64,000 bases of DNA from contig OY253684.1 of assembly GCA_958009085.1 (NCBI GenBank), forward strand, positions 186,001 through 250,000, written 5' to 3'. The stretch's first letter is position 1; the number at the start of each line of letters is the position of its first letter. A model generated the notes under the pieces. That model did no database searches. It saw only the letters and a list, made by a program, of their open reading frames with translations, and was not told where the DNA came from. This DNA comes from Protoeuglena noctilucae. Its lineage: Eukaryota. The position numbers and the translations under genes are program-made. Below, piece after piece: positions 1 through 64,000 of this stretch.

Positions 1-3000
1 ATGGCGGCGCGCGCGGGGCAGGCCGAGGCGCTGCGAGCCATGCTGCGGGGGGTGGCGGGTTCAGACGGACGTGACCCGCGGGAGGGTGAGCCGCGCGACG
101 GTGGGGGTCGGAGTGGCATGCTTGCGGAGCTGCCATTAGTCGAGGCTGGCGAGTGCCTGTTGTGGTGGTGTGACGGGATCAGGATGCGTTGTGCATTTCA
201 GTTCCCAAGTAACCCTGACCATCGCTGTCCGCGTCTGCCGCAGTTGCCGAGGCCCTCGAGCGCCGGAGCAAGCAGGCGGGGCTGTCCCCGCTGCACCGGG
301 CCGCTGAGGCGGGGAGCCAGCCCTGCTGCGAGGCCATCATGGCCGTCGCGCCCTCCCTCTTAAGCGCGCGGTGCAAGAAGGGCCGCACGGCGGGGGAGCT
401 GGCCCTGCGCAGGGGCTACGGCGCTTTGGCTGCAGTGCTGGGGCTGACCCACACTGCGCCACCCACCGCTGCTGCTGGCCAAGACGACGTGCGCGGTCGG
501 CCCACGCTACTGGTCGCGCCGCGCGCGTGCATGGAGCACCGCACCTTCCCGGAGGTGAGGCGCTGTTGCGGTGGATGGGGGTGGCATAGTACTGTTATAT
601 GGTTGGCGTTCCACCATGCGCGTACCCACGACTCTCACCACCATCCCCTGCCTTTCTCTCTACCTCAGCCATACGTGCGCGGTGCGTCAGATGTGCCCCC
701 TGAGAACGTCCATCGACTGAAGGTGCTCCTGCACCCCAGCACGGGCATCTTGCACGCCCAGGAGTTCGAGGGCCGCCTGGTTTGGGACATCGCATCGGGC
801 CCTGCGGCCATGGGAGACATTCTGCGGTGAGCGTGGATGAGTGTTCAGGAATAGTAACGGACTGTAATTCACCATTGCAACTTTACTATTTCACCACTAC
901 TGCTTCTCCTAAACCCTCACATCCCGCCTGCTTTCCTCACCCAGCGTGCACGACTGGCCTTACGTCCGGAGCCTCAAGCAGGCCTGCCAGGCCATTGAGG
1001 ACGTCCCCTCCGCCGTCTCTCACCTCGACGGGGACACCGCCATCTCCCGGCGCACCTTTGACGCTGCGCTCATGGCGGCGGGGGCCGTGGTGAGTGTGGG
1101 GTACCTAGGGGGCAGCCACTTCTTTCACGGATGGCTTTCTTCTTAGATCACGTGCTGCTGCAGAGGGACCCGCACTTGGTAGATCCCTAACCATGCAGGG
1201 TCATAACAGCCCGAGCGAGCCAGCCAAGAGTTGGGACTGAGAACCAGCTGCCACACGCACAGTTCACGCGACGCACGCACCCCTTTCCCCCTTACCACCC
1301 GCTCTGACCCTTCTTTCCCCTCTTCACCGCTTCTGCAGACGCACGCGATTGACCGGGTGATGCGGGGGGACGTGAAGAACGCCTTCTGTGCCATTCGCCC
1401 CCCGGGCCACCACGCGGGTCCTTCAGGAGTGGTCACCTCCCAACGCGACCCCAACGGCTCCCACGGCTTCTGCCTCCTGAACAACGTGGCCATCGGGGCC
1501 GCCTACGCGCTCAACGTCTACCGCCACGCGGGCATCCAGCGCGTCGCCATCCTCGGTGAGGCTAAGAGCAGACTAACAGCTTTGACGTGGACGTGTGCAA
1601 GTGGCGCATTGCACGCTGCACTCTCTTTGGCCGCTTGTGTTGTACACATCACTGCAACGGTGAACATCACTCCCTGCTCTCTTTTTCCACCCTTCCTGTG
1701 TACGGCATCCCACTCGCACAGATAAACGCCGTCCGTGTCGCCACCAGCCCACGTCATGCCGCCTCAACTCTCACCCCACTCACCCTCCCAATCCCCCCCC
1801 CCCCCCCACCAGACTTCGACGTGCACCACGGCAACGGCACGGAGGCGTGCGTGGACGCCGTGGTGCCTCGCACCGTGGTCCACCACTACAAGACGCCCTT
1901 CTCTGAGGGAGTCGAGAAGTTCTCCGTGTGGCGTCCCTGGCTGGACGAGGACGACTCGGACCGTGTCTTCTTCGCGTCGGTACAGGGATACGGCCCGAAG
2001 GCGCCCGGGGTGGCGGCGTTCGTGTACCCGGGGAGTGGGGCCACGTGCGACACGCGGGCGGGGGTCAAGGACGACGGCGGGGTGGACTTCATGGGGCAGA
2101 GGGTCGACGAGGACCCGGAGGTGAGAATGGGGGTGGGGGGTATCAGGAATGCAACAGGCACATAGTTCGGCAGCAACACCACAGCACCCCAGCATAGCAT
2201 GCGTGTGCCTCTGCCCTCTCATCCCTCCTCGCCCACCCCAACACCATCCGCCCATGCCTTTCCCTCTTCCTCACATCCCACCAACACCACCAGTACCACT
2301 CAAGACCTCTCCTCATCTCCGTCTCCCACAGAATGAGTTCGCGTACCACGGAGGCGAGGCCCCCCGGCCCGACGGCCCCCGGGTCATCAACGTGGGCATC
2401 GAGCACGCCACCCCGGACCCCGGCCTCTGGCGCCGCGCCTGGCGCGACAAGATCTTCCCGGCTTTGGTGAAGTTCCACCCCGACCTCATTCTGGTGTCGG
2501 CGGGATTCGATGCCCACCGCAAGGACGAGATCAACTTCGGGTACCTGGGGATCCTCGAGAAGGAGTTCGAGTGGATATCCGAACAGATTGTGCAGGCGAG
2601 TGCAGATGGGTCGGGAGTGCAGTGGCAGGCGGCACAATGGTTACGCGTGTGATGTCGTGTCATGTGTGTGTGCCATGTAGCCCCCTACAACCGGTGCCCT
2701 CACAACCGGTCCCTTCAGGTCGCCAATCGCTGCTGCGAGGGTCGCGTGGTGTCGTGCCTGGAGGGCGGCTACCGCATCCAGGGCGGGGTGGTGTCCGCGT
2801 TTGCGCGCTCGGTGGCCGCCCACGTGCACGCCCTCTGCGACACCCACGCCGCGAAGTGGGACCCGGCGGAGGCGCGATGGGAGCACGACAGGGAGAGGGC
2901 CAAGCTGCCGGTGAGTCGGCAGGGACTGGAGTTGGCAGGGACTGCAGCACAGCGCTTCTGTGGTTGTGTGCGCTAGGCGCCCCACCTTCCGCACCCCTCA

Positions 3001-3539
3001 CCCACTTCTCACCCACCCCTCGCGTCCACTCCACGCAGCGCCCGACATCCATGGCCTCCCCCACGCCCGGCATGGCCCGGGCCCACCCATCCGCCACGTC
3101 CCCAGCATCCCCCACGCCCCACACACCCCTTGACACCCACGCCCCCCCGGGGCACCTCGTGGGGGGCTCGCCCCACGCAGAGCTGGAGCCCATGGTCCTC
3201 GACCACCCGCCTCACATGGTGTCTGGCGCGGGCACCTCTGCTGCGCACGTGGATTTGGTCACCGTCAGGACGCCCGTCATGGGTGCGAGCGGGGCGGAGG
3301 TGCTGGGGGCTGCCTCGGATGGCCGGGCCAGTCTGTCGCAGGGTGGAGGGCATGTGAACGGGGGGCTGGGCACGGGGGCGAAGGCGGAGGGGGGTGCGAG
3401 TGGGGCGGGGGCGGGGGTGTGGGAGGAGGAGGGGGGCGGGGACCGTAAGCGGCGGCGGCGGGGCGCGGCGGTGGATTACAAGGCCTTGGACGCAAAGCTG
3501 AGGGCCGAGGAGGAGGAGGGGCGGGCGGGGGGCAAGTAG
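1..3539 (+). CDS. Zn-dependent histone deacetylase (class II-like) with N-terminal ankyrin-like repeats; multi-exon, probably 5'-truncated by the window edge
   Basis: Spliced exons give RPPGHHAG, GFCLLNNVAIGA, DFDVHHGNGT, SAGFDAH and LEGGY, the HDAC catalytic motifs. The N-terminal segments AARAGQAEALRAML and GRTAGELALRRGY resemble ankyrin repeats. The basic C-terminal RKRRRR precedes the stop at 3539. Confidence 0.9.
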
Positions 3540-3731
3540 TGGGGTGGGCATGCAGGGCTGTGGGTGTGCAAGACATGGTGGGCAAAGCGAGGTTGAGACT
3601 GGCTGAGGATGTGTGGTAGCATGGGTGCAGAGGGGTAGGTAGACAGGCAAGGCGTCTTTCCCTGACTGGCTAGTTGCTTTGCGCAGCGCTAGCTAGTTTT
3701 AACTCCACTCTCTAAGAATCACTTGCAAGCG

Positions 3732-4291
3732 TCACTCGAAGTTGAAGTGTTTCTCGAATGCGCTGACGACCTTCCACGTGCAGTCCATGCCCGCCGGGAA
3801 GACCACAAAGTCCCCCGCGCATATCACGGCCGGCGCCACCCCGTGCTTGGGGTCCGGCGTGACCACGGCGCTGCCCTGCAAACGCGAACCAGGCGACGCA
3901 GCTGCGTGCATCTCCAGTCATCTCTGGTCACAAGGGTTCTGTTGATCCCTCGTGATCCCATCGCACCTTTATGACGTAGCACATTTCCGTCTCGTCATAG
4001 TGCCAGGGGAACTCCGAGACCTTGCAGCTCCACGTCGGCCAGTTGCGGACCCCGACCATCGCCAGCATCTCAGGCTTCGGGTTGTTGTCGACCACGATCG
4101 CCCCAACATACCCGGGGGGCTTGTCTGCGCCAACAGGCCCGGAAACTGTGTCGCGAGCTCGCTTGCATCGCGTGTTCCTCACTTGTCCGGCTCCCCTCAC
4201 CTGCAGCCCGACATGAAACGGGGCGGGAGCGCGTGGCAAGTCGGCAGGACACGCGCGGCCGTGAAAGGAGCTGCGCACCGCTCAGCGCCAT
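3732..4291 (-). CDS. Small cupin (Cupin_3/DUF861-type) protein with transit-peptide-like N-terminus; spliced
   Basis: MALSGAQLLSRPRVSCRLA..., then GVRNWPTWSCKVSEFPWHYDETEMCYVI, then AGDFVVFPAGMDCTWKV...EKHFNFE*, matching the Cupin_3 pattern. Confidence 0.85.
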
Positions 4292-4569
4292 CCCCTCTTT
4301 TCCGATGCCCATCTCAACGCCGCGGGCAGGAACTACGAGAAACTTGCACATCAACAGTGATCCCAGTGACGCGAAATCAACGGGTTTTCATGACGATTCA
4401 CGGATTAAATGGCGGCGTCACTGTCAGGTGGAAGTGTGCCTCCAAACAACCGCTCGCTGCGATCACTGCCAGGTGTGTTTGCACCTGCGCATCGCGTGAC
4501 AGTGACTAGGCCTTGGATAGGCTTGCATCGAGCGTGTCGGCCCGTTAGATGCGGCGAGCCCCTGAGACC

Positions 4570-6203
4570 ATGACCGGGCACGCGGAAGCTATCGCAGTTG
4601 CTTTGGCTCCCAGCGGTGAGGCGCACACGCCGAGCGTGTGTCTGTGTGAGGGGCGGAGCAAGGCCCGCTTGGTTACATGCGGGATTTCGCGATTCTGATC
4701 TTCCAGATGTCCAGCTGCGCATTTCGGACGTGCCCGCCGACGTATTGGAGCTAATCCTCGACCTGCTACCCCGGCGGGATGCCTGCGTGGCGCGGGCCGT
4801 CAGCAGGGAGTGGCGCGCGAGGGTGGACGCGGTGTGGAGGGACTGGGAGCGCCCGAACGAGTGGCCGACGCGGGCGGACGAGCACCTGGCGAAGAAGGGC
4901 ATGGCGTGGCCGTGCGTGTGTGCGGCGGAGATGGCCGGGCAGCCCCTGTCCCCTCGGGTGCTGCGGATGCTGGTGGAAGCGATGCCAGACGAGAATCTTC
5001 CCGGGGCTTTGGCGGCCGTGGTGGGCGCGGCGGGCGGAGAGGGAGAAAGGGATCGGATGCTGCAGGAAGGGACGTGGAGTCGGGGGACGGCACTGCACGC
5101 GGCAGCGTCGCAGGGCAAGGGTGGCGCGGTGGCGGCGCTGGTTGCGTTGGGGACCCCGGTCGGCGCAGGCGTCGGGGGCGGGGCACGAGAGCGTGGTGCT
5201 AGTGCTGCTTGCGGCCAAGGCGGACGTGACGGCATCGCTCTTGGCGGGGGAGACGCCGCTGCACTGCGCGGCGGGTGGGGGGCACGTGGCGGTGATCCAC
5301 GCCCTGGTGGCCCACGGCGCTGACGTGGCGGTGGAAGACGAAAGGAGACGAACGGCGCTTTGCAAGGCGGCGCGGAAGGGGTTTGCGGGAGCGGTGGAGG
5401 CACTGCTGGGCTACGGTGCGGCGGTATCAGGCACGGATTCCCTGGGCGCGTCTCCGCTGCACAATGCCGCAATCGGTGGCAACGTGGGCATCGTTGTCGC
5501 GCTACTGCTGCGGCATGGAGCAAACGTGGCCGTCACGGACGGGCGCGGCCGCACGGCCATGCATGCCGCGCTGGTAAGTAAGGGTACGGGGTTGCCCAGG
5601 ACGACGAAGCGGGATGGGGACGCCGAGGCCATCGTGGCGCTGCTGTTGGAGCATGGGACGGACCCGGGCGCGACAGATGTGCAGGGAAGGACGGCTGTGC
5701 ACGTCGCGGCCAGTGAGAGGAAAGTGGGGGCCCTCCATCGGCTGCTGCTCGACAAGCGGGGGGGTGCGCTGGTGAATCAGCGGGACAGGAGGGGCCTGAC
5801 GGCATTGCACCTGGCAATGTGGTCGAGGTCCAGTTCGGCTGTGGGCCTATTGCTGGACGCGGGGGCAGACCCGGAGGCCGCTTGTGTGAGGGGCTGGCGT
5901 CCTGTTCACATCGCAAGCCGTCTGGGGTCCGAGGAGCCATTGGCGCTGATACTGCAGCGGGGTGCAGATGTGATGGCGGTGGACGAGAAAGGGTCGTTGC
6001 CTCTCCACCATGCTGCGGAGTACAACCGGGCGAACCTGGTAGGCGTGCTGGTGGGTCATGTGGCGGGCCTGGAGGCCAGGGACGCGGAGGGGAGGACGCC
6101 CCTCATCCTCGCAACGCGCTTCGGGAGGGCGGACAGCGCGAGGAAGGCACTGATCGAGGCGGGGGCGGACGAGGGCGCCGTGGATGCGTGGAGGAGGGGG
6201 TGA
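4570..6203 (+). CDS. F-box plus ankyrin-repeat protein with an apparent frameshift near 5160-5170 (possible pseudogene or assembly error)
   Basis: The F-box-like segment ISDVPADVLELILDLLPRRDACVARAVSREWR and the first ankyrin repeat lie in one frame. The following TPLH/TALH ankyrin repeats lie in another frame, running to the stop at 6203. A short first exon starts at ATG 4570 (donor gtgagg, acceptor ttccag). Confidence 0.8.
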
Positions 6204-6215
6204 ACCGCACGAGAC

Positions 6216-6220
6216 TGTAA
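6216..6220 (+). promoter_or_regulatory. TGTAA chlorophyte-type poly(A) signal (also at 24059, 41167, 55291, 59376)
   Basis: TGTAA occurs shortly downstream of the stop codons of the ankyrin, PFL-AE, POLLUX-like and VPS35 genes and of the small ORF. Confidence 0.55.
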
Positions 6221-6888
6221 GGGTGCCGGTGGCTGTGGCATGACGTGGATTTGAAGGCAAGCGGCGAGGGCCGGAGTGAGATGCACGAGGCTAGCGGCCG
6301 CGTGAGGGCGTCAAAGCACTAGCAGCTTGGGTTTTCGCCGCAGTGACGCCCTGCGTCAGGCGGCACGTCAGCCAGAGCAGCTGAAGTTGGATTATCGTGG
6401 ATTTGTGGAAACGAGCGCGTCACAGGTTTGACGGACGACTGAAGGGCTGGGGCTTGGGATCTCGCTCACGTACGACCCCGACATCGAGTTCTATGCATCA
6501 TCCCTCGGCTTGACGCATGCCAGTGGGATGCGGGTGGAGAGGAGCAAGAGGGCCGTGCTGCAAGCCACAGATCATGATGGAGCTGCTTGCGCTGCGCGGA
6601 TGAGCATGTCTGTGGATGCAGGGGAGCAGTAGCAGCCATTTGAAGGAGCTCGCATTGCCCTGCTGGCGCTCCTCCCTGACTTGCTCTGGGCTCTCCAAGT
6701 GTGCCGATCGTCCATGCCACCCCAGGAATGCGCAGCTTGCCTCATTGCGCACCCCGCCGGCATCTTGGGGACGACTGTGGCTTGGGCTCGACGACAAAGC
6801 TTCATCTGAGCCCTGCGTGCTGCCCCGCTGCCACCATTGCTGCGCCTGTCCGCGCAGCTAAACAACTGTCACAACCAGCAGTGCAACA

Positions 6889-8766
6889 ATGACTGCGCAG
6901 GGCTGTGGAATCGCCCCTTGCTCGCTGGTCGCGTGCCCGCGGCAACGTGCGTCCGCATTGGGTCCACGCCAGGTGCGGCTGCTGGGCGGGCTGGCCCATC
7001 TCAGCCATGAAAGGACGAAACTGACGCCATGTAGGCGCAGCAGCTCACGCTGATGGCGTGAAAGTCCCGCATTTGGCCGCGTGCGCTGCAGCCCTCGTCC
7101 GCTCCTGACCCCTTCGCGCGAACCCGCTGACCCTCGGCGCGAGGCCTGGCATGATCCGACAGACTTACATGCTCAGTATCGCGGCACCTGCAGGGCAACG
7201 TGGCCGTTGCGGCCACGTACGAGGGCGGGAACAAGCGGAGGTCGCCGCCGCGCGATGCCCCCGCGGGCAGGCCGAACCTTCCAAAGGCGAGCGACAAGCC
7301 CGCCGCTCTCGGCTTGTAATGCGCTGTAGTATGCTGCCAAGACCCACGGACCTCGCCCCGCCCCGCAGAGCGGATACTTCGCCCCCGCGGACCCCAACGC
7401 TCCTGTGATTGCCTATCGGCCGCGCGGCGCCGGCAGAGATCCTCTCAAGAAGGGCGGCCGTTTCGACGAGGAATTCATATGGAACACGGACTGGAAGTCG
7501 GCGATGGAGTACGAGGAGGACGTGCGCCGGCAAATCCAAGAGGCGCAGGTGCCGGCAGCGGGCGTGGGCCCAGCCGGTGCACCTCTGTGCCCGCAGCGAC
7601 CCTTGCACATGCGACTTCTTGGTCGTCGCCAGCTTCAGGGGCTTTTCACATCCACGCCTGCTACCCACCCTCACACCCCCGCTCTCGTCTCTCCCACTCC
7701 CACGTCGCTCGCTCCCCACCCATCCCCAGGAGCGGCGCGAGCAGGGCTCCCCCGGGGCCCCCACGGGCACCAAGGGCTTCGTTTCCCTGGGTTCTCTCGC
7801 TTCCTTAGACGACGTCAGCGTCGACCTGTCGGACCAACTGCGCCCTCGCAACGTCGAGGCTTCGTCGGCCCCGGTTGCGCCCCCGGCGAAGGCGCCGCCC
7901 TCGCCCGCGCGGCCCCCCGAGGCCCGCCGGCCGGGGGTGTACGCGCGCCTGCCGCCGAGCAAAGGGGAGGCGCGGCGGTGGGACCGATCCCGGGCCGCGG
8001 CGGGGCGCCCGGTGGTGGCGGCGGGGCCTGCCACCGAGGAGGAGATGACGGAAGAGCAGAGGGCGAAGCGGGAGAGGAACGCCAAGCGGTGAGAATGCTT
8101 AGATGTCCTATGTGGTACGCATCCCTGTGCACATCATCTCTGTGCATGGGTTGGATGACACCATTGCTAGCTCCCTCGCCCGCCTTTGGTGAGGTGGTCG
8201 GTGCAAGCGCCGCCACCGCCCCGGTGCGCTTCGCAGGTACGAGGAGCTCAAAGTGCAGACGCAGCTGTGGACGGTGGCCATCGCGGGCGTCTCGTTCCTG
8301 GCCACCCGCTCCTTTTACCCCACTGACGTTTCGACGTCGTACCTGGTGGGGGCCATCGGGGGGCTCATCTACCTACGATCCCTCTCCAGGTGACTGCCAG
8401 AGCAGTGATACTTTGCATACGCACGCGTGGCAGAGGCTAGGCGAGGCGCACAACCCTGCATTCACCTGCCACCGCTTGCGTCACAGGAGCGTGGATGCGC
8501 TGGGCGGGGGGGGGCAGGGCGCGGCAGCCGCCGCCAACCCGCGGCTGCTCATCCCCGTGATTCTGGTCCTGGGTGCCAACCGGTGGAATGAGCTCAAGGG
8601 GGATGAGTTTGGGGTCCATTTGGCCATCCTGCCTGAGCTGCTGGGCTTCTTCACTTACAAGGCAGCCGTCGTGGGGCTGCAGTTCACGGCGCTGATGCGC
8701 GAGTTCATCGGGAGGGACTTCCAGGGCCAGAAGGCGAGGCAGGGCGCGGCTGGATGTTATATGTGA
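6889..8766 (+). CDS. CGL160: CGL160-like chloroplast ATP synthase assembly factor (Atp1/UncI-like C-terminal domain)
   Basis: Transit-like exon MTAQGCGIAPCSLVACPRQ, then FDEEFIWNTDWK, then C-terminal NPRLLIPVILVLGANRWN...LLGFFTYKAAV, matching CGL160 motifs. Confidence 0.8.
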
Positions 8767-9284
8767 AACCAGCACGAGGCATGGGTGCCGGCGCAGCTAC
8801 TGTGTGAGTGCTCACGTGATTCCAGCCCGGTTGTGTCACTGTTAACTGCGAGCGTGCTGCGTTTGGCAGGAAGCTGGCGATGCCGGGGAGGAGGGTGAGG
8901 ATGAGGGTGACGGGGATGGGAAGGGCGGTGGGCCTGGGGACGGGGAGAATGCCACGAGCGTGGACCGAGCCTTCATCAGCCGGGTCACGTGGGGCTGAGG
9001 GTGTGATATGCGTGGTGCACCGTGTTTTGCTTTTCTTTTTGACAACGTCGCATCGGACGGCCCAGCCGGGGCTCTGACGTGTTGTGACAAGAATGCACGG
9101 ATGCGTGTTTTCAAATGGAGCTTCTCCTTTCGTTTTGGAGCAATTTTGAACAATCACGGAACCTCTTATACAACTCTATGAAGATCAGTTGTGAAGAGAA
9201 GATAAGAAGACACGGCATGTCTGCGCATAGGCAGGGTTCCTTACGGCCTTGCCCCCTCATAGGTGAGACGCGGCGAAGCCCTCG

Positions 9285-12200
9285 TCAGCGCTCGCCTTCC
9301 AGCCTCGGAAATCTGCAAGCAAGGGCCTCCAATGTAACGTCCATGCAATTACCGACTAGCCGCACACACGCAATGTCGCCACTGCAGTCACGGCACCCCC
9401 ACCCGGCAGGCACTGCATTTGCCGCACACAACTTGCTCCCGACAACACCCCAGCGCACCTGACCCCGGCCTCTCGATGGATTGCCGCGATGGCGCCACCG
9501 CACCCCCTCGGATGGTGACGATTTCGTGGCTTTGCGTGCCATGAGTGCCGCGCCCAGTCATCCCTGGTGCTTCAGGGATCGCCAGGCCGATCTCCGAATG
9601 CTCCGCCGCCAGAGATACGGACGCCTGGGATGGGATGGGCCACGGTCATGTCGCATGGTCAGCACCAGCATGGTCGGCGTCCGCGACTGACGGTGCAGCA
9701 CACGGCACGTTGTGAGCGCGACACAGCAACACAGCGCAATGGCGCACACCTGTGATCCCTCAGCGTGGAGCCCCGCATCCACCGCCCCGATGCCGAACGC
9801 AAAGGGCGGGGCGGGGGCCATCCCGACAGACTCTGCCACGTGCGCAAAGCTGAACCCTCCCGCCGCGTCCCCTCCACGATGGCCCTCCCGGCCAGACACC
9901 GACGTCCCGTGAGCCGTGTGGCTGGCTCCGGCAGGCGCACCTGCACGCATCGGGCGTTGGCACGAGGGTGAAGTGCTCAGCCACCCCCCCATGTGCCTTG
10001 CCGCCTGCGCATGCCACGACGCTCACCGCCCCCGCCTCCCTCGGCCCCGTGCGCGCCCCCCGGCTGCGCCGAGCTCGGCTGGGCGAAGCGGGGCTCTGGG
10101 TCCGCGACGTCCTGCGTCCCTGCGACCATGTGGGCGCGCTCCACGCGGCGACGGAAGGAGGTGCCCCCGGGGATGGTCGCAAAGTGGTCCTGCGGATGGG
10201 GTTGGGGTGAGGAAGAAGCGGTGATGGGGAGGTGCATGTGGGCAAGACTGGCGATGAGGTGCGATGGACAGGACTGAAGGGCAGGTAGGTATGCGCTGGA
10301 CTAGCGGGAAAGCAACCCAAGGGTGCGATGGCGGGAGTAAGAGACCCGTCCGCTGCCCCATGGCCCACTCCGAGTGCCCAGCCCAGCCCATTCGCCTGCA
10401 TCCTCGTCCACTCCGAATGCCCCAGCCCCGTGTCCCCGAAGTCGCTGGGCTCTGCCCCCGGGAGCGGCCGCACACGGTCGCGCATCGCCTTCCGCACCGC
10501 CACCGGCAGAGGGCGCTCCGGGAAGGCCCCGTCGTCCGGCTCCCGCGTCGGGGACCCCACGCGGACGACGGACAGCGCCGAGGCAGCCCCCGCTGCCGGG
10601 TTCAGCTCTGCCGCAGCCGAGGCCGGGCGGCCCTCAGTGCCGGCCAACGCGCCCCTCTGCGGAGTGCGAGGGGTTGCAAAAGAGCTTAACCACTCCAAGG
10701 GCAGTGGTGCAGATTGCCTGATCTGTAACGCGCGTGTCCTGTTCATCCCAAAGCACACAGAGCCGATGAGCCAGTGCATGCACGCGGCCTCCGCCCTGCC
10801 GCTCTCCACGTCCCTCACCTCCCTGGCCTCCTCCAGGGACACCACGGCCGTCATGGGCAGCGGATCGCGGCGTCCCCGGTACTTGGAGATGTTCTTGGTC
10901 CCGCCAGGCCCGACCTGCCCCCGCACGTCGTCCTGCCAACCCCGGATGCCCGACACGCGACGCCCCACCTCGGCGCGCATCTCCTCCCGGACCGCAGCGA
11001 CCAGGCGCTGGCGCTCGGAGGCCGCGCCCCGCGCCGCCGCGCCCCGCACCGCCGCCGTGGCGCCCAGGAAGGACCGCACCTTGGCCAGGCTCTGGGCCGT
11101 CGCCGCCCGCTCCGACGCAGTGCGCGCGGCCACCGCCGCCCTCGCCTGCGCGTCGAGGGAAGCAAACCATGACGAGCGACCACGAGCTGGTGACACGCAA
11201 GCTCGCTTGAAGAATCCGTGCTTCCTTGCACACGCCGTTGCTGTTCGCGCTACCCCATGTCTACTCACCTCTGCTGCCTCCTGCGCCGCTTCGGCTTTGT
11301 CGATGCGCCTCGTGAAGGCCACCAAGGTCCGCGCGAACGCCCCCGAGTAAGCCCGGCCCACGCGCCGCTCTTTCGCCACCTCCCGCCGCTCCTTGCTCAC
11401 CGTCGCACGCTCCTGCGCAGCTGCTAGCCGCTGCGTCGCCCCCTCCTCTGCATTCGTTAACAAACACACGGACTCAGTTGTGAAGCAAGGCACACGCGCC
11501 CCAACGAGGCGGGCATTAGCGTCACTATGCCACCAGCTATGCTTCCTGCATCAGGCATTGCACCGTCGTTCTCCCCATCAATCAAGCACCACGCACCTCT
11601 CTTGGCGTCCGCCACCACCCGCGCGTCCCGCCCCGACGCGCCCGCCTCTGCCGCCGCCATTGCCCGCAGCTCCGCCACGTTGCGCATCTGGGCCGCGTGC
11701 TCCTCTCTCTCCCGCTCCACCAGCGGCCGGCACGAGGCCGCGTGCGCCGCCCTCGCCTCCCTCGCCCGGGCGTTGGCCTCTGCCGTCAACTCAACCTGCT
11801 CCCCCGCCGCAGAGTACTTGAGATAGTCCACGTCCAGCGTTCGCGCCGGTAGCGGCTCCCGCTCCCGCACGTCCTGCGCCCTGCGCTGCCGCTCCGCCAG
11901 CGCCTCCACCAGCTGGTTGGTCCGCGACTCCTCCCACTCCCGCTTGAGCGTGCGCACCATGTCGGCCACCGCGCTCCGGATCCCAAGCATCGTCATCCGC
12001 GTGGTCGCCTCGCGGCTCGCGGATGCCCCCAGATGCGCCAGGCCGGACGACACCGCCGGCACCTCCGAGACCGCACCCGACCCCTCGCCCCCTCCACCAC
12101 CCTCTACCCCCTCGCCCTCCTCATCCCCGCCGTCCTCATAGATCACCGGCGGAGGCGCCGTGGCCCGCTCGCTCACGTGGCTGAAGATCGACACCCCGGA

Positions 12201-15200
12201 GATCTCCTCCCCCAGGGGCGCCGACTCCGGTCGTTTCTGGCGCTCCTGCTCCGCCAGCGTCCGCGCCAAGTGCTCCGCCTCGTCCTCCTCCTCGGCGCGG
12301 CGCTGCTCGTCCGGAGTCAGGGCGGTCAGGGGCGCCAGGGCCGCCCCCACCAGCGACCGCTCGTTGGCTTTCCTCGAGAAGCTGCCCCCGTCGAACGGCC
12401 GCTCGCTCCGCTCCCGCACCCTCTCCAGCTCCTCCCTCTTGCGCCGCGCCAGCTCGGCCGCCTGCGTGTCCGACGGCACCCACCCGGGCCGCCACTGCGG
12501 CAGCAGCTCCGCGTACCGCCTGCTCTGCGACAGGGGCCCGGTTGCATCCATGGCATCGGCCAGGTAGTGCGCAGGGTCGAGTCCCACGGAGCGCAGGCGT
12601 TCCGATGCCTCTTGCAGGTCCAGGTAACCACGGTCGAGGTCGCATGGCACCAGGACGAGCTCGTAAGGGGGCGACTGCTCCAGGAGGCGGTCGCGTAGGG
12701 GCGCGGGGCGCGGCTTGAGGGGGGATGCCTCCAGGAGCATCCGGGTCACGAAGGGACGCAGCTGGGAGTTCTTCATGTGGCGCTCCACGAAGGCCTCGAT
12801 GCGGCGCTTCTGCGAACGTGGTGCAAGTGGTGGTAGGGAGTGGACAGGCACAGGGGCAGAGGCAGGGGATGATCTCCATCATGCACATCATGCGACGCAA
12901 GCAGCGTATGCACGGAGCGGCGAGAGGGCTCTGCAGTGTGTCCGGGCCCTGCATGTCATGGTCCCTGCCAGGCATCCCCGTCTCACCTCGACCTGCCAGA
13001 GTCGCCACTTGTCCGGTGCGGAGTAGGCCGCCGCCAGCGCCCGGGGGTCCATGCCGTGGGGCAGGACGCCCATGATGGCCAGGACATCCGCGCCGAGGGA
13101 CACGAGGGCCACGCCGCACGCGGCGCGCTCGTCGTAGGTGAGCGCCGCGAGCATGACGGCGCGGCACCGGGCCTCGGCCGCGGACGCGAAGATGGCGCGG
13201 GTCTCGGGTCGGCTCAGCGACAGCGCGTGGTGCTTTTCATCCGAAGCCTTGAGGGTCACGTCCTGGTTGGAAGGGCGCAAAGGTGGCAGGGGATATGTGA
13301 GGGCACATGATGCGACTAGCACGGGGAATGGATGGCGACATAATGATCCAACAGGTGAGCAGACTGATAGGGGCAGGTGGAGTGAGTCATGTCTTGCCCC
13401 GCACCTCTAACAGGCAGTAGCTGAGGAGCAGGTGGCCGATGTCGCGGTCGCTGTGGACGCTGAGGACGCGGGGGGCCGAGGCTTGCTCCGGGGTGAGGGT
13501 GCGGGTCTCGGGAAGCACCCACCGGGGGATGCCCCCGCGGACACAGGCACGGGGCCCCTCCTTGACCCAGCCGCGGGGCACTTCCATGGCCGGTTGCACT
13601 GCGGGGGGGAGGATGGCTGCGATGCGGCACGTGCACGGGGGGGCGGCGGCGCGGTGAGAGGTGGCGGTGGTGGCAATGATGCCACGCACCCATCACGATG
13701 TCGCCGCGGGTGTCGAAAGCGTAGACAGTGCTTTGCAAGTTGAGCGTGACGGGGGGCGGCGACGCGAGGAACGCGTTCAGCTGCTGCCGGGCGCCGGACG
13801 TCAGGTAGAGCTGGCACTCGCCCCGCACTGCGCAAGCACAATGAGGGGTGGAACGCGATGAGCAGACAAGCCACTGGTCCCGTACAGTCTTGTCAGTGCC
13901 AGCTGTGCGCAAGTGTCTCACCTTGATCTGCGACGTTCTTTAGGTAACACAGCATCCGCAAACGACGGACTGCGGGAAGGGGCGGCCCGAGGGCATGTAA
14001 TTCAACCCCAGGTGCCCAGCCGTATGTGAGCGTGGTGCGCTGCAGACACGCAGCGCAGCCTGCTCACTCATGTAGCGGCATCGGAAGGCCCGCTGGATGC
14101 GGACGGCGGCGTGGTGCCGCGCCATGAGGTGCCCCAGGCAAGGGTCCATGCGCTTGCGGGACAGATATGCCCTGGCCGCGCTCTGGAGGGACGTGGCCGC
14201 ACATGCCTCCCAGATGACCTCCCCCGTGAAGACGAGCATCTTGACGGGGGTCTTGCTCACTGCGTGTAGCGACGGGGGTGACGAAGTGCGGCGAGGAGGT
14301 TCAGCCAAGGTGCGGCTGTCGCTTCCAGGCATTAGGTGCCACGGGCGGCGTGCAGGCTGGCAACGTTGCAGTGCAACGGTGACAGTGGCGATGCCCGTGT
14401 TGGCCCCTTCCCATCCCCTGTTAGAGTGCCAATGACCCACCCATGGAGTTGTAGTAGTCCACCTCCTCAGCCAAGGCATGGAGCACCTCCTCCTCCTGGG
14501 GCACCAGCATCGGCACCAGCTCGGGATACTGAGGAAGAAAGGCGCAACAGAGATGGGGTCAGCGGCAGGGCGCATGTCGGGGCAGTGCGGGTGCCGTGCA
14601 CGCTGCGGCGCTCGCCTTGGGCGCGTCGAAGCGCAGAGGCCGCTTCCCGCTGGCCACCTCGCGCACGGTGCGCAGCGGCAGGCACGGCTCCGTCTTGAGA
14701 CGCCGCACCCGTGCCTCCAGCTCAGGCGGGCACGTCCCCTCGTACGCCAGCCTCGCCCCAGCGGCGCGCTCGTCCTCCCTGGCGTGCGAGTGGCGCACCA
14801 GGAGACCCGGGTGCGCCCGGGGATCGTCGTTCTGGAATTGGTTCTTGGCATCGCCCCCGCCCGTCACGTCGTCCGGCGGCCGCAGCATCACGACCGACGT
14901 GTTCTCCAGAAAGGGCGGCATCTCGGGGACGTTGCCCTCCCACACCGTCTGCACGACCGCCTGCGACACGCGGCGCGGCGGTAGCCGACGGTGAGGCCCA
15001 CAGGCTTGTCGTAATTGCATGGCACAGTGGAACCGATGCTGCAGGCGTCACTCACGTACAGATAGTCGGCCATCTGCCCCTGCTGGACGTAGAGAACGGT
15101 CGCTTGGACCTTCTTGTTCTTCCCGACTTGCAGCTGGACATTGCCGGCCTTTAGGAACGCCAGCGCCGAGATGGCCGCGGCGCTGTCCCGCAGCCGCACC

Positions 15201-15401
15201 TGCGTTCAGCAGACAAGGCCGGGCGGCGTTCCATGCAGTTCATGTACGTGGCGCGCTGCCGACGAGCACACAGGCTCGAGGGCCGGCGTCGGCGTTTCTG
15301 GGGCTGAAGACATGTGCCGTGCGTGCTGCTCGCGAGCGCATGGGCCCGAGCGTCAGCGGGCCACGCACCCGCTTCACAAGCGACTTGAAGGTTTTCACCA
15401 T
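9285..15401 (-). CDS. Large multi-exon hypothetical protein with IQ calmodulin-binding motifs and coiled coils
   Basis: Chain of GT-AG-bounded minus-strand exons from MVKTFKSLVKR. IQ-like motifs AATSLQSAARAYLSRK and AAVRIQRAFR at about 14080-14200. E/R/A-rich coiled coil at 10800-12500. Boundaries are approximate. Confidence 0.6.
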
Positions 15402-15825
15402 GGCAGCCTCTCCCTCGGGACGCCCCCGGGGTCCCCGGCGCTTGCCGCTACTACTTCATGAGCTGGTTTCTACCGCCCAGCCCTGCGGCAAGCAGCCTGG
15501 CAGCGTTCCTGACGACGACTCGGCCTTCCGCTGCCATGTATGCGAGGAGGCTGGCGCGAAATGGATGCAGCGCGCACGCTGGTCAGACAAAGCGCAGCGC
15601 CAGCCCCCATTTCAGAGCTAGCCGTGCCAACACAGCAGCAACTCGGGCATATTCTGGTTGCTTGGCTCTAACACGCCAGCTCGCGATCATCTGCAGTGCT
15701 CCAGCCCGGGGATCCTGCGAGAAGGCTTGGGTTGCCACCCCTGTGTCACCTCTCCCCAGCGCAGCCTTGTCCACCGCTTTTGTGTAAAGCCTACGGCGGG
15801 AGTCACTGCAGAGGAGGGGCGCGGG

Positions 15826-17326
15826 ATGGCGCAACAACCGGTGGAGGCCATGCTTGGCCATTCGCTGGATGACATCATCAAGATGAGCGAAGGTGGGCCG
15901 CTCGCGATACCGATGGACGAGTGGGCGTCAGAAGGCGAAGGGCTAGCTGTCCGCGCCCACTTCCGGGGTCGGAAGGGGCGTCCCTGCCTCGTCTTCATGC
16001 GAGACCTTGGAGCATTCGCGCGCAGACAAGCAAGGGCGCCACAGGTCGAGGCATGGAGGTTCGGGGCCACGAGGAGGGGAGCGACGGGAGGTTCACGAGC
16101 GAGGGGAGGGGCGGGGCAGGCCAGGAGGGCGGCATCGGGGAGGCGGGGGCCGCGGGGGGCGTGGGCGTGGCGGCGGCCGGGGGTGAGCCCGCGAGATGCC
16201 TTTCTCGGGCGATCTGCTCACAGATGGACGCGACGACGTCTCTGACGGAGCATCTCCCGTTCGCCATCTGCAGAGACTGGGCCCAGGGCCAGGGGGGTGG
16301 GATGCCCGCGTATGGCCATGGGGGCGGGATGTATGCAGGGGATGGGATGGGTGCAGGAGGGTGGCAGCAGCCCTACGGTGGGGCGGGACCTGCGCAAGGG
16401 TGGCACGGAGGACAATGGAACCCGGGAATGGGCGGGGCGCTTGGTCTGGACCCCATGCAGATGCAGCGCATGGAGACGAGCATGCAAAATGCGCTTGTCC
16501 GCTTCGACAGGAGCGGCCTCTCGCGTAAACCCGAGGAGCGAAAGGCGGCAAAGTGAGGGCGTGCGCCTGCAGCTCACTCATCGACCCCGGCCGCCGCTCC
16601 TGCGCTTGCGTGGACAGCTTCGTGGCTGCATGATATCGCTGATGTGTCTGGCTGCGCGTGTGGGGCTGTCGGGAGGGATGCTCGGCCGCGTGACGACACC
16701 AGCGTAGCAATAACTGAGGAATGTGCGGCTCCTCGCAGGCGCCTCCGATGTGAGGAGGTGGTGAGTGCCGAGGGCAACAAGACGGGGGAGTTCCGGGTCA
16801 CGTATTCGTCCTCTGGCTTCAAGGAGGACGACGTAATTTTGCTGGCCGCGATTGGGCCGACGGGGGACATGCGCCTGCAGACGGGGGGAGACAGGTCGCC
16901 GGAGATGCTGGCAGGTGAGGCTGGAACCCATTTTAACGATGCCCACACGTGCCTTGCAGGAGCGCTACGGCCCTCGCTAGCCACTCAACCCGGCACGCCC
17001 CTGGTGCTCCCGCAGCCCTGGGCGTGATTCTGCAGCCGACGGGAGCCAAGATTTCCCAGACGGGGACCGGCCCGTGGATGCTGACGGTCGGCAAGACGAT
17101 GCGGCAGTTTGCGGACGGCATGGTGGTGCCCCCGACGGCCCAGTCGGGGAGGCTGCGTGGCAAGGCGGTGATGCAGGCGATCACGAACCCGCTCGTCGCC
17201 GCGGCGTCGGCTGCGTCCCTCGCCGCGGCGGAGCAGGAGGGGGTGTCGACCAAGGTCGGGGGCCCGTCGCCACTGTCCGGGGAGAAGCGGCGCTTGGCGG
17301 CCCAGGGGCGCTACGCCCCTTACTGA
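15826..17326 (+). CDS. Hypothetical nuclear/RNA-associated protein (SLDDII motif, RGG-rich region, C-terminal PY-NLS-like end)
   Basis: MAQQPVEAMLGHSLDDIIKM, a Gly/Arg-rich exon, a GM/GW-rich low-complexity exon, and the ending KRRLAAQGRYAPY*. Confidence 0.65.
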
Positions 17327-17767
17327 GCGAACAGGGCTGCCGGCGGCGTGGCAAGGTTGGCGTCGCATGGGCCTCGGGCGGGGTTGCCGGCAAGCATAGG
17401 AGCGGAGGGGGGCACCCGGGGCAGTCAGTGTGCCTGTCAATGAGAGGGTTTCTTTGTGATGGTCTTTCAAACGGTTATTCCAAGTAGGAGGTCTTGAGCT
17501 ATGCGCGGCTCGGGAGAGATGCGAGGGGGGCACCCAGATGCATGCGGTGCCTAGACTAGTGGGAAAGGGGGTCGTAGCTGCAACAAGCGAACCCGAGATG
17601 CACAGGCTCATCGCCGGGCTTCCAGCACGAGCACTTTGGGTGAATCTACATGCCACCTGACGCTGAAGATGCACGGTGCACGACATGTGCGCCGAGGTCT
17701 GCCGTGGGAGCACATGGGCCGCTGCCCTGCGTCAGGCCTGACGAGCAGTGGCCGAGGCTGGCGCCGC

Positions 17768-20700
17768 TCAGAGCATCTCGTGGAAGGTGCGGGCGATGAC
17801 CTCCTCCTGCTGGGCGCGCGTGAGCTTGTTGAAGTGCACGGCGTAGCCACTGACGCGGATCGTGAGGTGGGGGTGCTTCTGCGTGGCGGTGGGAAAGGGG
17901 CACAGGTAAGGCACGCACGCGACGACGTTTAGTACATGCAAACCACGTTACATCACAACATCGGGGCACTGGGTCCGGTAAGCCACAACACCCCAACATG
18001 CAAGGGGCAAGCGGGCAAGCCACAACACCCGCTTGGCCCTTGGAGTCGGAGTCACTCACCTCGGGGTGGTTCATGGCGTCGACGAGCGTGGCCCTGTCGA
18101 AGACGTTGATGTTGATGTGGTGGCCGCCCTTGGCGAAGTAGCCGTCGAGGAGGCCGGTGAGGACCTGCTCCCGCGACCGGGGGTCCTTGCCCAGAGCCCC
18201 GGGGACGATGGAGAAGGTGTACGAGATGCCGTCCATGCAGTGCTCGTAAGGAATCTGCGGGGAGCGACAGGAACAGAGGGAGCGTGAGGGAGCCACACCC
18301 CATCTGACTGGCATGACCGCTTCTGCAGTGCGGCGCTTGGCCGCTATCGCGAGAGGGCATGCCGCCCTATGCCCCACCGGCCCGCTCGCCTGCGCGACCG
18401 AGTTCATGGACGCCACGGCGCCGCGCTCGTCACGGCCGTGGACGGGGTTGGCGCCCGGGGCGAAGGGCTCGCCCTTCTTGCGGCCGTCGGGGGTGTTGCC
18501 CGTCTTCTTGCCGTAGACGACGTTGGAGGTGATGGTGAGGACGGAGAGCGTCGGGATGGCGTTGCGGTACGTGTGCTGCGCCTGGAGCTTGCGGTGGAAG
18601 CGCGTGACGAGGTCCTGGGCAATGCCATCGACGCGGGGGTCGTCGTTGCCGTACTTGGGGAAGTCCCCCTCGATGCGGAAGTCGGTGACGAGGCCGCGGC
18701 TGTCCTTCACGGGGTACACCTTGGCGTACTTGATGGCCGAGAGCGAGTCGGTGACCGTCGACAGCCCCGCGACGCCCATGGCCAGGAAGCGCCTTACGTC
18801 CGAGTCGTGGAGCGCCATCTGGATCTTCTCGTAGTTGTACTTGTCGTGGCTCCAGTGGATGGCGTTCATGGTGTTGACGTACAGCTGCGCCAGCCAGTCC
18901 ATGGCCTTGTCGTAGTGCGCCATCACGGTGTCGTACTCGAGCGGGCGGCTCGTGTCGGCGCACAGGTCGGGCCACACGGGGGCGATCTGCTCCCCCAGGA
19001 CCTCGTCCTTGCCCCGGTTGAGCAGGTACAGGAGGAGCTTGGGCAGGTTGCACCGCGCCCCGAAGAACTGCATGTCCTTACCGATGCGCATGGCCGACAC
19101 GCAGCAGGCGATGCCGTAGTCGCAGCCGAACTCGGGGCCCATGGACATGTCGGACAGGTACTGGATGGCGCACGTCTTGATCGACATGCGCGAGCAGAAG
19201 TCCTTGAAGTCCCTGGGTGGGTGGAGACGGGCATAGGCCTCGTCGACGGTTGGCATGCGAGCACCGGCCGTGCCAGGGAGGGTGCGGAGAGCGCAGAGCG
19301 AGTGTCATCGCAAAGCGCTCGCTCACCGGGGCAGGTCGTTGTGCCAGAGGACGGACATGTTGGGCTCCGGGGCGGGGCCGAGGTTGCTGAGCGTGTGGAG
19401 GATGCGGAAGGACGTCTTGGTGACCATGTGCCCGTTGGGGCCCGTGCCGCCGATTGAGCACGTGACCCTGCAGGAGAGACAAGAGAAGGGGCGCTGTCAG
19501 TGTCCTCGTGCTGAGGAGGGTGGTGAGCGGGTGTCGGCTTGGGGCACGGAGGCCGTGCCGACTCGGGTGATGAAAGCGGGGACCTCCCCTTCCCCCGCGT
19601 GGGGTAGTCACCAGGTGGGGTCGCCGCTGAAGAGGTCGTTGTACTCGGGCGTGCGCAGGTGCTTGACCAGGCGCAGCTTGACGATGAACTGGTCGATCAG
19701 CTCCTGCGCCCCGGCCTCGTCCAGGCGGCCCTCCTTGAGGTCCTTCTCGATGAACGTGTCCAGGAAAGCATCCACGCGGCCTGCGATCCAAGACGACAAG
19801 ACGTCGCACCACCTGCCTTGGTGCGGGATGCCTCGCGCCGCAAACGCAAGTGTGAGCCTGTCGCTACCCCACTCCTCATCCATTCCCCTTCTCACCCAGC
19901 GCCACAAGTGTGCGGGCCAATTGCTACCCAGCTCCTCGCCCGTACCCCCCTCCTCACCCAGGGACATGGCGGCGCCGTCCTGCTCCTTGACCGCAGCCAG
20001 GTAAGCGAAGTAAAGCCACTGCACGGCCTCGCGGGCGTTGGTCGCGGGCTTGCTGATGTCGTAGCCGTACGACTTGGCCATGTCCTTGAGCTCGTTCAGG
20101 GCCTTGATCTGCTCCGAGATCTCCTCCCTGCAGTCACGGTGCATGTCTTGCCAATGAGCGTCCCAAGAGTTTCTAAGGAAACCGTGGTGCTGGCGTGAAG
20201 GACACATGTCATGCCATGCCTCCGCACGCCACGGCCCACACATACGGCGGAGTGTCTGGGGCCCTGTCATGTCACGACTGCCGCACGCCGCTCACCGCAG
20301 GCGCATGATTGGCTCGGTCATGACGGGCCCCAGCGACTGCTTGTCCGCCTCCTTGGCCTTGATGAGCTCGTCCACGCCGTACAGCGCCACGCGGCGGTAG
20401 TCGCCGATGATGCGCCCGCGGCCGTACGCGTCGGGCAGGCCAGTGAGGATGGCCGACTTGCGCGCCGCGCGCATCTCGGGGGTGTAGACGTCGAAAACCC
20501 CCTCGTTGTGCGTCTTGCGATACCGCGTGAAGATCTCCCGCACCTTGGGGTCCACCGTGCGGTCGAAGGCCTCCAGCGCCGCCTCCACCATGCGCCACCC
20601 GCCCTTGGGCTTCATCGAACGCTTCAGGGGGGCGTCCGTCTGCAGGCCCACGATGAGCTCCAGGTCCTTGTTGATGAACCCGGGCTTGAAGCTGTTGATC

Positions 20701-21321
20701 TCCGACGGCGTGACGGTGTCCACGTCCAGCAGACCCCCAGGCGACTTCATCTCCCGGACGATCCTGCGCGTGTGGGGCACCCGTTCAAGACCTCATGCAT
20801 TAAGAACCCAGCGGCTGCGTGTGGATGTGTTACGCGTTCGACTAACTCACAGGTCGTTCATGAGGTCGCGGAGCTTCTCCGTGCGGGCGGTGGGGCTGGC
20901 AAGGAAGGAAGCATCCCCCCCGTACGGCGTGATGTGCTCCTGGACAAAGCGCTCGACGTCAATGTGTGCGCTGCCGTTAAAGTCGAACTGCGGGCGCATG
21001 TGGGTGCGCGGCTGCTCTCTCTCTGCCGCCGCGGAGCAGGTCCGGGACCGGGGCACAGCGGTGAGCTGTCCATGGGCTCACCTGCGCGGCCGGCGCGCTC
21101 TGAGCGATGTGCCTCTTGCCGAGCTTGGACTGAGACCCCGAAACGAGTCCGGAGCTCGCGTGCGTCGAGAACGGGACGCGCTGCGCGCCGGGGCGCGGCT
21201 GGGCCAGGGCCCCCAGCTGGGACAGGGTGGGCCGGGCGAGCAACGCCACGCGGAGCTCCTGGGGTTCCAGCAGCGCCGCGCACCGGGCCAGAAGCCCGGC
21301 AGCGGCCTTGGTGCGCTGCAT
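17768..21321 (-). CDS. PFL1: Pyruvate formate-lyase (formate C-acetyltransferase, glycyl radical enzyme) with N-terminal organellar targeting-like peptide
   Basis: [35 protein letters not shown], active-site [27 protein letters not shown], and glycyl-radical loop [11 protein letters not shown] near the C-terminus. Confidence 0.97.
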
Positions 21322-22020
21322 GACCTGCGGCGATCGACTCGCGGGGCCCGATGAGCGCGAGCGCTACCAATCGTCTCGACAGCGCCAAAGCCTTCACGGT
21401 TCGATGCCCCGAACGACCGCAAGGATGGCGTCGAGACAAAGTCTTCAATGCCCGCCAGGGAGCAGGATTGGTGCCGCCACGGCAAAGAACTCGGGACTTA
21501 AAGGTGGCACAAACCGCGGGTCAAACGCGCGCCAACAGCGGCCGGATGAAGCGCCATTGCCTTATCACGGCCATGAACGGGCGAGGATATGCGCGAGGCA
21601 TGCATCAAGGGATCGCGGGGAGCGCGCGCGAGGCCGGACCAGCCTCCTCGACCCCGAGCAGCCGTTGCGGCCGTCACCTGCAGATCTCTGCCCGATCGCC
21701 GCTTCAACGAGTCTTTTATTTACAAGAAGAGTCGGCGCAACGACTTCTGAGTGGCGAGCGACGCTGGGTTGGCGGAGATTGGACGTCAAAGAGCTTTAGC
21801 TGTCACCCCGGGTTCTGACCCCGCAGCGTCGCCGAGGGCAACGATTAAGCAGGGCGACAATGTATCCAGCAATGTAACTAGAATTGAGAGACTCCCACGC
21901 TCGTTTCCTGCTCTCTAATCCTCGTTTGGCTCTTCCTTGTACCTTTTCTCCCCACCCGCCACTCGCCATCGCCTTTGCGTTGCGAGATAGCCTTTGCTCT
22001 ACTCCCTTCGTTCCTAGGGG
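21322..22020. promoter_or_regulatory. Putative bidirectional promoter / 5'UTR region between PFL and PFL-AE
   Basis: About 700 nt between divergent ATGs, lower GC than the flanking exons, with a CT-rich leader at about 21900-22020. Confidence 0.55.
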
Positions 22021-23820
22021 ATGGCGCTCGCGCGGGTGGGGGCTCAGAGCGCCGCGGCCCTTGCCAGTGGGGGCACGAGCGCCCTCTGCTGCCTCCCCGC
22101 GCTGCGGGCCGTCGAATCCAACCCAGCCCTTTTCGAGAGGATTAGACGGGCGTGGGGCGACGAAGGTCCCGGGCCCCTGCAATCGAGCCCCGCGGCCTCG
22201 CCATCTCGATGGGCGTTGAGGTGGCGTGGGGCCCGGGGCTTCGTGTCCGTCGCCGAGCCGAGGCGGGATGGGGACGGCGAGGGGGGAGGCAGCGGGTGCG
22301 CTGCGCTCCAGCGTTTCTGAATGACAACGCCGGGGGATGCGCTGGCTGTGGCTCGGCACGCTCTACGCCAATGGACAGTTAGGGCCCCCGGCCTTGCAGG
22401 GACGAGGTGAAGCGGGCGCCGGTGACGATCAACGAGAACGATTTCTTTGAGCCCAAGGGCTTCTCATCGAAGATTCGGGCCGACCTTGCGCGCCAATCCG
22501 AGATGCTGGGGACCACGTGTGCGCTGGTGAGCGTGGGGCATGCGGAGGTGTGTGTGCGACACGGTCGCTGATGGTCGCCCGCGGGACTTGCGATGCCCGT
22601 GTGAGTTTTACGATCCCCGCTTTTCACGAAACGCGTGGTGTGCTGCAGAAGGCGCCGGACCCGCCGAAGGAGCCGACCGTGGAGGAGCTGCACAAGATGT
22701 TCTTGAAGGTTGCGGACGCGACCAGCGCGTACGACTTCGTCTGGTCCAGGAAGGGTGCGTTGGGAGCGCCGGGTGGCTCGTCTCTCCCCGCACCAGTGAT
22801 GGCAACGATGCCGTGCGCTCCTCCTGTCTCCAGTGCTTGCCAGCGCCGCGGGTGCGCACGCCATCGACGTCGACGCCTCTGGAGTCCCCGAGGTCGAGGG
22901 CTTCGTGCACAGCATCGAGTCGCTGTCGGCCGTGGACGGCCCGGGGCTTCGCTACGTCCTCTTCACCCAAGGCTGCGCCTTCCGGTGTATGTTCTGCTGC
23001 AACCCCGACTCGTGGGAGTTCGGGGCTGGCACGCGGGTGCGTGGCCCACGCTGTGCGCGATGTTCCTGTGCCCATGACGGGCCCTTGTGCTGGGCAGCCC
23101 ACAACGCCGGCGCATGCTCTGCGGCGCAGATGACGTCGAAGGATGTCGCAAGGCAGATCGCCAGAGCCGTCCCTTACATCAAGTTCGGGGGGGGCGGGGT
23201 GACGCTGTCCGGGGGGGACCCAATGCTGCAGCCTGACTTCGTCTCTGCTGTCTTCCAGGAGTGTCATGCCATGGGCCTGCCAACGGCCATCGACACCACG
23301 GGCATGGTGAGTGACGTCTCTTCCTTCCTCCGCGCTCGTGAGCACGCTCCTGGCGGGCAAGGGGCCTTCTCGCTCGCCTGCGCAGGGCAGCCGCGGGCAC
23401 TGGCGGAAGGTGCTGCCCAACACGGACCTCGTCATGCTCTGCGTCAAGGCCCCGAAGCCGGAGACGTACACCAAGATCACGGGGGGCTTCAAGCAGGACG
23501 TCATGCTCCGGTTCGCCGCCGTGGCCGCCCAGATGTCCGTGCCGATGTGGAAACGGTACGTCCTGGTCCCCGGCATGACGGACAGCGACTTCGACGTCCG
23601 CTGGCTCGCCCAGTTCTGTAAGGACCACAAGAACGTGGAGCAGATCGACGTGCTGCCCTACCACACGCTCGGGGTGCACAAGCGGGCTGCCATGGGCCTG
23701 GACTACCCCCTCCAGGGCCAGCGGAGCCCGACGCGGGACGAGGTGCTGCGGTTCAAGGGTCAGCTCGAGGCGTACATTAAGGAACTGGGCGTCAGCGTCA
23801 TTGCCACGGGCATCGCTTGA
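22021..23820 (+). CDS. PFLA: Pyruvate formate-lyase activating enzyme (radical SAM) with long N-terminal extension
   Basis: [39 protein letters not shown] (CxxxCxxC), [26 protein letters not shown] and VLPYHTLG. Confidence 0.96.
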
Positions 23821-24309
23821 TTGAATCCTGCGGTGCCAACGCTGAGCTCCGCTCGACTTCAGCTGCACTCGCCGTTTCAGGTTTGACCCAGGGTATCCCG
23901 AGAAAAGTGTCTTTGAAAGACGGCGAGCCGTCACCTCGCAGCGAAAGACATTTTGCTTGTTTGTGCCGCGGCAGCGTCGTGGTGGCCATGCCTGTGGACG
24001 GCGAGGAGTAGAGGATAGACGCATGAGGGGCCCCGTGATGGCATGTAGGGACACGATGTGTAATGACTGCAGCGCTTTGACGGCCGGGCGGCCGTGTCGT
24101 CGCGCCCAAGCGTGAAGGCGAGCCAGAGCGGGCTCAGTTGGGGTCGCCGCGCGCACGGATGCCAACGAGGACGTCTCCCATTGCTATTTATGCCGCAAAG
24201 ATGCTAGTGAAACTTGCCTGCCTAATCTTTGACCCCGCGGCGTCCCGAGACCCGACCCCCGCCGCTCCGCAACCACAGGGAAGGGTTTGACCGAGCTGGC
24301 GAAGGGAAG

Positions 24310-27300
24310 ATGGGTCGCGTCATGGCCTTGGCTGCGGCCCTCCTGCTCCTCGCGAGCGTGGGGGCCGTGCCGGGGGGTGCCACCGTTTTGGACGTCTCTG
24401 CCGTCTTCGGTGAGGGCCGGCTGGAGCACGTGCGGGGCACGGATGACGGTAGGATCTCGTGAGCGCCAACGGGCCCCCCGTCGCCGGGGACCACCGCCCG
24501 ACGGCTTTCCCTCGTGCAAACCTGCCCCGGCCCGTCCACGCAGACGACATCTCGCAGTGGCCGGGATGGAACGCCGTGGCGCTGACGAATGTCCAGTCAC
24601 CGATGGATCCCGCGTCGGTCCCGCGGAGCTTCGCCTTCTCCAGCGCCACGCCCGACTTCCTCGAGGTGTGCACGCTTGCCCCCCGCGTGAGCCGCGGTCC
24701 TCCGCCGCCCCGCAATTGCGGTCTTCGTCTCCTTATCCGCGTCTCGGACCCGTGCGAACGCTCCTGCCCCGCAGTTCAAGCTGTTTGTGACCGTGCAAGG
24801 CATTCAGCAGGACCTCCTGTGGGATGCGGTGTGGTGGAGCGCGAGCCAGGTGGCAGAGTGGGAGGCGCTGATGCGCGAGTCGCAGACGCCACTGATGCCC
24901 GGGGGGACGGCGAGCCCGGCGCCGGGCGCCACGTCCCCTCCTCGTCGACGCCTCGAGGTGCGCCCCCCCACCGATGAGCGCCAGCGCTGTTGCTGATGTG
25001 CGTCTCTCATCCCATCCGCGCAAGCGAATGCCTTGTTTGTCATGTCGCAGGCTGCCGCCCCGACGGCCACCCCCGGGGGAACGGCTGCGCCCCAGACGCC
25101 CCTCGCGACGCCGACGCCGACACCATTGCCGACTCCCAGCCCCACCCCGAGCCTCGTCGACCAGTGCCTGGCGGAGTGGGCGGCGTACCAGTGGGCCCCT
25201 CCCCCGCCCTCGAGCCTGTCGTGCGTCCCCGCCGACGCCGTCACGCGGGCCCTCTTCGGCACCGCCCCTCTCTCCTTGGAGGCATCTAACGTCCTCTCGG
25301 ACGTCCTCGCGTCCTCCGCGGCCGTGCGCGCCATGCCGCAGTGCACCACGACCTGGGACGCCTGCGGCCTGCCCGTCACGACCCCCGACACCGCCTGCGT
25401 CAAGACGGTCGTGTTTGAGGCCAAGCGATGGGTGGCCGAGGCGCTGCAGTGAGCGCGGGGGTCGACTAGCTGTGAGGAGGCGCTCGCACAGGTTCGGGGC
25501 ATCACACGAGCATCGGCCCGTCCCCTCGCCCGCAGAAATCTGGAGGTGTCCGGCAAGTGGTGGAACGCTGACCCCAAAACGGGAGACGCGGTGACCTTCT
25601 CGTGCACCGGGGAAGGCCTCTTCGCCGGCGTGGCCTTCCTGGTCGGATGGAGGTACCAGGACCCTGTGCGCATCGCGGGCGTTTCCAACAACGGCGTGCC
25701 CCTTGGCGTGGCAGACGCCGCCCCGGGCGCCACCCCGACGCCGACGGCCACGCCTGCGCAGTGTGCCGCTGGCAGCGGGACGGCATCGCCCGCGGCTGGC
25801 ACGGCGCCGTCGCCTGCGCCCGGGGCGGCCCCCACAGGCAGCCCGGGCCCCGCGTCGCCATCGCCGGCCAGCCCGGCGCCGACGGGCACCTCGACGCCCG
25901 GGAGTGGAGCGTGCCTCGCGTCTGCGCCCCCGGAAGTGGACCTGGTCGCGGGGGTGAGTGGGTGGGGCAGGGACGCACGCACCTATCTGGGAGCTGCTGG
26001 AGCGCAGAGGGGGACAGAGCAGTGCCGCTCCTACCTCGTCACAGGCTTCGGGGAGCGTGACGCTGACGGTGGGCCTCTCGCAGCCCGTCAGCGCGGGCAT
26101 GCAAGTGTGGTGCGTGGCGGATGAGGACATGGGCGTCATCGGGGACAGTTTCTGGGCGTACGGTGCGTGTGTCCGCTGCACATCGAACGCCGCCCGCCGC
26201 TGCCCGGGGCCGCGTGCTCGTCTAATCATGACATTCATCGCCGCCTCGCAGACGGGTGTGCGTTGGAGTGGGCGCTGTCCGACATCCCCGCGCCAATCCT
26301 GGCGCAACTGCGGGCCCAGGAGCAGAGCCTGTCCGCCTGCTACGCCGCCATCAGCAGCCCGACGCCGGGGCCCTCGGCAGGACCCACCAGCGCCACCCCC
26401 CAGGGACCCGCGTCCGCCCCAACGCCGACCTTCGCGCCCAAACCGACAAGTCAAGCATCAAATCGCAAGCTCTTCGCCGGCGGCGCGGGGGCCACCCCGA
26501 CCCCGACGACCGCGGCGGGCCCTACCCCGGCCTCGACGCCGCAGACCGACCCCTGGCAACTCTGCTGGGAGGCGTACGGTGAGCGAGGCAGTGTTGCTGA
26601 CCATACAGGCGCAGCAGCAGCAAGTCGACGATGGGCGCTGTCAACGCCTCGGCAGGCAGACAAGGCGCTTGACGTTCCTGCTCGCAGGGTGCCATATGCT
26701 GCACTAGCAAGTGGCCCGGGGGGTCACGGGCGACGCGCAGGTGTCTGGCATCGTGCCGACCGTGTGCGGCGCGGGCGTCCCCTGCTCCGCCGGCAGCCCC
26801 CCGGTCCCCACCACGAGCGCCGCGGCGCAGGCGCCGGGGCCCACCCCCTCCGCACCGGCGCCGACGGCTGCCGGAGTGTCTGGGCGTGGCACTCCCGGGG
26901 CAGCGCTGCCGAGCGACGCGTCGGCGCAGGTTAGAGAGACGGGCGGCGGCATATGCGGGTGGCAGTGGTTTGCTTGCTTTATGGGACTGCAGCGACGCCC
27001 TGCCACAGCCCCGCTCGCAGAAGGGCGCGGCATCGCCGGGTCCCTCCACGCCAGCCCCTCCCCCGCCCCAGTACACGTCCCTCTCCATCTCCTTTGGCAA
27101 GAAGGGCGACTACGTGCAGCCGGGCAACGTCTACTGCGTTGGAGCGGGCGGCAAGATGGCCTACGACTGGCTCTACTCCACCACCACCGACGCGGGGGAG
27201 TACTTCCCCACCAGGTGCGCGACACGCGGCGCTTCTTCAGCGATTGCCTCTTTAAGGTGACAACATGCATGTCATGAATCTCCATGTTCGAGCCCCACCC

Positions 27301-28485
27301 ACCCGTCTCTTTCCCAGGGTCGGCTCCATCTCTGGCGTGGTGTCCCTGCGCCTGAACGGCTGGGGCGCCCCGCCCACGAGCGCGACGGACGGGGACATCA
27401 ACAGCCTCAAGCAGCGCCTCGCGTGGAAGGTCACGGTGGAGCAGAACACCATCATCCCATCGCTGGCGCTGCAGGGCCGGGGCACCGATGGCACGCTCGC
27501 GTGAGGCCGCGCCGCCGCGAGGGGCCCGGTTTGGGCGCGCGAACCGTCCCGTCTGCTCTCGGCTGTCCTTGACGCCTGCGTGCTCACCTGCCCCCCGCAG
27601 GCTGGTGGAGGCGCTGGCGGAGCTGCAGCGGGAGGTGTTGGGGAGCATCGTGACCATTCCGAGGGGCATGTACAACGTGCAGATCACCACGCAGGGGTCG
27701 AGCCTGGGCGGGGCCGTCACCGCGTCCGCGGGGCCGGGGCCGGCGCAGGCCCCGCCCGTGACGGCGTCGCTGTCGGCGGGCATCGCGGCGGCGGCCATGC
27801 GCGCCACGGGGGCGTGGGCGGGGTCCCGCCGTCGCCTGGCTTCCGCGGGGGGCGTGCCCTTCTACGTCGCGGACGCCCAGAGCCGCGACGCGTACCTGGC
27901 GGACGTGGGGACGGTGGAGCCCTCGGTGGACGACCAGACCTTCACCGTGACGCACACCATCTACGCGGCGAGCCTGCCGGACGCGACGCAGATGCAGACG
28001 GCCATTAACAGCAACCGCGCGCAGCTCGACGTGGGGTGGAAGAGCATGCTGCAGAACACGCCGGCGCAGGTGCGCGGCCAGGGCGTGGGACGGCAGTTAG
28101 GGTTGGCCGGCCCGCACTTGGCTCTGCGAGCTTCGGGAGCACGTGCCACAACATTATGCCCATGCGCCCGCCCCCGCAGACTCCGACGCCAGCGCCGGCT
28201 ACGTCGGCCACGCCCGGCGCGGGAGGCCCGACCCCCGCGGTGGCGTCCCCGACGCCCCAGCCGACCCCCTCGATCCAGCAGCTGCTGTCGACGGTGGCGG
28301 GGAGCATTGTGGTGAAGACCAACCGCGTGCAGCAGCCGGTGCGAGTGGCGCTCCCGAATGAGAGCCTGGACGAGCTCGCGTACGGGCCCGGGCAGGAGAG
28401 CGGGGCCGCGGCGACGGGAGGGGCGAGGCCGTGGCTGGTCGCATCCTGGTCCGCGGCAGTTGCGGTGGGGCTTTTGCTTGGATGA
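24310..28485 (+). CDS. Secreted Pro/Thr/Ala-rich cell-surface or cell-wall glycoprotein with Cys-containing modules and hydrophobic C-terminus
   Basis: Signal-peptide-like MGRVMALAAALLLLASVGA, repeated ATPTPT/SPAP linkers between globular segments, and C-terminal PWLVASWSAAVAVGLLLG*. Confidence 0.75.
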
Positions 28486-28656
28486 GGTGCCGGTAGCACT
28501 TCGTAAGTAGCAGGTTAGACTTAGGACGGATGCATGGGGTGATTTGTGATACTCGTGTCTTGCGCTTAAACGGACCTTTCCGACACGATCGCCGGCGCGG
28601 CGATCCAAAACAACAGAGCGGGCTGCACCCGCGATAGGTACAAGATACGGAAACGG

Positions 28657-29427
28657 ATGACGATGCGAACTGCATCCGCGCTTCGTGCGAGCATCCGGCG
28701 GCGCCTCGTGATGGCAAAATGCGCCCCGCTCGTGACGCTGGCGAGGCCCGCGGTGAGAGTCTCGCGCGCACGCGGTTTGAGCATGCGGTTTGTTGTAACT
28801 GCCTCATACAGTGCGGATATCGTGCGCCCGCAGCAAGCAGCGCTCGAGGTCAAGCGATCCAAGTTCTTGGCGTCCGCTTGGCCCGTGCACTCGGCTGAGG
28901 AAGCTGCAGAGCTCATCCGCGGCGCATCGGACGCGTCAGCGAGCCACAACTGCTATGCGTACAAGATCGGGGCCCAGGTCAAGAGCTCCGACGATGGGGA
29001 ACCGGGTGGGACAGCGGGGCGGCCAATCCTGTCCGCCATCGAGGCTGAGGGATTGGATAACATAGCGTGTCTCGTGGTGCGCCACTACGGAGGCACCAAG
29101 CTGGGCACTGGGGGTCTCTCGCGCGCCTACGGAGAAGCAGCACGAGCCTGCCTCCGAGAGGGAGAGCGGGAGACGGTCTATCCGCAGAAGCGCGTCGTCC
29201 TGACCGCCCCAGTCGATTTCACGGGGGTGCTCTACGAGGTGCTGGGCAGAGTCGACGCCTCGGACGTGACCAGCTCGTTCTCGGCCGATGGGTGTCAGCT
29301 GACGGCCACGGTTCGAGCAGACCAGACAGACGCCCTCGAGGCGTGGCTGAGAGAGGCGTCCCGGGCTCGCGCCGCGCTTCGAGTGGATCAGGCGCCTACT
29401 GAAGGCAAGTCAAGCCCAGGTTCTTAA
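28657..29427 (+). CDS. IMPACT/YigZ (UPF0029) family protein, intronless, with transit-like N-terminus
   Basis: EVKRSKFLA, ASHNCYAY, SDDGEPGGTAGRPIL and VVRHYGGTKLGTGGLSRAY. Confidence 0.93.
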   Translation: MTMRTASALRASIRRRLVMAKCAPLVTLARPAVRVSRARGLSMRFVVTASYSADIVRPQQAALEVKRSKFLASAWPVHSAEEAAELIRGASDASASHNCYAYKIGAQVKSSDDGEPGGTAGRPILSAIEAEGLDNIACLVVRHYGGTKLGTGGLSRAYGEAARACLREGERETVYPQKRVVLTAPVDFTGVLYEVLGRVDASDVTSSFSADGCQLTATVRADQTDALEAWLREASRARAALRVDQAPTEGKSSPGS

Positions 29428-30075
29428 GTCGCGGGAGCGGAGATGCACGATGACGCGCCAGCGACAGAAACCGACAGACCGAGAACAGGCGGTAGCTCAT
29501 AGCGCATGGCCCGTCTCTCGATCCGGGATGTCTGATCGTCCAAGTCCGGCCAGCCGTTGACCAGGGGATATCCGCCATCGGTCGATGGTGAGTGCTGGGT
29601 GTCCTTTTGTTTGCGTGCGAGGCTATCTTCAGCGACCACGACCAGCGGCAAGGCACCGCGCCTTGGCTCGGATACCTAATTCTCTGTCCCTGGCACGCAG
29701 CTGGAGGCTGCCGCGATATTCCTGCTCGCGTCTGCAGCCGCGTGTCTCTTCTCGTTGCTGGGTGCCGGTCTTTGCGCGCTCGTCCAGGTAATTCATGAGA
29801 CGAAGCGACTATTTGACTCCTGAATCATCGATAGCATCACGAAATGAGTACCGTCACGGGGGTAAGTGCCGCGGTCCTCGCAGGGCGTGAGGCGAGATCG
29901 GCACAGGCGGGCGAGGTTCCTTGGAGAGGATCAAGCTGACGAAGAGGAGGGGCTGGAGCCGCCGGCGGGACCGAGATCCAGCGCAGAATGGCTGGAGCCG
30001 GGGCCCTAGGTCGTCACGAACCCGGCCGGTCAGCCTAGCCAGCTGGCTTTCCTGTGCCCCGAGGAGCCGCCAGAG

Positions 30076-30516
30076 GTGATGACAGGGTCTTGTGCAGGGC
30101 TGGCAGTGCGGTGCAACGGTGTGGTGACCTTGTGGCCTCCACTTGGATCCCTGCAGGGCGCCAAGGCCCTGGAGCTGGCCCGCCTGGAGGAGCCCCTCCA
30201 TGACAGGGAGGACCACAGCGGCGACGGCGTAGCATCGTCGCGAGCAAGCGCCGCGGCCTGGGTCTCGCACGGCCAAGAGGGGGGCAGGGGGGAGGGCGGG
30301 ACGGGGCAGTGGACCGAGTTGGGGTCCGTGCCGACAGCGTCCTGGGAGCAGCACCGCGCCGTGCAGTACCGCGTGCGCCGACGCGGAGGTGCGTTCCTCT
30401 ACAGCGTGCGGCTGCCGGGCGATGGCTGGTCCGTCCTCTTCACCAGCGAGAGGTTGCTGCCTGAGGAGGAGGTCCTGCTGCTTGCAGCGCGCCAGCTGAG
30501 CCTAGGGCAAAGCTAG
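30076..30516 (+). CDS. Short hypothetical protein (start uncertain)
   Basis: Open frame with coding-like composition; no recognised motif. Confidence 0.35.
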   Translation: MMTGSCAGLAVRCNGVVTLWPPLGSLQGAKALELARLEEPLHDREDHSGDGVASSRASAAAWVSHGQEGGRGEGGTGQWTELGSVPTASWEQHRAVQYRVRRRGGAFLYSVRLPGDGWSVLFTSERLLPEEEVLLLAARQLSLGQS

Positions 30517-30771
30517 GGCGCCGTCTCGTGGCAGAAATACCCTTGCATGGGGCATACTTGGAGAGCTACATCTGCAGTCCGTTTCAATCGCGAAAGTCGG
30601 GATCTGCCTCCATCGGCAGCCACGCCGCACCGCCTGCACCCACCCGAGCGACTCGGCCGCCCGAGCTGGCTGCTACGTAACACAAAGCAGCATATTAGAC
30701 TGCACACAGGGCTCGCGGGCCCGCGTCGGCCTCTGGATCGCTCGAGACGCGGGCAGCAGCCCCTCAGCAGC

Positions 30772-32991
30772 ATGCAGCTCGTGTTTGCCGTCTTGGTCGC
30801 CATCTTGCATTTGCTTGGCACGAGCAGGGGTCAAGCGTCTGCAGAGTGGCCGGGGACGGCAGCATGCGAGCCAGGCGCGGGCCTGATGTGCAGCAGCACC
30901 GCACATATCTTCCAGGGCTGGCTGCAGCGCGATGGGCTGCTTTCAGAGGCCCTGGCCTCGTCCCGTACCACCGTCTTCGCTCCATCCGATCGTGCGATGC
31001 GCTTGCTTGCGGCCCTGATGAGCGAGAGGGACTTGCTGGTGAGCATGTGGGTCGGGTTGCTACCTCACGCATGCTGTGGCCTTTTCATGCCGCAGCGAGC
31101 CCCAATCACCGCAGGAGGACTCAGAGCTGCGTAAGCAAGTGCTGTTGGCTCACTTCGTGCCGGGCGCCCTGCCCGCCTCCTCCCTCCTCGACAATGTGCA
31201 GCTGGCCACCGCAGTGCGCGGTGTCAGCCTCTCAGTGACATCAGAGGCCACGGCCTCCAGCACCATCTTCAACGAAGGAGGCAGCGAGGTGAGGTGGAGA
31301 TCGAGCGCAGATGCTAGCTGCGTACGAGTACCCTCGCCCTTCATCCTCATCTCCTGGCGCTCGCAGACCTTGGGACCCCAGGTGGTGGCCACAGACGGCG
31401 TCCTCTACCTCATGGACGAGCCACTCGTGGAGATCCTCGAGCAAGTGGGAGCCCGCTCCCGTCCCCAGCCAGCGGCCGACATGCCCCGCCCCGACAAGAC
31501 GCAGTCGTGCCAGGGCTTCGCAGCGAGGGTCGCTGAGGCGTGCAAGGCAGACATGTGCGGCACGTGTCACGGCACCATGTGCGTGGCGAGCCAGCTGACC
31601 GCGTGCCACAACGTCCTGGTTTCGAGCGACGGCAGTGCGTCAAAGCCAATGGTCACCTTCTGGACTGCCACGTGGGGGACGTTCCCCGTGTGCCGCACCC
31701 CATGCCAGGACCTGGCCGAGGGCATCAAGTGAGGCTGCAGAGATGGGGACATAAGGTGGGGCAAGAAGCAGAGATGGATGTCAATCTGTGATACTCGGAG
31801 CTGTGACACCCGGACACCCGCAGAGAGCTGGTGGCGGGTGGCACCCTGACTCAGCAGGAAGGCGATGCTCTGCAAGCGCTGCAGGGCAAGGACTCGGGGA
31901 AGAGCGGGTCTGGGGCGGAGACCAGGTGTGGATGAAATGCGAGTGACGGCGCCCGTACATGTGACGACGGCCCACGGATGCCCTGAACGGTCGTGGTTAC
32001 GCTCGTCGAATTGCAGAGTGTTTGTGGATGTGAAGGATAAGGACTCCCTGTGCGATTACGACAAACCGTGCCCGGATACCCCCACGCCAGACGGCTTCAG
32101 CTGCAAGGTGAGCATGGCGCGTGTTGGTCTACGTAGCTACAGCTCAGCGTTGGCTGGCCCAGTCACTCACCCACAACTGTGACTGCAGGACCAACTCGAC
32201 TGGGGCAAGTGCGAGCTTCCCTGGATGCGAATGGGCGGCTTCTGCCGGCTCACGTGCGGCGACTGCTTCCGCGACTGCCTCAGCCTCAAGAAGGGCGCGC
32301 AGGTGCGGTGCGGTGTCCCAGCACGCTGGCTGGCCTGAGTCGAGGTTTCAAACTCGCACAGGGTGTGGCCCGCACCGCCACGGGCTGCCCCGCGGTCTCG
32401 ACCCCGCAGTGCTCCACCACCCCACTCAGGCGCCTGGTCCCACTGCCCTGTGGCCCGGGCCTGGAGTGCCGCGTCCTGGACCCCGGCAGTGCGCCGCACG
32501 ATGTCCCGGACTCTGGAGTCTGTGCCCCGCGTGGCTTCCTACCCCGCATCCCGCCCTGTGCCAGCTCCCCCTCCCCTTCCCCACCCCCATCTTTGCCGCC
32601 CTCAACCCCTGGCCCCTCCCTCCCGGTCCCCTCGGGCCTCAGTGGCCCGACTTCTTCAGGGAACTCCTCTGAGACCACGCCCCAGGTCAGTGCCACATAC
32701 CACGGTGGCCTCCGCCCTTGCATACTCGCTCAGCTTCTACCGCAACACGCACCAGCGGGTGTGCCCTATGCAATCCGTGCTTCTCCACTGCAGCCGAGCA
32801 ACGTCGCGCGCTCCATCTCCCTGGCTGTCTTCATCGCGGAAAACGTCGCTCCTAAAAGCGATGCCGGCGGCGCTGGAGGGCCAGCGAACCCCCCGCCGGC
32901 TCCGGCGCAGCAGCAGCAGTCGACGGCGGCACGGATCGCAGTCGCACTGGCCCAAGCAGAGGGCGGCTATGGGGGTCGTCGCCGGCGTTGA
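30772..32991 (+). CDS. Secreted fasciclin (FAS1)-domain protein with Cys-rich modules and Pro-rich tail
   Basis: Signal peptide MQLVFAVLVAILHLLG. FAS1 motifs TTVFAPSDRAM, VLLAHFVPG and DGVLYLMDEPL. Cys module CPDTPTPDGFSCK(D)QLDWGKCELPWMRMGGFCRLTCGDC. Ends GGRRRR*. Confidence 0.8.
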
Positions 32992-33085
32992 AATGAGAGC
33001 ACAGAAAGCAGAGCTCTGCATGTCACCGCATTTGCACGCAAGTATTATCAACCAAATAACCCTGGAAGCCCGGTTGCCGTTTCTG

Positions 33086-36000
33086 CTATAACAGCCCAAG
33101 GGATGGCCCCCGTGCCTCGAATCGCTCCACGGCCGCCGCCACTTCCGGCCGCGCCATCTCTGCCCGCACCGCCCGCTCCTCCGCCTCCCTGTCCATCTGG
33201 GCCACCCCGCCCCGGCGGTGCAGCATGCGGCTGCGCGTGTGGCGGTCGTACAGGCGCGTGTGCAGCCGCGCGCCGGCCATGCTTTGGCGGCTCAGCGCGC
33301 TGAGGGCGCTCTCCCGCGACGGTGGGGGACGGCCACCCTGCATGGCGTTGCGAGACGCGCAGTGAGGACCGTGAGGGCAGGTGTGTTAGGCAGCAAAGAG
33401 CTAGCAGCCAATCATGGCAAATCTCTTCTCTTCACCTGATGCCCCGTGGACGCCTCGACTGCAGCACTGGGGCCCGCCTCGAGGGTCGCAATGGCCGGTG
33501 CGCCACGGGTGACACCCTCGCTGTCCGGCCCCGCAGACCCAGGCTGCCGACCCCGCAGCGCCGCCTCCTGCTGCCGCCGCTGCGCCCACGGCAGGCGCTC
33601 TGCACCACCGCCACGCCCTCCCCCCTGCCCCGCCCTGGCCTCCCCTCCCGGCTGCATGAGCGCCAGAGACATGACCACTGGCAGTGAGCCCTCTGCCGAT
33701 GGCGTTCGCGGGTCCAGGAAGGACGGCTCCTCGGCCACGCTGGCGTCAGATGGGACGCCCCTGCAGACAGGACGAGGTCTGTGCTCGCCGCGGCATCTTA
33801 CAAGGGGGTACTGTCATCGAGATGATGTGTTCAGTCGCCCCCATCATCGCCTCACCTCTTGCCGATGGGGGGCAGCGCAGCAGACACGGAGCCGGGCTCC
33901 TCCACGGAGTGCCTGTCGCTCAGGCGCAGGATGTCCGGCCCCGCTCCCAGCAGCGACCCCACCACCTCCTCCGCGCGCCGGGGGGGCGCCCCAGCCACCA
34001 GCGGCAACAGCCCGCCCTCCGCCACCTCCCATGACGCAGCCACGGGCGCCCCATCCTCCTCACCCTCCACCCCGTCCCTCCCCACCATTGCGGCCGCGAA
34101 CGAGGGATCCGGACCCAGCCCCGCCTCCTCTGCCGCGCCGTCCTCTTCCCCGCAGATGGCTCTGGCGTACGCCACCACCTCCCGGAGCCCCTCGGCATGG
34201 ATGCGCTCGTTCGGCGGCGGGTAGGGCTCTCCCCGCAGCGTGAACGTCTCCCCAAACACCTCGCCCAAGATATCCCCGATCTCGTGGCACAGCTTGTGGG
34301 CGTAGAGCAGCCGCGCGCACACGTCCTCCATCCCGGCGGCGGTCCCCAGCTTGGGCCTCCCGCCGCCCTCGGCCGCCCGGGCCAGGTGCGACGTGAGGGA
34401 CGCGAACTCCACGAGGGCCCTTTCGCGCTCGACCATGGCCGACGCCGCGGCCTCCCAAAGCATGACCGCCTGCTCGAAGCGGGAGGCCCAGGGGGACCCA
34501 CTCTCGCCGTACTTGACCGCCATGGCCGCCCGCTGCGACGGCGTCATCTGCAGCAGCTCCCAGATGCGCGACAGCCGCGCGTGCAGCAGCGCGCTGTACA
34601 CGCTCTGCGGCGGCGTCGACAGCCGCCGCGCCGTCGCGCCCCCGTCCGCGGCGCGGAGTGGGCTGCGGCGGCCGCCCTGCGCCGCCGTCCCCGGCGTTGA
34701 GGGCGCCTCCGCAGTGGCTGCGGTCGGGCGCTGGCTCCGCGCCATCCCCGTCGCCAGCGAGCGCTCCAGCTGCCCCAGGGGGTCCTCCACCGCTAGGGCA
34801 TCCGCGACGCCCTCGCGCCATTCGTCCTCCACCCCTCCGCGCCCCACCGTCTCTGCCGCGGCCATCGTTTCACCCGCACCCGGCGCGCCTGGGCCAGCGG
34901 CCGCCATGCCCTGCGCCCCCGCTCCCCCGAACATCCCCCCGCCCCAGTCCCCAGAGTCCTCCTGGACCAAAGCTGGCGCGGTTGGGGCGGGGGTGCCGCG
35001 AGCGGTGGGGGGCGCGGGGGAGGGGGCGGACTCGGGTGCGGGGGAAGGCCCCGCCTTGGCGGCAGGGTGCTGGGGACCGAGAGGGGATGGCGAGTGGGGC
35101 ACTGGGGAGGCGGGGATGGGGCCGTACACGAGGGGGGCTGCAGCGGCGGGCGTGGGGGACGGGGACGATTGCAGCAGCACGTCCCCCAGGCCGCGGCCGA
35201 GGATGGAGGCCCCGCGGGCGTCGGTGAAGGCCGTGGGGACGGGGGTGGTCGTCCCTGGCTGGGAGCCGCCGCGGGAGGCGGGGCGGTTGGCGAGGGCACT
35301 CGAGGGCACGCGGGAGGAGACCCGGCCGAGGTGCGACTCGTTGGCAGCGGCGTCGCGGCGCTTCATGAAGCGGGCGGGGTCGTATGCTGCGGGGCAGGGG
35401 CGAGGGGTGGGATGGTGAGAGACACTCATGTCGCTCGTCGCAACCTCTTTCGAAAGGGAGCCCAACAAAGTCCAACTCTATCCTTCGTAGCTGCATGAAC
35501 CATGGAATAATCAGCTGCCACACGCTGGCGCGCCCGCCCTCGCCTGTGTTGGCCAGGGAGGAGAGGCGCGTCATGTCGCCCATGATCTCCATGGACCGCA
35601 GGAGAGCCTTCCCCGATGCGTTGAGCAGGCCCTCCGTGTCCAGGTCCTCGTAGTCCTCCGGGACCGGCTCGGCACGCGTGCTGTGCTCTGCCCGGGCACG
35701 CTCCATGTCCAGCCGAACCTGGGGCGATGGGAACGACAATGACCTCTGGCGAGACCACGCAACGAGCATCATATCAACCTCTGTTGAGACCATACAGCGA
35801 CCACACCGCAGCTTCAGCCACAGGAGCGCTCAGGGACGCCGCCCCCCGTGCTTGAAGTCGTGGCATGCCGCGTCTGGACCGCACGTGCTCGGCGTCGCCC
35901 TACCTTGCGTGCGATGATGTCGGCGACGACGTCCTTCTTCCGGCTGGCCTCGGCGGTGATGCTCTTGAAGAATCCCTCGGGTGGGCGTTCGAAGGTCGAC

Positions 36001-38102
36001 AGCGCACTCCCCAGCTCCCCGGGCTCCACCACCAGCTTCCCCGGCCCCTGCTGCCGGTACCCCATCACCAGGTCGACGATGTCCTGGGTCGACCCCCGCA
36101 TGCTGTCCTCGTTCAGGCCGCTGAAGGTGCGCAGGTCCCGCGTCTTGGGGTCCGCTGCGGGGGCATGGAGGCACCGCCATGAGCGGATGCAGAGGCACCG
36201 CATGTGCCGAGGGCGGCACCGCTAATGTCGGTGGGGCGTGCGAGGGCCAGCAGGCACCTGAGTCGTTGCGGGCGGCCTGGAGGGACCCCTCCTCGCCATC
36301 CGAGAGCATTCCGTGCTTCTTCAACACGTCCAGGCCGTTCCTCCCATAGTCCTCACGGAGAACCGGCTCAGCACCCTCGCCTGCGGTGCCAGTCGACAGT
36401 GTGAGACGACGCACCGCTGGATGCATGTCATCCAACGAGTTTGGATAGTTTCACACATCCCGACACGTGGCTCACCCTTGCCATCCCCCGTGGCGCCCCG
36501 CATCTCCACCACCTCGTGGAAGCGCTGCAGAATCTCCGCCTGAAAGAACGCAAAGAGAATGCGCTCGCATGTTGCACGTCTCTCATACAGCTCCGCAGGT
36601 CCACATCTACGCTCTCTGGTGTTTTCCTGAGTGCCACCCGCGCGTTGGCCGCTTCCGCTCACCTCCAGCGCATCCCGCACGCGCTGCAGCTGCTGCTTCA
36701 CTTTCTCCAGTCGCTGCGCCCTCGCCCGCTCCGCCGTCTCCACGGCGTCCTCCGCGGGGATGGCAGGGCCGGTGGGCATGGACTGGCCCATGGGCCCGGC
36801 AGGAACGTCGACCTGCGAGGCACCACCACAGGGCATGTGGCCACAGCGGCGTCGTCAGTCGGCACATCGAGCGGCGACTGCGATACTTGTTCTGATTACA
36901 ACACCTTCCACTCTCTTTCTCGTGCCAACGCACCTTGACGCCCTTGGCGGACGTCTCCTGTGCCGTCATGGACAGCAGCACCCGTGTGTGCTGTATGGCC
37001 ATGCGCGCGCGGTTGCTGTTGCGCTCCGTCTCCTTGTTGGTCGTGTCCACGAGCTCCACGGGGCGCCCCGACTCGACTGCGGGGGCACCGCCGGACTCGT
37101 GAGCTGGCATAAGGAGCAGCACAGGCAGGTCTCCACCCACGCACCTCCGCGCTGCCACTCACCCGCGTCCACCACCCGCAGCAGGCCCTCCAACCGGTCC
37201 AGCACCCCCAAGTCCCGGTCCAGCCGCCGCTGGCCCTCCGCGGTGACGGCGCTCCGGGCCCCCGCGCGCGTCCCCGGGCGACCCGGCGACTCGGACGCCC
37301 CCAACCGCAGCAGGCGCGTCCGGTGCTCGATGCGCTGGAACGTCCGCGCCCGCACCTCGTTCATCTCGGGCTCAAAGACCCCCCGCATGTCGAGCGTACG
37401 CTTCAGCTGCCGCGCCTCCTCCCGCACCGCCGCGTCCACCGCGTCCAGCTCCCTCTGCAGCTCCGCACTGGGAGGCTGGCCCACCCACCGAGCCGCCTGC
37501 GCCTGGCTCACGGCGGGCGCGCCCCCCTCGGGTCCCTCCGCCCGCTGCCCCGCCCCCGCAGCCTCCTGCCGCAGCTCCTCCCGCGCCCTCGCAATCTCCT
37601 GCAGCACGCCCCGCGCCTCCTCCGGGCTCTTTCCCGCCAGGTACCCCGCCCGCACCCCCGGCTCTCGAGCGGAGGACATGCGCGCCTGCAGGTCCCGGGT
37701 GGTCGGCACCGGGTCCAGGGGTCGGATCTGCCGGCCATCCTTCAGGGACTTGCGCCGCGTCGGCGCGATGCCATATTCGATGAGGAGTTCCCGCACCGTC
37801 TCCTCCCAGTCCTGGCTGCAGGCGACGGGGCGGGAAGGGCCAAGACCGTCGGCGCATGTAGGCCTGACCAACAGCCAGCGGAAGCCGCGCGCTGCGACGC
37901 GTTCGGCCCGGAACGATCGCACTGGCGGGAGCTTGTCATACCTTATGTCCTCCCAGGGCAGCGTGTTGTCCACATGGCCCTCGAGCTCCGTCTCCACGCT
38001 CCGCTTGATGAGGAGCTTGCATGACACGCAGTACTTGCCGCCGACGTGGATGTGGACGGCGTCGTCCCGCGGCGTCACAGCGCGAGCACTCGGCGACTCC
38101 AT
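33086..38102 (-). CDS. Large multi-exon coiled-coil protein with a CCDC87-like C-terminal helical domain
   Basis: LSRIWELLQMTPSQRAAMAVKYG...FEQAVMLWEAAASAMVERERAL resembles the CCDC87 C-terminal region. Several GT-AG-bounded exons lie upstream. Ends are approximate. Confidence 0.55.
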
Positions 38103-38743
38103 GGAGACGCGGTTCCGGCCATTGTCGCTGCGGAGGCGCGGGGCAGAGGCCGACGTTGGGAGCCAAGCCTGCGTACCTGCTTGCCAAGTCCCCGGCGACG
38201 AAGTCCTGCATGCTTCGCTTGCGTAACATTAATCGGACACGCGAAGCAGCGCCAGCTGTCGGCGACGCGCCTGGAGGCCATCGTCCGCGTGCGCGTGATG
38301 CCGTCCCTCGCAACAGAGCCCTCCGAGCTCTGTTGCTTGGCTGCCACCCGCATGGGCATTTCGATTGCTTCGAGATGGGAAGGTGGCGCTACAACGGCGG
38401 CGTTGCTATGGCAGTAGCTGGAGCATTGGCATGTGTGGACGCGCCACACGCCAACGGCGCTGCCTGGTGACCGATGCGCCACTCGGGGGACTAGTTGTTC
38501 AAGGCAGTAAGTGCTGTGCAGGGCGATTGCGAACAATGAGAGACTCCTCTGGCGGTGCCAGCGACCTAAACCCTAACGATTGCCGGGCCCATTGGGGGAT
38601 GGAATGGAATGGAAAAACACGCAATTAAAGCGCGTGCGTGACAATGGTCAACGCGCTCAATCAGCACAGGGCCCAAATCGACCCAATCATGTAGACTGCA
38701 GCAGAGGACGGTGACCCAGGTGCATTGCTAGAACTTGCTACTC

Positions 38744-40600
38744 TCAACCGAGGCACCCACAAGCTTCCCACGAGCAGGCCTGTCCGCGCTCAGCCTGGAG
38801 GTGCTGGCTTGCGGCGGTGCCTCCACTTTCGACTCTTGGACCGAGCACAGCTGCGGTGGGGAGCATGGTGCAGGTGAGCTGAGTCAAGAGGATGCGTGGC
38901 GCGAGCGCGGCCGTGCGGCAGGCCACTCACGACTGCATGCACGGGGACGCTCCGGCTGAACTCGACGCTCCGCGACACCCTTGCGTCCTGCGAGGACAGG
39001 GTACCTGTGCCCTCGCGCCTGTCGTCGCTGGCTGCATCCGCCAGGTCCACGGGGACGTATCCGTGCTTGGCGAGCCAGGGGTGTTGCAGGAGCTCCTCCA
39101 TGCTTGGCCTCTCGTCATAGGTCCTGCGCGTGGCAGGGAGGGTGGCGGGAGTGCAGGGGTTCGCATGGAGAGCCACAGTGTAAACCATGAACCCCCTCTA
39201 CTGCATGGGCCGCTCACTTCTTGAGACACTGCAGGACGAAGTCCTCCAGCTCGGCGCTCATTTTCTTGGGAATGGCCGGGAGCTTGGTGAGGATGTTGGC
39301 CTTGATCAAATCCTTGGTGCGGTCGTAGAAGGGCGAGAGGCCTGCAGGACATCGCCACAGTTGCTGCACAGGTTCACTCATTGATTGCAACTACCGATGG
39401 CAGCACCCGCGCCAGGCAACAACACCGCGGGACCCACCTGTGACGATCTCCCACGCCAGCACGCCCACGCTCCACACGTCGCACCGGGAGTCGTACGTCG
39501 GTCGGCTTAGGTCCCGGTTGCACTCACAGGAGACCTTAGCTGGGCATTGGAGTACCTCGGGGGGCATATACTCCTGCACCCTCGACGGGGAGTGTGGATG
39601 ACAGTCGCAGCGGCTAGAAACGCAGCCGCCCACAACAGGGTAGGTGTGATCTCGCTGACAGCGCCCCTCCGCTCACCAGGGTGCCGAGGCGCGTGGTGGG
39701 TCGCTCCCGCCTGTGGTCGATGGCCAGGCCCAGGTCGCCGAGCAGGATGGTGGAGTCGGGGCGGACGAGGATGTTCTCGGGCTTGATGTCGCGGTGGAAG
39801 ATCCCGGTGCGGTGCAGCCGCGCCAGGGCGGTGCAGACGGGGCCGATGACGCGGCGGGCAGCAGTGCCCTCCGAAAGTCGCTCGCGGGTGTGCATGACGT
39901 GGAACAGGTCGCCCCCACCGACGAACTCCATGACGAGGTAAAAGAAGTCGGGGTCCTCCCAGGACGCATACAACGGCACCACGCCCGGCATGCACGCTGC
40001 AGGGGAAGCGTGGAAAGGGGTGCAGGTCACGACTCGGGAATGACAGCGCGGGTCACCGCCTGGTGAAAGCGAGTAGCTCAAGGCAGGGCATGGCGTGCAC
40101 ATGGCGCCCCTATGGCGCCACCGCGCCACACGCACCCGCTGCGTGGATGTCCATCTCCCGCTGGCATTGATGCGCGTGCACGGGATGCATGCCGGCCTTG
40201 GTGTAGGTCTTGAGAGCCACGACGTGCTGGGAGGCCCGGTGCATGGCCTTGTACACCGCGCTGGCCTTGCCCCCGCCGATGGGCTTCACGACCACGAACG
40301 CCTCGACGCCGAACGGCCCCTGTCGCATGTCATCCGGGGCGAGCTTGGTGATGGTCAGGTCGGTCACGGGTCGCCAGGACGGGGGGTGGGCGAGGGCTTG
40401 GGGAGGAACGTGCTCCGGTGGAGCTGATGGAGGGGCCCACTGCGGCAAGCAAGGTAAGGAACGTTACGCACTCAGGGCTACAGAGAAGTGTGCACGCCCC
40501 CTGGATTTGCTCGCATCGAGCTCTTACTGTAGCGGTGGAGTCGGATATTTCCGAACCATGGCGCGTGGTGCAGGGCGTGTTGTCATCTGCAGACCATTGA
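38744..40600 (-). CDS. Ser/Thr protein kinase, Aurora-like; multi-exon, ends approximate
   Basis: IGGGKASAVYKA, VALK, HRDIKPENIL, DLG (in place of DFG), GTL..YMPPE, DVWSVGV and RPSMEELLQHPWL. Confidence 0.88.
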
Positions 40601-41033
40601 GAGCGCCAGGGTCAGGTAAGTAGGCATATGGCACTTAAGCGGCCTGGAGTGACACGTGGGCTTGCACGACAACATGGGCAGGTGAAGTGATTCGCGTGTG
40701 CGCGCGTCGCAGTCCCAATAACTCAAGTCCAAACTTGAGTTAGCAGACCAAAGATCAGCTTGGCTTGGCATAAGGACCGCGAGGAGAACCACGCCGATCC
40801 AACAGCCTTGCAGGCGCGTCGCAATACATGCGCGCCTCCCGCGGGCCTGCCAGCGGGCTCCAGCTGATGTATCGCAAGCTAAAAAGCCTTTGTTCTATGT
40901 ACGCAAGCTTTGTGAGCGAAGGACGCAGCGAAAGGGCAAAAAGATCAGGTCGCCTTTTCCCCTCTTGTTCACATCCCCCTCCGCTGCGCTCCCCCCAACT
41001 GGCTGCCCACTCCGCCCAATCTTCTTCCAAAAC

Positions 41034-41144
41034 ATGAGCGGTGCAGCTGCTGCGGCCTTGCAAGCGGCCCCGAGTGCGGGCGGCGCACAGGAAGAGCGAA
41101 AGTCGTTGCCGATTTTATCGCTCGAGCAGTGGCTATCGGATTAA
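41034..41144 (+). CDS. Candidate 36-aa small ORF
   Basis: ATG in ccaaaacATG context after a pyrimidine-rich leader, TAA stop, and TGTAA at 41167-41171. Confidence 0.3.
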   Translation: MSGAAAAALQAAPSAGGAQEERKSLPILSLEQWLSD

Positions 41145-41503
41145 CCTGCACAATAAGCAGATTTAATGTAATGAAATGAGCACAATGGCAGGCTTTGAAC
41201 CGCACCGACCACGAAGGACCACGAAGGCTTGCTTGAAAAAGCGACGCGGGCGCCAGTACACAGGTGTGCAATGGCACAGCTCGTCGTTGGCGCAGACACG
41301 TCGCAGTTGGCAGCAGCGCTGTGGGAAGCACGTCGGCAATCACTCACCCATCGCTAGTGTGCAGGGTCGAAGGTTGCTGCAGCTTCGCGTATTTGCTGTG
41401 GGCAGCTTAGTGTCCTTGGGTCTCGCCAAGTTCCTTGCTTCATCGCTTGTATCGAAAATTGCATCCATCATCCCGGCTCAAGGTCGGCAGCCATCGGCGG
41501 AGC

Positions 41504-43287
41504 ATGGCCGGGATGTACGCGCTAGGCGCGGGGGCGGCTGGGGCTTTGCGCGTCTCACCATGTGTCATGTCGTATGCACGAGCCATGAATTTTGTGTGCA
41601 CGGTGAGACGCACGCCGGCGGCGACGGCCAGAGCTGGCAGGGAAAGGGAAAGGGCGCGTTCATGGGACGGCCACGTCCTGTTCTCGGCGCTTGCAGGCCC
41701 GCGCTCAGCTGTCATCTTCAGGGTGCCGTTCTGGGCGAACGGGCGTGGCATGTCGCGCGGGCGGTGACCAGCGTGAGGGTGGCCAGCCGCCACGCGACGA
41801 TGAGTTTGACCGCGAGTCCATGCGGTCGTTGGACGACGCCCAGCGCATCCTGGAGGACATGCTACAGGAGATATGCAACACGCTCTTCGTCTCCGAGGCC
41901 GCCGCATTTGTGACTGGCGACGCGGCCGACACGACACAGGTGTGCGGGCGGGACGCCGCCCGTGCGTCTCTCCCCTAAACTGCCTTGGGGCGATATCATC
42001 CGCGTCCCCGGCCGCAGGCGGAGGTCGTGCGCGAGGCTGTCGCCAAGCGCATCGAGGTCTTGGACCAGGGGTTCCTCACCGCCTGCAGCGCCTATGCGTC
42101 TGTGCTGGCGGCCTCCCCGGGCAACGCCGACCTCCTGGGCCTCATACAGGACATCCAGCAGGAAGTGCTGCGAGCCGTGACGACCAGGATGCCGGCGCCG
42201 ATGCGGGTGCGGGCGAGGGACGGCTGGGTGCTGCGAGGGCGGTGTGACGTTGTTGCCTCAGCGTGCGTCCATGCCACCCGCTGCAGGTGTTGGACCGCGT
42301 GCTGGGAATGGCAGACGCGGCGAGCAGGAGGGCGTTCCTGGAGCAATGCGCCCTCGCCGACGTCGAAGCCGCAGAGGCGGCCGGGGAGGAGCGCCCAGAC
42401 CCGCCCTCTTCCTCCAAGGGCCCTGACTCTGACTCGCCTGTCCTGCCATGCGCCACCGCGTCGATCGTGGCCATCGCCAACCAATTCATCGCGGACATGG
42501 AGGAGCGAGAGACGGGTGAGGGTTGGCTTTTGGAAGAGCGCCAGCCATGGGGCTGCGGTGCAGGTGCAACAAAGGGCCGTGGCCCATTCGCGCCCTCGCA
42601 GTCCCTGACCGGCAGCTCCTGGCGCGCCTGTGCTTGGCTCGGGAAGACGCGTGGGAGGTGGACCGGACCCTCTTTGAGCGTGGCGCGTATGAGGGGCGGC
42701 TGATGCCCGCTGGCGGGGGGGACACGGGGATGCCGGAGCGTGCTCCCAGCCTCGTCTTCCCCACGGAGCTCCCGCGCGTGCAGCTGGGGTTCCTGGCAAC
42801 GGTGAGGAGCTCGGCAGCCGCGTGCATGGCGAGTGTGTTGATCTGCTCGTGGCGACTCCTCAAGACTTAACACGATGCGCTCCCCATGCAGCTCCTGCGC
42901 TCCCCCGACCAAGAGATCCCCGGGCGCGTCGAGTCGGCGTTTGTCGCGGACCAGCCCGACGCGGTGTCGCCGGGGGTGATGGAGGAGATGCCGCAGCGGG
43001 ACGCGGAGATGGCGGAGATGGGGCGGCGGCTGGCGGCCGGGCAGCGGGGGCGCGGGCAGGGCGCTGCGGTGGCGCCGCCCGAGGTGGTGCGGCCCGGGGC
43101 GTTCCTTCTGACGCTGGCGGCGCTCGAGTGCGAGGTGGTCGGGTCGCTGCCGGGGGCTGAGGTGGAGCAAGTGGAGCGCATGCGGGTGATTCGCAAGCAG
43201 GCCATGGAGGTCCTCGAGCGCATGGCGGCGGGGGAGCTCCGGGAAGCGGAGAACGGAGACATGGAAAGGGACGCGTTCCCGATCTAA
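41504..43287 (+). CDS. PRDA1: PRDA1-like (PEP-related development arrested 1) plastid protein
   Basis: Transit-like N-terminus. IVAIANQFIADMEERETVPDRQLLARLCLAREDA, TELPRVQLGFLA, VRPGAFLLTL and KQAMEVLERMA parallel plant PRDA1 motifs as I recall them. Confidence 0.72.
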
Positions 43288-43572
43288 GGGGCACAGCAGG
43301 GCGGCGACCGGGCACGGCAGCAAGTGTTACGCTGTGCGCGGGGTGTGGGCTCTGCGCCTGTGATTGTCCACTGTTTTCAATGTCTCTGGTTTGTTCAGCC
43401 GGTGACTGCAGCTGCCACTGCCTCGTTTACTTGGCCCCCTCGCCTGCCAACTGTGCTGTGTTTCTACGCAAAGGCCCCTTCCCAAACATTCTTTGCCGCC
43501 TGAACGACCGAGCCCAGCATGCGCGTGATGTGGCCCACGAGTCCCTGCGCCCATGGGCAAAGCAGGTCGCAG

Positions 43573-45976
43573 TTATGACCAAAGCGTACCAGGAACATGG
43601 CACAGGGCCAGACCCTGTGCCACACCCACCTGTCCCTCCCCGTCCTGCTCAATGGAGCTTGCCTGCTGGCTGACACGCCTTTTCCCAGACTGCGAGCCAG
43701 AGGATGGGGTGACGACAAACGGACGCACGCATCGCACCAGCAACGCACTCACACGGCAAGCGGTCACCTTCTGCGCTGGCGTGTCGGACCGGGCCGCCTT
43801 GGCGTTCCTCGACCTCTTGGCCACCCCACGCGACGTCCGCGCCCCTCGCTTCCTTCCCCGCCCTCCCCCGCCCTTCTTCGCGGTTCGCGCCTCCCTTGCG
43901 CCCCCGCCCCGCCCCTGCGTGCCCTGCACACCGCTCGTCCCGGCTTCCGCATTCGCCCCATCTCTCCTCCCCGACCTTGTCTGCCGGCTTCGCCCCTCGT
44001 CACCTCCCCTCCCAGCCGTCCCCTCTGCTGGGTCCTCCTCCGGATCAGATAACACGACCACCACCTCGCCCCCCACTGCGTGCACGTCAGAGGCGTCGTG
44101 CATGCCTGCAACCAGGTCGCAGCTCCAAACCGCATCCCTGGGCACGCCATTCATCGCAGCACCCACTTGCGGATTCTGGGAGGAGCAGGACCTCCTCAGG
44201 TGGCCTGTGGTGGGGAGACATGGCCAGCGAGGGGAAGTGACACCCGGCCGTGCGCGGGGAGTTGAAGATCTCCGTCAGCGGCGCTTTCTGTGGGCCAACG
44301 GGGGTCGGGCGTCAGGCCGAGCACGCCCGGGCATTCACGGGCAAGGCGTGGTTGGGTCCGCGTCCCTGTGCACAGCATCACGCACAAGGTGACGCACAAC
44401 ATCCGCATCGCTTCGCTGCCCACCTTGGGCTTGTGTTGGTGGCAGTAGAAGTGCCTCTCGTCTAGGTCCTCGATGCCGGAGGTGCCCCGGAGGGCCCAGA
44501 GCGCGCGGTTGCGGCAGGCGTGGCATGGAATGACGGGGAGCTTGTTCTGGATCACCACGAGGATCTGAAGCGGCGATGCCGCGATGTCGTCATACACCCG
44601 CGCCGACACGCGCATGGGGCCCTCCACGAGGACCAGGCAGTCCATGGGAGACGCCCTGCAGTCACCCAATCGGAGGCGCGGCAGTCCAGCCGCACGCTGA
44701 CACAGGCATACAGGCGCAGCTGTGCAGCCGGACGCACGCTCGTATTGTCCTCACGTGTCATACTGAAAGCCCACGACCTCGTTGGAATGGACGAGCCGGT
44801 CCATCAGGCGTGTGTCGTAGGGCAGACGGTGGCAGTCCCGCAAAGAGTCTCCGTCCCGAGAGCACTGTGGGCGGGAAGCACGCGGCAGATTCCCAAGCTG
44901 TTCGTTGAGGGCAGTGGGAAAGACTTCAAGGCCCAGAAGATACCATCCTTGCGACTGCGCACCTGAACGGGGCGTGCCGTGGAGCTCTGGGGCGAGACGA
45001 AGGGGGTAGGCGGGCCCAGCGCCACGTCATGCAGCAGGAGCTGGCTCGCTGCAGATGAAGAGGAGGAATGGCTGGGGACAGAAGTCACGTGACAGCCAGG
45101 GATGCCCACATCATGCCGCTTCAGATTCTCACCGTGTCCACGGCAGCACGGCTCGCACCACGTCTTGCGCAGCACCTCGTCCAGACCTGCCATGGTCGCA
45201 GACGGGGTCGCCAGGAGCGTGAGCCGAAACACGCCCTGGAAAGCCTGCACCCTCGAGAAAAGCTGTGAAAGAGTTCCTTTCCAAGTCAACACCCAGACAG
45301 CAGTACGTCGACACAGGGAGGTTTGGAGGAAACTGGTCGGCACCCACCTGAGCCTGCAGCTTGAGGACGACCCGCTGGTCGGATGGGACGTCATCCGAGG
45401 GCCCGATACACCGTGCCAGATGCGCATCGTGCTCTTTGCGAGGTAGCTCGCTCTGGCATCGCTGCGTGCGGGAAATCCGGCGCTGTTGAGCGCGGCGCGT
45501 GCACAGCTGGTTGTCCCGTCCGATCGCGGGCCCCAGCTCACTCACGTAGCACAGATATGGAGGCATCGGAAACCATTCCTTGTCCTCCGCGGGTCCCTCG
45601 TCCCCCGCCCCCGCCATCGCGCGAGAAATTTCCCCCCGCCCGTAGGGTCCTCAAGGTACTGGGGTTCGACGATGCTTCGGCCGACCCCCGATGACAGCTC
45701 CTCTTTTTTTTGATTGAGAGCTGATTGGCATCCGAGCATGGCTATCCTGTCCGACCGGCAGTCCAGTCTGACAGGGCGCTTGTTACCGGCGACATACTGG
45801 GAATTCAAAATCTCGCCTTGCCAGCAGCTCCGGAGCCAGCGCGCGCACTCCACAAGCGCATCCCGATCGAGCTCCGAACCCCGTGACGTGGCCATGGACG
45901 CCAGCGGCGTCCTCGCCCGCCTTGTGGGTGCAGGCGACGCCCTCGATGGTTCGGGGGAAGGGGCCGCGGCGGTCAT
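43573..45976 (-). CDS. Multi-exon Cys/His-rich protein resembling the prokaryotic pRiA4b-ORF3-related Zn-binding family, with a basic C-terminal tail
   Basis: Manual splicing gives CYRC..HLARC, LDEVLRKTWCEPCCRGH, GFQYDTAS, QNKLPVIPCHAC..CHQH and IFNSPRTAGC. Confidence 0.6.
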
Positions 45977-46060
45977 CACGGTGGGTCGACTGCGATGCTC
46001 GAATGGCGTTATTCGAAACGCCTGCTCTGGGAGCTGAAAGCGCGCCCAGGGAAACGAGCT

Positions 46061-49000
46061 ATGCAACGCCAACGTGTTTTTCGGATGCAGGCTGCCGCGC
46101 TGACGGAGGAGGATCTCTCCAAGCTTCGCGCTGCAGAGGCAAAAGACTGGCATGCAGCTGCGTCGTCAGCTGAGGCGCTGGGCCGACTGCGGTCGTGCCT
46201 GGTGGCCCACATCTTCCACGGGGCACCTCAACTGCGCGCGCTCGGGGCTTGCGCGTACCTGGCAGCTCTCGGCAATAGCGCAGCTCCGACTGCCGCTCTT
46301 CTGGACGATGTTGCCCTCCACGGCGTCCTGAGGGTCTGCCGCGAGGCCGCGCGCGCCCTGGACCGTGCCTCGGGCCCAGAGGTGGGGGCGGCCACGCGCT
46401 GAGGCCTTGGCCGGATGCACTTGAGCAAAGCCTGCAGGCGGTATGTCAATCCATGGCCTGCGTCTGGCTAGGACTAGGGGTGGGCGGGCAGGGCGCAGCA
46501 TGCCTGGCATGCCTCGGCCACTGCAGGCTGCTCGCCTGCAGTGCAACGCTTGTCATGTCCTGTTCCGCGCACGCAGGACCCCGGGCTGGCGCACGAGAAG
46601 GACGAGTCCGTCGACGCAGACATGGAGGCAGGCCCGGTCGTGGAGGCAAACTGGCCTGCCATCCTGGCAGCAGTGGTGCAGGGCATGGCCCCAGCCCTGG
46701 CGCGCGTGTCACTCAAGGGGAGCGAGGACCTGGTGCGGGCGACCTCGGAGACGCTGCTGGCGTCGGCCGCAGCGTCGGCGGACGTGGCTGCGGCGGCGTT
46801 CGCGGCGCTGCGGGAGGTGGCCGACGCGCGCCACGGGGACCTGCGGGACACGCTGCGTGTGGTGTTCCACCAGCTGTCGGGGGCCGTGCTGGCCTTCGCC
46901 TCGCGCGGCGGAAAGGGCGCCGCCGCGTCGGTCCTGCGCGCCGCGGCCGTGGACTTCGCCTGCGCCGTGGTGGAGGAGGAGCCCCGGGCGGGGCCAGCGG
47001 CGGCGGCGCTCGTGCGGCACGTCTGCCTCAAGTGCCCCGACCGCGCCGACGTGCGCCAGAGCACCGTCGGCGCCGTCTGCCGCCTCACGCGGACGCTGCC
47101 GTGGAGCGAGGCGAGTGGCCGGCTTGCCAGCATGCCCGCATTTCAGCACGTCGTGACGTGCATGCCTGCTTGCCTCTTCTCCCTGCTATCCACGACCTGT
47201 CCTCCACGCCTTCCCTGTGCAGCAACAGCGCGTGGTGCTCTTCCTGGCCAAGATGTCCCGCACCAAGTCCGCGGCCCACCGCGTCATGGCCGTGGACCTC
47301 GCCCAAGAATTCCTGGTCGACTTCGAGGGCGTCTTCGCCGTCCCCGAGGAGAGGCCCAGCGAGGAACCCGCCGAGGCGCCACGGACGCCCGCGCCTGGCC
47401 CCACGCCGGGGCCCGCCTCGGCGCCGCGCGCGTCCCTCACCCCGGGCGCGTCGGCCAAGTCCCCCGCCTCGTCTTTGCGGCTGGCCCTGGCCACGCCCTG
47501 CTCCGTGGGCACGGACGGGCTCCTCCGCACGCCCTGCGCCGCGCCCCTCCCTCACAGCGTGCCCCTCGGGGTCCTGTGCCTGGCCGTCCTCCTGCAGCGG
47601 TGCTCAGACCGCCAGGCGTCGGTGCGTGCGCGCGCCCTGTCGCAGCTGGCCGGGGTGCTCGAGGGCCTGCGGGAGGGCGGGGAGCGCGACCTGGCCGCGG
47701 AGGCGCTCTGGAGGCTCGGGTCGCTGCAGGCGGGGGGCGGGGCCCCGCTGCCGTCTGCCGTCCGCACGCGCGACAGCTTCATGACGGATCTGCCGACGCA
47801 CCTCACGGCGGCGACGGCGCAGACGGGCGGGGCGACCGGCGGGGCCCCGGGCGCGTCGGGCACCGCGGCGCCGCTGCACACCATCGCGCGGCTCAAGCGG
47901 TTGGCGCAGCGCCGCGGCGGCGACGACCGCGGCGCCGTGCGCAAGGCGAGCGTGGCCCTGATGCGGTCGCTGCTGCTGCTGGCGCGCTTCGTGGCCGAGG
48001 CCGGCGACCCCGAGGACGCGAGCCCCACCGCCGAGGACCTGGCCCTGCTGACGCGGGGCGCGGCCGACGTGCTGCTCACCGTGAGGCGGGCGGCGCTGGC
48101 CGCGCTCGTGGACCTCGCCGCGGCCTTCCCGGGCACGGCGCTGGCCACCGAGGCGGCCGTCGCGGCGGCGTGCCGCCTGGTGCACGACCCGGAGTCGGCC
48201 GTGCAGGGGGCGGCCCTGGACGCCATGGATGCGCTGGTGCTGGCGGGGCGGGGCGCGACCGCGGGGCTGCGGGCGCTCGCGCGGCTCGGGGCGCGGGGCA
48301 CGGCCGCCGCGGCGCGTGGNNNNNNNNNNNNNNNNNNNNNNNNNNNNNNNNNNNNNNNNNNNNNNNNNNNNNNNNNNNNNNNNNNNNNNNNNNNNNNNNN
48401 NNNNNNNNNNNNNNNNNNNNNNNNNNNNNNNNNNNNNNNNNNNNNNNNNNNNNNNNNNNNNNNNNNNNNNNNNNNNNNNNNNNNNNNNNNNNNNNNNNNN
48501 NNNNNNNNNNNNNNNNNNNATGGCAGCCGTGGCGCCCCGCTTCCCAGGCACGGAGGCGGCCGATGTGGCGGCGACGCTGCTGGAGGACCTCCTGTCCCTG
48601 CAACTGCCGTGCAGCCTGGCCACGGCGCACGTGCTGGCACTGGAGCGCTTCTGCTGCAGGTGAGGGGTCTGGCGTGCATCTTGTGGACGACGGTGCTCGC
48701 GCGGCTGCAGTCTGCCAATGCGCACCTTCCGCTCTGCACCCAGCGCTGCCGGTGACCTGGACACGCGGGCGGGGAAGGAGGCGCATGCTGCTGCCATGCG
48801 TGCCTGGGTCGAGCAGGTGTACGCCGCGGCGGAAGGCGAGGTGCGCACCTTCGTGGACGTGCTGCAGGCGGGTGCCGAGGTCGCGGAGGGCGACGCGCAG
48901 GCGACTGCGGCCATCTACGCCGTGGGGGAGGTCGCGCTGCTGGGCGCGGCGCCCGTGCCCGGGCAGCTGTCAGGCGAGGACTGCTACGCTTTTATTTTGA

Positions 49001-50889
49001 TTGCAAAGAGTCACGGCGTCCTCTCATTTCCCCACCCATTGCCCCCGACCCGCAGTGCTTGTCCAGGGCCTGGCGGGGCGGTCGCTGATTGGCGCCGGGG
49101 GTGGGGCCCCAGTGGCGGTTCCCGACCGCGTGCAGGCCTTCGCCTGGGCGTGCGTGGGCAAGATGGCCGTCGCGGACGAGGCCCTGGCCAAGCGCGCCGT
49201 GCCCCTCATCGTCCAGGAGCTGGCCAAGCCCGTTGCCCCCGCCGGTGACTTCCAGCCCAGAGCACTGCGCACGCCGCCTGCACAGGGGGTGCGCTGGAAG
49301 TTGCTGACTCGGCGCCCGTATCCATTCTGGCTCTGCAGTGCGCAACAACATCCTGGTGGTGCTCTGCGACCTATGCACCAAGTACACGGCGCTCGTGGAC
49401 GCGCACATCCCCAAGCTGGTCGCGTGCATGCGGGACGGCAGCGACGTGGTGCGCAAGCAGTCCCTGGCCCTCATGGCGCGCCTCCTCCTGTCGGACTTCG
49501 GTGAGAGGTGCTCGCTTGTGACGGAGCTGTGACCCGCCTCCCCCGCCCCACGGCTGCCCACCGTCCGCACGCCTCGCCCCGCAGTCAAGTGCCGCGGCGC
49601 CATGTTCCACCAGCTCGTGCTGGCGTTGGTGGACCGCGCGGGGGAGGTCCGGGGCATTGCCGAGTACCTGGTCCGGGACACGCTGTCCCAGCGCATGCCC
49701 CTCCTGGCCTACAACCACTTCTTGGAGGCGCTCTTCGTCGCCAACGACTGCCCGGGGCTGATGGAGGAGCACGACGTCGGGCTCAGGCGAGCGACGGGAG
49801 GCCGCTGCCGCTGCTGTGTGCTTGCGCTGTGTCGTCCATGCGCACTCGTCACCCAACAAGGCCCCTCGCGCACTCCCGCGCAGCCAGGGTGCCCGCGCGC
49901 CGTCTCAGGCGTTCGAGGGGCTGGCTGGGTCGTCTGGGGTGGCGGGCGAGGCGGGCGCGGCGCTCCGCCGGCGCATCTACGCCACCCTGCTGCAGTGCAT
50001 GGCCCCGGAGAGCCGCTTCCAAACCATGGCCAAGGTGGTGCAGCAGGTCGTGCAGCGATTCGCGGAGGGGGACCTGCCCCTGGAGGCACCCGCCACGGAC
50101 GTGCTGGCGGACGCCCTCCATGTCCTGGGCTCCCCCGACCTGTACGTGGGGGCCGCGGGAGGCCTCGGGGACGCAGTGGAGGACGCCGAGACGGTGGCGC
50201 AGGTGCATGGCGATGGCGAGGACAGGGCGCGGGTGGGAGAGACACGGCGGGGGTGCAAGATCTCAGGCCACGTGTCCGCCCCTCGCTCGCAGGCTGCGGG
50301 GCACGTCAAGGCGCGGCTGGTGGAGGGCATGATGCGGCGACACCTGCAGGAGGCGGTGGTGCCGGTGCTCTCGGCACTCAAAAGCCGCCTCGAGGCCGCG
50401 CGGCACCCGGCCAGCGCGGACGTGACGGCGTGCGTGGCGTCGCTGGTTCGCAACAGGCGAGCGATGCCGGCACCGGCGCCGCCGGGAGGGGTATGCAGTG
50501 CTGCAGAGGCGCAGAAGCTGACTGCTTGCCGTGTTCCCCCCCGCAGCAAGGCGAACCCGGCGGAGGTCATCTCCGACACGCAGCTGCTGGCGGAGGTGCA
50601 GTTCTGCCTAAAGAAGAAGGCTGGGAATCAGACCAAGAAGGTGCCCGCTGGAAGGGCCGCGGAGGGCCGGGCCGAGAAAGGGGCGGCGAGGGGGCAGGAG
50701 GAGCCGCGCACCCCCGCCCCGACCAAGCGGCGTGCCGAGAGGCGGGTCCCGGCCGGGACCAGCCCTGACACGCCCCTCGCGTCGCAAGTGCTGCGCGAGG
50801 CCGCCGAGGGGACGGTGCGGAGCCCGGGGTCTTCGGACGGGACGCCCTTCACCATGCCCAAGAGCAGGAAGCTGCGTCGCAGGCGGTGA
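46061..50889 (+). CDS. NCAPD3: Condensin II HEAT subunit CAP-D3; spans the N gap
   Basis: RCSDRQASVRARAL, VQAFAWACVGKMAVADEALAKRAVPLIVQEL, and VRNNILVVLCDLCTKYTALVDAHIPKLVACMRD..VVRKQ..DFVK (Cnd1-type HEAT region). Confidence 0.88.
48320..48519. other. Assembly gap (200 N)
   Basis: Run of n characters. Confidence 1.
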
Positions 50890-51335
50890 AACCGCCAGTG
50901 TGGAGCAGCAGAGTGCGGGCCTTTCTGTCCCATAGGCTCCAACCTACTTATACGTTGTCTGTCGCCTATTGCATGCCTAGGACTTGTTGTGCAGCCGTTT
51001 AAACGTCGTTTTGTTGGACGAGTGCTAGGCGTTGTTCCATATTCTTGAGCCACGTGCCGGGATGCCTCCGCCGGCCCCCAAAGGTCTGGGTATGGGGCTG
51101 AAGGCCCGGGATAAGGGCCCCGATGGCGCGAGCACGGCGCTAACTGCAGCGGGAGGCCCCTCGGGACCCGGCCTGCTCCCTGCGCGCCGCAACAAGGCGA
51201 GCGCGGGGGACGAGGCTGACTGCATCGTTCGATTGCGTAGTAGACGCGCCGAGACAGCGCCCCTCGTTTGCCGGCTCGCCGGCAATTCGCAGCATCTCCC
51301 TCACGCAGGCTCCGGTGCGCGCCCGGCCCGCGACG

Positions 51336-52474
51336 ATGGAGGAGAAGCTCAAGGTGCTTGTAGACATTGATATGGGCCAGTTAGCATGCACGATCTCTCG
51401 CGCGGTGCTTGCGGGTCGTGAAATTGGGCGCGTCCTCGCCACGTTGCGCAGATGGAGCTGGGGGACGACGCGGACGTCGCGCGGTGGCTGTCGATCATCC
51501 ACAGCGACGAGAAGGCCAGCATCCCCGATCACGAGGCCTTCTCGGACCCATACATTGGTGAGGGGGCGGCATGCGAGAGGTGGCCCAAAATTTCCCAGTC
51601 GCCGTGCCGATGCGCCCCGAAGCATCCACTGCTACCATATATATCCCCCTTCTGCACAGGCGGTCACGCACGGCCGGCGGCGTTGGAGCTCCTGGAGGCC
51701 AGCTCGTCGGGTGCAGCGTCTGCGATGGATGAAGGAAGCGGGGAGGCGGGGGGGTCGGCGGAGGGGCCTGCAGAGGGGCCTGCAGAGGAGCTGCCGGCGA
51801 AGAAGCCCAAGAGCGCCGAGGACCCTGCGGCGTCCATGCTCCAGGCGTTGGGAGGGGGGGGTGGCGGTGCAGGGGGCTTGATGCAAATGATGCAGAGCCC
51901 AGGGATCCAGCAGATGATGGAGCAGGTCAGTGGGGCTCTGTCACGATGTCAGGTGGCCTGTCATGCGAGTGCCGCGCATCTATAGCTTATAGCTACGGAT
52001 GAGCAAGGAGCGCTTTTCACTGTCGCAGATGATGGGGGGCGGAGGGTTGGGGGGCATGATGGGAGCCGGGAACGGCGCATCTCCCATGCAAGGCTTGCTG
52101 CCCATGATGGGTGGCATGGGTGGCATGGGCGGCATGGGTGCCCAGGGTCCTCCCAAGCCCAAGACGCTTCCGCAGGTTCTCCAGGAGAACTTGCCCCAAG
52201 TGCGGGAACTGCGCGTCTTATCGCGAGTGGTGAAAGGGTTGACATGTCGTATGAAGAGGGGCGCACTGTGCTCAGCAGCTCGATTGCGGTGTGCCGCCCC
52301 TACCCGCAGGAGGACATCCGGCGCTGGATGCAGGTCGTGCTCGCCGACGTGCGGAGCGGGGAGCAGGAGCGGGCGCCCCAGCTGCAGACTGGCAACATGC
52401 GCCAGTTCTCCCCGTCCTACATGATGGGTTTCCCCCCCAAACGCAAGGGCCCTCTGGCGGGGCTCCTTAAGTAG
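51336..52474 (+). CDS. Small protein with two BAG6-like motifs flanking a Met/Gly-rich STI1-like segment
   Basis: RWLSIIHSD..FSDPYIG and RWMQVVLAD..FSPSYMMGFPPKRK, with central LMQMMQSPGIQQMMEQ. Confidence 0.6.
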
Positions 52475-52573
52475 AGCGCGTGCGCCAGCCTTTGAACCAG
52501 AACAAGGTTATAAATGTGGTTTGCGATGCGTCCCCTCCACGCGCAGCCCTGCGCTGCCTGAGCAGCTCACGAA

Positions 52574-55191
52574 ATGCGCGCGACGTTAGTTAAACCCTTT
52601 TCCGCGCGTTGCGACGCCCGTCCTGCGCACGGACGCAATGTCCCGCAACTTACTCGACCACGGCCAGGCAGAAGTGTCAGTCGGCATGCGGGCGCCGGCG
52701 GGGAGCGGCCCCTTTCGCCCCTGGGCCGCGCCCAGCGCGCCGCGCTGACTCTGTATCACTTTGCGTCGGATTTGCTTGCCGGAAGAGTGGACTTAAGAGC
52801 GTGGCTGTGGAGCCAAAGCATTCCAGTGCGTCTGGGGCTCGTCGGGGTCGTGCTATGGTCCCTTGCGAGCGTCGCTGCCACTGTGGCCAAGTACGTGCAT
52901 GCGTGGGGCCCACTGTGCTTCCAAGACCCGACTGCCACGGCGATCTACCACATCCAGCGGACGCTCACGAAGCCGCTGATCGTCAAGTTCGCGGCCGTGA
53001 TGCTCCTTGTGTCGCCGCTGTGGCTGGCAGTAGCCGCGCTATACCGCAGGGTGGCGGGCCGGGACTTGGGCTTTGCTCTGTACAACACGTTCCTCCTCGT
53101 GTTTCAAGTCAATGGCACGGATGATGAGGGGGCCTGGGCCCGCTTGTTCACGGGTGCCGTGTCCATCATAGGCGCCCTCGTGACAGGCGAGCGCGCCTGT
53201 GTTGTTCACGGCATGTCTGGTGTCATCGACCCTCGCAGCTCACGCCCCCGCTGCTGCCCCGTGACCCCAGGAGTCCTCTTGGGTGTGGTGGTCACGGATG
53301 TGGAGAAGGCGGCCAAGAACGTGCTCCAGGGCAACGGCGCGGTCGTGGAGGCAGGGCACGTGCTCCTGCTGCGGTGGACGCCCGAGTCGCTGCCCATGCT
53401 GCGGCAGCTGGCCACGGCCCAGAAGGAGAACCTGGACCGCACCACGGTGGTGGTGCTGGGGGACTTGGACAAAGACGAGCTGGAGGACGCGGTGGCGGAC
53501 TTGCGAAGCGAGTTCCCCGCCTTCAACGTCCTGACGCGCGAGGGGCGATACACGCAGCGGCAGGACCTGGCGCGCGTCGCAGCGGGCACCGCCAGCAAGG
53601 TCATCCTGCTGCTGGACGACAGCCAGGGCGCCGAGCCGCGGGAGGTCGTGCAGCACGTCCTCAGCACGGCCTGGCACATGCAGTCCCTGCGGCCCGCGTG
53701 GCAGGGGGGGCGCACGGACCTCGTCGTGGGATCCCCGTCCGCCGCCGCGAGCCGAGATTGGCAGGCAGTGGCGGGCCAGCGCGGCGAGCCGCAGGTTCGT
53801 GTGGCAGCGGTGGGGGGAATGGGTTCACCCGTCAAGCTGCCTTTATTCCATTTCACATTCGCGACTTCGCAGGGGGTATGCGTTACCTTCATGGACGTCG
53901 AGGAGGACGTGGGCAAGTTGATTGCGCAGGCGGCGGTGCAGCCTGGTCTTTACGACGTGCTCTCCACGCTCGCCAGCCAGGAGCTCAACAGCCCAGAGTT
54001 CTACGTGTGTGACGCCCACCGATTCGTCGGCGCGACCTACCAGTGAGCGGGGTTGTGGCACTGCTCGGTGAGTCTGGAACCGTGTCGCCCGTCTTCATCG
54101 CTTGCGCTGCCCCATCCATGCAGGAGCGCTCGTCGCAGCTGGAGGGGCGGGGTGGTCGTGGACATCTATCGACAAGGCGCAGACAGCCCCCTGATGCTCA
54201 ACCCGCCCGACGACGTCGTCATCCGCCAGGGAGACAGAGTCGTCGTGCTCGCGGAGAATGCGGTGCATGAGCCACCCTCCCAAGAGGCAGTTGCCCTCCG
54301 CTGTGGCATCCGCACGCTTGGCTGCAAGGCGCCTCGCCTGTGTCGTACCCGCAGAGTGGAGACGGGACCCGCGGCGGCCTCGACTTCGACTGGCTCGTCA
54401 ATCGCATCCGCGGGGCCATCATGCGGAGGTCAGACGCACCGCAAGCCGGGGCCTCGACGGGGCTGGTCCGTGCCAAGACCGTGTCCATCACCGTGCTGGG
54501 CCTTCCCAGGCAGGCAGAGGCCGCTCGCAGCCTCATCGCGTCCCTGGGGCTGTGGGCGGCTCCGGGGTCGACTGTGAGGGTCGTGAGCAAGGCGCCCCTC
54601 CCAGCCATGGCGCCGCTGCCGGGCGTGGCCGTCACGAAAGTGGCGGGCGACCCGGGGGACCCCGCTGGGCAGCTGCCGGCCGACTTGCTCCAGTCCGACA
54701 CCATCGTTGTCGCCGTTGGCAGCGTTGGCGACGACACGGAGGTCATCGCCGCTGTCTGGGCAGTCCAGGCGCTCGCGGCGCGGTCCGCGGCCCCGCTCCC
54801 CCATTTGGTCGTGCTCGCGGCATCCCCCGACACCCGCACGACCCTGGAGGAGCTCGTCCCGGGAGCGTCGCTGGACGTCGTGACGCCCAAGGCCCTCTCC
54901 TCGGCCCTCATGGCCCAGGTCGCCTCGGAGCCCAGCCTCAAGCACGTCTTCGACGAGCTCTTTGCAGCCGGAGGCGCAGAGGTGTTCATGGTTTCGCCGG
55001 AGAGCCTCGGGGTCGCTCTCCAGAGGACGTACGACTTTGAGCACCTCGAGGATGCGGCCCGTGAGCGGGGCCTCACCTGCCTCGGTGTCCAGCATCGCGG
55101 ACGCGCACTGCTGGCCCTCGAGAGGCCCTTCCGTCTCGAGGACGGCGACCGCATCATCGTGCTGGGAGATTATCACGACGCAACGCGTTGA
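52574..55191 (+). CDS. CASTOR/POLLUX-family (PEC/POLLUX-like) cation channel with RCK domains
   Basis: Transit-like N-terminus and several hydrophobic helices, then GNGAVVEAGHVLLLRW, QDLARVAAGTASKVILL, KLIAQAAVQPGLYDV, LMAQVASEPSLKHVFDELF and LEDGDRIIVL. Confidence 0.82.
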
Positions 55192-55690
55192 AATTGGCTG
55201 ACGCTTTAGCGTTTCGCCGGCACGTGTGCCAGAGAGAGCTGTCCCATCTGCATCTGGGATGGCGAGACCACGAGCACATGCGCCGATTACTGTAAGTGCG
55301 GCTGCGAGCGCGAAAGAGGCGTCCCGGGGCGAGTTCAGGGCCCGGTCACGTCGTACCTCGTCCCTTCACTGTTGCGAGGCCTTGCGGGCGCCCAGCGAAG
55401 CGATTGGACAGAATGGTGACTGGGCTTGCGGAGTGTTCATATATGCACCGCGCGGTGTCCTCACTCCCGCGAAAGGGTGCCTGCCGATGCGCACGTAGCC
55501 CATCTGCTGGCAGCGCCCCGGGGCCCGCGGGTCGCGGCCGCGCCGCGTCAGATGACACCGTTGGCTTCGGATGTCGACGGGCGTTTGATTCCGACGTGCA
55601 CTTGCCCCGCTCGGCCTCGCGCGGCGTCCGCGGCCCGCTGGAACACGACGCAACCGGCCCCTGCAGGCTACGGCGGTCGCGGGGCCCCCG

Positions 55691-58600
55691 ATGATGATGT
55701 CAGAGGGCGATATGCTGGATCAGGCGCTGAAGACGGTGCGCTACAACGGCTTCCAGATGGAGAAGGTGGGAGATGCGCGCGGGCCGACGTGCCTCTTCCC
55801 AGCCGGGAGCGCACACGGTCGGGGGCCCCCGGACGCCACCCGCTCGTGCCTCCGCGCAGGCCATCGACAGTGACGACCTGGGGGAGGCTCTGCGTTTCAG
55901 CTACTACATGCTTCGGGAGCTTCGGGCGTCGCCCATGTCCCCCCAGCTCTACTACTCGCTCTACATGGAGGCCCTGGAGCGCCTCCGCCCCCTCGAGGCC
56001 TTCTTCGTCGACCTGGCTGGCCGCAGCATGTCGTACACGGACCTCTACGAGCGCGTGCAGCACTGCGGGGCCGTGCTCCCCCGCCTGTACCTGATGTGCA
56101 CGGTGGGGGGGGCGTACCTGCGCTCGGCCGACGCCCAGGACAAGTACGTCATGCGGTGAGGGTCTGCGAGGCGGACGATGGGACAAAGTGCTGTCATGCG
56201 GGTTCCCAAAGCCTGGCCAGCCCCGCCCCGGGTCGCAGGGACATGGCGGAGATGTGCAAGGGCGTGCAGCACCCCCTCCGCGGCCTCTTCCTCCGCAACT
56301 ACCTGCACCACATGACGCGGGACCGCCTCCTGCAGCCGCTGGCTCACGCGGCGGCTCGCGACCCCGTCGATGTGGACCAGGACCTGGACGAGGAGGGAGC
56401 GGGAGAGGACGCGCGCCTGACGGTGGTGAGGGGCGACTGCGGTGTGGCGGAGGGTAACGCACGGGCCGATGCAGCAGCGGCTCGACGTGCTCGCGGTGCC
56501 GTGTGTGCGCAGGTGGACGCCCTCGAGTTCCTGATGCTCAACTTCGTGGAGATGAACAAGCTGTGGGTGCGGATGCAGCAGCAGGTCGGGCCGGGGGACC
56601 TGGCGCGCCGGGAGGCCGAGCGCCGGCAGCTGGAGGACCTGGTGGGGAAGAACCTGCAGGCCATCAGCCAGCTGGACGGCGTGACGCTGGAGATCTACGC
56701 CCGCAGCGTGCTCCCGCGCGTCTTGGACCAGGCGAGTCGGCGCGTGGGGTGGGAGGGTTTGGACAAGAGGCCGAAACTCGCGTTTGCCCAAAGCTGAGTG
56801 ATGGCTGACGGGCTGACGGCAGGCTCTCTCACCTCTCCTGCACCCCGTGCACCCCCTGCAGGTGGTCGCTTGCCAGGACGTGATTGCGCAGCAGTATCTG
56901 ATGGAATGCCTCATCCAGACCTTCCCGGACGAGTTCCACCTGCGCACGCTGTCGACGCTGATGGGCGCCATCCCGAGCCTCCAGCCGGGCATCCGCCTGC
57001 ACGCCGTCATCGGGGGCCTCCTGACGCGCTTGGGCGAGTTCGCCGCCAAGGGGTCGGAGCACCTGCAGCTGTTCCGGGAGGTGGACGCGGCGGTGCAGCT
57101 GGAGCGGGCGTGCAAGGACATCATTGAGGGGCCCATGGGCACGAGCATGCCCGGCGCCGACCTTGTCAAGCTGCACATGGCGCAGCTGCGGTTCACGGCG
57201 TCCATGGCGCCCACGGACACGGCCCGCGCCGAGCGCATCCTGCAGAGCGCCGCCAGCCGCCTGGCGTCGCGCGCCGAGAGCGGCGCCGGCGTGGACGGGG
57301 CCTGCATGGGGGAGGTCGTCGCCCTCCTGCAGGCCGTCGTCGACTGCTACGGCGTCTCGCAGGCCCTCGCCATGGAGCACTTTCTCTCCCTCCGGTAACA
57401 ACACTGCGATGACGGTCAGGGACGCCGCAGCCCGATGCCCATGGCCGCGCCCCTCACGCCTCTCGCGCCCCCGCAGGTCTGTGCTGTCCTTCCCCTGGCA
57501 GTATGACCTCGCCGTGGCATTGGTGGACAATACCCTGCGCATTGGCAAGGAGGTCTTCGGCCTGGAGGCTGCCACGGCTCTCTACGACCTGCTGGCGCCT
57601 CTCATCGCGGACCCACCCGGGCCCAACCTGGGCGGATCGCCAGCCCAGAGCGGCAACGTGGCTCGCGTGTCTCGCGATTCAGGTACCTGGGGGGCGCACG
57701 CGCGGCTGCCTCGCGCCGTCTGACGTGGGTGTGACCCTGTGTGCCGCCCCGGCCACCCCCGCAGCCGCCTACAGCGTGCACGGGGTGCCCTCCCCGCACC
57801 CCATCTCCAGCCCGCGCGTTAGCGCCCCCATCCGCGGCCCCCAGTCGCCCTTCTCCCCCCACGGCTCCGGCCTGGTTTCAGGCGGCTGGGCCCCCCGCCA
57901 GCCCCAGGCCCTCAGCACGCCCTATGCCCCCGGGGGCGGCTTCTTCCGGGGATCCATGGTGGCCGGGTCCCCCGAGTTCCTCGAACAGCAGACCCAGGTC
58001 GCCAAGCTCGCCCACCTCCTCGCTGCCCCCGGTGAGCGCAGTGTCTGTCACCCCACATCGCCCACGGCAACCTACGGATCGCCGTCTGCCTGCTAGTCGG
58101 ACGTTTGAACTTCTGTCGTTACGCAGGGGACGCCCAGCTGCTGGAGGTGTACCGCGTGGCGTTCCGGGCGCTGGTGGAGGGGGGCCCCTCGCGCGTGGGG
58201 GTGACTCTGGAGCCCCTGGCGTTCCTCGGCATGCCCCTGGCCCGCCGCAGCAAGGCGGACAAGGAGCTGTGCCAGGAGGCCTTTTACTTCGTGCTCCAGG
58301 CGAGGCAGGGCTTTGGTCATGGTCGTCTAGCCATGCCACACGGACGTGGCAGCAGCGCACTCGCTGGCAAAGGCGGCCACTTCAATAACTCGATTTCCTT
58401 CTCCGCAGGTGGGCCAGGCCCTCGTGGACGCCCCCTGCCCCGACCAGGGCATGCGCGTCATGCTGCGTGCGGCCGTCGCCGCGTCCCAGGGGGGTGCCCC
58501 CGAGGCCGTCGTCTACACCATGCTCGAGGAGGCGTTCGTGGTGTTCGAGGACCACATCACCGGGCAGCGGATGCGCCTGGAGACTCTGGGGCAGATGGTC

Positions 58601-59205
58601 GGGGCGCTGTGCGCGTGCCCGTCGCTGGTGAGTGTGCAGTGTGGGAATGCGGCCCCCGTTCGTGCTGTGGCTGGCATGCGGCAGACCCACCCGCTCACCC
58701 CTGCTGGCAGGACAAGGACACGAGGGACACGTTCGGGGCCCAGGTGCTGTCCTATGCGGGCCTCTTCCTGAGGCGCGCCGACCAGTGCAAGGCGGCCCTG
58801 ATGGTGTCCCGCGTCTTCTGGTGCGAGCTCGCCAAGAACGGCGCGGGGGTGGCCCGGAGCCTGGAGAGGGCCCTGCGCGCGTGTCAGAGACTGGAGGCGC
58901 AGCAGCTGGGGGCCCGCCGGGAGCACGACACAACCCCGGCCGCGATGTACTGCGCGGGTGCGTGCGAGGGCCGGGGGCGCGAGTGCTTTCAGGCGAAGGG
59001 TGGAGTCCGAGTGCGGCAACTGGCTCTGGCGTCCGCGCCTGCAGTGCTGCAAGCCATGCAGGAGCGCAGGAGCGAGGGGTGCGAGGAGGTCACGGATGCC
59101 ATGGTGTCTGGAGTTGTTGCCCAGGTGGAGGAGGCTCTGCAGTCGGAGCACGTCCAGCGGGACGCAGAGCTGGCGGCCCTGTGCCAGCGCGGTGAGGGGC
59201 CGTGA
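55691..59205 (+). CDS. VPS35: Retromer subunit VPS35
   Basis: ELRASPMSPQLYYSLY, LYERVQHCGAVLPRLYL, CKGVQHPLRGLFLRNYL, NFVEMNKLWVRMQ and AQQYLMECLIQTFPDEFHL. Confidence 0.95.
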
Positions 59206-59494
59206 CGCGGGCTTCGGCCGGAGAGCGGATTGGGTGCAGCCAAGCGTTGCGACCGGTTTCCCATGGTTTCCCATGCTTCTCTTCCGCAGTTGTCAAGATG
59301 GCCAAGTAGTGCGATGGAGTGGGCGCACAAGAGCATATATGTGTTGAAAGCAGCGGCGATAGAGCATGTGTAGACTGTAAACCACGCTAACGCAGGGGGC
59401 GATGTCTGTGACCCCGCGCGTGGCGCTGGACATGCCAGCAAGGGCCGACCTGCCCCACTAACTGACGCCCTGCCCTCATCTGCACCCTGCGTTG

Positions 59495-61852
59495 TCATGA
59501 GCGAAAGTTCTTCAGGTCCCTCAGAAACTCCGTCACAAAGTCCTGGTCGATGAACGACGCTACGTCAGACGCCGCTCCCACCCAGGGCCCCAAGTCGACG
59601 TCATGAAGGGACGGGGGTTCGTCGCCAGCAAAGAGGTTGCTGCGGAGGGGCACACCGAGCGACCATGTGAGACGGAGGTGACAGATCGTGACGGGGCTGT
59701 TGTGGCAGATGGGCAGGGCTCAGACGGGCCACGTCTCATGTGGCGCGTGCCCTCAGCCAGCAGAGCGTAGTGCTGAGGTTCTTCTCGCCTGACCAAAGGA
59801 GGCAGGGCGTCGGGGCTACGCTCGGCGGCAGGACCGGGTGGGCCGTGGGCCGCATCTGGCACAGGAGTCTCGGACGAGGCGGGCAGCAGCGTCCCTGCGC
59901 GTCTCAGAAGGGAAGCATGTCAGGCCTTTCAGCATGGCACTGCGCTCAAGCGGGCAGTGGCGGGCCTGGCTGCCCCACCTACAAAGGGGACGCTTTGTGG
60001 CGGGGGATCCAAGGGCACCACGCGTGTCCTGACGTCTGTCCGAAACTGCTGCACCTCGTGGGCGCCAGGAAGCGTGTCCGGCTCAGCCTACGAGGGAGGT
60101 GGGGGTGGATGCTGGAGTGCGGAGCCCCTACCCATCGGCAAGGCGCATGCCGCATGTCCAGGTGTACCCACGCCCACCTGCGCCACCACCGGCGCCTCCT
60201 TGCGCTTCCCCAGAGCCACGGCCACGGCGTTGGCAGCGTCCCCCTGCTTGGAGAGCTTCTGCAGCGTCCGCCGCGGCCACCGGGGGATGCCCAGGCGCCG
60301 GCAGACCCGCTTGAGCGTCGTGGGCGCCACGCCCAGCTCCGCCGCCGCCTCCTTCAGGCCCAGGTGGAAGTGAGGCTCCAGGTCCTGCATCATCAAGCGC
60401 TTCCCCACGTACCCCGACTCCTTCTCCTCCGCGTTGTCCCCGTCCGCCCCGCCCTCGTCGTGAACCCCTGGCAACGCGCGCTTGCGGGAAGAGGAATTCC
60501 TGGGAGCAAGCCACGAGATCTCTGCCGTCCGCTCACGGCACCGGCACCAACGCACGGCCTGCACGTCCCGTCAGCCGCGCTCGCTGATCACTTGATCGCC
60601 TTCCACAAAAGGCCGCCGTGCGTGCTCCCGTCGGTTGCAGTGTCCACCATGTCGAGCGCCCCGTCTTCCCCCAGGTGCACCTTCCACGACCGCTGGCGCG
60701 TCTCCTTCGCTCTTGCCTCCCCTCCCCCTGCCATGCCCAGGCTCTCCGCCATGCACAGGGCCTTGCGTCGCCCGGCGTCCTCGCCCGAGTCCATGAGGCT
60801 CCTCTGCGCCACGTCCGTCGGCGGTGGGCTGCTGTCCTGGTTCAGCGACGGGCTCGAGAGGTCCTTCGCGAGCCTGAGGCCCATGTGCATGACGGTCGTG
60901 TTTGGGTCGCACGTGCGAAGGCTGTTCTTCTGCAACGCCTCGCTCATCCTCTGAAACACATCGGTGAAGGATAGCTGCCGCTCCATGCTCATGACCTGCG
61001 CATAGCAACACGTGGCCTTTGTTCACATCACGGCCAACGCCAGGGATGCCTCGCTGCCCTGCGCCGCCAGGTCCCGTCGCACCTCGAGGACGGCGAAAGG
61101 CGACGAGGCGTCTTCCGCGTCTCTTGCCTCTATCTCATAAACGGGAATGACCATTGTGGAGTAGATGCTGCAGCGCCGGGCATCCTCCACACGCCCATAG
61201 GTCCTGCGGGCGGATGGCGGCGGCAGTTAAACGAGCGCCGTCCGAGCCAGTCGCAGCACGCCCACCGCGGCAGGATGGCGGTGGCCCTCACGACTTGTCG
61301 TAGCCCTGCACGTTGTGCGTCATCTCCGGCTCGCCCGTGGCCATCACCCGGCCGATGGCACCCATCGTCTGCGACGGGCAGAGTCCAAACCTTCATGCGA
61401 TCAAGGCACGCCGATCGATATCGGTCTCATCAAGTGCTTGCGACTTGCCTCCGGACTGCTGAAGTCCACGGTGAACTTGTATCGGCAAGAGTAGCATCGG
61501 TACAGCGCTAGCATGTCCCCGGAGCCGAGAAGCGCGAAAGGCGTGTCCTTCGTGTGCATGAAAGACGTCCCATGGGCTCCTATCCCGAGCAGCCAGAACT
61601 GGGACGCGAGGCACAAGGGTGGTCCTTGAGCAGTGGTTGAAAGGGCGGGTGCCCAGCCGCCCAGCCGCGCGACATTGCCAGGCGCTTGTCACAGAGATTC
61701 ACGCACCTGACCCAGAAGTCCCGACGACATGTCAATGCAAGACAGGAGCAGGTCCCCAAGAGCGCCTCGAAGGGCAGTGACCTGCGTCGCGACCCCGGGC
61801 AGGAGGCGGGCGGGCAGTGACTTGCAAGGTGACGGACATCGCTACAGTACAT
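59495..61852 (-). CDS. RWP-RK transcription factor of NIT2/NLP type (N-terminal GAF-like region)
   Basis: HFHLGLKEAAAELGVAPTTLKRVCRRLGIPRWPRR. Upstream ASQFW..TKDTPFALLGSGDMLALYRCYSCRYKF resembles the NIT2/NLP N-terminal domain. Start is approximate. Confidence 0.82.
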
Positions 61853-62347
61853 CGCTAGATTGCTGCGCGGACGATGCGCCCGAGCCAGCGGCCGCGCAAA
61901 CTGCTTTGGTGAGGCGCGGCGGGCACCTGCTCCTGGCCGCGCTCGCATGCGCGCCGCGCCTTGTCCAGGGACATCTCCATCGAGAAAGACAGGTCAGGTC
62001 CCACGCCACGCTCAGCGCGCCGGTGTTGCGGCTCTCATCCGGTCCGGCCCCCGTAGCAGTGAAAAACACAAAAAAGGGGCGAGAACCTTGTCAATCCAGC
62101 CGCGTCGCTACTAAGGGGGTACAGATCGGAAGCATGCGATCAGTCGTGTGGAGGCGTTTCGGCGCACGGGTGACTCCCCAAGTGAAGCATGTTTCTGACT
62201 GTCGGGGTTAAAAAGCGCTCGCCGGTCGCCGGGTCGGGGTCGTTGAGACCGCCGCCGATCCAGCAGAGCCGCCCCTTCACCCATCTTGCCCGCTAAACAG
62301 GGCGTAGACCTTTCAAGAGTCGGCAGCACCCAGGAGACTGGGGCGGG

Positions 62348-63645
62348 ATGCCCAAAGCGAAAGCGGGCGCGCAGGGGGAGCACGAGGACGACTTTTACGC
62401 CATCCTCCAGGTCGACCGGGACGCTGACCGGGTGCGTGTGGACAATCCTCGCTGAGAGAGAGAGAGCTCGCGCTGTGTGGCCGGCTGATGCCCGCACTCC
62501 TTACCGCAGGACACGATTCGCAAAGCTTACCTGAGACTTGCGCTGGCGCTCCACCCCGACAAAAATTCCGGAGACGAACAGGCCAAGCAAAGGTTCCAGA
62601 AACTCCAGGAGGTGTACCGTGTCCTGAGCAGTCCAGAATTGAGGAAGGCATACGATGACTTTGGCCCCAGCGCGGTCGACGCTTCAGGTGCAGCACCGTG
62701 CGCAGTTGGCTTCATTGGCTCCAACTGCATCTCTGCATCCCACCCCTGTACGCGCTGGTGGCTCACCATGTGCCGTCGCACGTCTCCGCAGAGAGCGACT
62801 TTGACGGCCTGGCCGCCTTCTTCAGGACTGCGTTCCGGCAGGTCAACGAGGCAGAGATCGAGTCCTTTGCCCAGGCGAGCGCTGAGACCTGGGAGCCGGC
62901 GCCCGTAGAGGGGAAGGGACGCACGCAGCAGATCCGCGTCACATCATGCGTGTCCCGACGTCGCAGACGTACCGGGGCAGCGACGAGGAGCGCGGCGACC
63001 TGCTGCGCTTGTTTGAGGAGAAGGGCGGCGACATGGGCGAGGTGTTTGACTTCCTGATGCTCAGCAGGCCTGACGTGGACTCGCACCGGTTTGCCGATGC
63101 CATCGACGAGGCCATCGGCCAGGGCAAGGTCAAGTCTTATGCGCCATACAAGCGTTGGAGGCAGGTGGGCCGGCGCAACTTCGTTTGGCTGCCGTGCTTG
63201 CATAAGCCGAGCCAAGCCTGCCGAGCTTGGCCCGCTGTACGGCTCTGCAGAAGGTCGCCAAGACGCCGCGGCCAAAGAAGGACCCACTGGCGGCCCCCGA
63301 GTCGAGGGGAGAGGGGCCAAGCAAAGGGGGCGCGCTGGTCCACGCCATTCAACAGCGACGCGGAGAGCGGGAGCGGGCGTTCGACATGCTGCTTGCTAAG
63401 GTGACCACGCGAAGAAGCAGTCGGCTGATGCTCCACTGGCCCAGATGCAGAGCTACCAGTGGCGCGCCCCAAGCCCTCCGCAGTACGAGGGTGGGGGCCA
63501 ACCAAAGGGGGGCAAACGCAGTCGGAGGGAAAGGGAGCCGACGGAGGAGGAGTTCCAGGCGGCGCGGAGGGCGATGGAGGAGAGGGGCACGAACAGCAAG
63601 ATGGGGAAGGAGCAGAAGTCACGCGAGCCTAAGAGGAGGAAGTAA
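62348..63645 (+). CDS. J-domain protein, DNAJC9-like
   Basis: DFYAILQV..IRKAYLRLALALHPDKN, YRGSDEERGDLL, SRPDVDSHRF and EPTEEEFQAAR. Confidence 0.88.
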
Positions 63646-63671
63646 GTTAAACAGTGCTGCCCCCTTGCGCC

Positions 63672-64000
63672 TCAGTCCCGCTTGGCCACTGGCTCGAAAA
63701 AGTGCTTCCATGCCCCCCTGCGGGTAGAGGGATGCGGCTTGGCCGTGTTTGCCTGCCGGAGGGTTGGCCCAGGCCGACCCTGCCCGAGCCTGCCTGCACC
63801 TGAAGTAAATGGCGAAGGACCATGCGGAGAGCACCGCGGCCGCCCACAGCACGACGAAAGAGACCACGACGACCGCGTCCCTGCAAGGGGGCAGGGGCAT
63901 GGCAGTGGCGAATTCCGAGACCCCGACAAGGCGCAGCTTTCTGCACTCCTCTCCCTCACCTCCTGCCCGGGTCATGGAGCCCCAGCCGCCGGACAAACGC
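63672..64000 (-). CDS. 3' end of a membrane protein, possibly a CDP-alcohol phosphatidyltransferase (PGP synthase-like); partial
   Basis: Hydrophobic exon VVVVSFVVLWAAAVLSAWSFAIYF followed by GAWKHFFEPVAKRD*. The diagnostic motif would lie outside the window. Confidence 0.4.

Follow-up and report, generated by a model that had tools for sequence, protein, structure and literature searches.

The window, a 64,000-nt stretch of Protoeuglena noctilucae DNA (contig OY253684.1), contains a gene for pyruvate formate-lyase (PFL, or formate C-acetyltransferase, an oxygen-sensitive glycyl-radical enzyme of fermentation) and a gene for the PFL-activating enzyme (PFLA) as neighbours on opposite strands. 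This raises the question of whether the two genes are held together by a shared promoter or only by the history of the locus. Neither protein is of any use without the other, so joint expression is obviously beneficial. As is established for E. coli PflA/PflB and for Chlamydomonas PFL1 and PFL-AE (PMC8003979, PMC3660698), the activase removes a hydrogen from the glycine of the PFL motif RVSGY by means of SAM and its [4Fe-4S] cluster. Both genes in the window are complete, spliced and expressed, keep their catalytic motifs, and have mRNA 5' ends lying back to back. With a probability of about 70%, we read the locus as an ordinary nuclear PFL/PFLA pair of a marine green-lineage alga, predicted to be functional and to be expressed in opposite directions from a common stretch, at most 170 nt long, that lacks transcript cover. 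PFL and PFLA are themselves familiar enzymes, and only the gene arrangement, with its very short shared candidate promoter region, is of modest interest.

Gene models and family membership

The PFL gene on the minus strand encodes 817 aa in 10 exons. All 9 introns, 8 in the coding sequence and one in the 5'UTR, were confirmed by marine metatranscriptome contigs 100% identical to the window, which came from two runs (X1 and X2) of one sample. Joining the exons and translating them gave an uninterrupted frame from the ATG at 21321-21319 to the stop codon at 17770-17768. Exon 1 (21678-21721) is non-coding, lacks an ATG and corresponds to the first 44 letters of a 3903-nt X1 contig; its extent is thus the RNA-covered part. 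It is followed by a 353-nt 5'UTR intron (21325-21677; CAG/GTGACG ... AG/GTCATG), whose RNA joint has this 44-nt exon as its short side. Exon 2 (21082-21324; joints 20987/21082 and 21324/21678) carries the ATG and a presequence-like leader of 80 codons.

The conserved core begins (IDVERF...) in the exon at 20850-20987 and continues through the exons at 20295-20762, 19957-20126, 19611-19779 and 19326-19466, all delimited by RNA joints. These five exons matched positions 12-50, 59-205, 206-261, 263-318 and 319-365 of TIGR01255, respectively. The largest coding exon (18390-19211; RNA joints; profile positions 368-637, 389.5 bits) contains the active-site Cys-Cys motif IACCVS at about 19095-19112. 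The first part of the Gly_radical domain is encoded at 18060-18254 (RNA joints; 639-708), and the last coding exon (17768-17878; joint 17878/18060; 709-744) contains RVSGY at about 17843-17857 and the stop codon at 17768-17770. The intron at 18255-18389 has GC..AG ends (GCGAGC...CAG; CT..GC on the plus strand), and its joint 18254/18390 was seen in both X1 and X2. The 3'UTR extends below 17768.

In exon-by-exon NCBIfam scans, TIGR01255 was the best family for all eight core exons, tiling profile positions 12-744, and other glycyl-radical families scored far below it. The simple sum of these single-exon scores was about 943 bits, to be set beside a whole-protein equivalog cut-off of 994.2 bits, which marks the boundary between PFL and other glycyl-radical enzymes. 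A full-length relative 74% identical to the window PFL (P0002) reached 1062.6 bits. In Pfam, PF02901 matched three open frames (E 1.5e-75, 1.9e-41 and 5.6e-41) and PF01228 (Gly_radical) was matched with E 9.4e-20, in the order of a PFL-like domain and then a C-terminal glycine-radical domain. IACCVS occupies residues 476-481 of the spliced protein, and RVSGY, which fits the glycyl-radical pattern RVxG[YF], residues 789-793; the E. coli PFL reference sites are C418/C419 and G734 (PMC12338860).

The PFLA gene on the plus strand encodes 440 aa in six exons. Exons 2-6 were fixed by the 346-aa protein P0121, which comes from a JGI contig of 1230 nt and is 100% identical to the window. Exon 1 (21892-22295) was covered by RNA contigs at 21892-22273 (X1) and 21896-22121 (X2). 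Its ATG at 22021, its donor GTGCGC at 22296 and the acceptor before 22400 are placed by reading frame and splice-site logic, so that its 92-residue leader is less certain than the leader of PFL. Exon 2 (22400-22526), behind this predicted acceptor, encodes an N-terminal extension ending in TCAL and agrees exactly with P0121 residues 1-40. The extension continues in exon 3 (22649-22754), which is conserved in P0122-P0124. The radical-SAM core starts in exon 4 (22834-23036; Pfam Fer4_12 and Radical_SAM), with CAFRCMFC at about 22974-22997, and is followed by exon 5 (23130-23306) and exon 6 (23386-23887; stop codon 23818-23820). Exons 3-6 all match P0121 exactly, and the intron at 23307-23385 was seen twice, in P0121 and as RNA joint 23306/23386 in X1 and X2. 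The 3'UTR reaches at least 23887 in an X1 contig.

The PFLA open frames matched PF04055 (Radical_SAM) and PF13353 (Fer4_12). The cluster-binding motif CAFRCMFC (CX3CX2C, residues 217-224), near the N-terminus of the core, lined up with its E. coli PflA counterpart in a PDB alignment. P0121 scored 269 bits with TIGR02493 over profile positions 2-233 of 235, above the equivalog cut-off of 231.75, and its next-best NCBIfam families were all under their own cut-offs. Its matches to E. coli PflA structures had E values of 9e-57 (8fo0) and 8e-55 (3c8f). The initial annotation had described an intron-containing PFL with IACCVS and RVSGY and a radical-SAM activase with CxxxCxxC, and both descriptions were borne out by RNA joints, family profiles and motifs.

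Both proteins had also been described as having presequence-like N-termini, and the composition of the leaders agrees with this. Residues 1-88 of PFL contain 19% A, 14% L, 10% S and 8% R, with a net charge of +7; residues 1-92 of PFLA contain 18.5% A, 15% G, 12% R and 11% S, with a net charge of +3. Both leaders are rich in Ala, Arg, Ser and Leu, have few acidic residues, and had no family match in Pfam or NCBIfam. The two leaders may deliver both proteins to an organelle, putatively the plastid and/or the mitochondrion.

The setting of the pair is that of a nuclear genome of the green lineage. Neighbouring frames matched histone deacetylase, F-box, ankyrin, CGL160_C, Vps35, protein kinase and DNAJC9, and GC content was uniform at about 66%. 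The pair has 14 spliceosomal-type introns, 13 of them established by RNA contigs or the cDNA-like protein (12 GT..AG and one GC..AG) and one predicted. The 7-kb stretch of the pair was wholly present in four DNA runs of one study. One X5 DNA contig spanned 16500-25000 without a difference; it is possibly the assembly's own source, and hence is not independent support for the adjacency. Apart from this doubt about the sole spanning DNA contig, nothing was found in favour of a bacterial contaminant or mis-assembly having joined PFL and PFLA. Such an artefact has a negligible probability: the introns, the 100% identical spliced RNA, the eukaryotic neighbours and the uniform GC effectively refute it, and the four DNA runs also speak against it. 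By a rough estimate of our own, not a computed value, two given genes among about 10,000 would be neighbours by chance in about 2 of 10,000 cases.

The spacer between the genes

The start codons, at 21321 on the minus strand and 22021 on the plus strand, are separated by 699 nt (21322-22020). The divergent starts about 700 nt apart of the initial annotation are therefore confirmed, except that its PFL start coordinate, 21322, was off by one. The genes are head-to-head, with divergent 5' ends less than 1 kb apart and no gene between them.

Both genes were expressed in marine metatranscriptomes as separate spliced RNA contigs. The contig ends facing each other were at 21721 for PFL and at 21892 (X1) or 21896 (X2) for PFLA, and the X1 depth in the bin 21612-21895 came from the two flanking contigs alone. 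Owing to the PFL 5'UTR intron and the PFLA contig start at 21892, at most 170 nt (21722-21891) lacked transcript cover; "at most" applies because contig ends are minimum extents and cannot show transcription starts. A shared, putatively hypoxia-responsive promoter between the genes had been proposed, and the 5'UTR intron makes the promoter region tighter than supposed. The uncovered stretch falls in the lowest-GC part of the neighbourhood (47-62%; trough at 21700-21950) and suggests a compact bidirectional core promoter as a candidate. This short spacer would serve as one putative promoter from which enzyme and obligatory activator are made together. The depths of the PFL and PFLA contigs were similar in X1 and X2, but such depths cannot rank genes and are no evidence of co-regulation.

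A tandem 12-mer, CAATGTATCCAG then CAATGTAACTAG, was located at 21858-21881 on the plus strand, 11 nt before the PFLA RNA contigs begin. These two copies were its only matches in the window, where 0.20 were expected, and at least two matches occurred in 1 of 100 shuffles. Reading the sequence of the PFL and PFLA 5'UTRs revealed no upstream ATG in either. The PFLA 5'UTR (21892-22020) is CT-rich and contains, by eye, one unremarkable GTAC at about 21939.

Linkage in other genomes and origin of the pair

Among 80 metagenome loci, PFL and PFLA were on the same strand in 68, with PFL first in 47 and PFLA first in 21 (median intergenic gaps of 26 and 120 nt, respectively). Two loci were convergent, one was divergent (L068), and nine had no PFL in the fetched stretch, so that 68 of the 71 loci holding both genes were co-directional. 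The idea that the pair is a simple relic of a bacterial pair does not survive this comparison, in which co-directional loci prevail and the only divergent locus is itself eukaryotic. Descent of the adjacency from a transferred operon would require a later inversion of one of the two genes.

L068 is a eukaryotic contig with a 106-nt PFLA intron and Apyrase and SBF-like neighbours. Its PFL and PFLA are 55% and 45% identical to those of the window, respectively. As in the window, they are adjacent and divergent, but they lie about 5 kb apart, with a TnpB/Fanzor-like ORF in the gap, instead of across a minimal spacer. Because neither gene was lost despite this gap, a tight shared promoter is not required by the system. 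Only two eukaryotic genomic loci were open to comparison. Pedinophyceae sp. YPF-701 and Chara braunii each have PFL and PFLA on different contigs: either gene was seen on one contig, and these contigs are of unequal length. Three GC-rich loci with related PFLA (L006, L007 and L018), whose eukaryotic status is unproven, showed no PFL within 4-10 kb of upstream sequence. A single 1162-aa ORF on an ENA contig (P0407) contained both PFL and PFLA. The co-directional bacterial loci and the unlinked algae together indicate that the arrangement differs from that of a bacterial operon and that other lineages can do without it. Thus, of the earlier interpretation, a real, spliced, expressed and divergent pair with presequence-like leaders stands, whereas a simple relic does not, and a selected unit is not clearly present given the separate contigs of the two algae and the 5-kb gap of L068.

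The same observations bear on the possibility that the two genes are neighbours for historical reasons alone, having arrived or been rearranged together, with independent core promoters and no selected co-regulation. The unlinked algal genes, the wide and interrupted L068 gap and the three loci without a nearby PFL agree with this, and compact eukaryotic genomes often contain divergent gene neighbours. However, at most 170 uncovered nt leave little room for two independent promoters, the orientation was retained in a second lineage (L068), and joint expression is useful to proteins of which each is useless alone. We consider a purely historical adjacency possible but fairly unlikely. Under the preferred reading of a divergently expressed pair, the genes would persist together by inertia and mild benefit and not as an indispensable unit.

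In the PFLA tree, L068 and the window's clade were sister groups (SH-aLRT 92). The PFL tree grouped L068 with this clade with a support of 78, and a more careful PFL tree left its placement unresolved; joint inheritance of the two genes is not contradicted by either tree. The linkage is probably old in the window's lineage, and the adjacency may be at least as old as the ancestor shared with the L068 lineage. Eukaryotic and bacterial sequences were split in both trees, with supports of 97 (PFLA) and 100/100 (the more careful PFL tree). Stairs et al. (2011, cited in PMC12458973) reportedly proposed a single origin of eukaryotic PFL/PFLA, and the split is consistent with that view. The adjacency would probably derive from a co-transferred bacterial pair, with one gene inverted afterwards.

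On the eukaryote side, Mastigamoeba, fungi, Vitrella and algae were interleaved against organismal relationships. This order could be produced by a transferable two-gene cassette with its own bidirectional promoter, moved between eukaryotes, possibly via giant viruses or transposons; joint movement would explain the patchy but joint distribution of PFL and PFLA. The gathering of eukaryotic sequences on one side of the trees, the further linked forms (L068, divergent; P0407, a single ORF) and the mobile-element ORF inside the L068 pair fit such movement. Against it, the introns and GC of the pair match the host genome, and the genes persist apart in Pedinophyceae and Chara. A scan of viral contigs also found no relative close to the window, with one full-length PFLA relative among six loci, at 37% identity. 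Transfer as a cassette appears unlikely. It is also unlikely, if slightly more conceivable, that the head-to-head pair is a eukaryotic replacement of the pflBA operon: a single inversion after transfer would have created a self-sufficient cassette of about 6 kb, which was inherited and possibly passed between eukaryotes, the unlinked forms, the transposon-split L068 form and the fused P0407 form being later derivatives.

Comparison with known systems

The bacterial pflB-pflA operon (E. coli; Firmicutes) contains the same two proteins with the same functional dependence as immediate neighbours, and the window PFLA could be aligned to E. coli PflA from end to end. A pflBA-type operon is co-transcribed from one strand, whereas the window genes are on opposite strands, give two spliced mRNAs, and have introns and N-terminal leaders. 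P0407 resembles the window in physical linkage and in grouping with the eukaryotes in both trees. Unlike the window, it is co-linear, PFL preceding PFLA as is usual in bacteria, and seems to be a fusion, although read-through from one gene into its neighbour could also account for it.

Chlamydomonas reinhardtii PFL1 (Cre01.g044800) is, like the window gene, a nuclear, intron-containing PFL with an N-terminal extension and the same catalytic motifs, and its PFLA (PFL-AE) is likewise an activase of the radical-SAM type that bears a targeting-type extension. PFL1 is reported to enter both the plastid and the mitochondria, and a plastid location is predicted for PFLA (PMC8003979, PMC3660698, PMC4722173). 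The largest PFL exon of the window was 67% identical to the Chlamydomonas protein. In the trees, the window's proteins fell outside the Chlorophyceae clade, unlike those of Chlamydomonas. The window PFLA extension is also longer, with about 190 residues before the core, partly conserved only in P0122-P0124.

Structure and transcription of the PFL and PFLA genes

The genes for pyruvate formate-lyase (PFL, minus strand) and its radical-SAM activating enzyme (PFLA, plus strand) form a real head-to-head pair, supported by spliced RNA contigs, Pfam and NCBIfam matches, and diagnostic motifs. The observation in the initial annotation was therefore confirmed and refined, and its interpretation was partly supported.

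Long minus-strand open frames at 17646–20792 matched the Pfam families PFL-like and Gly_radical. Nine stretches were skipped in RNA contigs identical to the window from X1 and X2, two runs of one marine metatranscriptome sample. The ends of these introns on the minus strand were GT..AG in eight of nine and GC..AG in one (18255–18389), which was seen in RNA contigs of both runs. Contigs of a further run, X3, spanned intron-exon borders, as unspliced RNA or DNA would, and X3 was excluded from the transcription evidence. The joined exons gave an unbroken frame of 817 codons from the ATG at 21321–21319 to the stop at 17770–17768, with IACCVS at residues 476–481 and RVSGY at residues 789–793. The best family for all eight PFL core exons was NCBIfam TIGR01255 (formate C-acetyltransferase), and profile positions 12–744 were tiled. 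The ninth skipped stretch is a 5′UTR intron (21325–21677, minus strand) with its acceptor three bases ahead of the ATG; it is preceded by a non-coding first exon at 21678–21721 or beyond (minus strand), as displayed by an RNA contig.

PFLA matched Radical_SAM and Fer4_12 of Pfam on the plus strand. P0121, a protein of 346 residues from a 1230-nt JGI contig, was 100% identical to the window and could be placed exactly on five plus-strand exons: exon 2 (22407–22526 by P0121, with a predicted start at 22400), exon 3 (22649–22754), exon 4 (22834–23036), exon 5 (23130–23306), and the coding part of exon 6 (23386–23817). The borders of these exons were GT..AG, and RNA contigs of X1 and X2 likewise skipped the last intron. 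P0121 scored 269 bits on TIGR02493, the PFLA equivalog (cut-off 231.75), and aligned end to end with E. coli PflA structures. The CX3CX2C motif was CAFRCMFC at residues 217–224 of PFLA. The 5′ part of the gene was covered without gaps by RNA contigs at 21892–22273, where the first ATG is at 22021. After 22273, the sole GT donor that precedes an in-frame stop and restores the frame of exon 2 was GTGCGC at 22296. Exon 1 is predicted to join this donor to the TTGCAG acceptor before 22400, which would give a protein of 440 residues. Separately, one X1 contig matched the last PFLA exon up to about 23530 (plus strand) and continued with 197 letters unlike the window; possible explanations are an alternative 3′ end, chimerism of the contig, or a related gene.

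The window had a GC content of 62–73% in 2-kb steps and a eukaryotic character. Frames near the pair matched histone deacetylase, F-box, ankyrin repeats, CGL160_C, UPF0029, protein kinase, Vps35, and DNAJC9. The CGL160_C family (PF24763; match at 7330–8763, plus strand, E 1.7e-15) takes its name from conservation in the green lineage, and the match supports placing the origin of the window in Viridiplantae. At 16552–17878, a 3903-nt RNA contig of X1 was continuous from the PFL 3′UTR into a plus-strand gene with GT..AG introns at 16553–16738 and 16911–17011. The convergent 3′ ends of PFL and this gene therefore touch or overlap somewhere in 17012–17767.

The spacer and the N-terminal leaders

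The start codons were measured to be 699 nt apart (21322–22020), in agreement with the first estimate of about 700 nt. The two mRNAs lie much closer than the start codons because PFL has a 5′UTR intron. The PFL RNA contig ended at 21721 and the PFLA contigs started at 21892 and 21896; since these ends are minimum extents of the mRNAs and not start sites, the transcript-free stretch is at most 170 nt. The X1 depth in the spacer bin was fully explained by the two flanking contigs. The transcript-free stretch also lay within the part of the neighbourhood with the lowest GC content (47–62%). It contains a tandem pair of 12-mers, CAATGTATCCAG and CAATGTAACTAG (21858–21881, plus strand), just 5′ of the first base of PFLA transcript cover and with no further copy within the 64-kb window.

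The presequence-like N-termini proposed for both proteins agreed with their composition. Residues 1–88 of PFL and 1–92 of PFLA were rich in Ala, Leu/Gly, Arg, and Ser, with few acidic residues and a net positive charge. No family match was obtained for either leader, and both fit organelle presequences, as judged by composition. PFLA carries about 100 further residues between leader and core. Parts of this extension, including EELHxxFLxxAxxTxxYDF, recur in its closest relatives, P0122–P0124. The extension had no Pfam match, and the best value in an Atlas feature search was 0.76, under any useful level. In the AlphaFold model of P0121, residues 1–45 had a pLDDT below 50, and only two weak helices (51–64 and 73–82) were present. 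By analogy with work on Chlamydomonas (PMC8003979, PMC3660698, PMC4722173), it is a reasonable guess that the spacer acts as one oxygen-responsive promoter, and likewise that both proteins are bound for one organelle.

Relatives and linkage in other genomes

In algae, the presence and targeting of PFL and PFLA are established, as is a firmicute-like origin for them. The closest PFL relatives were JGI proteins, with P0002 at 73–74% identity over the whole protein; named green algae showed 65–68% over the largest PFL exon. For PFLA, the closest named sequences were Pedinophyceae sp. YPF-701 (49%) and Chara braunii (45%), followed by Bacillales (40–47%). Other named PFLA relatives were from Vitrella, Mastigamoeba, Pyramimonas, Amoebidium, Barthelona, Gonapodya, and Polychytrium, and there were no Chlorophyceae among them. 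Bacterial and eukaryotic sequences fell on opposite sides in both trees (support 97 in the PFLA tree and 100/100 in the careful PFL tree). The window proteins grouped with JGI sequences outside Chlorophyceae (support 98 in each quick tree and 100/100 in the careful one). In one PFL relative, P0001 (ENA, 903 aa), an internal segment of about 150 residues ending ...GKYLDYDD is present twice; this is probably an assembly artefact.

A metagenome scan with P0121 alone gave 114 pattern matches and no confirmed locus. A scan with A2, an alignment of algal PFLAs, gave 80 loci, with L068 as the only clearly eukaryotic one. PFL followed by PFLA on the same strand was found at 47 of the 80 (median gap 26 nt), and the reverse order at 21 (median gap 120 nt). 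Two loci were convergent, one (L068) was divergent, and nine had no PFL within the DNA fetched.

L068 is a eukaryotic contig with a GC content of 0.68. An intron of 106 nt interrupts the cluster motif of its PFLA, and the neighbouring genes are Apyrase and SBF-like. The L068 PFL (2685–5162, minus strand) and PFLA (about 9653–10928, plus strand) are about 5 kb apart. A spacer ORF at 7248–7667 (plus strand) matched the Cas12f1-like TNB domain (PF07282, E 5e-8), with the motif ...IDEFRTSQMCHACG.... PF07282 is the zinc-ribbon end of TnpB/Fanzor-type proteins; the ORF is a TnpB/Fanzor-like remnant, which probably explains part of the 5-kb gap. The L068 PFLA was sister to the window clade (SH-aLRT 92). 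The L068 and window PFLs grouped with support of 78 in the quick tree and without resolution in the careful tree, where L068 stood beside another long branch.

The contig comparison of named relatives covered Pedinophyceae sp. YPF-701 and Chara braunii. In each, one contig carried PFL and one carried PFLA, and the two differed in length (623,303 vs 1,133,776 and 3,660,762 vs 243,089, respectively), so the genes are unlinked there. Another form of linkage was displayed by P0407 (ENA, 1162 aa, 3817-nt contig), with relatives P0351 and P0297. It has PFL-like, Gly_radical, Fer4_12, and Radical_SAM in one frame, where PFL and activase are joined via a short Ala/Ser linker plus the activase N-terminal extension. 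In the trees, both halves fell with the eukaryotes. The two readings of P0407 are a genuine fusion and read-through across tandem genes.

Proposed history of the head-to-head arrangement

The initial annotation had regarded the linkage as either a relic of a transferred bacterial pair or a selected, co-regulated unit. The linkage is not a plain bacterial relic, since the head-to-head layout differs from the bacterial one: 68 of the 80 metagenome loci were co-directional. The layout is also dispensable, because the genes are apart in other green lineages (Pedinophyceae and Chara) and the L068 spacer is 5 kb. As the head-to-head layout is common to at least two eukaryotic lineages with sister PFLAs, it probably predates both. 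In the most economical history, adjacent PFL and PFLA genes would have been transferred together, and one gene would then have been inverted, such that both faced a common promoter region. The pair may subsequently have been kept in compact genomes, with the linkage lost elsewhere.

Eukaryotic PFL and PFLA are a standard example of anaerobic metabolism gained by lateral transfer. To our knowledge, the passage from a transferred bacterial operon to two well-expressed nuclear genes is seldom visible. One way of achieving it is cleanly illustrated, with RNA support, by this locus: divergent genes with a minimal, putative shared promoter. Considered alongside L068 and the apparently fused ORF P0407, the locus hints that linked states form a series. 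No description of adjacency or a shared promoter of PFL and PFLA in a eukaryote was found in the full-text literature available without subscription. No new enzyme, pathway, or mechanism emerges from the locus; both enzymes were already known, and the way the genes are arranged is tidy but of minor importance. For practical use in a marine alga, the locus supplies a compact natural candidate bidirectional promoter (21322–22020), and its defined leader pair could serve in localisation tests.

Other PFLA loci were also observed. Viral contigs gave six loci, of which one was full-length (37% identity), and none was close to the window PFLA. Three metagenome loci (L006, L007, and L018; GC 0.64–0.69) carried related PFLA genes with the common start TTGRVHSVE[ST]FTAVDGHGVRAIVFLQGC and long upstream frames with no clear start codon. 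No PFL was present in the available 0.7–10 kb upstream or 0.1–4 kb downstream, and these loci may be eukaryotic and unlinked. In the L068 frame upstream of the PFLA core (9623–10222, plus strand), a leader segment of 18 residues, MLSTTLPLLQSARPAERP, occurs twice as a direct repeat; this is a duplicated presequence start.

What the first reader, a model, noticed from the sequence alone, without database searches (positions are those of the whole stretch)
43573..45976. Intron-containing gene matching a prokaryotic pRiA4b-ORF3-related Zn-binding family: candidate domesticated HGT
No single ORF shows it. Joining GT-AG exons gives, in order, CYRC-x9-HLARC, LDEVLRKTWCEPCCRGH, GFQYDTASPMDC, IQNKLPVIPCHAC..FYCHQH and LTEIFNSPRTAGC. 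This mirrors the motif order I recall for an uncharacterised bacterial/archaeal family (CxxC..HLxxC; LDxFLRxIWLECCGH; YDFG; RNxxPxxxCxxC; NSPRxGxC) related to the pRiA4b ORF-3 (MM3350-like) fold. A Lys/Arg-rich NLS-like tail has been added. Inference: a prokaryote-derived metal-binding protein repurposed for the nucleus.
Basis: partly seen in the sequence, partly recalled or inferred. Interest (0 to 1): 0.72.

Follow-up and report, generated by a model that had tools for sequence, protein, structure and literature searches.

The report
Algal gene from bacterial zinc-protein family
A spliced, expressed gene of a GC-rich marine eukaryote encodes a zinc-binding protein whose only clear relatives, apart from one other eukaryote, are bacterial, archaeal and viral proteins of unknown function, so it is a likely but unproven case of gene transfer into a eukaryote.

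Summary
A minus-strand gene (CDS 45617..43464) is split by 9 GT-AG introns. Metatranscriptome contigs show 8 of them spliced. The stretch 45618-45976 is not coding for this gene.

Only one other eukaryote-type homologue was found, and it shares intron 1. Transfer from prokaryotes is the most likely origin, but trees do not resolve a donor and eukaryotes were poorly sampled. Nuclear location and DNA binding are inferences. The result is a new eukaryotic member of a known, uncharacterised family, of moderate interest.

The parts
45546..45617 (-). Exon 1. ATG at 45617. Encodes aa 1-24 and ends with ..LCY, which carries the first Cys of the N-terminal CxxC.
   Evidence: Joint 45546|45461 in RNA contig X9 record 11, 24 nt on the shorter side. 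An in-frame TGA lies upstream of the ATG. The L085 homologue has an intron at the same place.
45348..45461 (-). Exon 2. Encodes RC..H..C, the rest of the C-x2-C-x11-H-x3-C finger, and the first beta strand (VVLKLQAQ).
   Evidence: Fully covered by X9 record 11, with joints on both sides. Weak Pfam hits to UBZ_FAAP20 (E 0.063) and DNA_ligase_ZBD (E 0.11), both below cut-off.
45133..45244 (-). Exon 3. Encodes AFQGVFRL..LDEVLRKTWCEPCCRGH, the most conserved block.
   Evidence: Acceptor 45244 comes from an RNA joint with 23 nt on the shorter side. hhalign of this exon alone against 80 bacterial proteins gives probability 90.4%, E 1.4e-6. The donor at 45133 is not covered by RNA.
44963..45048 (-). 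Exon 4. Encodes ASQLLLHD.. and a poorly conserved linker.
   Evidence: Joint 44963|44864 in X9 and X11. The link to exon 3 is inferred from GT..AG ends and from alignment to the homologues.
44755..44864 (-). Exon 5. Encodes ..VVGFQYDT, the counterpart of the bacterial YDFG strand.
   Evidence: Joints on both sides in X9 and X11. HMM alignment.
44424..44655 (-). Exon 6. Encodes ASPMDC.., IQNKLPVIPCHAC and FYCHQH (the C-terminal zinc module).
   Evidence: Joints in X9, X11 and X12. phmmer of this exon found the homologue P0004 (E 7e-5).
44167..44287 (-). Exon 7. Encodes the NSPRTAGC strand, the end of the conserved domain (about aa 268), and the start of the tail.
   Evidence: Joints in X9, X11 and X12. 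HMM alignment reaches aa 266.
43768..44075 (-). Exon 8. Encodes the Gly/Arg/Ala-rich disordered tail with basic clusters RKRGAR (aa 357) and KRSR (aa 369).
   Evidence: Joints 44167|44075 (X9, X11, X12) and 43768|43689 (X11, X12). Composition.
43630..43689 (-). Exon 9. Tail, with basic cluster KRR (aa 388).
   Evidence: Joints on both sides in RNA contigs.
43464..43544 (-). Exon 10. Encodes the last 26 aa (GLVGHITRMLGSVVQAAKNVWEGAFA) and the TAG stop at 43464-43466. The 3' UTR continues below 43464.
   Evidence: Joint 43630|43544 in X9, X11 and X12. Contigs continue to at least 43300. The C-terminal end resembles that of the L085 homologue by eye.
45618..45976 (.). It is not coding for this gene. 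It is probably a short 5' UTR plus a shared promoter region with the divergent plus-strand gene.
   Evidence: No RNA contig above about 45650, which is weak evidence. A stop codon lies in frame upstream of the ATG and no AG acceptor lies between them.

Best explanation
This is a real, transcribed and spliced 10-exon nuclear gene of a GC-rich marine eukaryote. It encodes a 431-aa protein made of two parts.

(1) A domain of about 265 aa that is a full-length homologue of a widespread prokaryotic zinc-binding family. That family is itself a divergent branch of the pRiA4b ORF-3 / MM3350 (PF07929) superfamily. The domain consists of:
- an N-terminal C-x2-C-x11-H-x3-C finger;
- a beta-grasp-containing barrel carrying the ..W.E.CC.GH motif;
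- a C-terminal CxxC...CxxH module;
- a closing NSPRxGxC strand.

(2) A disordered tail of about 165 aa that is net basic.

Shown: gene structure, expression, homology and fold class.

Inferred (about 0.6): the gene entered an ancestor of at least two eukaryotic lineages from a prokaryote or a virus. It then took on host base composition and acquired introns.

Inferred (about 0.3-0.35): the Cys/His residues hold two or three structural zinc ions that stabilise the barrel, as the two zinc fingers do in SNAP50. On this reading the protein acts in the nucleus as a nucleic-acid-binding or scaffold protein, and the basic tail supplies nuclear import and non-specific DNA/RNA affinity.
For: Gene model: 8 of 9 introns are spliced in contigs of 3 metatranscriptome runs. 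CDS GC is 0.668 and GC3 0.799, against window GC 0.673. DNA runs labelled with an organism name hold all sampled words of the stretch.

Homology:
- An HMM of 83 prokaryotic sequences gives the spliced protein 46.5 bits, E 3.3e-13. It is one domain covering HMM positions 11-225 of 227. The second eukaryotic protein scores 42.3 bits, and the best of 2000 shuffles scores 4.0.
- hhalign of P0004 against 80 bacterial proteins gives probability 96.3%, E 1.7e-9, over 192 columns.
- tblastn of P0004 against 72,556 plasmids gave only 2 hits, both annotated 'plasmid pRiA4b ORF-3 family protein'.
- The ligand positions C23, C26, H38, C42, C95, C96, H99, C209, C212 and C258 align with invariant bacterial Cys/His.

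Superfamily and fold:
- 60 of 80 bacterial members hit PF07929 at E<=0.01. The Deinococcus proteins score 23.0 and 26.4 bits against a cut-off of 26.6.
- The ESM Atlas neighbours are all bacterial or archaeal PF07929-type clusters.

Origin:
- The family has at least 561 confirmed loci in prokaryote genomes of many phyla and is present in 17 of 121 Deinococcota genomes.
- It also occurs on an archaeal plasmid and on 3 viral contigs, one labelled a giant-virus MAG.
- In eukaryote-type DNA only the window gene and P0004/L085 were found.
- L085 has an intron at exactly the same codon boundary (CY|xC) as window intron 1. This argues for a common eukaryotic ancestor of the two genes.

Mechanism: in SNAP50 the two zinc fingers are structural, and the barrel and wedge domains contact DNA (passages of PMC9652321). 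The tail has 29 K+R against 19 D+E, with clusters RKRGAR, KRSR and KRR. The homologue's tail has 57 K+R against 28 D+E.
Against: - The eukaryotic proteins give no Pfam or NCBIfam hit at E<=10. Word-indexed searches of 5.8 billion proteins found no prokaryotic relative directly.
- Foldseek against the PDB gave nothing at E<=0.001. 2I1S scored only E 0.08, though with probability 0.90.
- The P0004 model is of middling quality (pLDDT 66).
- In two quick ML trees the eukaryotic pair sits on a stem of 2.3-2.8 changes per site. It falls outside all prokaryotic rows in one tree and in an unresolved polytomy in the other. It is therefore not nested in any donor clade, and it does not group with the giant-virus row.
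- Eukaryotes were sampled only through one 77-aa exon and through P0004. The protein collections are largely prokaryote-style ORF calls, which miss split genes.
- SNAP50 shows that the fold is ancient in eukaryotes.
- There is no conserved gene neighbourhood in bacteria to suggest a function (119 flanking ORFs of 62 loci). No paper on the family's function was found.
- Zinc binding, nuclear location and DNA binding are all untested.
- Intron 3 lacks RNA support, and run X10 shows only unspliced pieces.
Confidence: 0.6

Rival explanations
1. The gene is an ancient, vertically inherited eukaryotic gene. It would be a sister or paralogue of the SNAP50/SNAPC3 lineage that survives in only a few protist lineages after many losses. 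The resemblance to the prokaryotic family would reflect common ancestry before eukaryotes arose, not later transfer.
For: - The eukaryotic pair is not nested within sampled prokaryotes and sits on a very long stem.
- SNAP50 is the second-best structural match and aligns over more residues than MM3350: 172 and 178 residues, spanning the finger, the barrel and the C-terminal zinc module.
- The two eukaryotic proteins are only about 43% identical over 206 columns and share an intron position, so the gene is old within eukaryotes.
- No synteny was found between the two loci.
Against: - No PF12251 (SNAPC3) hit for either eukaryotic protein at E<=10. Only 1 of 80 bacterial relatives touches PF12251, against 60 of 80 for PF07929.
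- The protein matches the prokaryotic HMM end to end and keeps the prokaryotic motif set and finger spacing.
- It has no counterpart of SNAP50's N-terminal lasso domain. Only 22 residues precede the finger.
- No further eukaryotic homologue turned up among 1.84 billion representative proteins searched with exon 6.
Confidence: 0.2
2. The protein is a protein-binding adaptor rather than a nucleic-acid binder. On this reading the N-terminal C2HC finger works like a UBZ4 ubiquitin-binding finger (RAD18, FAAP20). The beta-grasp core and B-box-like module mediate protein-protein contacts, for example in DNA-damage or ubiquitin signalling.
For: - The finger spacing C-x2-C-x11-H-x3-C, and weak hits of exons 1-2 to UBZ_FAAP20 (E 0.063).
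- The bacterial profile weakly hits the RAD18 UBZ (E 0.065) and Sgf11.
- The family is frequent in Deinococcota: 17 of 121 genomes.
Against: - The best sequence hit of the finger is a nairovirus Gn zinc finger (E 5e-4), not a ubiquitin binder.
- Bacteria, where the family is commonest, lack ubiquitin.
- The eukaryotic proteins lack the inner CxxC (bacterial C175/C178) needed for a two-zinc B-box-like cross-brace.
Confidence: 0.12
3. The gene reached the eukaryote through a giant virus (NCLDV) rather than directly from a bacterium.
For: A contig labelled as a giant-virus MAG (L101, GC 0.198) encodes a 285-aa member with all motif blocks, at 87 bits to the bacterial HMM. Like the algal proteins it has an added low-complexity tail, though an acidic one. 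Its neighbours carry DUF4116 and a 2OG-Fe(II)/Pox_C4_C10-like domain.
Against: - The eukaryotic pair does not group with L101 in the tree, and L101 is not among the 8 best BLAST hits of either eukaryotic protein.
- Scans of viral contigs with P0004 found no relative, and a scan with exon 6 gave one weak match that I could not confirm.
- L101's branch is extremely long (4.36) and its composition deviates from the alignment.
Confidence: 0.07
4. The signal is an artefact: bacterial contamination of the assembly, a pseudogene, or a chance run of Cys/His motifs.
For: Single ORF pieces score only 15.1 and 11.7 bits against the bacterial HMM. Exon 6 alone gives hhalign probability 10%.
Against: - Spliceosomal introns are removed in RNA.
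- Base composition equals the surroundings.
- The open frame runs through 10 exons.
- The spliced product scores 46.5 bits against 4.0 for the best of 2000 shuffles.
- A second eukaryotic homologue shares an intron position.
Confidence: 0.01

Closest known systems
Unnamed prokaryotic zinc-binding branch of the pRiA4b ORF-3 superfamily. It comprises stand-alone proteins of about 228 aa such as Herpetosiphon aurantiacus Haur_5105 (ABX07733.1), and the N-terminal domain of about 730-aa Deinococcus proteins WP_225523291.1 and WP_162485629.1. PGAP annotates these as 'hypothetical protein' or 'plasmid pRiA4b ORF-3 family protein'.
   Same: - Full-length collinear match (HMM positions 11-225 of 227).
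- Identical finger spacing C-x2-C-x11-H-x3-C.
- The blocks LD..LR..W.E.CC.GH, Y-D strand, N..P...CxxC, C..H and NSPRxGxC occur in the same order.
- The algal proteins lack the inner CxxC (C175/C178), as the Deinococcus long forms do.
   Different: - Only 24-26% identity.
- One- to two-residue insertions inside the ECCGH motif (CEPCCRGH).
- YDFG has become YDTA.
- A longer linker of 30-60 residues follows the CCGH motif.
- A basic disordered tail of 165-270 aa is added.
- The gene is interrupted by spliceosomal introns.
- The eukaryotic proteins have no DUF6930/DUF7309 domains.
PF07929 PRiA4_ORF3 / MM3350 of Methanosarcina mazei (PDB 2I1S)
   Different: - The eukaryotic proteins do not hit PF07929 at all, and the bacterial relatives mostly score near or below the gathering cut-off.
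- The match to 2I1S covers only 116-123 residues, the barrel. The N-terminal finger and the C-terminal zinc module lie outside or at the edge of it.
- The function of MM3350 is unknown.
SNAP50 / SNAPC3 (PF12251), the scaffold and DNA-contacting subunit of the snRNA-activating complex (PDB 7XUR chain B). The chain is assigned to SNAP50 from its residue numbers, which is an inference.
   Same: - Second-best structural match, aligned over 172-178 residues including the zinc-bearing parts.
- SNAP50 likewise has a beta-barrel with two structural zinc fingers (PMC9652321, passages).
- Some archaeal and bacterial clusters carry both PF07929 and PF12251 hits.
   Different: - No sequence-level match.
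- No lasso domain.
- No evidence for SNAP190 or SNAP43 partners.
IS1096 TnpR and pRiA4_Orf3-like passenger proteins of Mutator-like bacterial transposons
   Same: The same superfamily by the automatic cluster names in the ESM Atlas. A figure legend in PMC3942029 states that ISAzba1-group transposons encode a pRiA4_Orf3-like protein.
   Different: Most of the bacterial loci examined here are not next to transposases. The window gene is not in a recognisable mobile element. The role of these passenger proteins is itself unknown.

Membership tests
Prokaryotic zinc-binding pRiA4b-ORF3-like family (defined here by alignment A3 and the HMM) | Significant match to the family profile over its whole length | tested here: met
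   46.5 bits, E 3.3e-13, HMM positions 11-225 of 227. The best of 2000 shuffles scores 4.0 bits. P0004 against A3 by hhalign: probability 96.3%, E 1.7e-9.
Prokaryotic zinc-binding pRiA4b-ORF3-like family | N-terminal C-x2-C-x11-H-x3-C finger (bacterial C11, C14, H26, C30, invariant in 80 of 80) | tested here: met
   C23, C26, H38 and C42 have the same spacing. The finger is split by intron 1, whose removal RNA confirms.
Prokaryotic zinc-binding pRiA4b-ORF3-like family | LD.(Y/F)LR.IWLECCGH block (bacterial C89, C90, H92 invariant) | tested here: met
   LDEVLRKTWCEPCCRGH aligns with C95, C96 and H99, with two single-residue insertions. Exon 3 alone against A3: probability 90.4%.
Prokaryotic zinc-binding pRiA4b-ORF3-like family | YDFG strand (Y125, D126, G128 invariant; H123 invariant in the 228-aa group) | tested here: inconclusive
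   The window has FQYDTAS. Y and D are kept, F and G are not, and H123 is F161. H123 is also Y in the Deinococcus and archaeal members.
Prokaryotic zinc-binding pRiA4b-ORF3-like family | C-terminal zinc module: RN..P...CxxC (C164, C167), inner CxxC (C175, C178), C..H (C189, H192) | tested here: inconclusive
   C209 and C212 align. The inner CxxC is absent, as it is in the Deinococcus long forms. hmmalign did not place YCHQH (aa 235-239) under LCDxH; the correspondence is by eye.
Prokaryotic zinc-binding pRiA4b-ORF3-like family | Closing NSPRxGxCGY strand (N211, S212, P213, R214, G216, C218 invariant) | tested here: met
   NSPRTAGC, with C258 aligned to C218. GY is replaced by HF.
Prokaryotic zinc-binding pRiA4b-ORF3-like family | Actual binding of zinc | not testable with these tools
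Pfam PF07929 PRiA4_ORF3 | Score at or above the Pfam gathering cut-off (26.6 bits) | tested here: not met
   No hit at E<=10 for the window exon pieces or for P0004. The spliced protein itself could not be submitted to the Pfam tool. Bacterial relatives: 60 of 80 at E<=0.01; Deinococcus 23.0 and 26.4 bits.
Pfam PF07929 PRiA4_ORF3 | MM3350-type fold (PDB 2I1S) | tested here: met
SNAPC3 / SNAP50 (PF12251) | Match to PF12251 | tested here: not met
   No hit at E<=10. 1 of 80 bacterial relatives at E<=0.01.
SNAPC3 / SNAP50 (PF12251) | Beta-barrel plus wedge with two structural zinc fingers | tested here: inconclusive
SNAPC3 / SNAP50 (PF12251) | N-terminal lasso domain that grips SNAP43; partners SNAP190 and SNAP43 | not tested
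   Only 22 residues precede the finger, so a lasso domain is unlikely. The genome is not held, so partners and a canonical SNAPC3 could not be sought.
Horizontally acquired gene (prokaryote or virus to eukaryote) | Nested within a donor clade in a supported phylogeny | tested here: inconclusive
   The algal clade has SH-aLRT 100 on a stem of 2.3-2.8. It falls outside all prokaryote rows in one tree and in a polytomy in the other. These were quick searches with the LG+G4 model. The careful run was killed.
Horizontally acquired gene (prokaryote or virus to eukaryote) | Wide in donors, patchy in eukaryotes | tested here: inconclusive
   At least 561 prokaryotic loci, against 2 eukaryote-type genes found. 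The eukaryotic side was probed only with a 77-aa exon and with P0004.
Horizontally acquired gene (prokaryote or virus to eukaryote) | Truly part of the eukaryotic genome | tested here: met
   Nine introns, eight confirmed in RNA. Host-like GC and GC3. Flanked by split eukaryote-type genes, for example a protein-kinase fragment at 39614-40285.

The most novel reading that the evidence does not exclude
The zinc-bearing pRiA4b-ORF3-like family may be the prokaryotic stock from which SNAP50, the DNA-contacting scaffold of the snRNA-activating complex, arose. The authors of the SNAPc structure described SNAP50 as having no known homologous structure. On this reading the algal gene is either a second, independent recruitment of that fold to the eukaryotic nucleus or a surviving early offshoot. 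Either way it would be a DNA-binding factor of a kind not yet described in eukaryotes outside SNAPc.
Probability: 0.15. Interest if true: 0.65.

Novelty: new member of a known kind. Interest (0 to 1): 0.42.

Why it matters
The result confirms that a motif pattern visible only after splicing can reveal a real eukaryotic member of a large, uncharacterised prokaryotic protein family that no curated model recognises in these proteins. If the transfer is confirmed, it adds a dated example of a foreign gene that became fully integrated: it shares one intron with a distant relative and has eight further introns in one lineage. It also gives a eukaryotic handle on the function of the MM3350/pRiA4b ORF-3 fold, whose only characterised relative is SNAP50. 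On its own, a transfer of a gene of unknown function into a protist is not rare, so the practical weight is moderate.

Tried and rejected
- Pfam and NCBIfam on exon pieces and on P0004 gave nothing useful.
- Word-indexed protein searches failed. Exon 6 with 'longer' lengths found only the window's own ORF call, P0001. P0004 1-290 'near' found only itself among 3229 candidates. P0004 'shorter' found none of 416 candidates at E<=10.
- The exhaustive phmmer with exon 6 gave 5 hits at E<=0.001. One was P0001 itself. P0003 and P0005 are unrelated repeat proteins that match short stretches. P0002 (2070 aa, 4 short stretches) was not examined. Only P0004 is a true relative.
- The fragment alignment A1 of single exons was badly aligned and was not used.
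- Foldseek against the PDB found nothing at E<=0.001.
- No genome is held for the window. A canonical SNAPC3, paralogues elsewhere and the organism's identity could therefore not be checked.
- The introns are not copies of a repeated element within the window, so I drop the idea that they are introner-type elements. Only the 64 kb were searched.
- No synteny was found between the L085/L086 flanks and the window. The tblastx was dominated by GC-rich noise.
- A third weak HMM hit, at 31244-31639(-), has no motifs and is chance.
- The bacterial gene neighbourhood shows no conserved partner among 119 flanking ORFs of 62 of the 80 loci. The 18 loci left out had short flanks or were near-duplicates.
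- The scan of viral contigs with A4 failed because confirmation used the divergent P0004. It was repeated with A3.
- Scans of viral contigs with P0004 and with exon 6 gave no relative and one weak match. For that match (L102) my frame extraction gave no open frame, so it was not followed further.
- Earlier findings of this scan: nothing on record by place, sequence or words.
- No RNA contig covers 45086-45179 or anything above about 45650. This says nothing about absence.
- Literature searches for PRiA4_ORF3, PF07929, pRiA4b, MM3350 and IS1096 listed no paper on the family's function (listings and abstracts only, plus one passage of PMC3942029).
Full report
**1. What is in the sequence**

The window is GC-rich (0.62-0.73 in 2-kb bins). 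Its open frames are broken up in the manner of a eukaryotic genome with short introns.

I then looked for RNA. The stretch is held completely by DNA runs of marine metagenomes and of a named (coded) organism. Four marine metatranscriptome runs hold it in part. I laid the four RNA runs on 43300-46100. Contigs of X9, X11 and X12 skip eight stretches, each with CT..AC ends on the plus strand, which is GT..AG on the minus strand. The evidence changed the model in three places:
- The acceptor of intron 2 is at 45244, 18 nt downstream of my first choice. The change is in frame.
- Exon 8 ends at 43768.
- There is one more intron (43629-45545 is not meant here; it is 43629-43545).

The final model has ten exons: 45617-45546, 45461-45348, 45244-45133, 45048-44963, 44864-44755, 44655-44424, 44287-44167, 44075-43768, 43689-43630 and 43544-43464. 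That is 1296 nt encoding 431 aa.

Caveats:
- The two 5' joints rest on one 162-nt contig with 23-24 nt on the shorter side.
- Intron 3 (45132-45049; 84 nt, in frame, no stop) is not covered by RNA. It is accepted because both the bacterial profile and the second eukaryotic protein align straight across 'GH|ASQ'.
- The four contigs of X10 are collinear with the genome and enter introns 6-9, so they are unspliced RNA or DNA.
- All RNA runs belong to one study.
A TGA lies in frame just above the ATG with no AG between them.

**2. Is it related to the prokaryotic family?**

Direct searches nearly failed. Exon pieces gave no Pfam or NCBIfam family. The only hits were sub-threshold ones of exons 1-2 to small zinc fingers, such as UBZ_FAAP20 at E 0.063. 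An exhaustive phmmer of the 77-aa exon 6 against 1.84 billion representative proteins gave the window's own prokaryote-style ORF call and one true relative, P0004 (545 aa, E 7e-5, one stretch over 70 residues). P0004 has no Pfam hit and no relatives in the word-indexed collection at near or shorter lengths.

The first lead to prokaryotes came from the ESM Atlas. The nearest clusters by features (0.93, 0.91) and by structure (TM 0.54) were bacterial. They carried PF07929 in 28-67% of members or were named IS1096 TnpR family.

A tblastn of P0004 1-283 against 72,556 plasmids returned just two records. Both were Deinococcus genes annotated 'plasmid pRiA4b ORF-3 family protein' (E 0.06 and 0.1).
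- a CxxC..H..C start;
- LDRFLRDIWLECCGHLSSF;
- YTYDFG;
- ARNLPPxxxCxxC;
- YCGxHG;
- VVNSPRMGVCGY.

Further members turned up on a Herpetosiphon plasmid (a 228-aa stand-alone protein) and on a haloarchaeal plasmid (211 aa, lacking the C-terminal module). Of these, 561 were confirmed. The best 80 come from Chloroflexota, Cyanobacteriota, Pseudomonadota, Bacteroidota, Myxococcota, Planctomycetota and other phyla.

The statistical test was as follows. I built an HMM from those 80 proteins plus the two Deinococcus N-domains and the archaeal protein.
- The spliced window protein scores 46.5 bits (E 3.3e-13 for 2002 targets), as a single domain covering HMM positions 11-225 of 227 and residues 23-266.
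- P0004 scores 42.3 bits.
- The best of 2000 composition-preserving shuffles scores 4.0 bits.
- hhalign of P0004 against the 80-sequence alignment gives probability 96.3%, E 1.7e-9, over 192 columns.
- Exon 3 alone gives probability 90.4%. Exon 6 alone gives only 10%.
- Scanning all 1114 six-frame pieces of the window, the two best are pieces of this gene at 15.1 and 11.7 bits.

Of the Cys/His columns that are invariant in the 80 bacterial proteins, the window protein keeps C23, C26, H38 and C42 with identical spacing. It also keeps C95, C96, H99, C209, C212 and C258, and, by eye, the C..H of YCHQH. It lacks the inner CxxC (bacterial C175/C178), as the Deinococcus long forms also do.

**3. Relation to pRiA4b ORF-3 / MM3350**

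60 of the 80 bacterial members hit PF07929 at E<=0.01 (best 6e-7). One hits PF12251 SNAPC3. 20 hit a nairovirus Gn model through the N-terminal finger. The Deinococcus proteins score 23.0 and 26.4 bits against a cut-off of 26.6, and they carry DUF6930 and DUF7309 downstream. NCBIfam has no model for the family.

The AlphaFold2 model of P0004 1-283, built with the bacterial alignment, has pLDDT 66 and pTM 0.64. The model of the Herpetosiphon protein has pLDDT 84 and pTM 0.81.

The architecture is therefore: a C2HC finger, then an MM3350-type barrel, then a zinc module, then a closing Cys-bearing strand. The eukaryotic proteins are members of the prokaryotic zinc family. They belong to the PF07929 superfamily only by transitive and structural evidence, since they fail the Pfam model itself.

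**4. The second eukaryotic gene**

P0004 lies on metagenome contigs of 45-54 kb with GC 0.69. It is one uninterrupted 1635-nt frame, but it lacks the first Cys of the finger. About 220 nt upstream there is an exon ending ..WFPMPKYICY|GTAAGT, and the P0004 frame resumes after ..CAG with GC... This gene therefore has an intron at exactly the position of window intron 1 (CY|xC). That splice is inferred, not seen in RNA.

The other eight window introns have no counterpart. Introns 2-6 fall inside continuously aligned sequence. The two proteins are 43% identical over 206 columns. Both have long basic low-complexity tails, and their C-terminal ends are similar. No synteny was detectable in the flanks.

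The shared intron and the divergence together say that the gene was present in a common eukaryotic ancestor of two clearly different organisms.

**5. Origin**

For transfer from prokaryotes:
- The family is abundant and phylogenetically scrambled among bacteria.
- It is present in 17 of 121 sampled Deinococcota genomes.
- It occurs on plasmids, in two phage-like contigs, and in one contig labelled a giant-virus MAG. That contig's neighbours carry DUF4116 and Pox_C4_C10-like domains.
- I could find only two eukaryotic genes.
- All nearest Atlas clusters are bacterial or archaeal.

Against a firm conclusion:
- In quick ML trees the eukaryotic pair (SH-aLRT 100) hangs on a stem of 2.3-2.8 changes per site. 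In one tree it is outside all prokaryotic rows. In the other it is in an unresolved polytomy with them, and it never groups with the giant-virus row. The careful run was killed.
- My eukaryotic sampling was thin.
- SNAP50 shows that the fold is old in eukaryotes.

I put transfer, direct or through a virus, at about 0.65 in all, and ancient vertical descent with loss at about 0.2. The gene is fully assimilated: GC 0.668 and GC3 0.80 against 0.673 for the window.

**6. How it probably works**

Nothing is known experimentally about MM3350 or the bacterial family. Literature searches listed no functional study. One legend notes pRiA4_Orf3-like passenger genes in Mutator-like transposons (PMC3942029). 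The bacterial genes have no conserved neighbour.

The only characterised relative is SNAP50. There the two zinc fingers are structural, and the barrel and wedge contact both DNA grooves within a multi-subunit complex (PMC9652321, passages).

By analogy, my favoured mechanism (about 0.3-0.35) has three parts:
- Zinc ions clamp the finger, the CCGH/NSPR..C pair and the CxxC..CxxH module onto the barrel.
- The domain binds nucleic acid or serves as a scaffold.
- The basic tail (clusters RKRGAR, KRSR, KRR at aa 357-390; 29 K+R against 19 D+E) gives nuclear import and non-specific affinity.

The acidic N-terminus argues against an organelle transit peptide (inference). A ubiquitin- or protein-binding role, through the UBZ4-like finger and beta-grasp core, is the main functional rival.

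**7. Verdict**

The homology claim is right. The PF07929 link is right at superfamily level. Transfer and nuclear function remain plausible inferences. This is a new eukaryotic member of a known but uncharacterised family, of moderate interest. The interest would rise if the SNAP50 connection proves to be evolutionary rather than merely structural.

Noticed in passing
window 43464-45617 compared with L085 7751-9638: The window gene has nine introns of 78-136 nt. Its homologue on the metagenome contig appears to have only the first one, at the identical codon boundary. Eight introns were therefore gained in one lineage or lost in the other. The introns are not repeated elsewhere in the window.
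   Followed up: partly
L101 2842-3696 (viral contig labelled as a giant-virus MAG, GC 0.198): A 285-aa member of the zinc family (87 bits to the bacterial HMM) with a long acidic Asp/Glu/Asn/Thr repeat tail. Its neighbours carry DUF4116 and a 2OG-Fe(II)/Pox_C4_C10-like domain. Giant viruses therefore also carry this family.
   Followed up: partly
L001 2809-5010, L002 2827-5031 and loci L091-L098 (Deinococcota): Long forms of about 730-840 aa fuse the zinc domain to DUF6930 and DUF7309. Like the algal proteins, they lack the inner CxxC. In L001 a WYL-domain gene lies next door. Short and long forms coexist in the phylum, and 17 of 121 genomes have a match.
   Followed up: partly
L004 2492-3127 (Natrialbaceae plasmid): The archaeal member keeps the finger, the CCGH block and YDFG but lacks the whole C-terminal zinc module and the NSPR strand. 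It sits near a SWIM zinc-finger gene, a KTSC gene and a transposase.
   Followed up: no
window 43300-43700: An 1847-nt RNA contig of run X9 runs from exon 9 through the 3' UTR and about 1540 nt further, beyond 43300, where a convergent plus-strand frame ends at 43287. The two genes' 3' ends may overlap, or the assembler may have merged two transcripts.
   Followed up: no
window 43361-44580, run X10: All four contigs of this RNA run are collinear with the genome and enter introns 6-9. The other three runs of the same study show the spliced form. The cause may be intron retention, pre-mRNA or DNA carry-over.
   Followed up: no
window about 48700-48900: A run of 200 N (an assembly gap) lies inside a long GC-rich open frame on the plus strand.
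   Followed up: no
window 39614-40285 (-): An ORF piece with a protein-kinase domain (PF00069, E 8e-22). The other long flanking frames tested gave no Pfam family.
   Followed up: no
alignment A3 (80 bacterial proteins), N-terminal 40 residues: The bacterial C2HC finger hits the Crimean-Congo-type nairovirus Gn zinc-finger model in 20 of 80 members (best E 1e-5) and PDB 2L7X at E 5e-4. This is an unexpected sequence resemblance between a bacterial finger and a viral glycoprotein tail finger.
   Followed up: no
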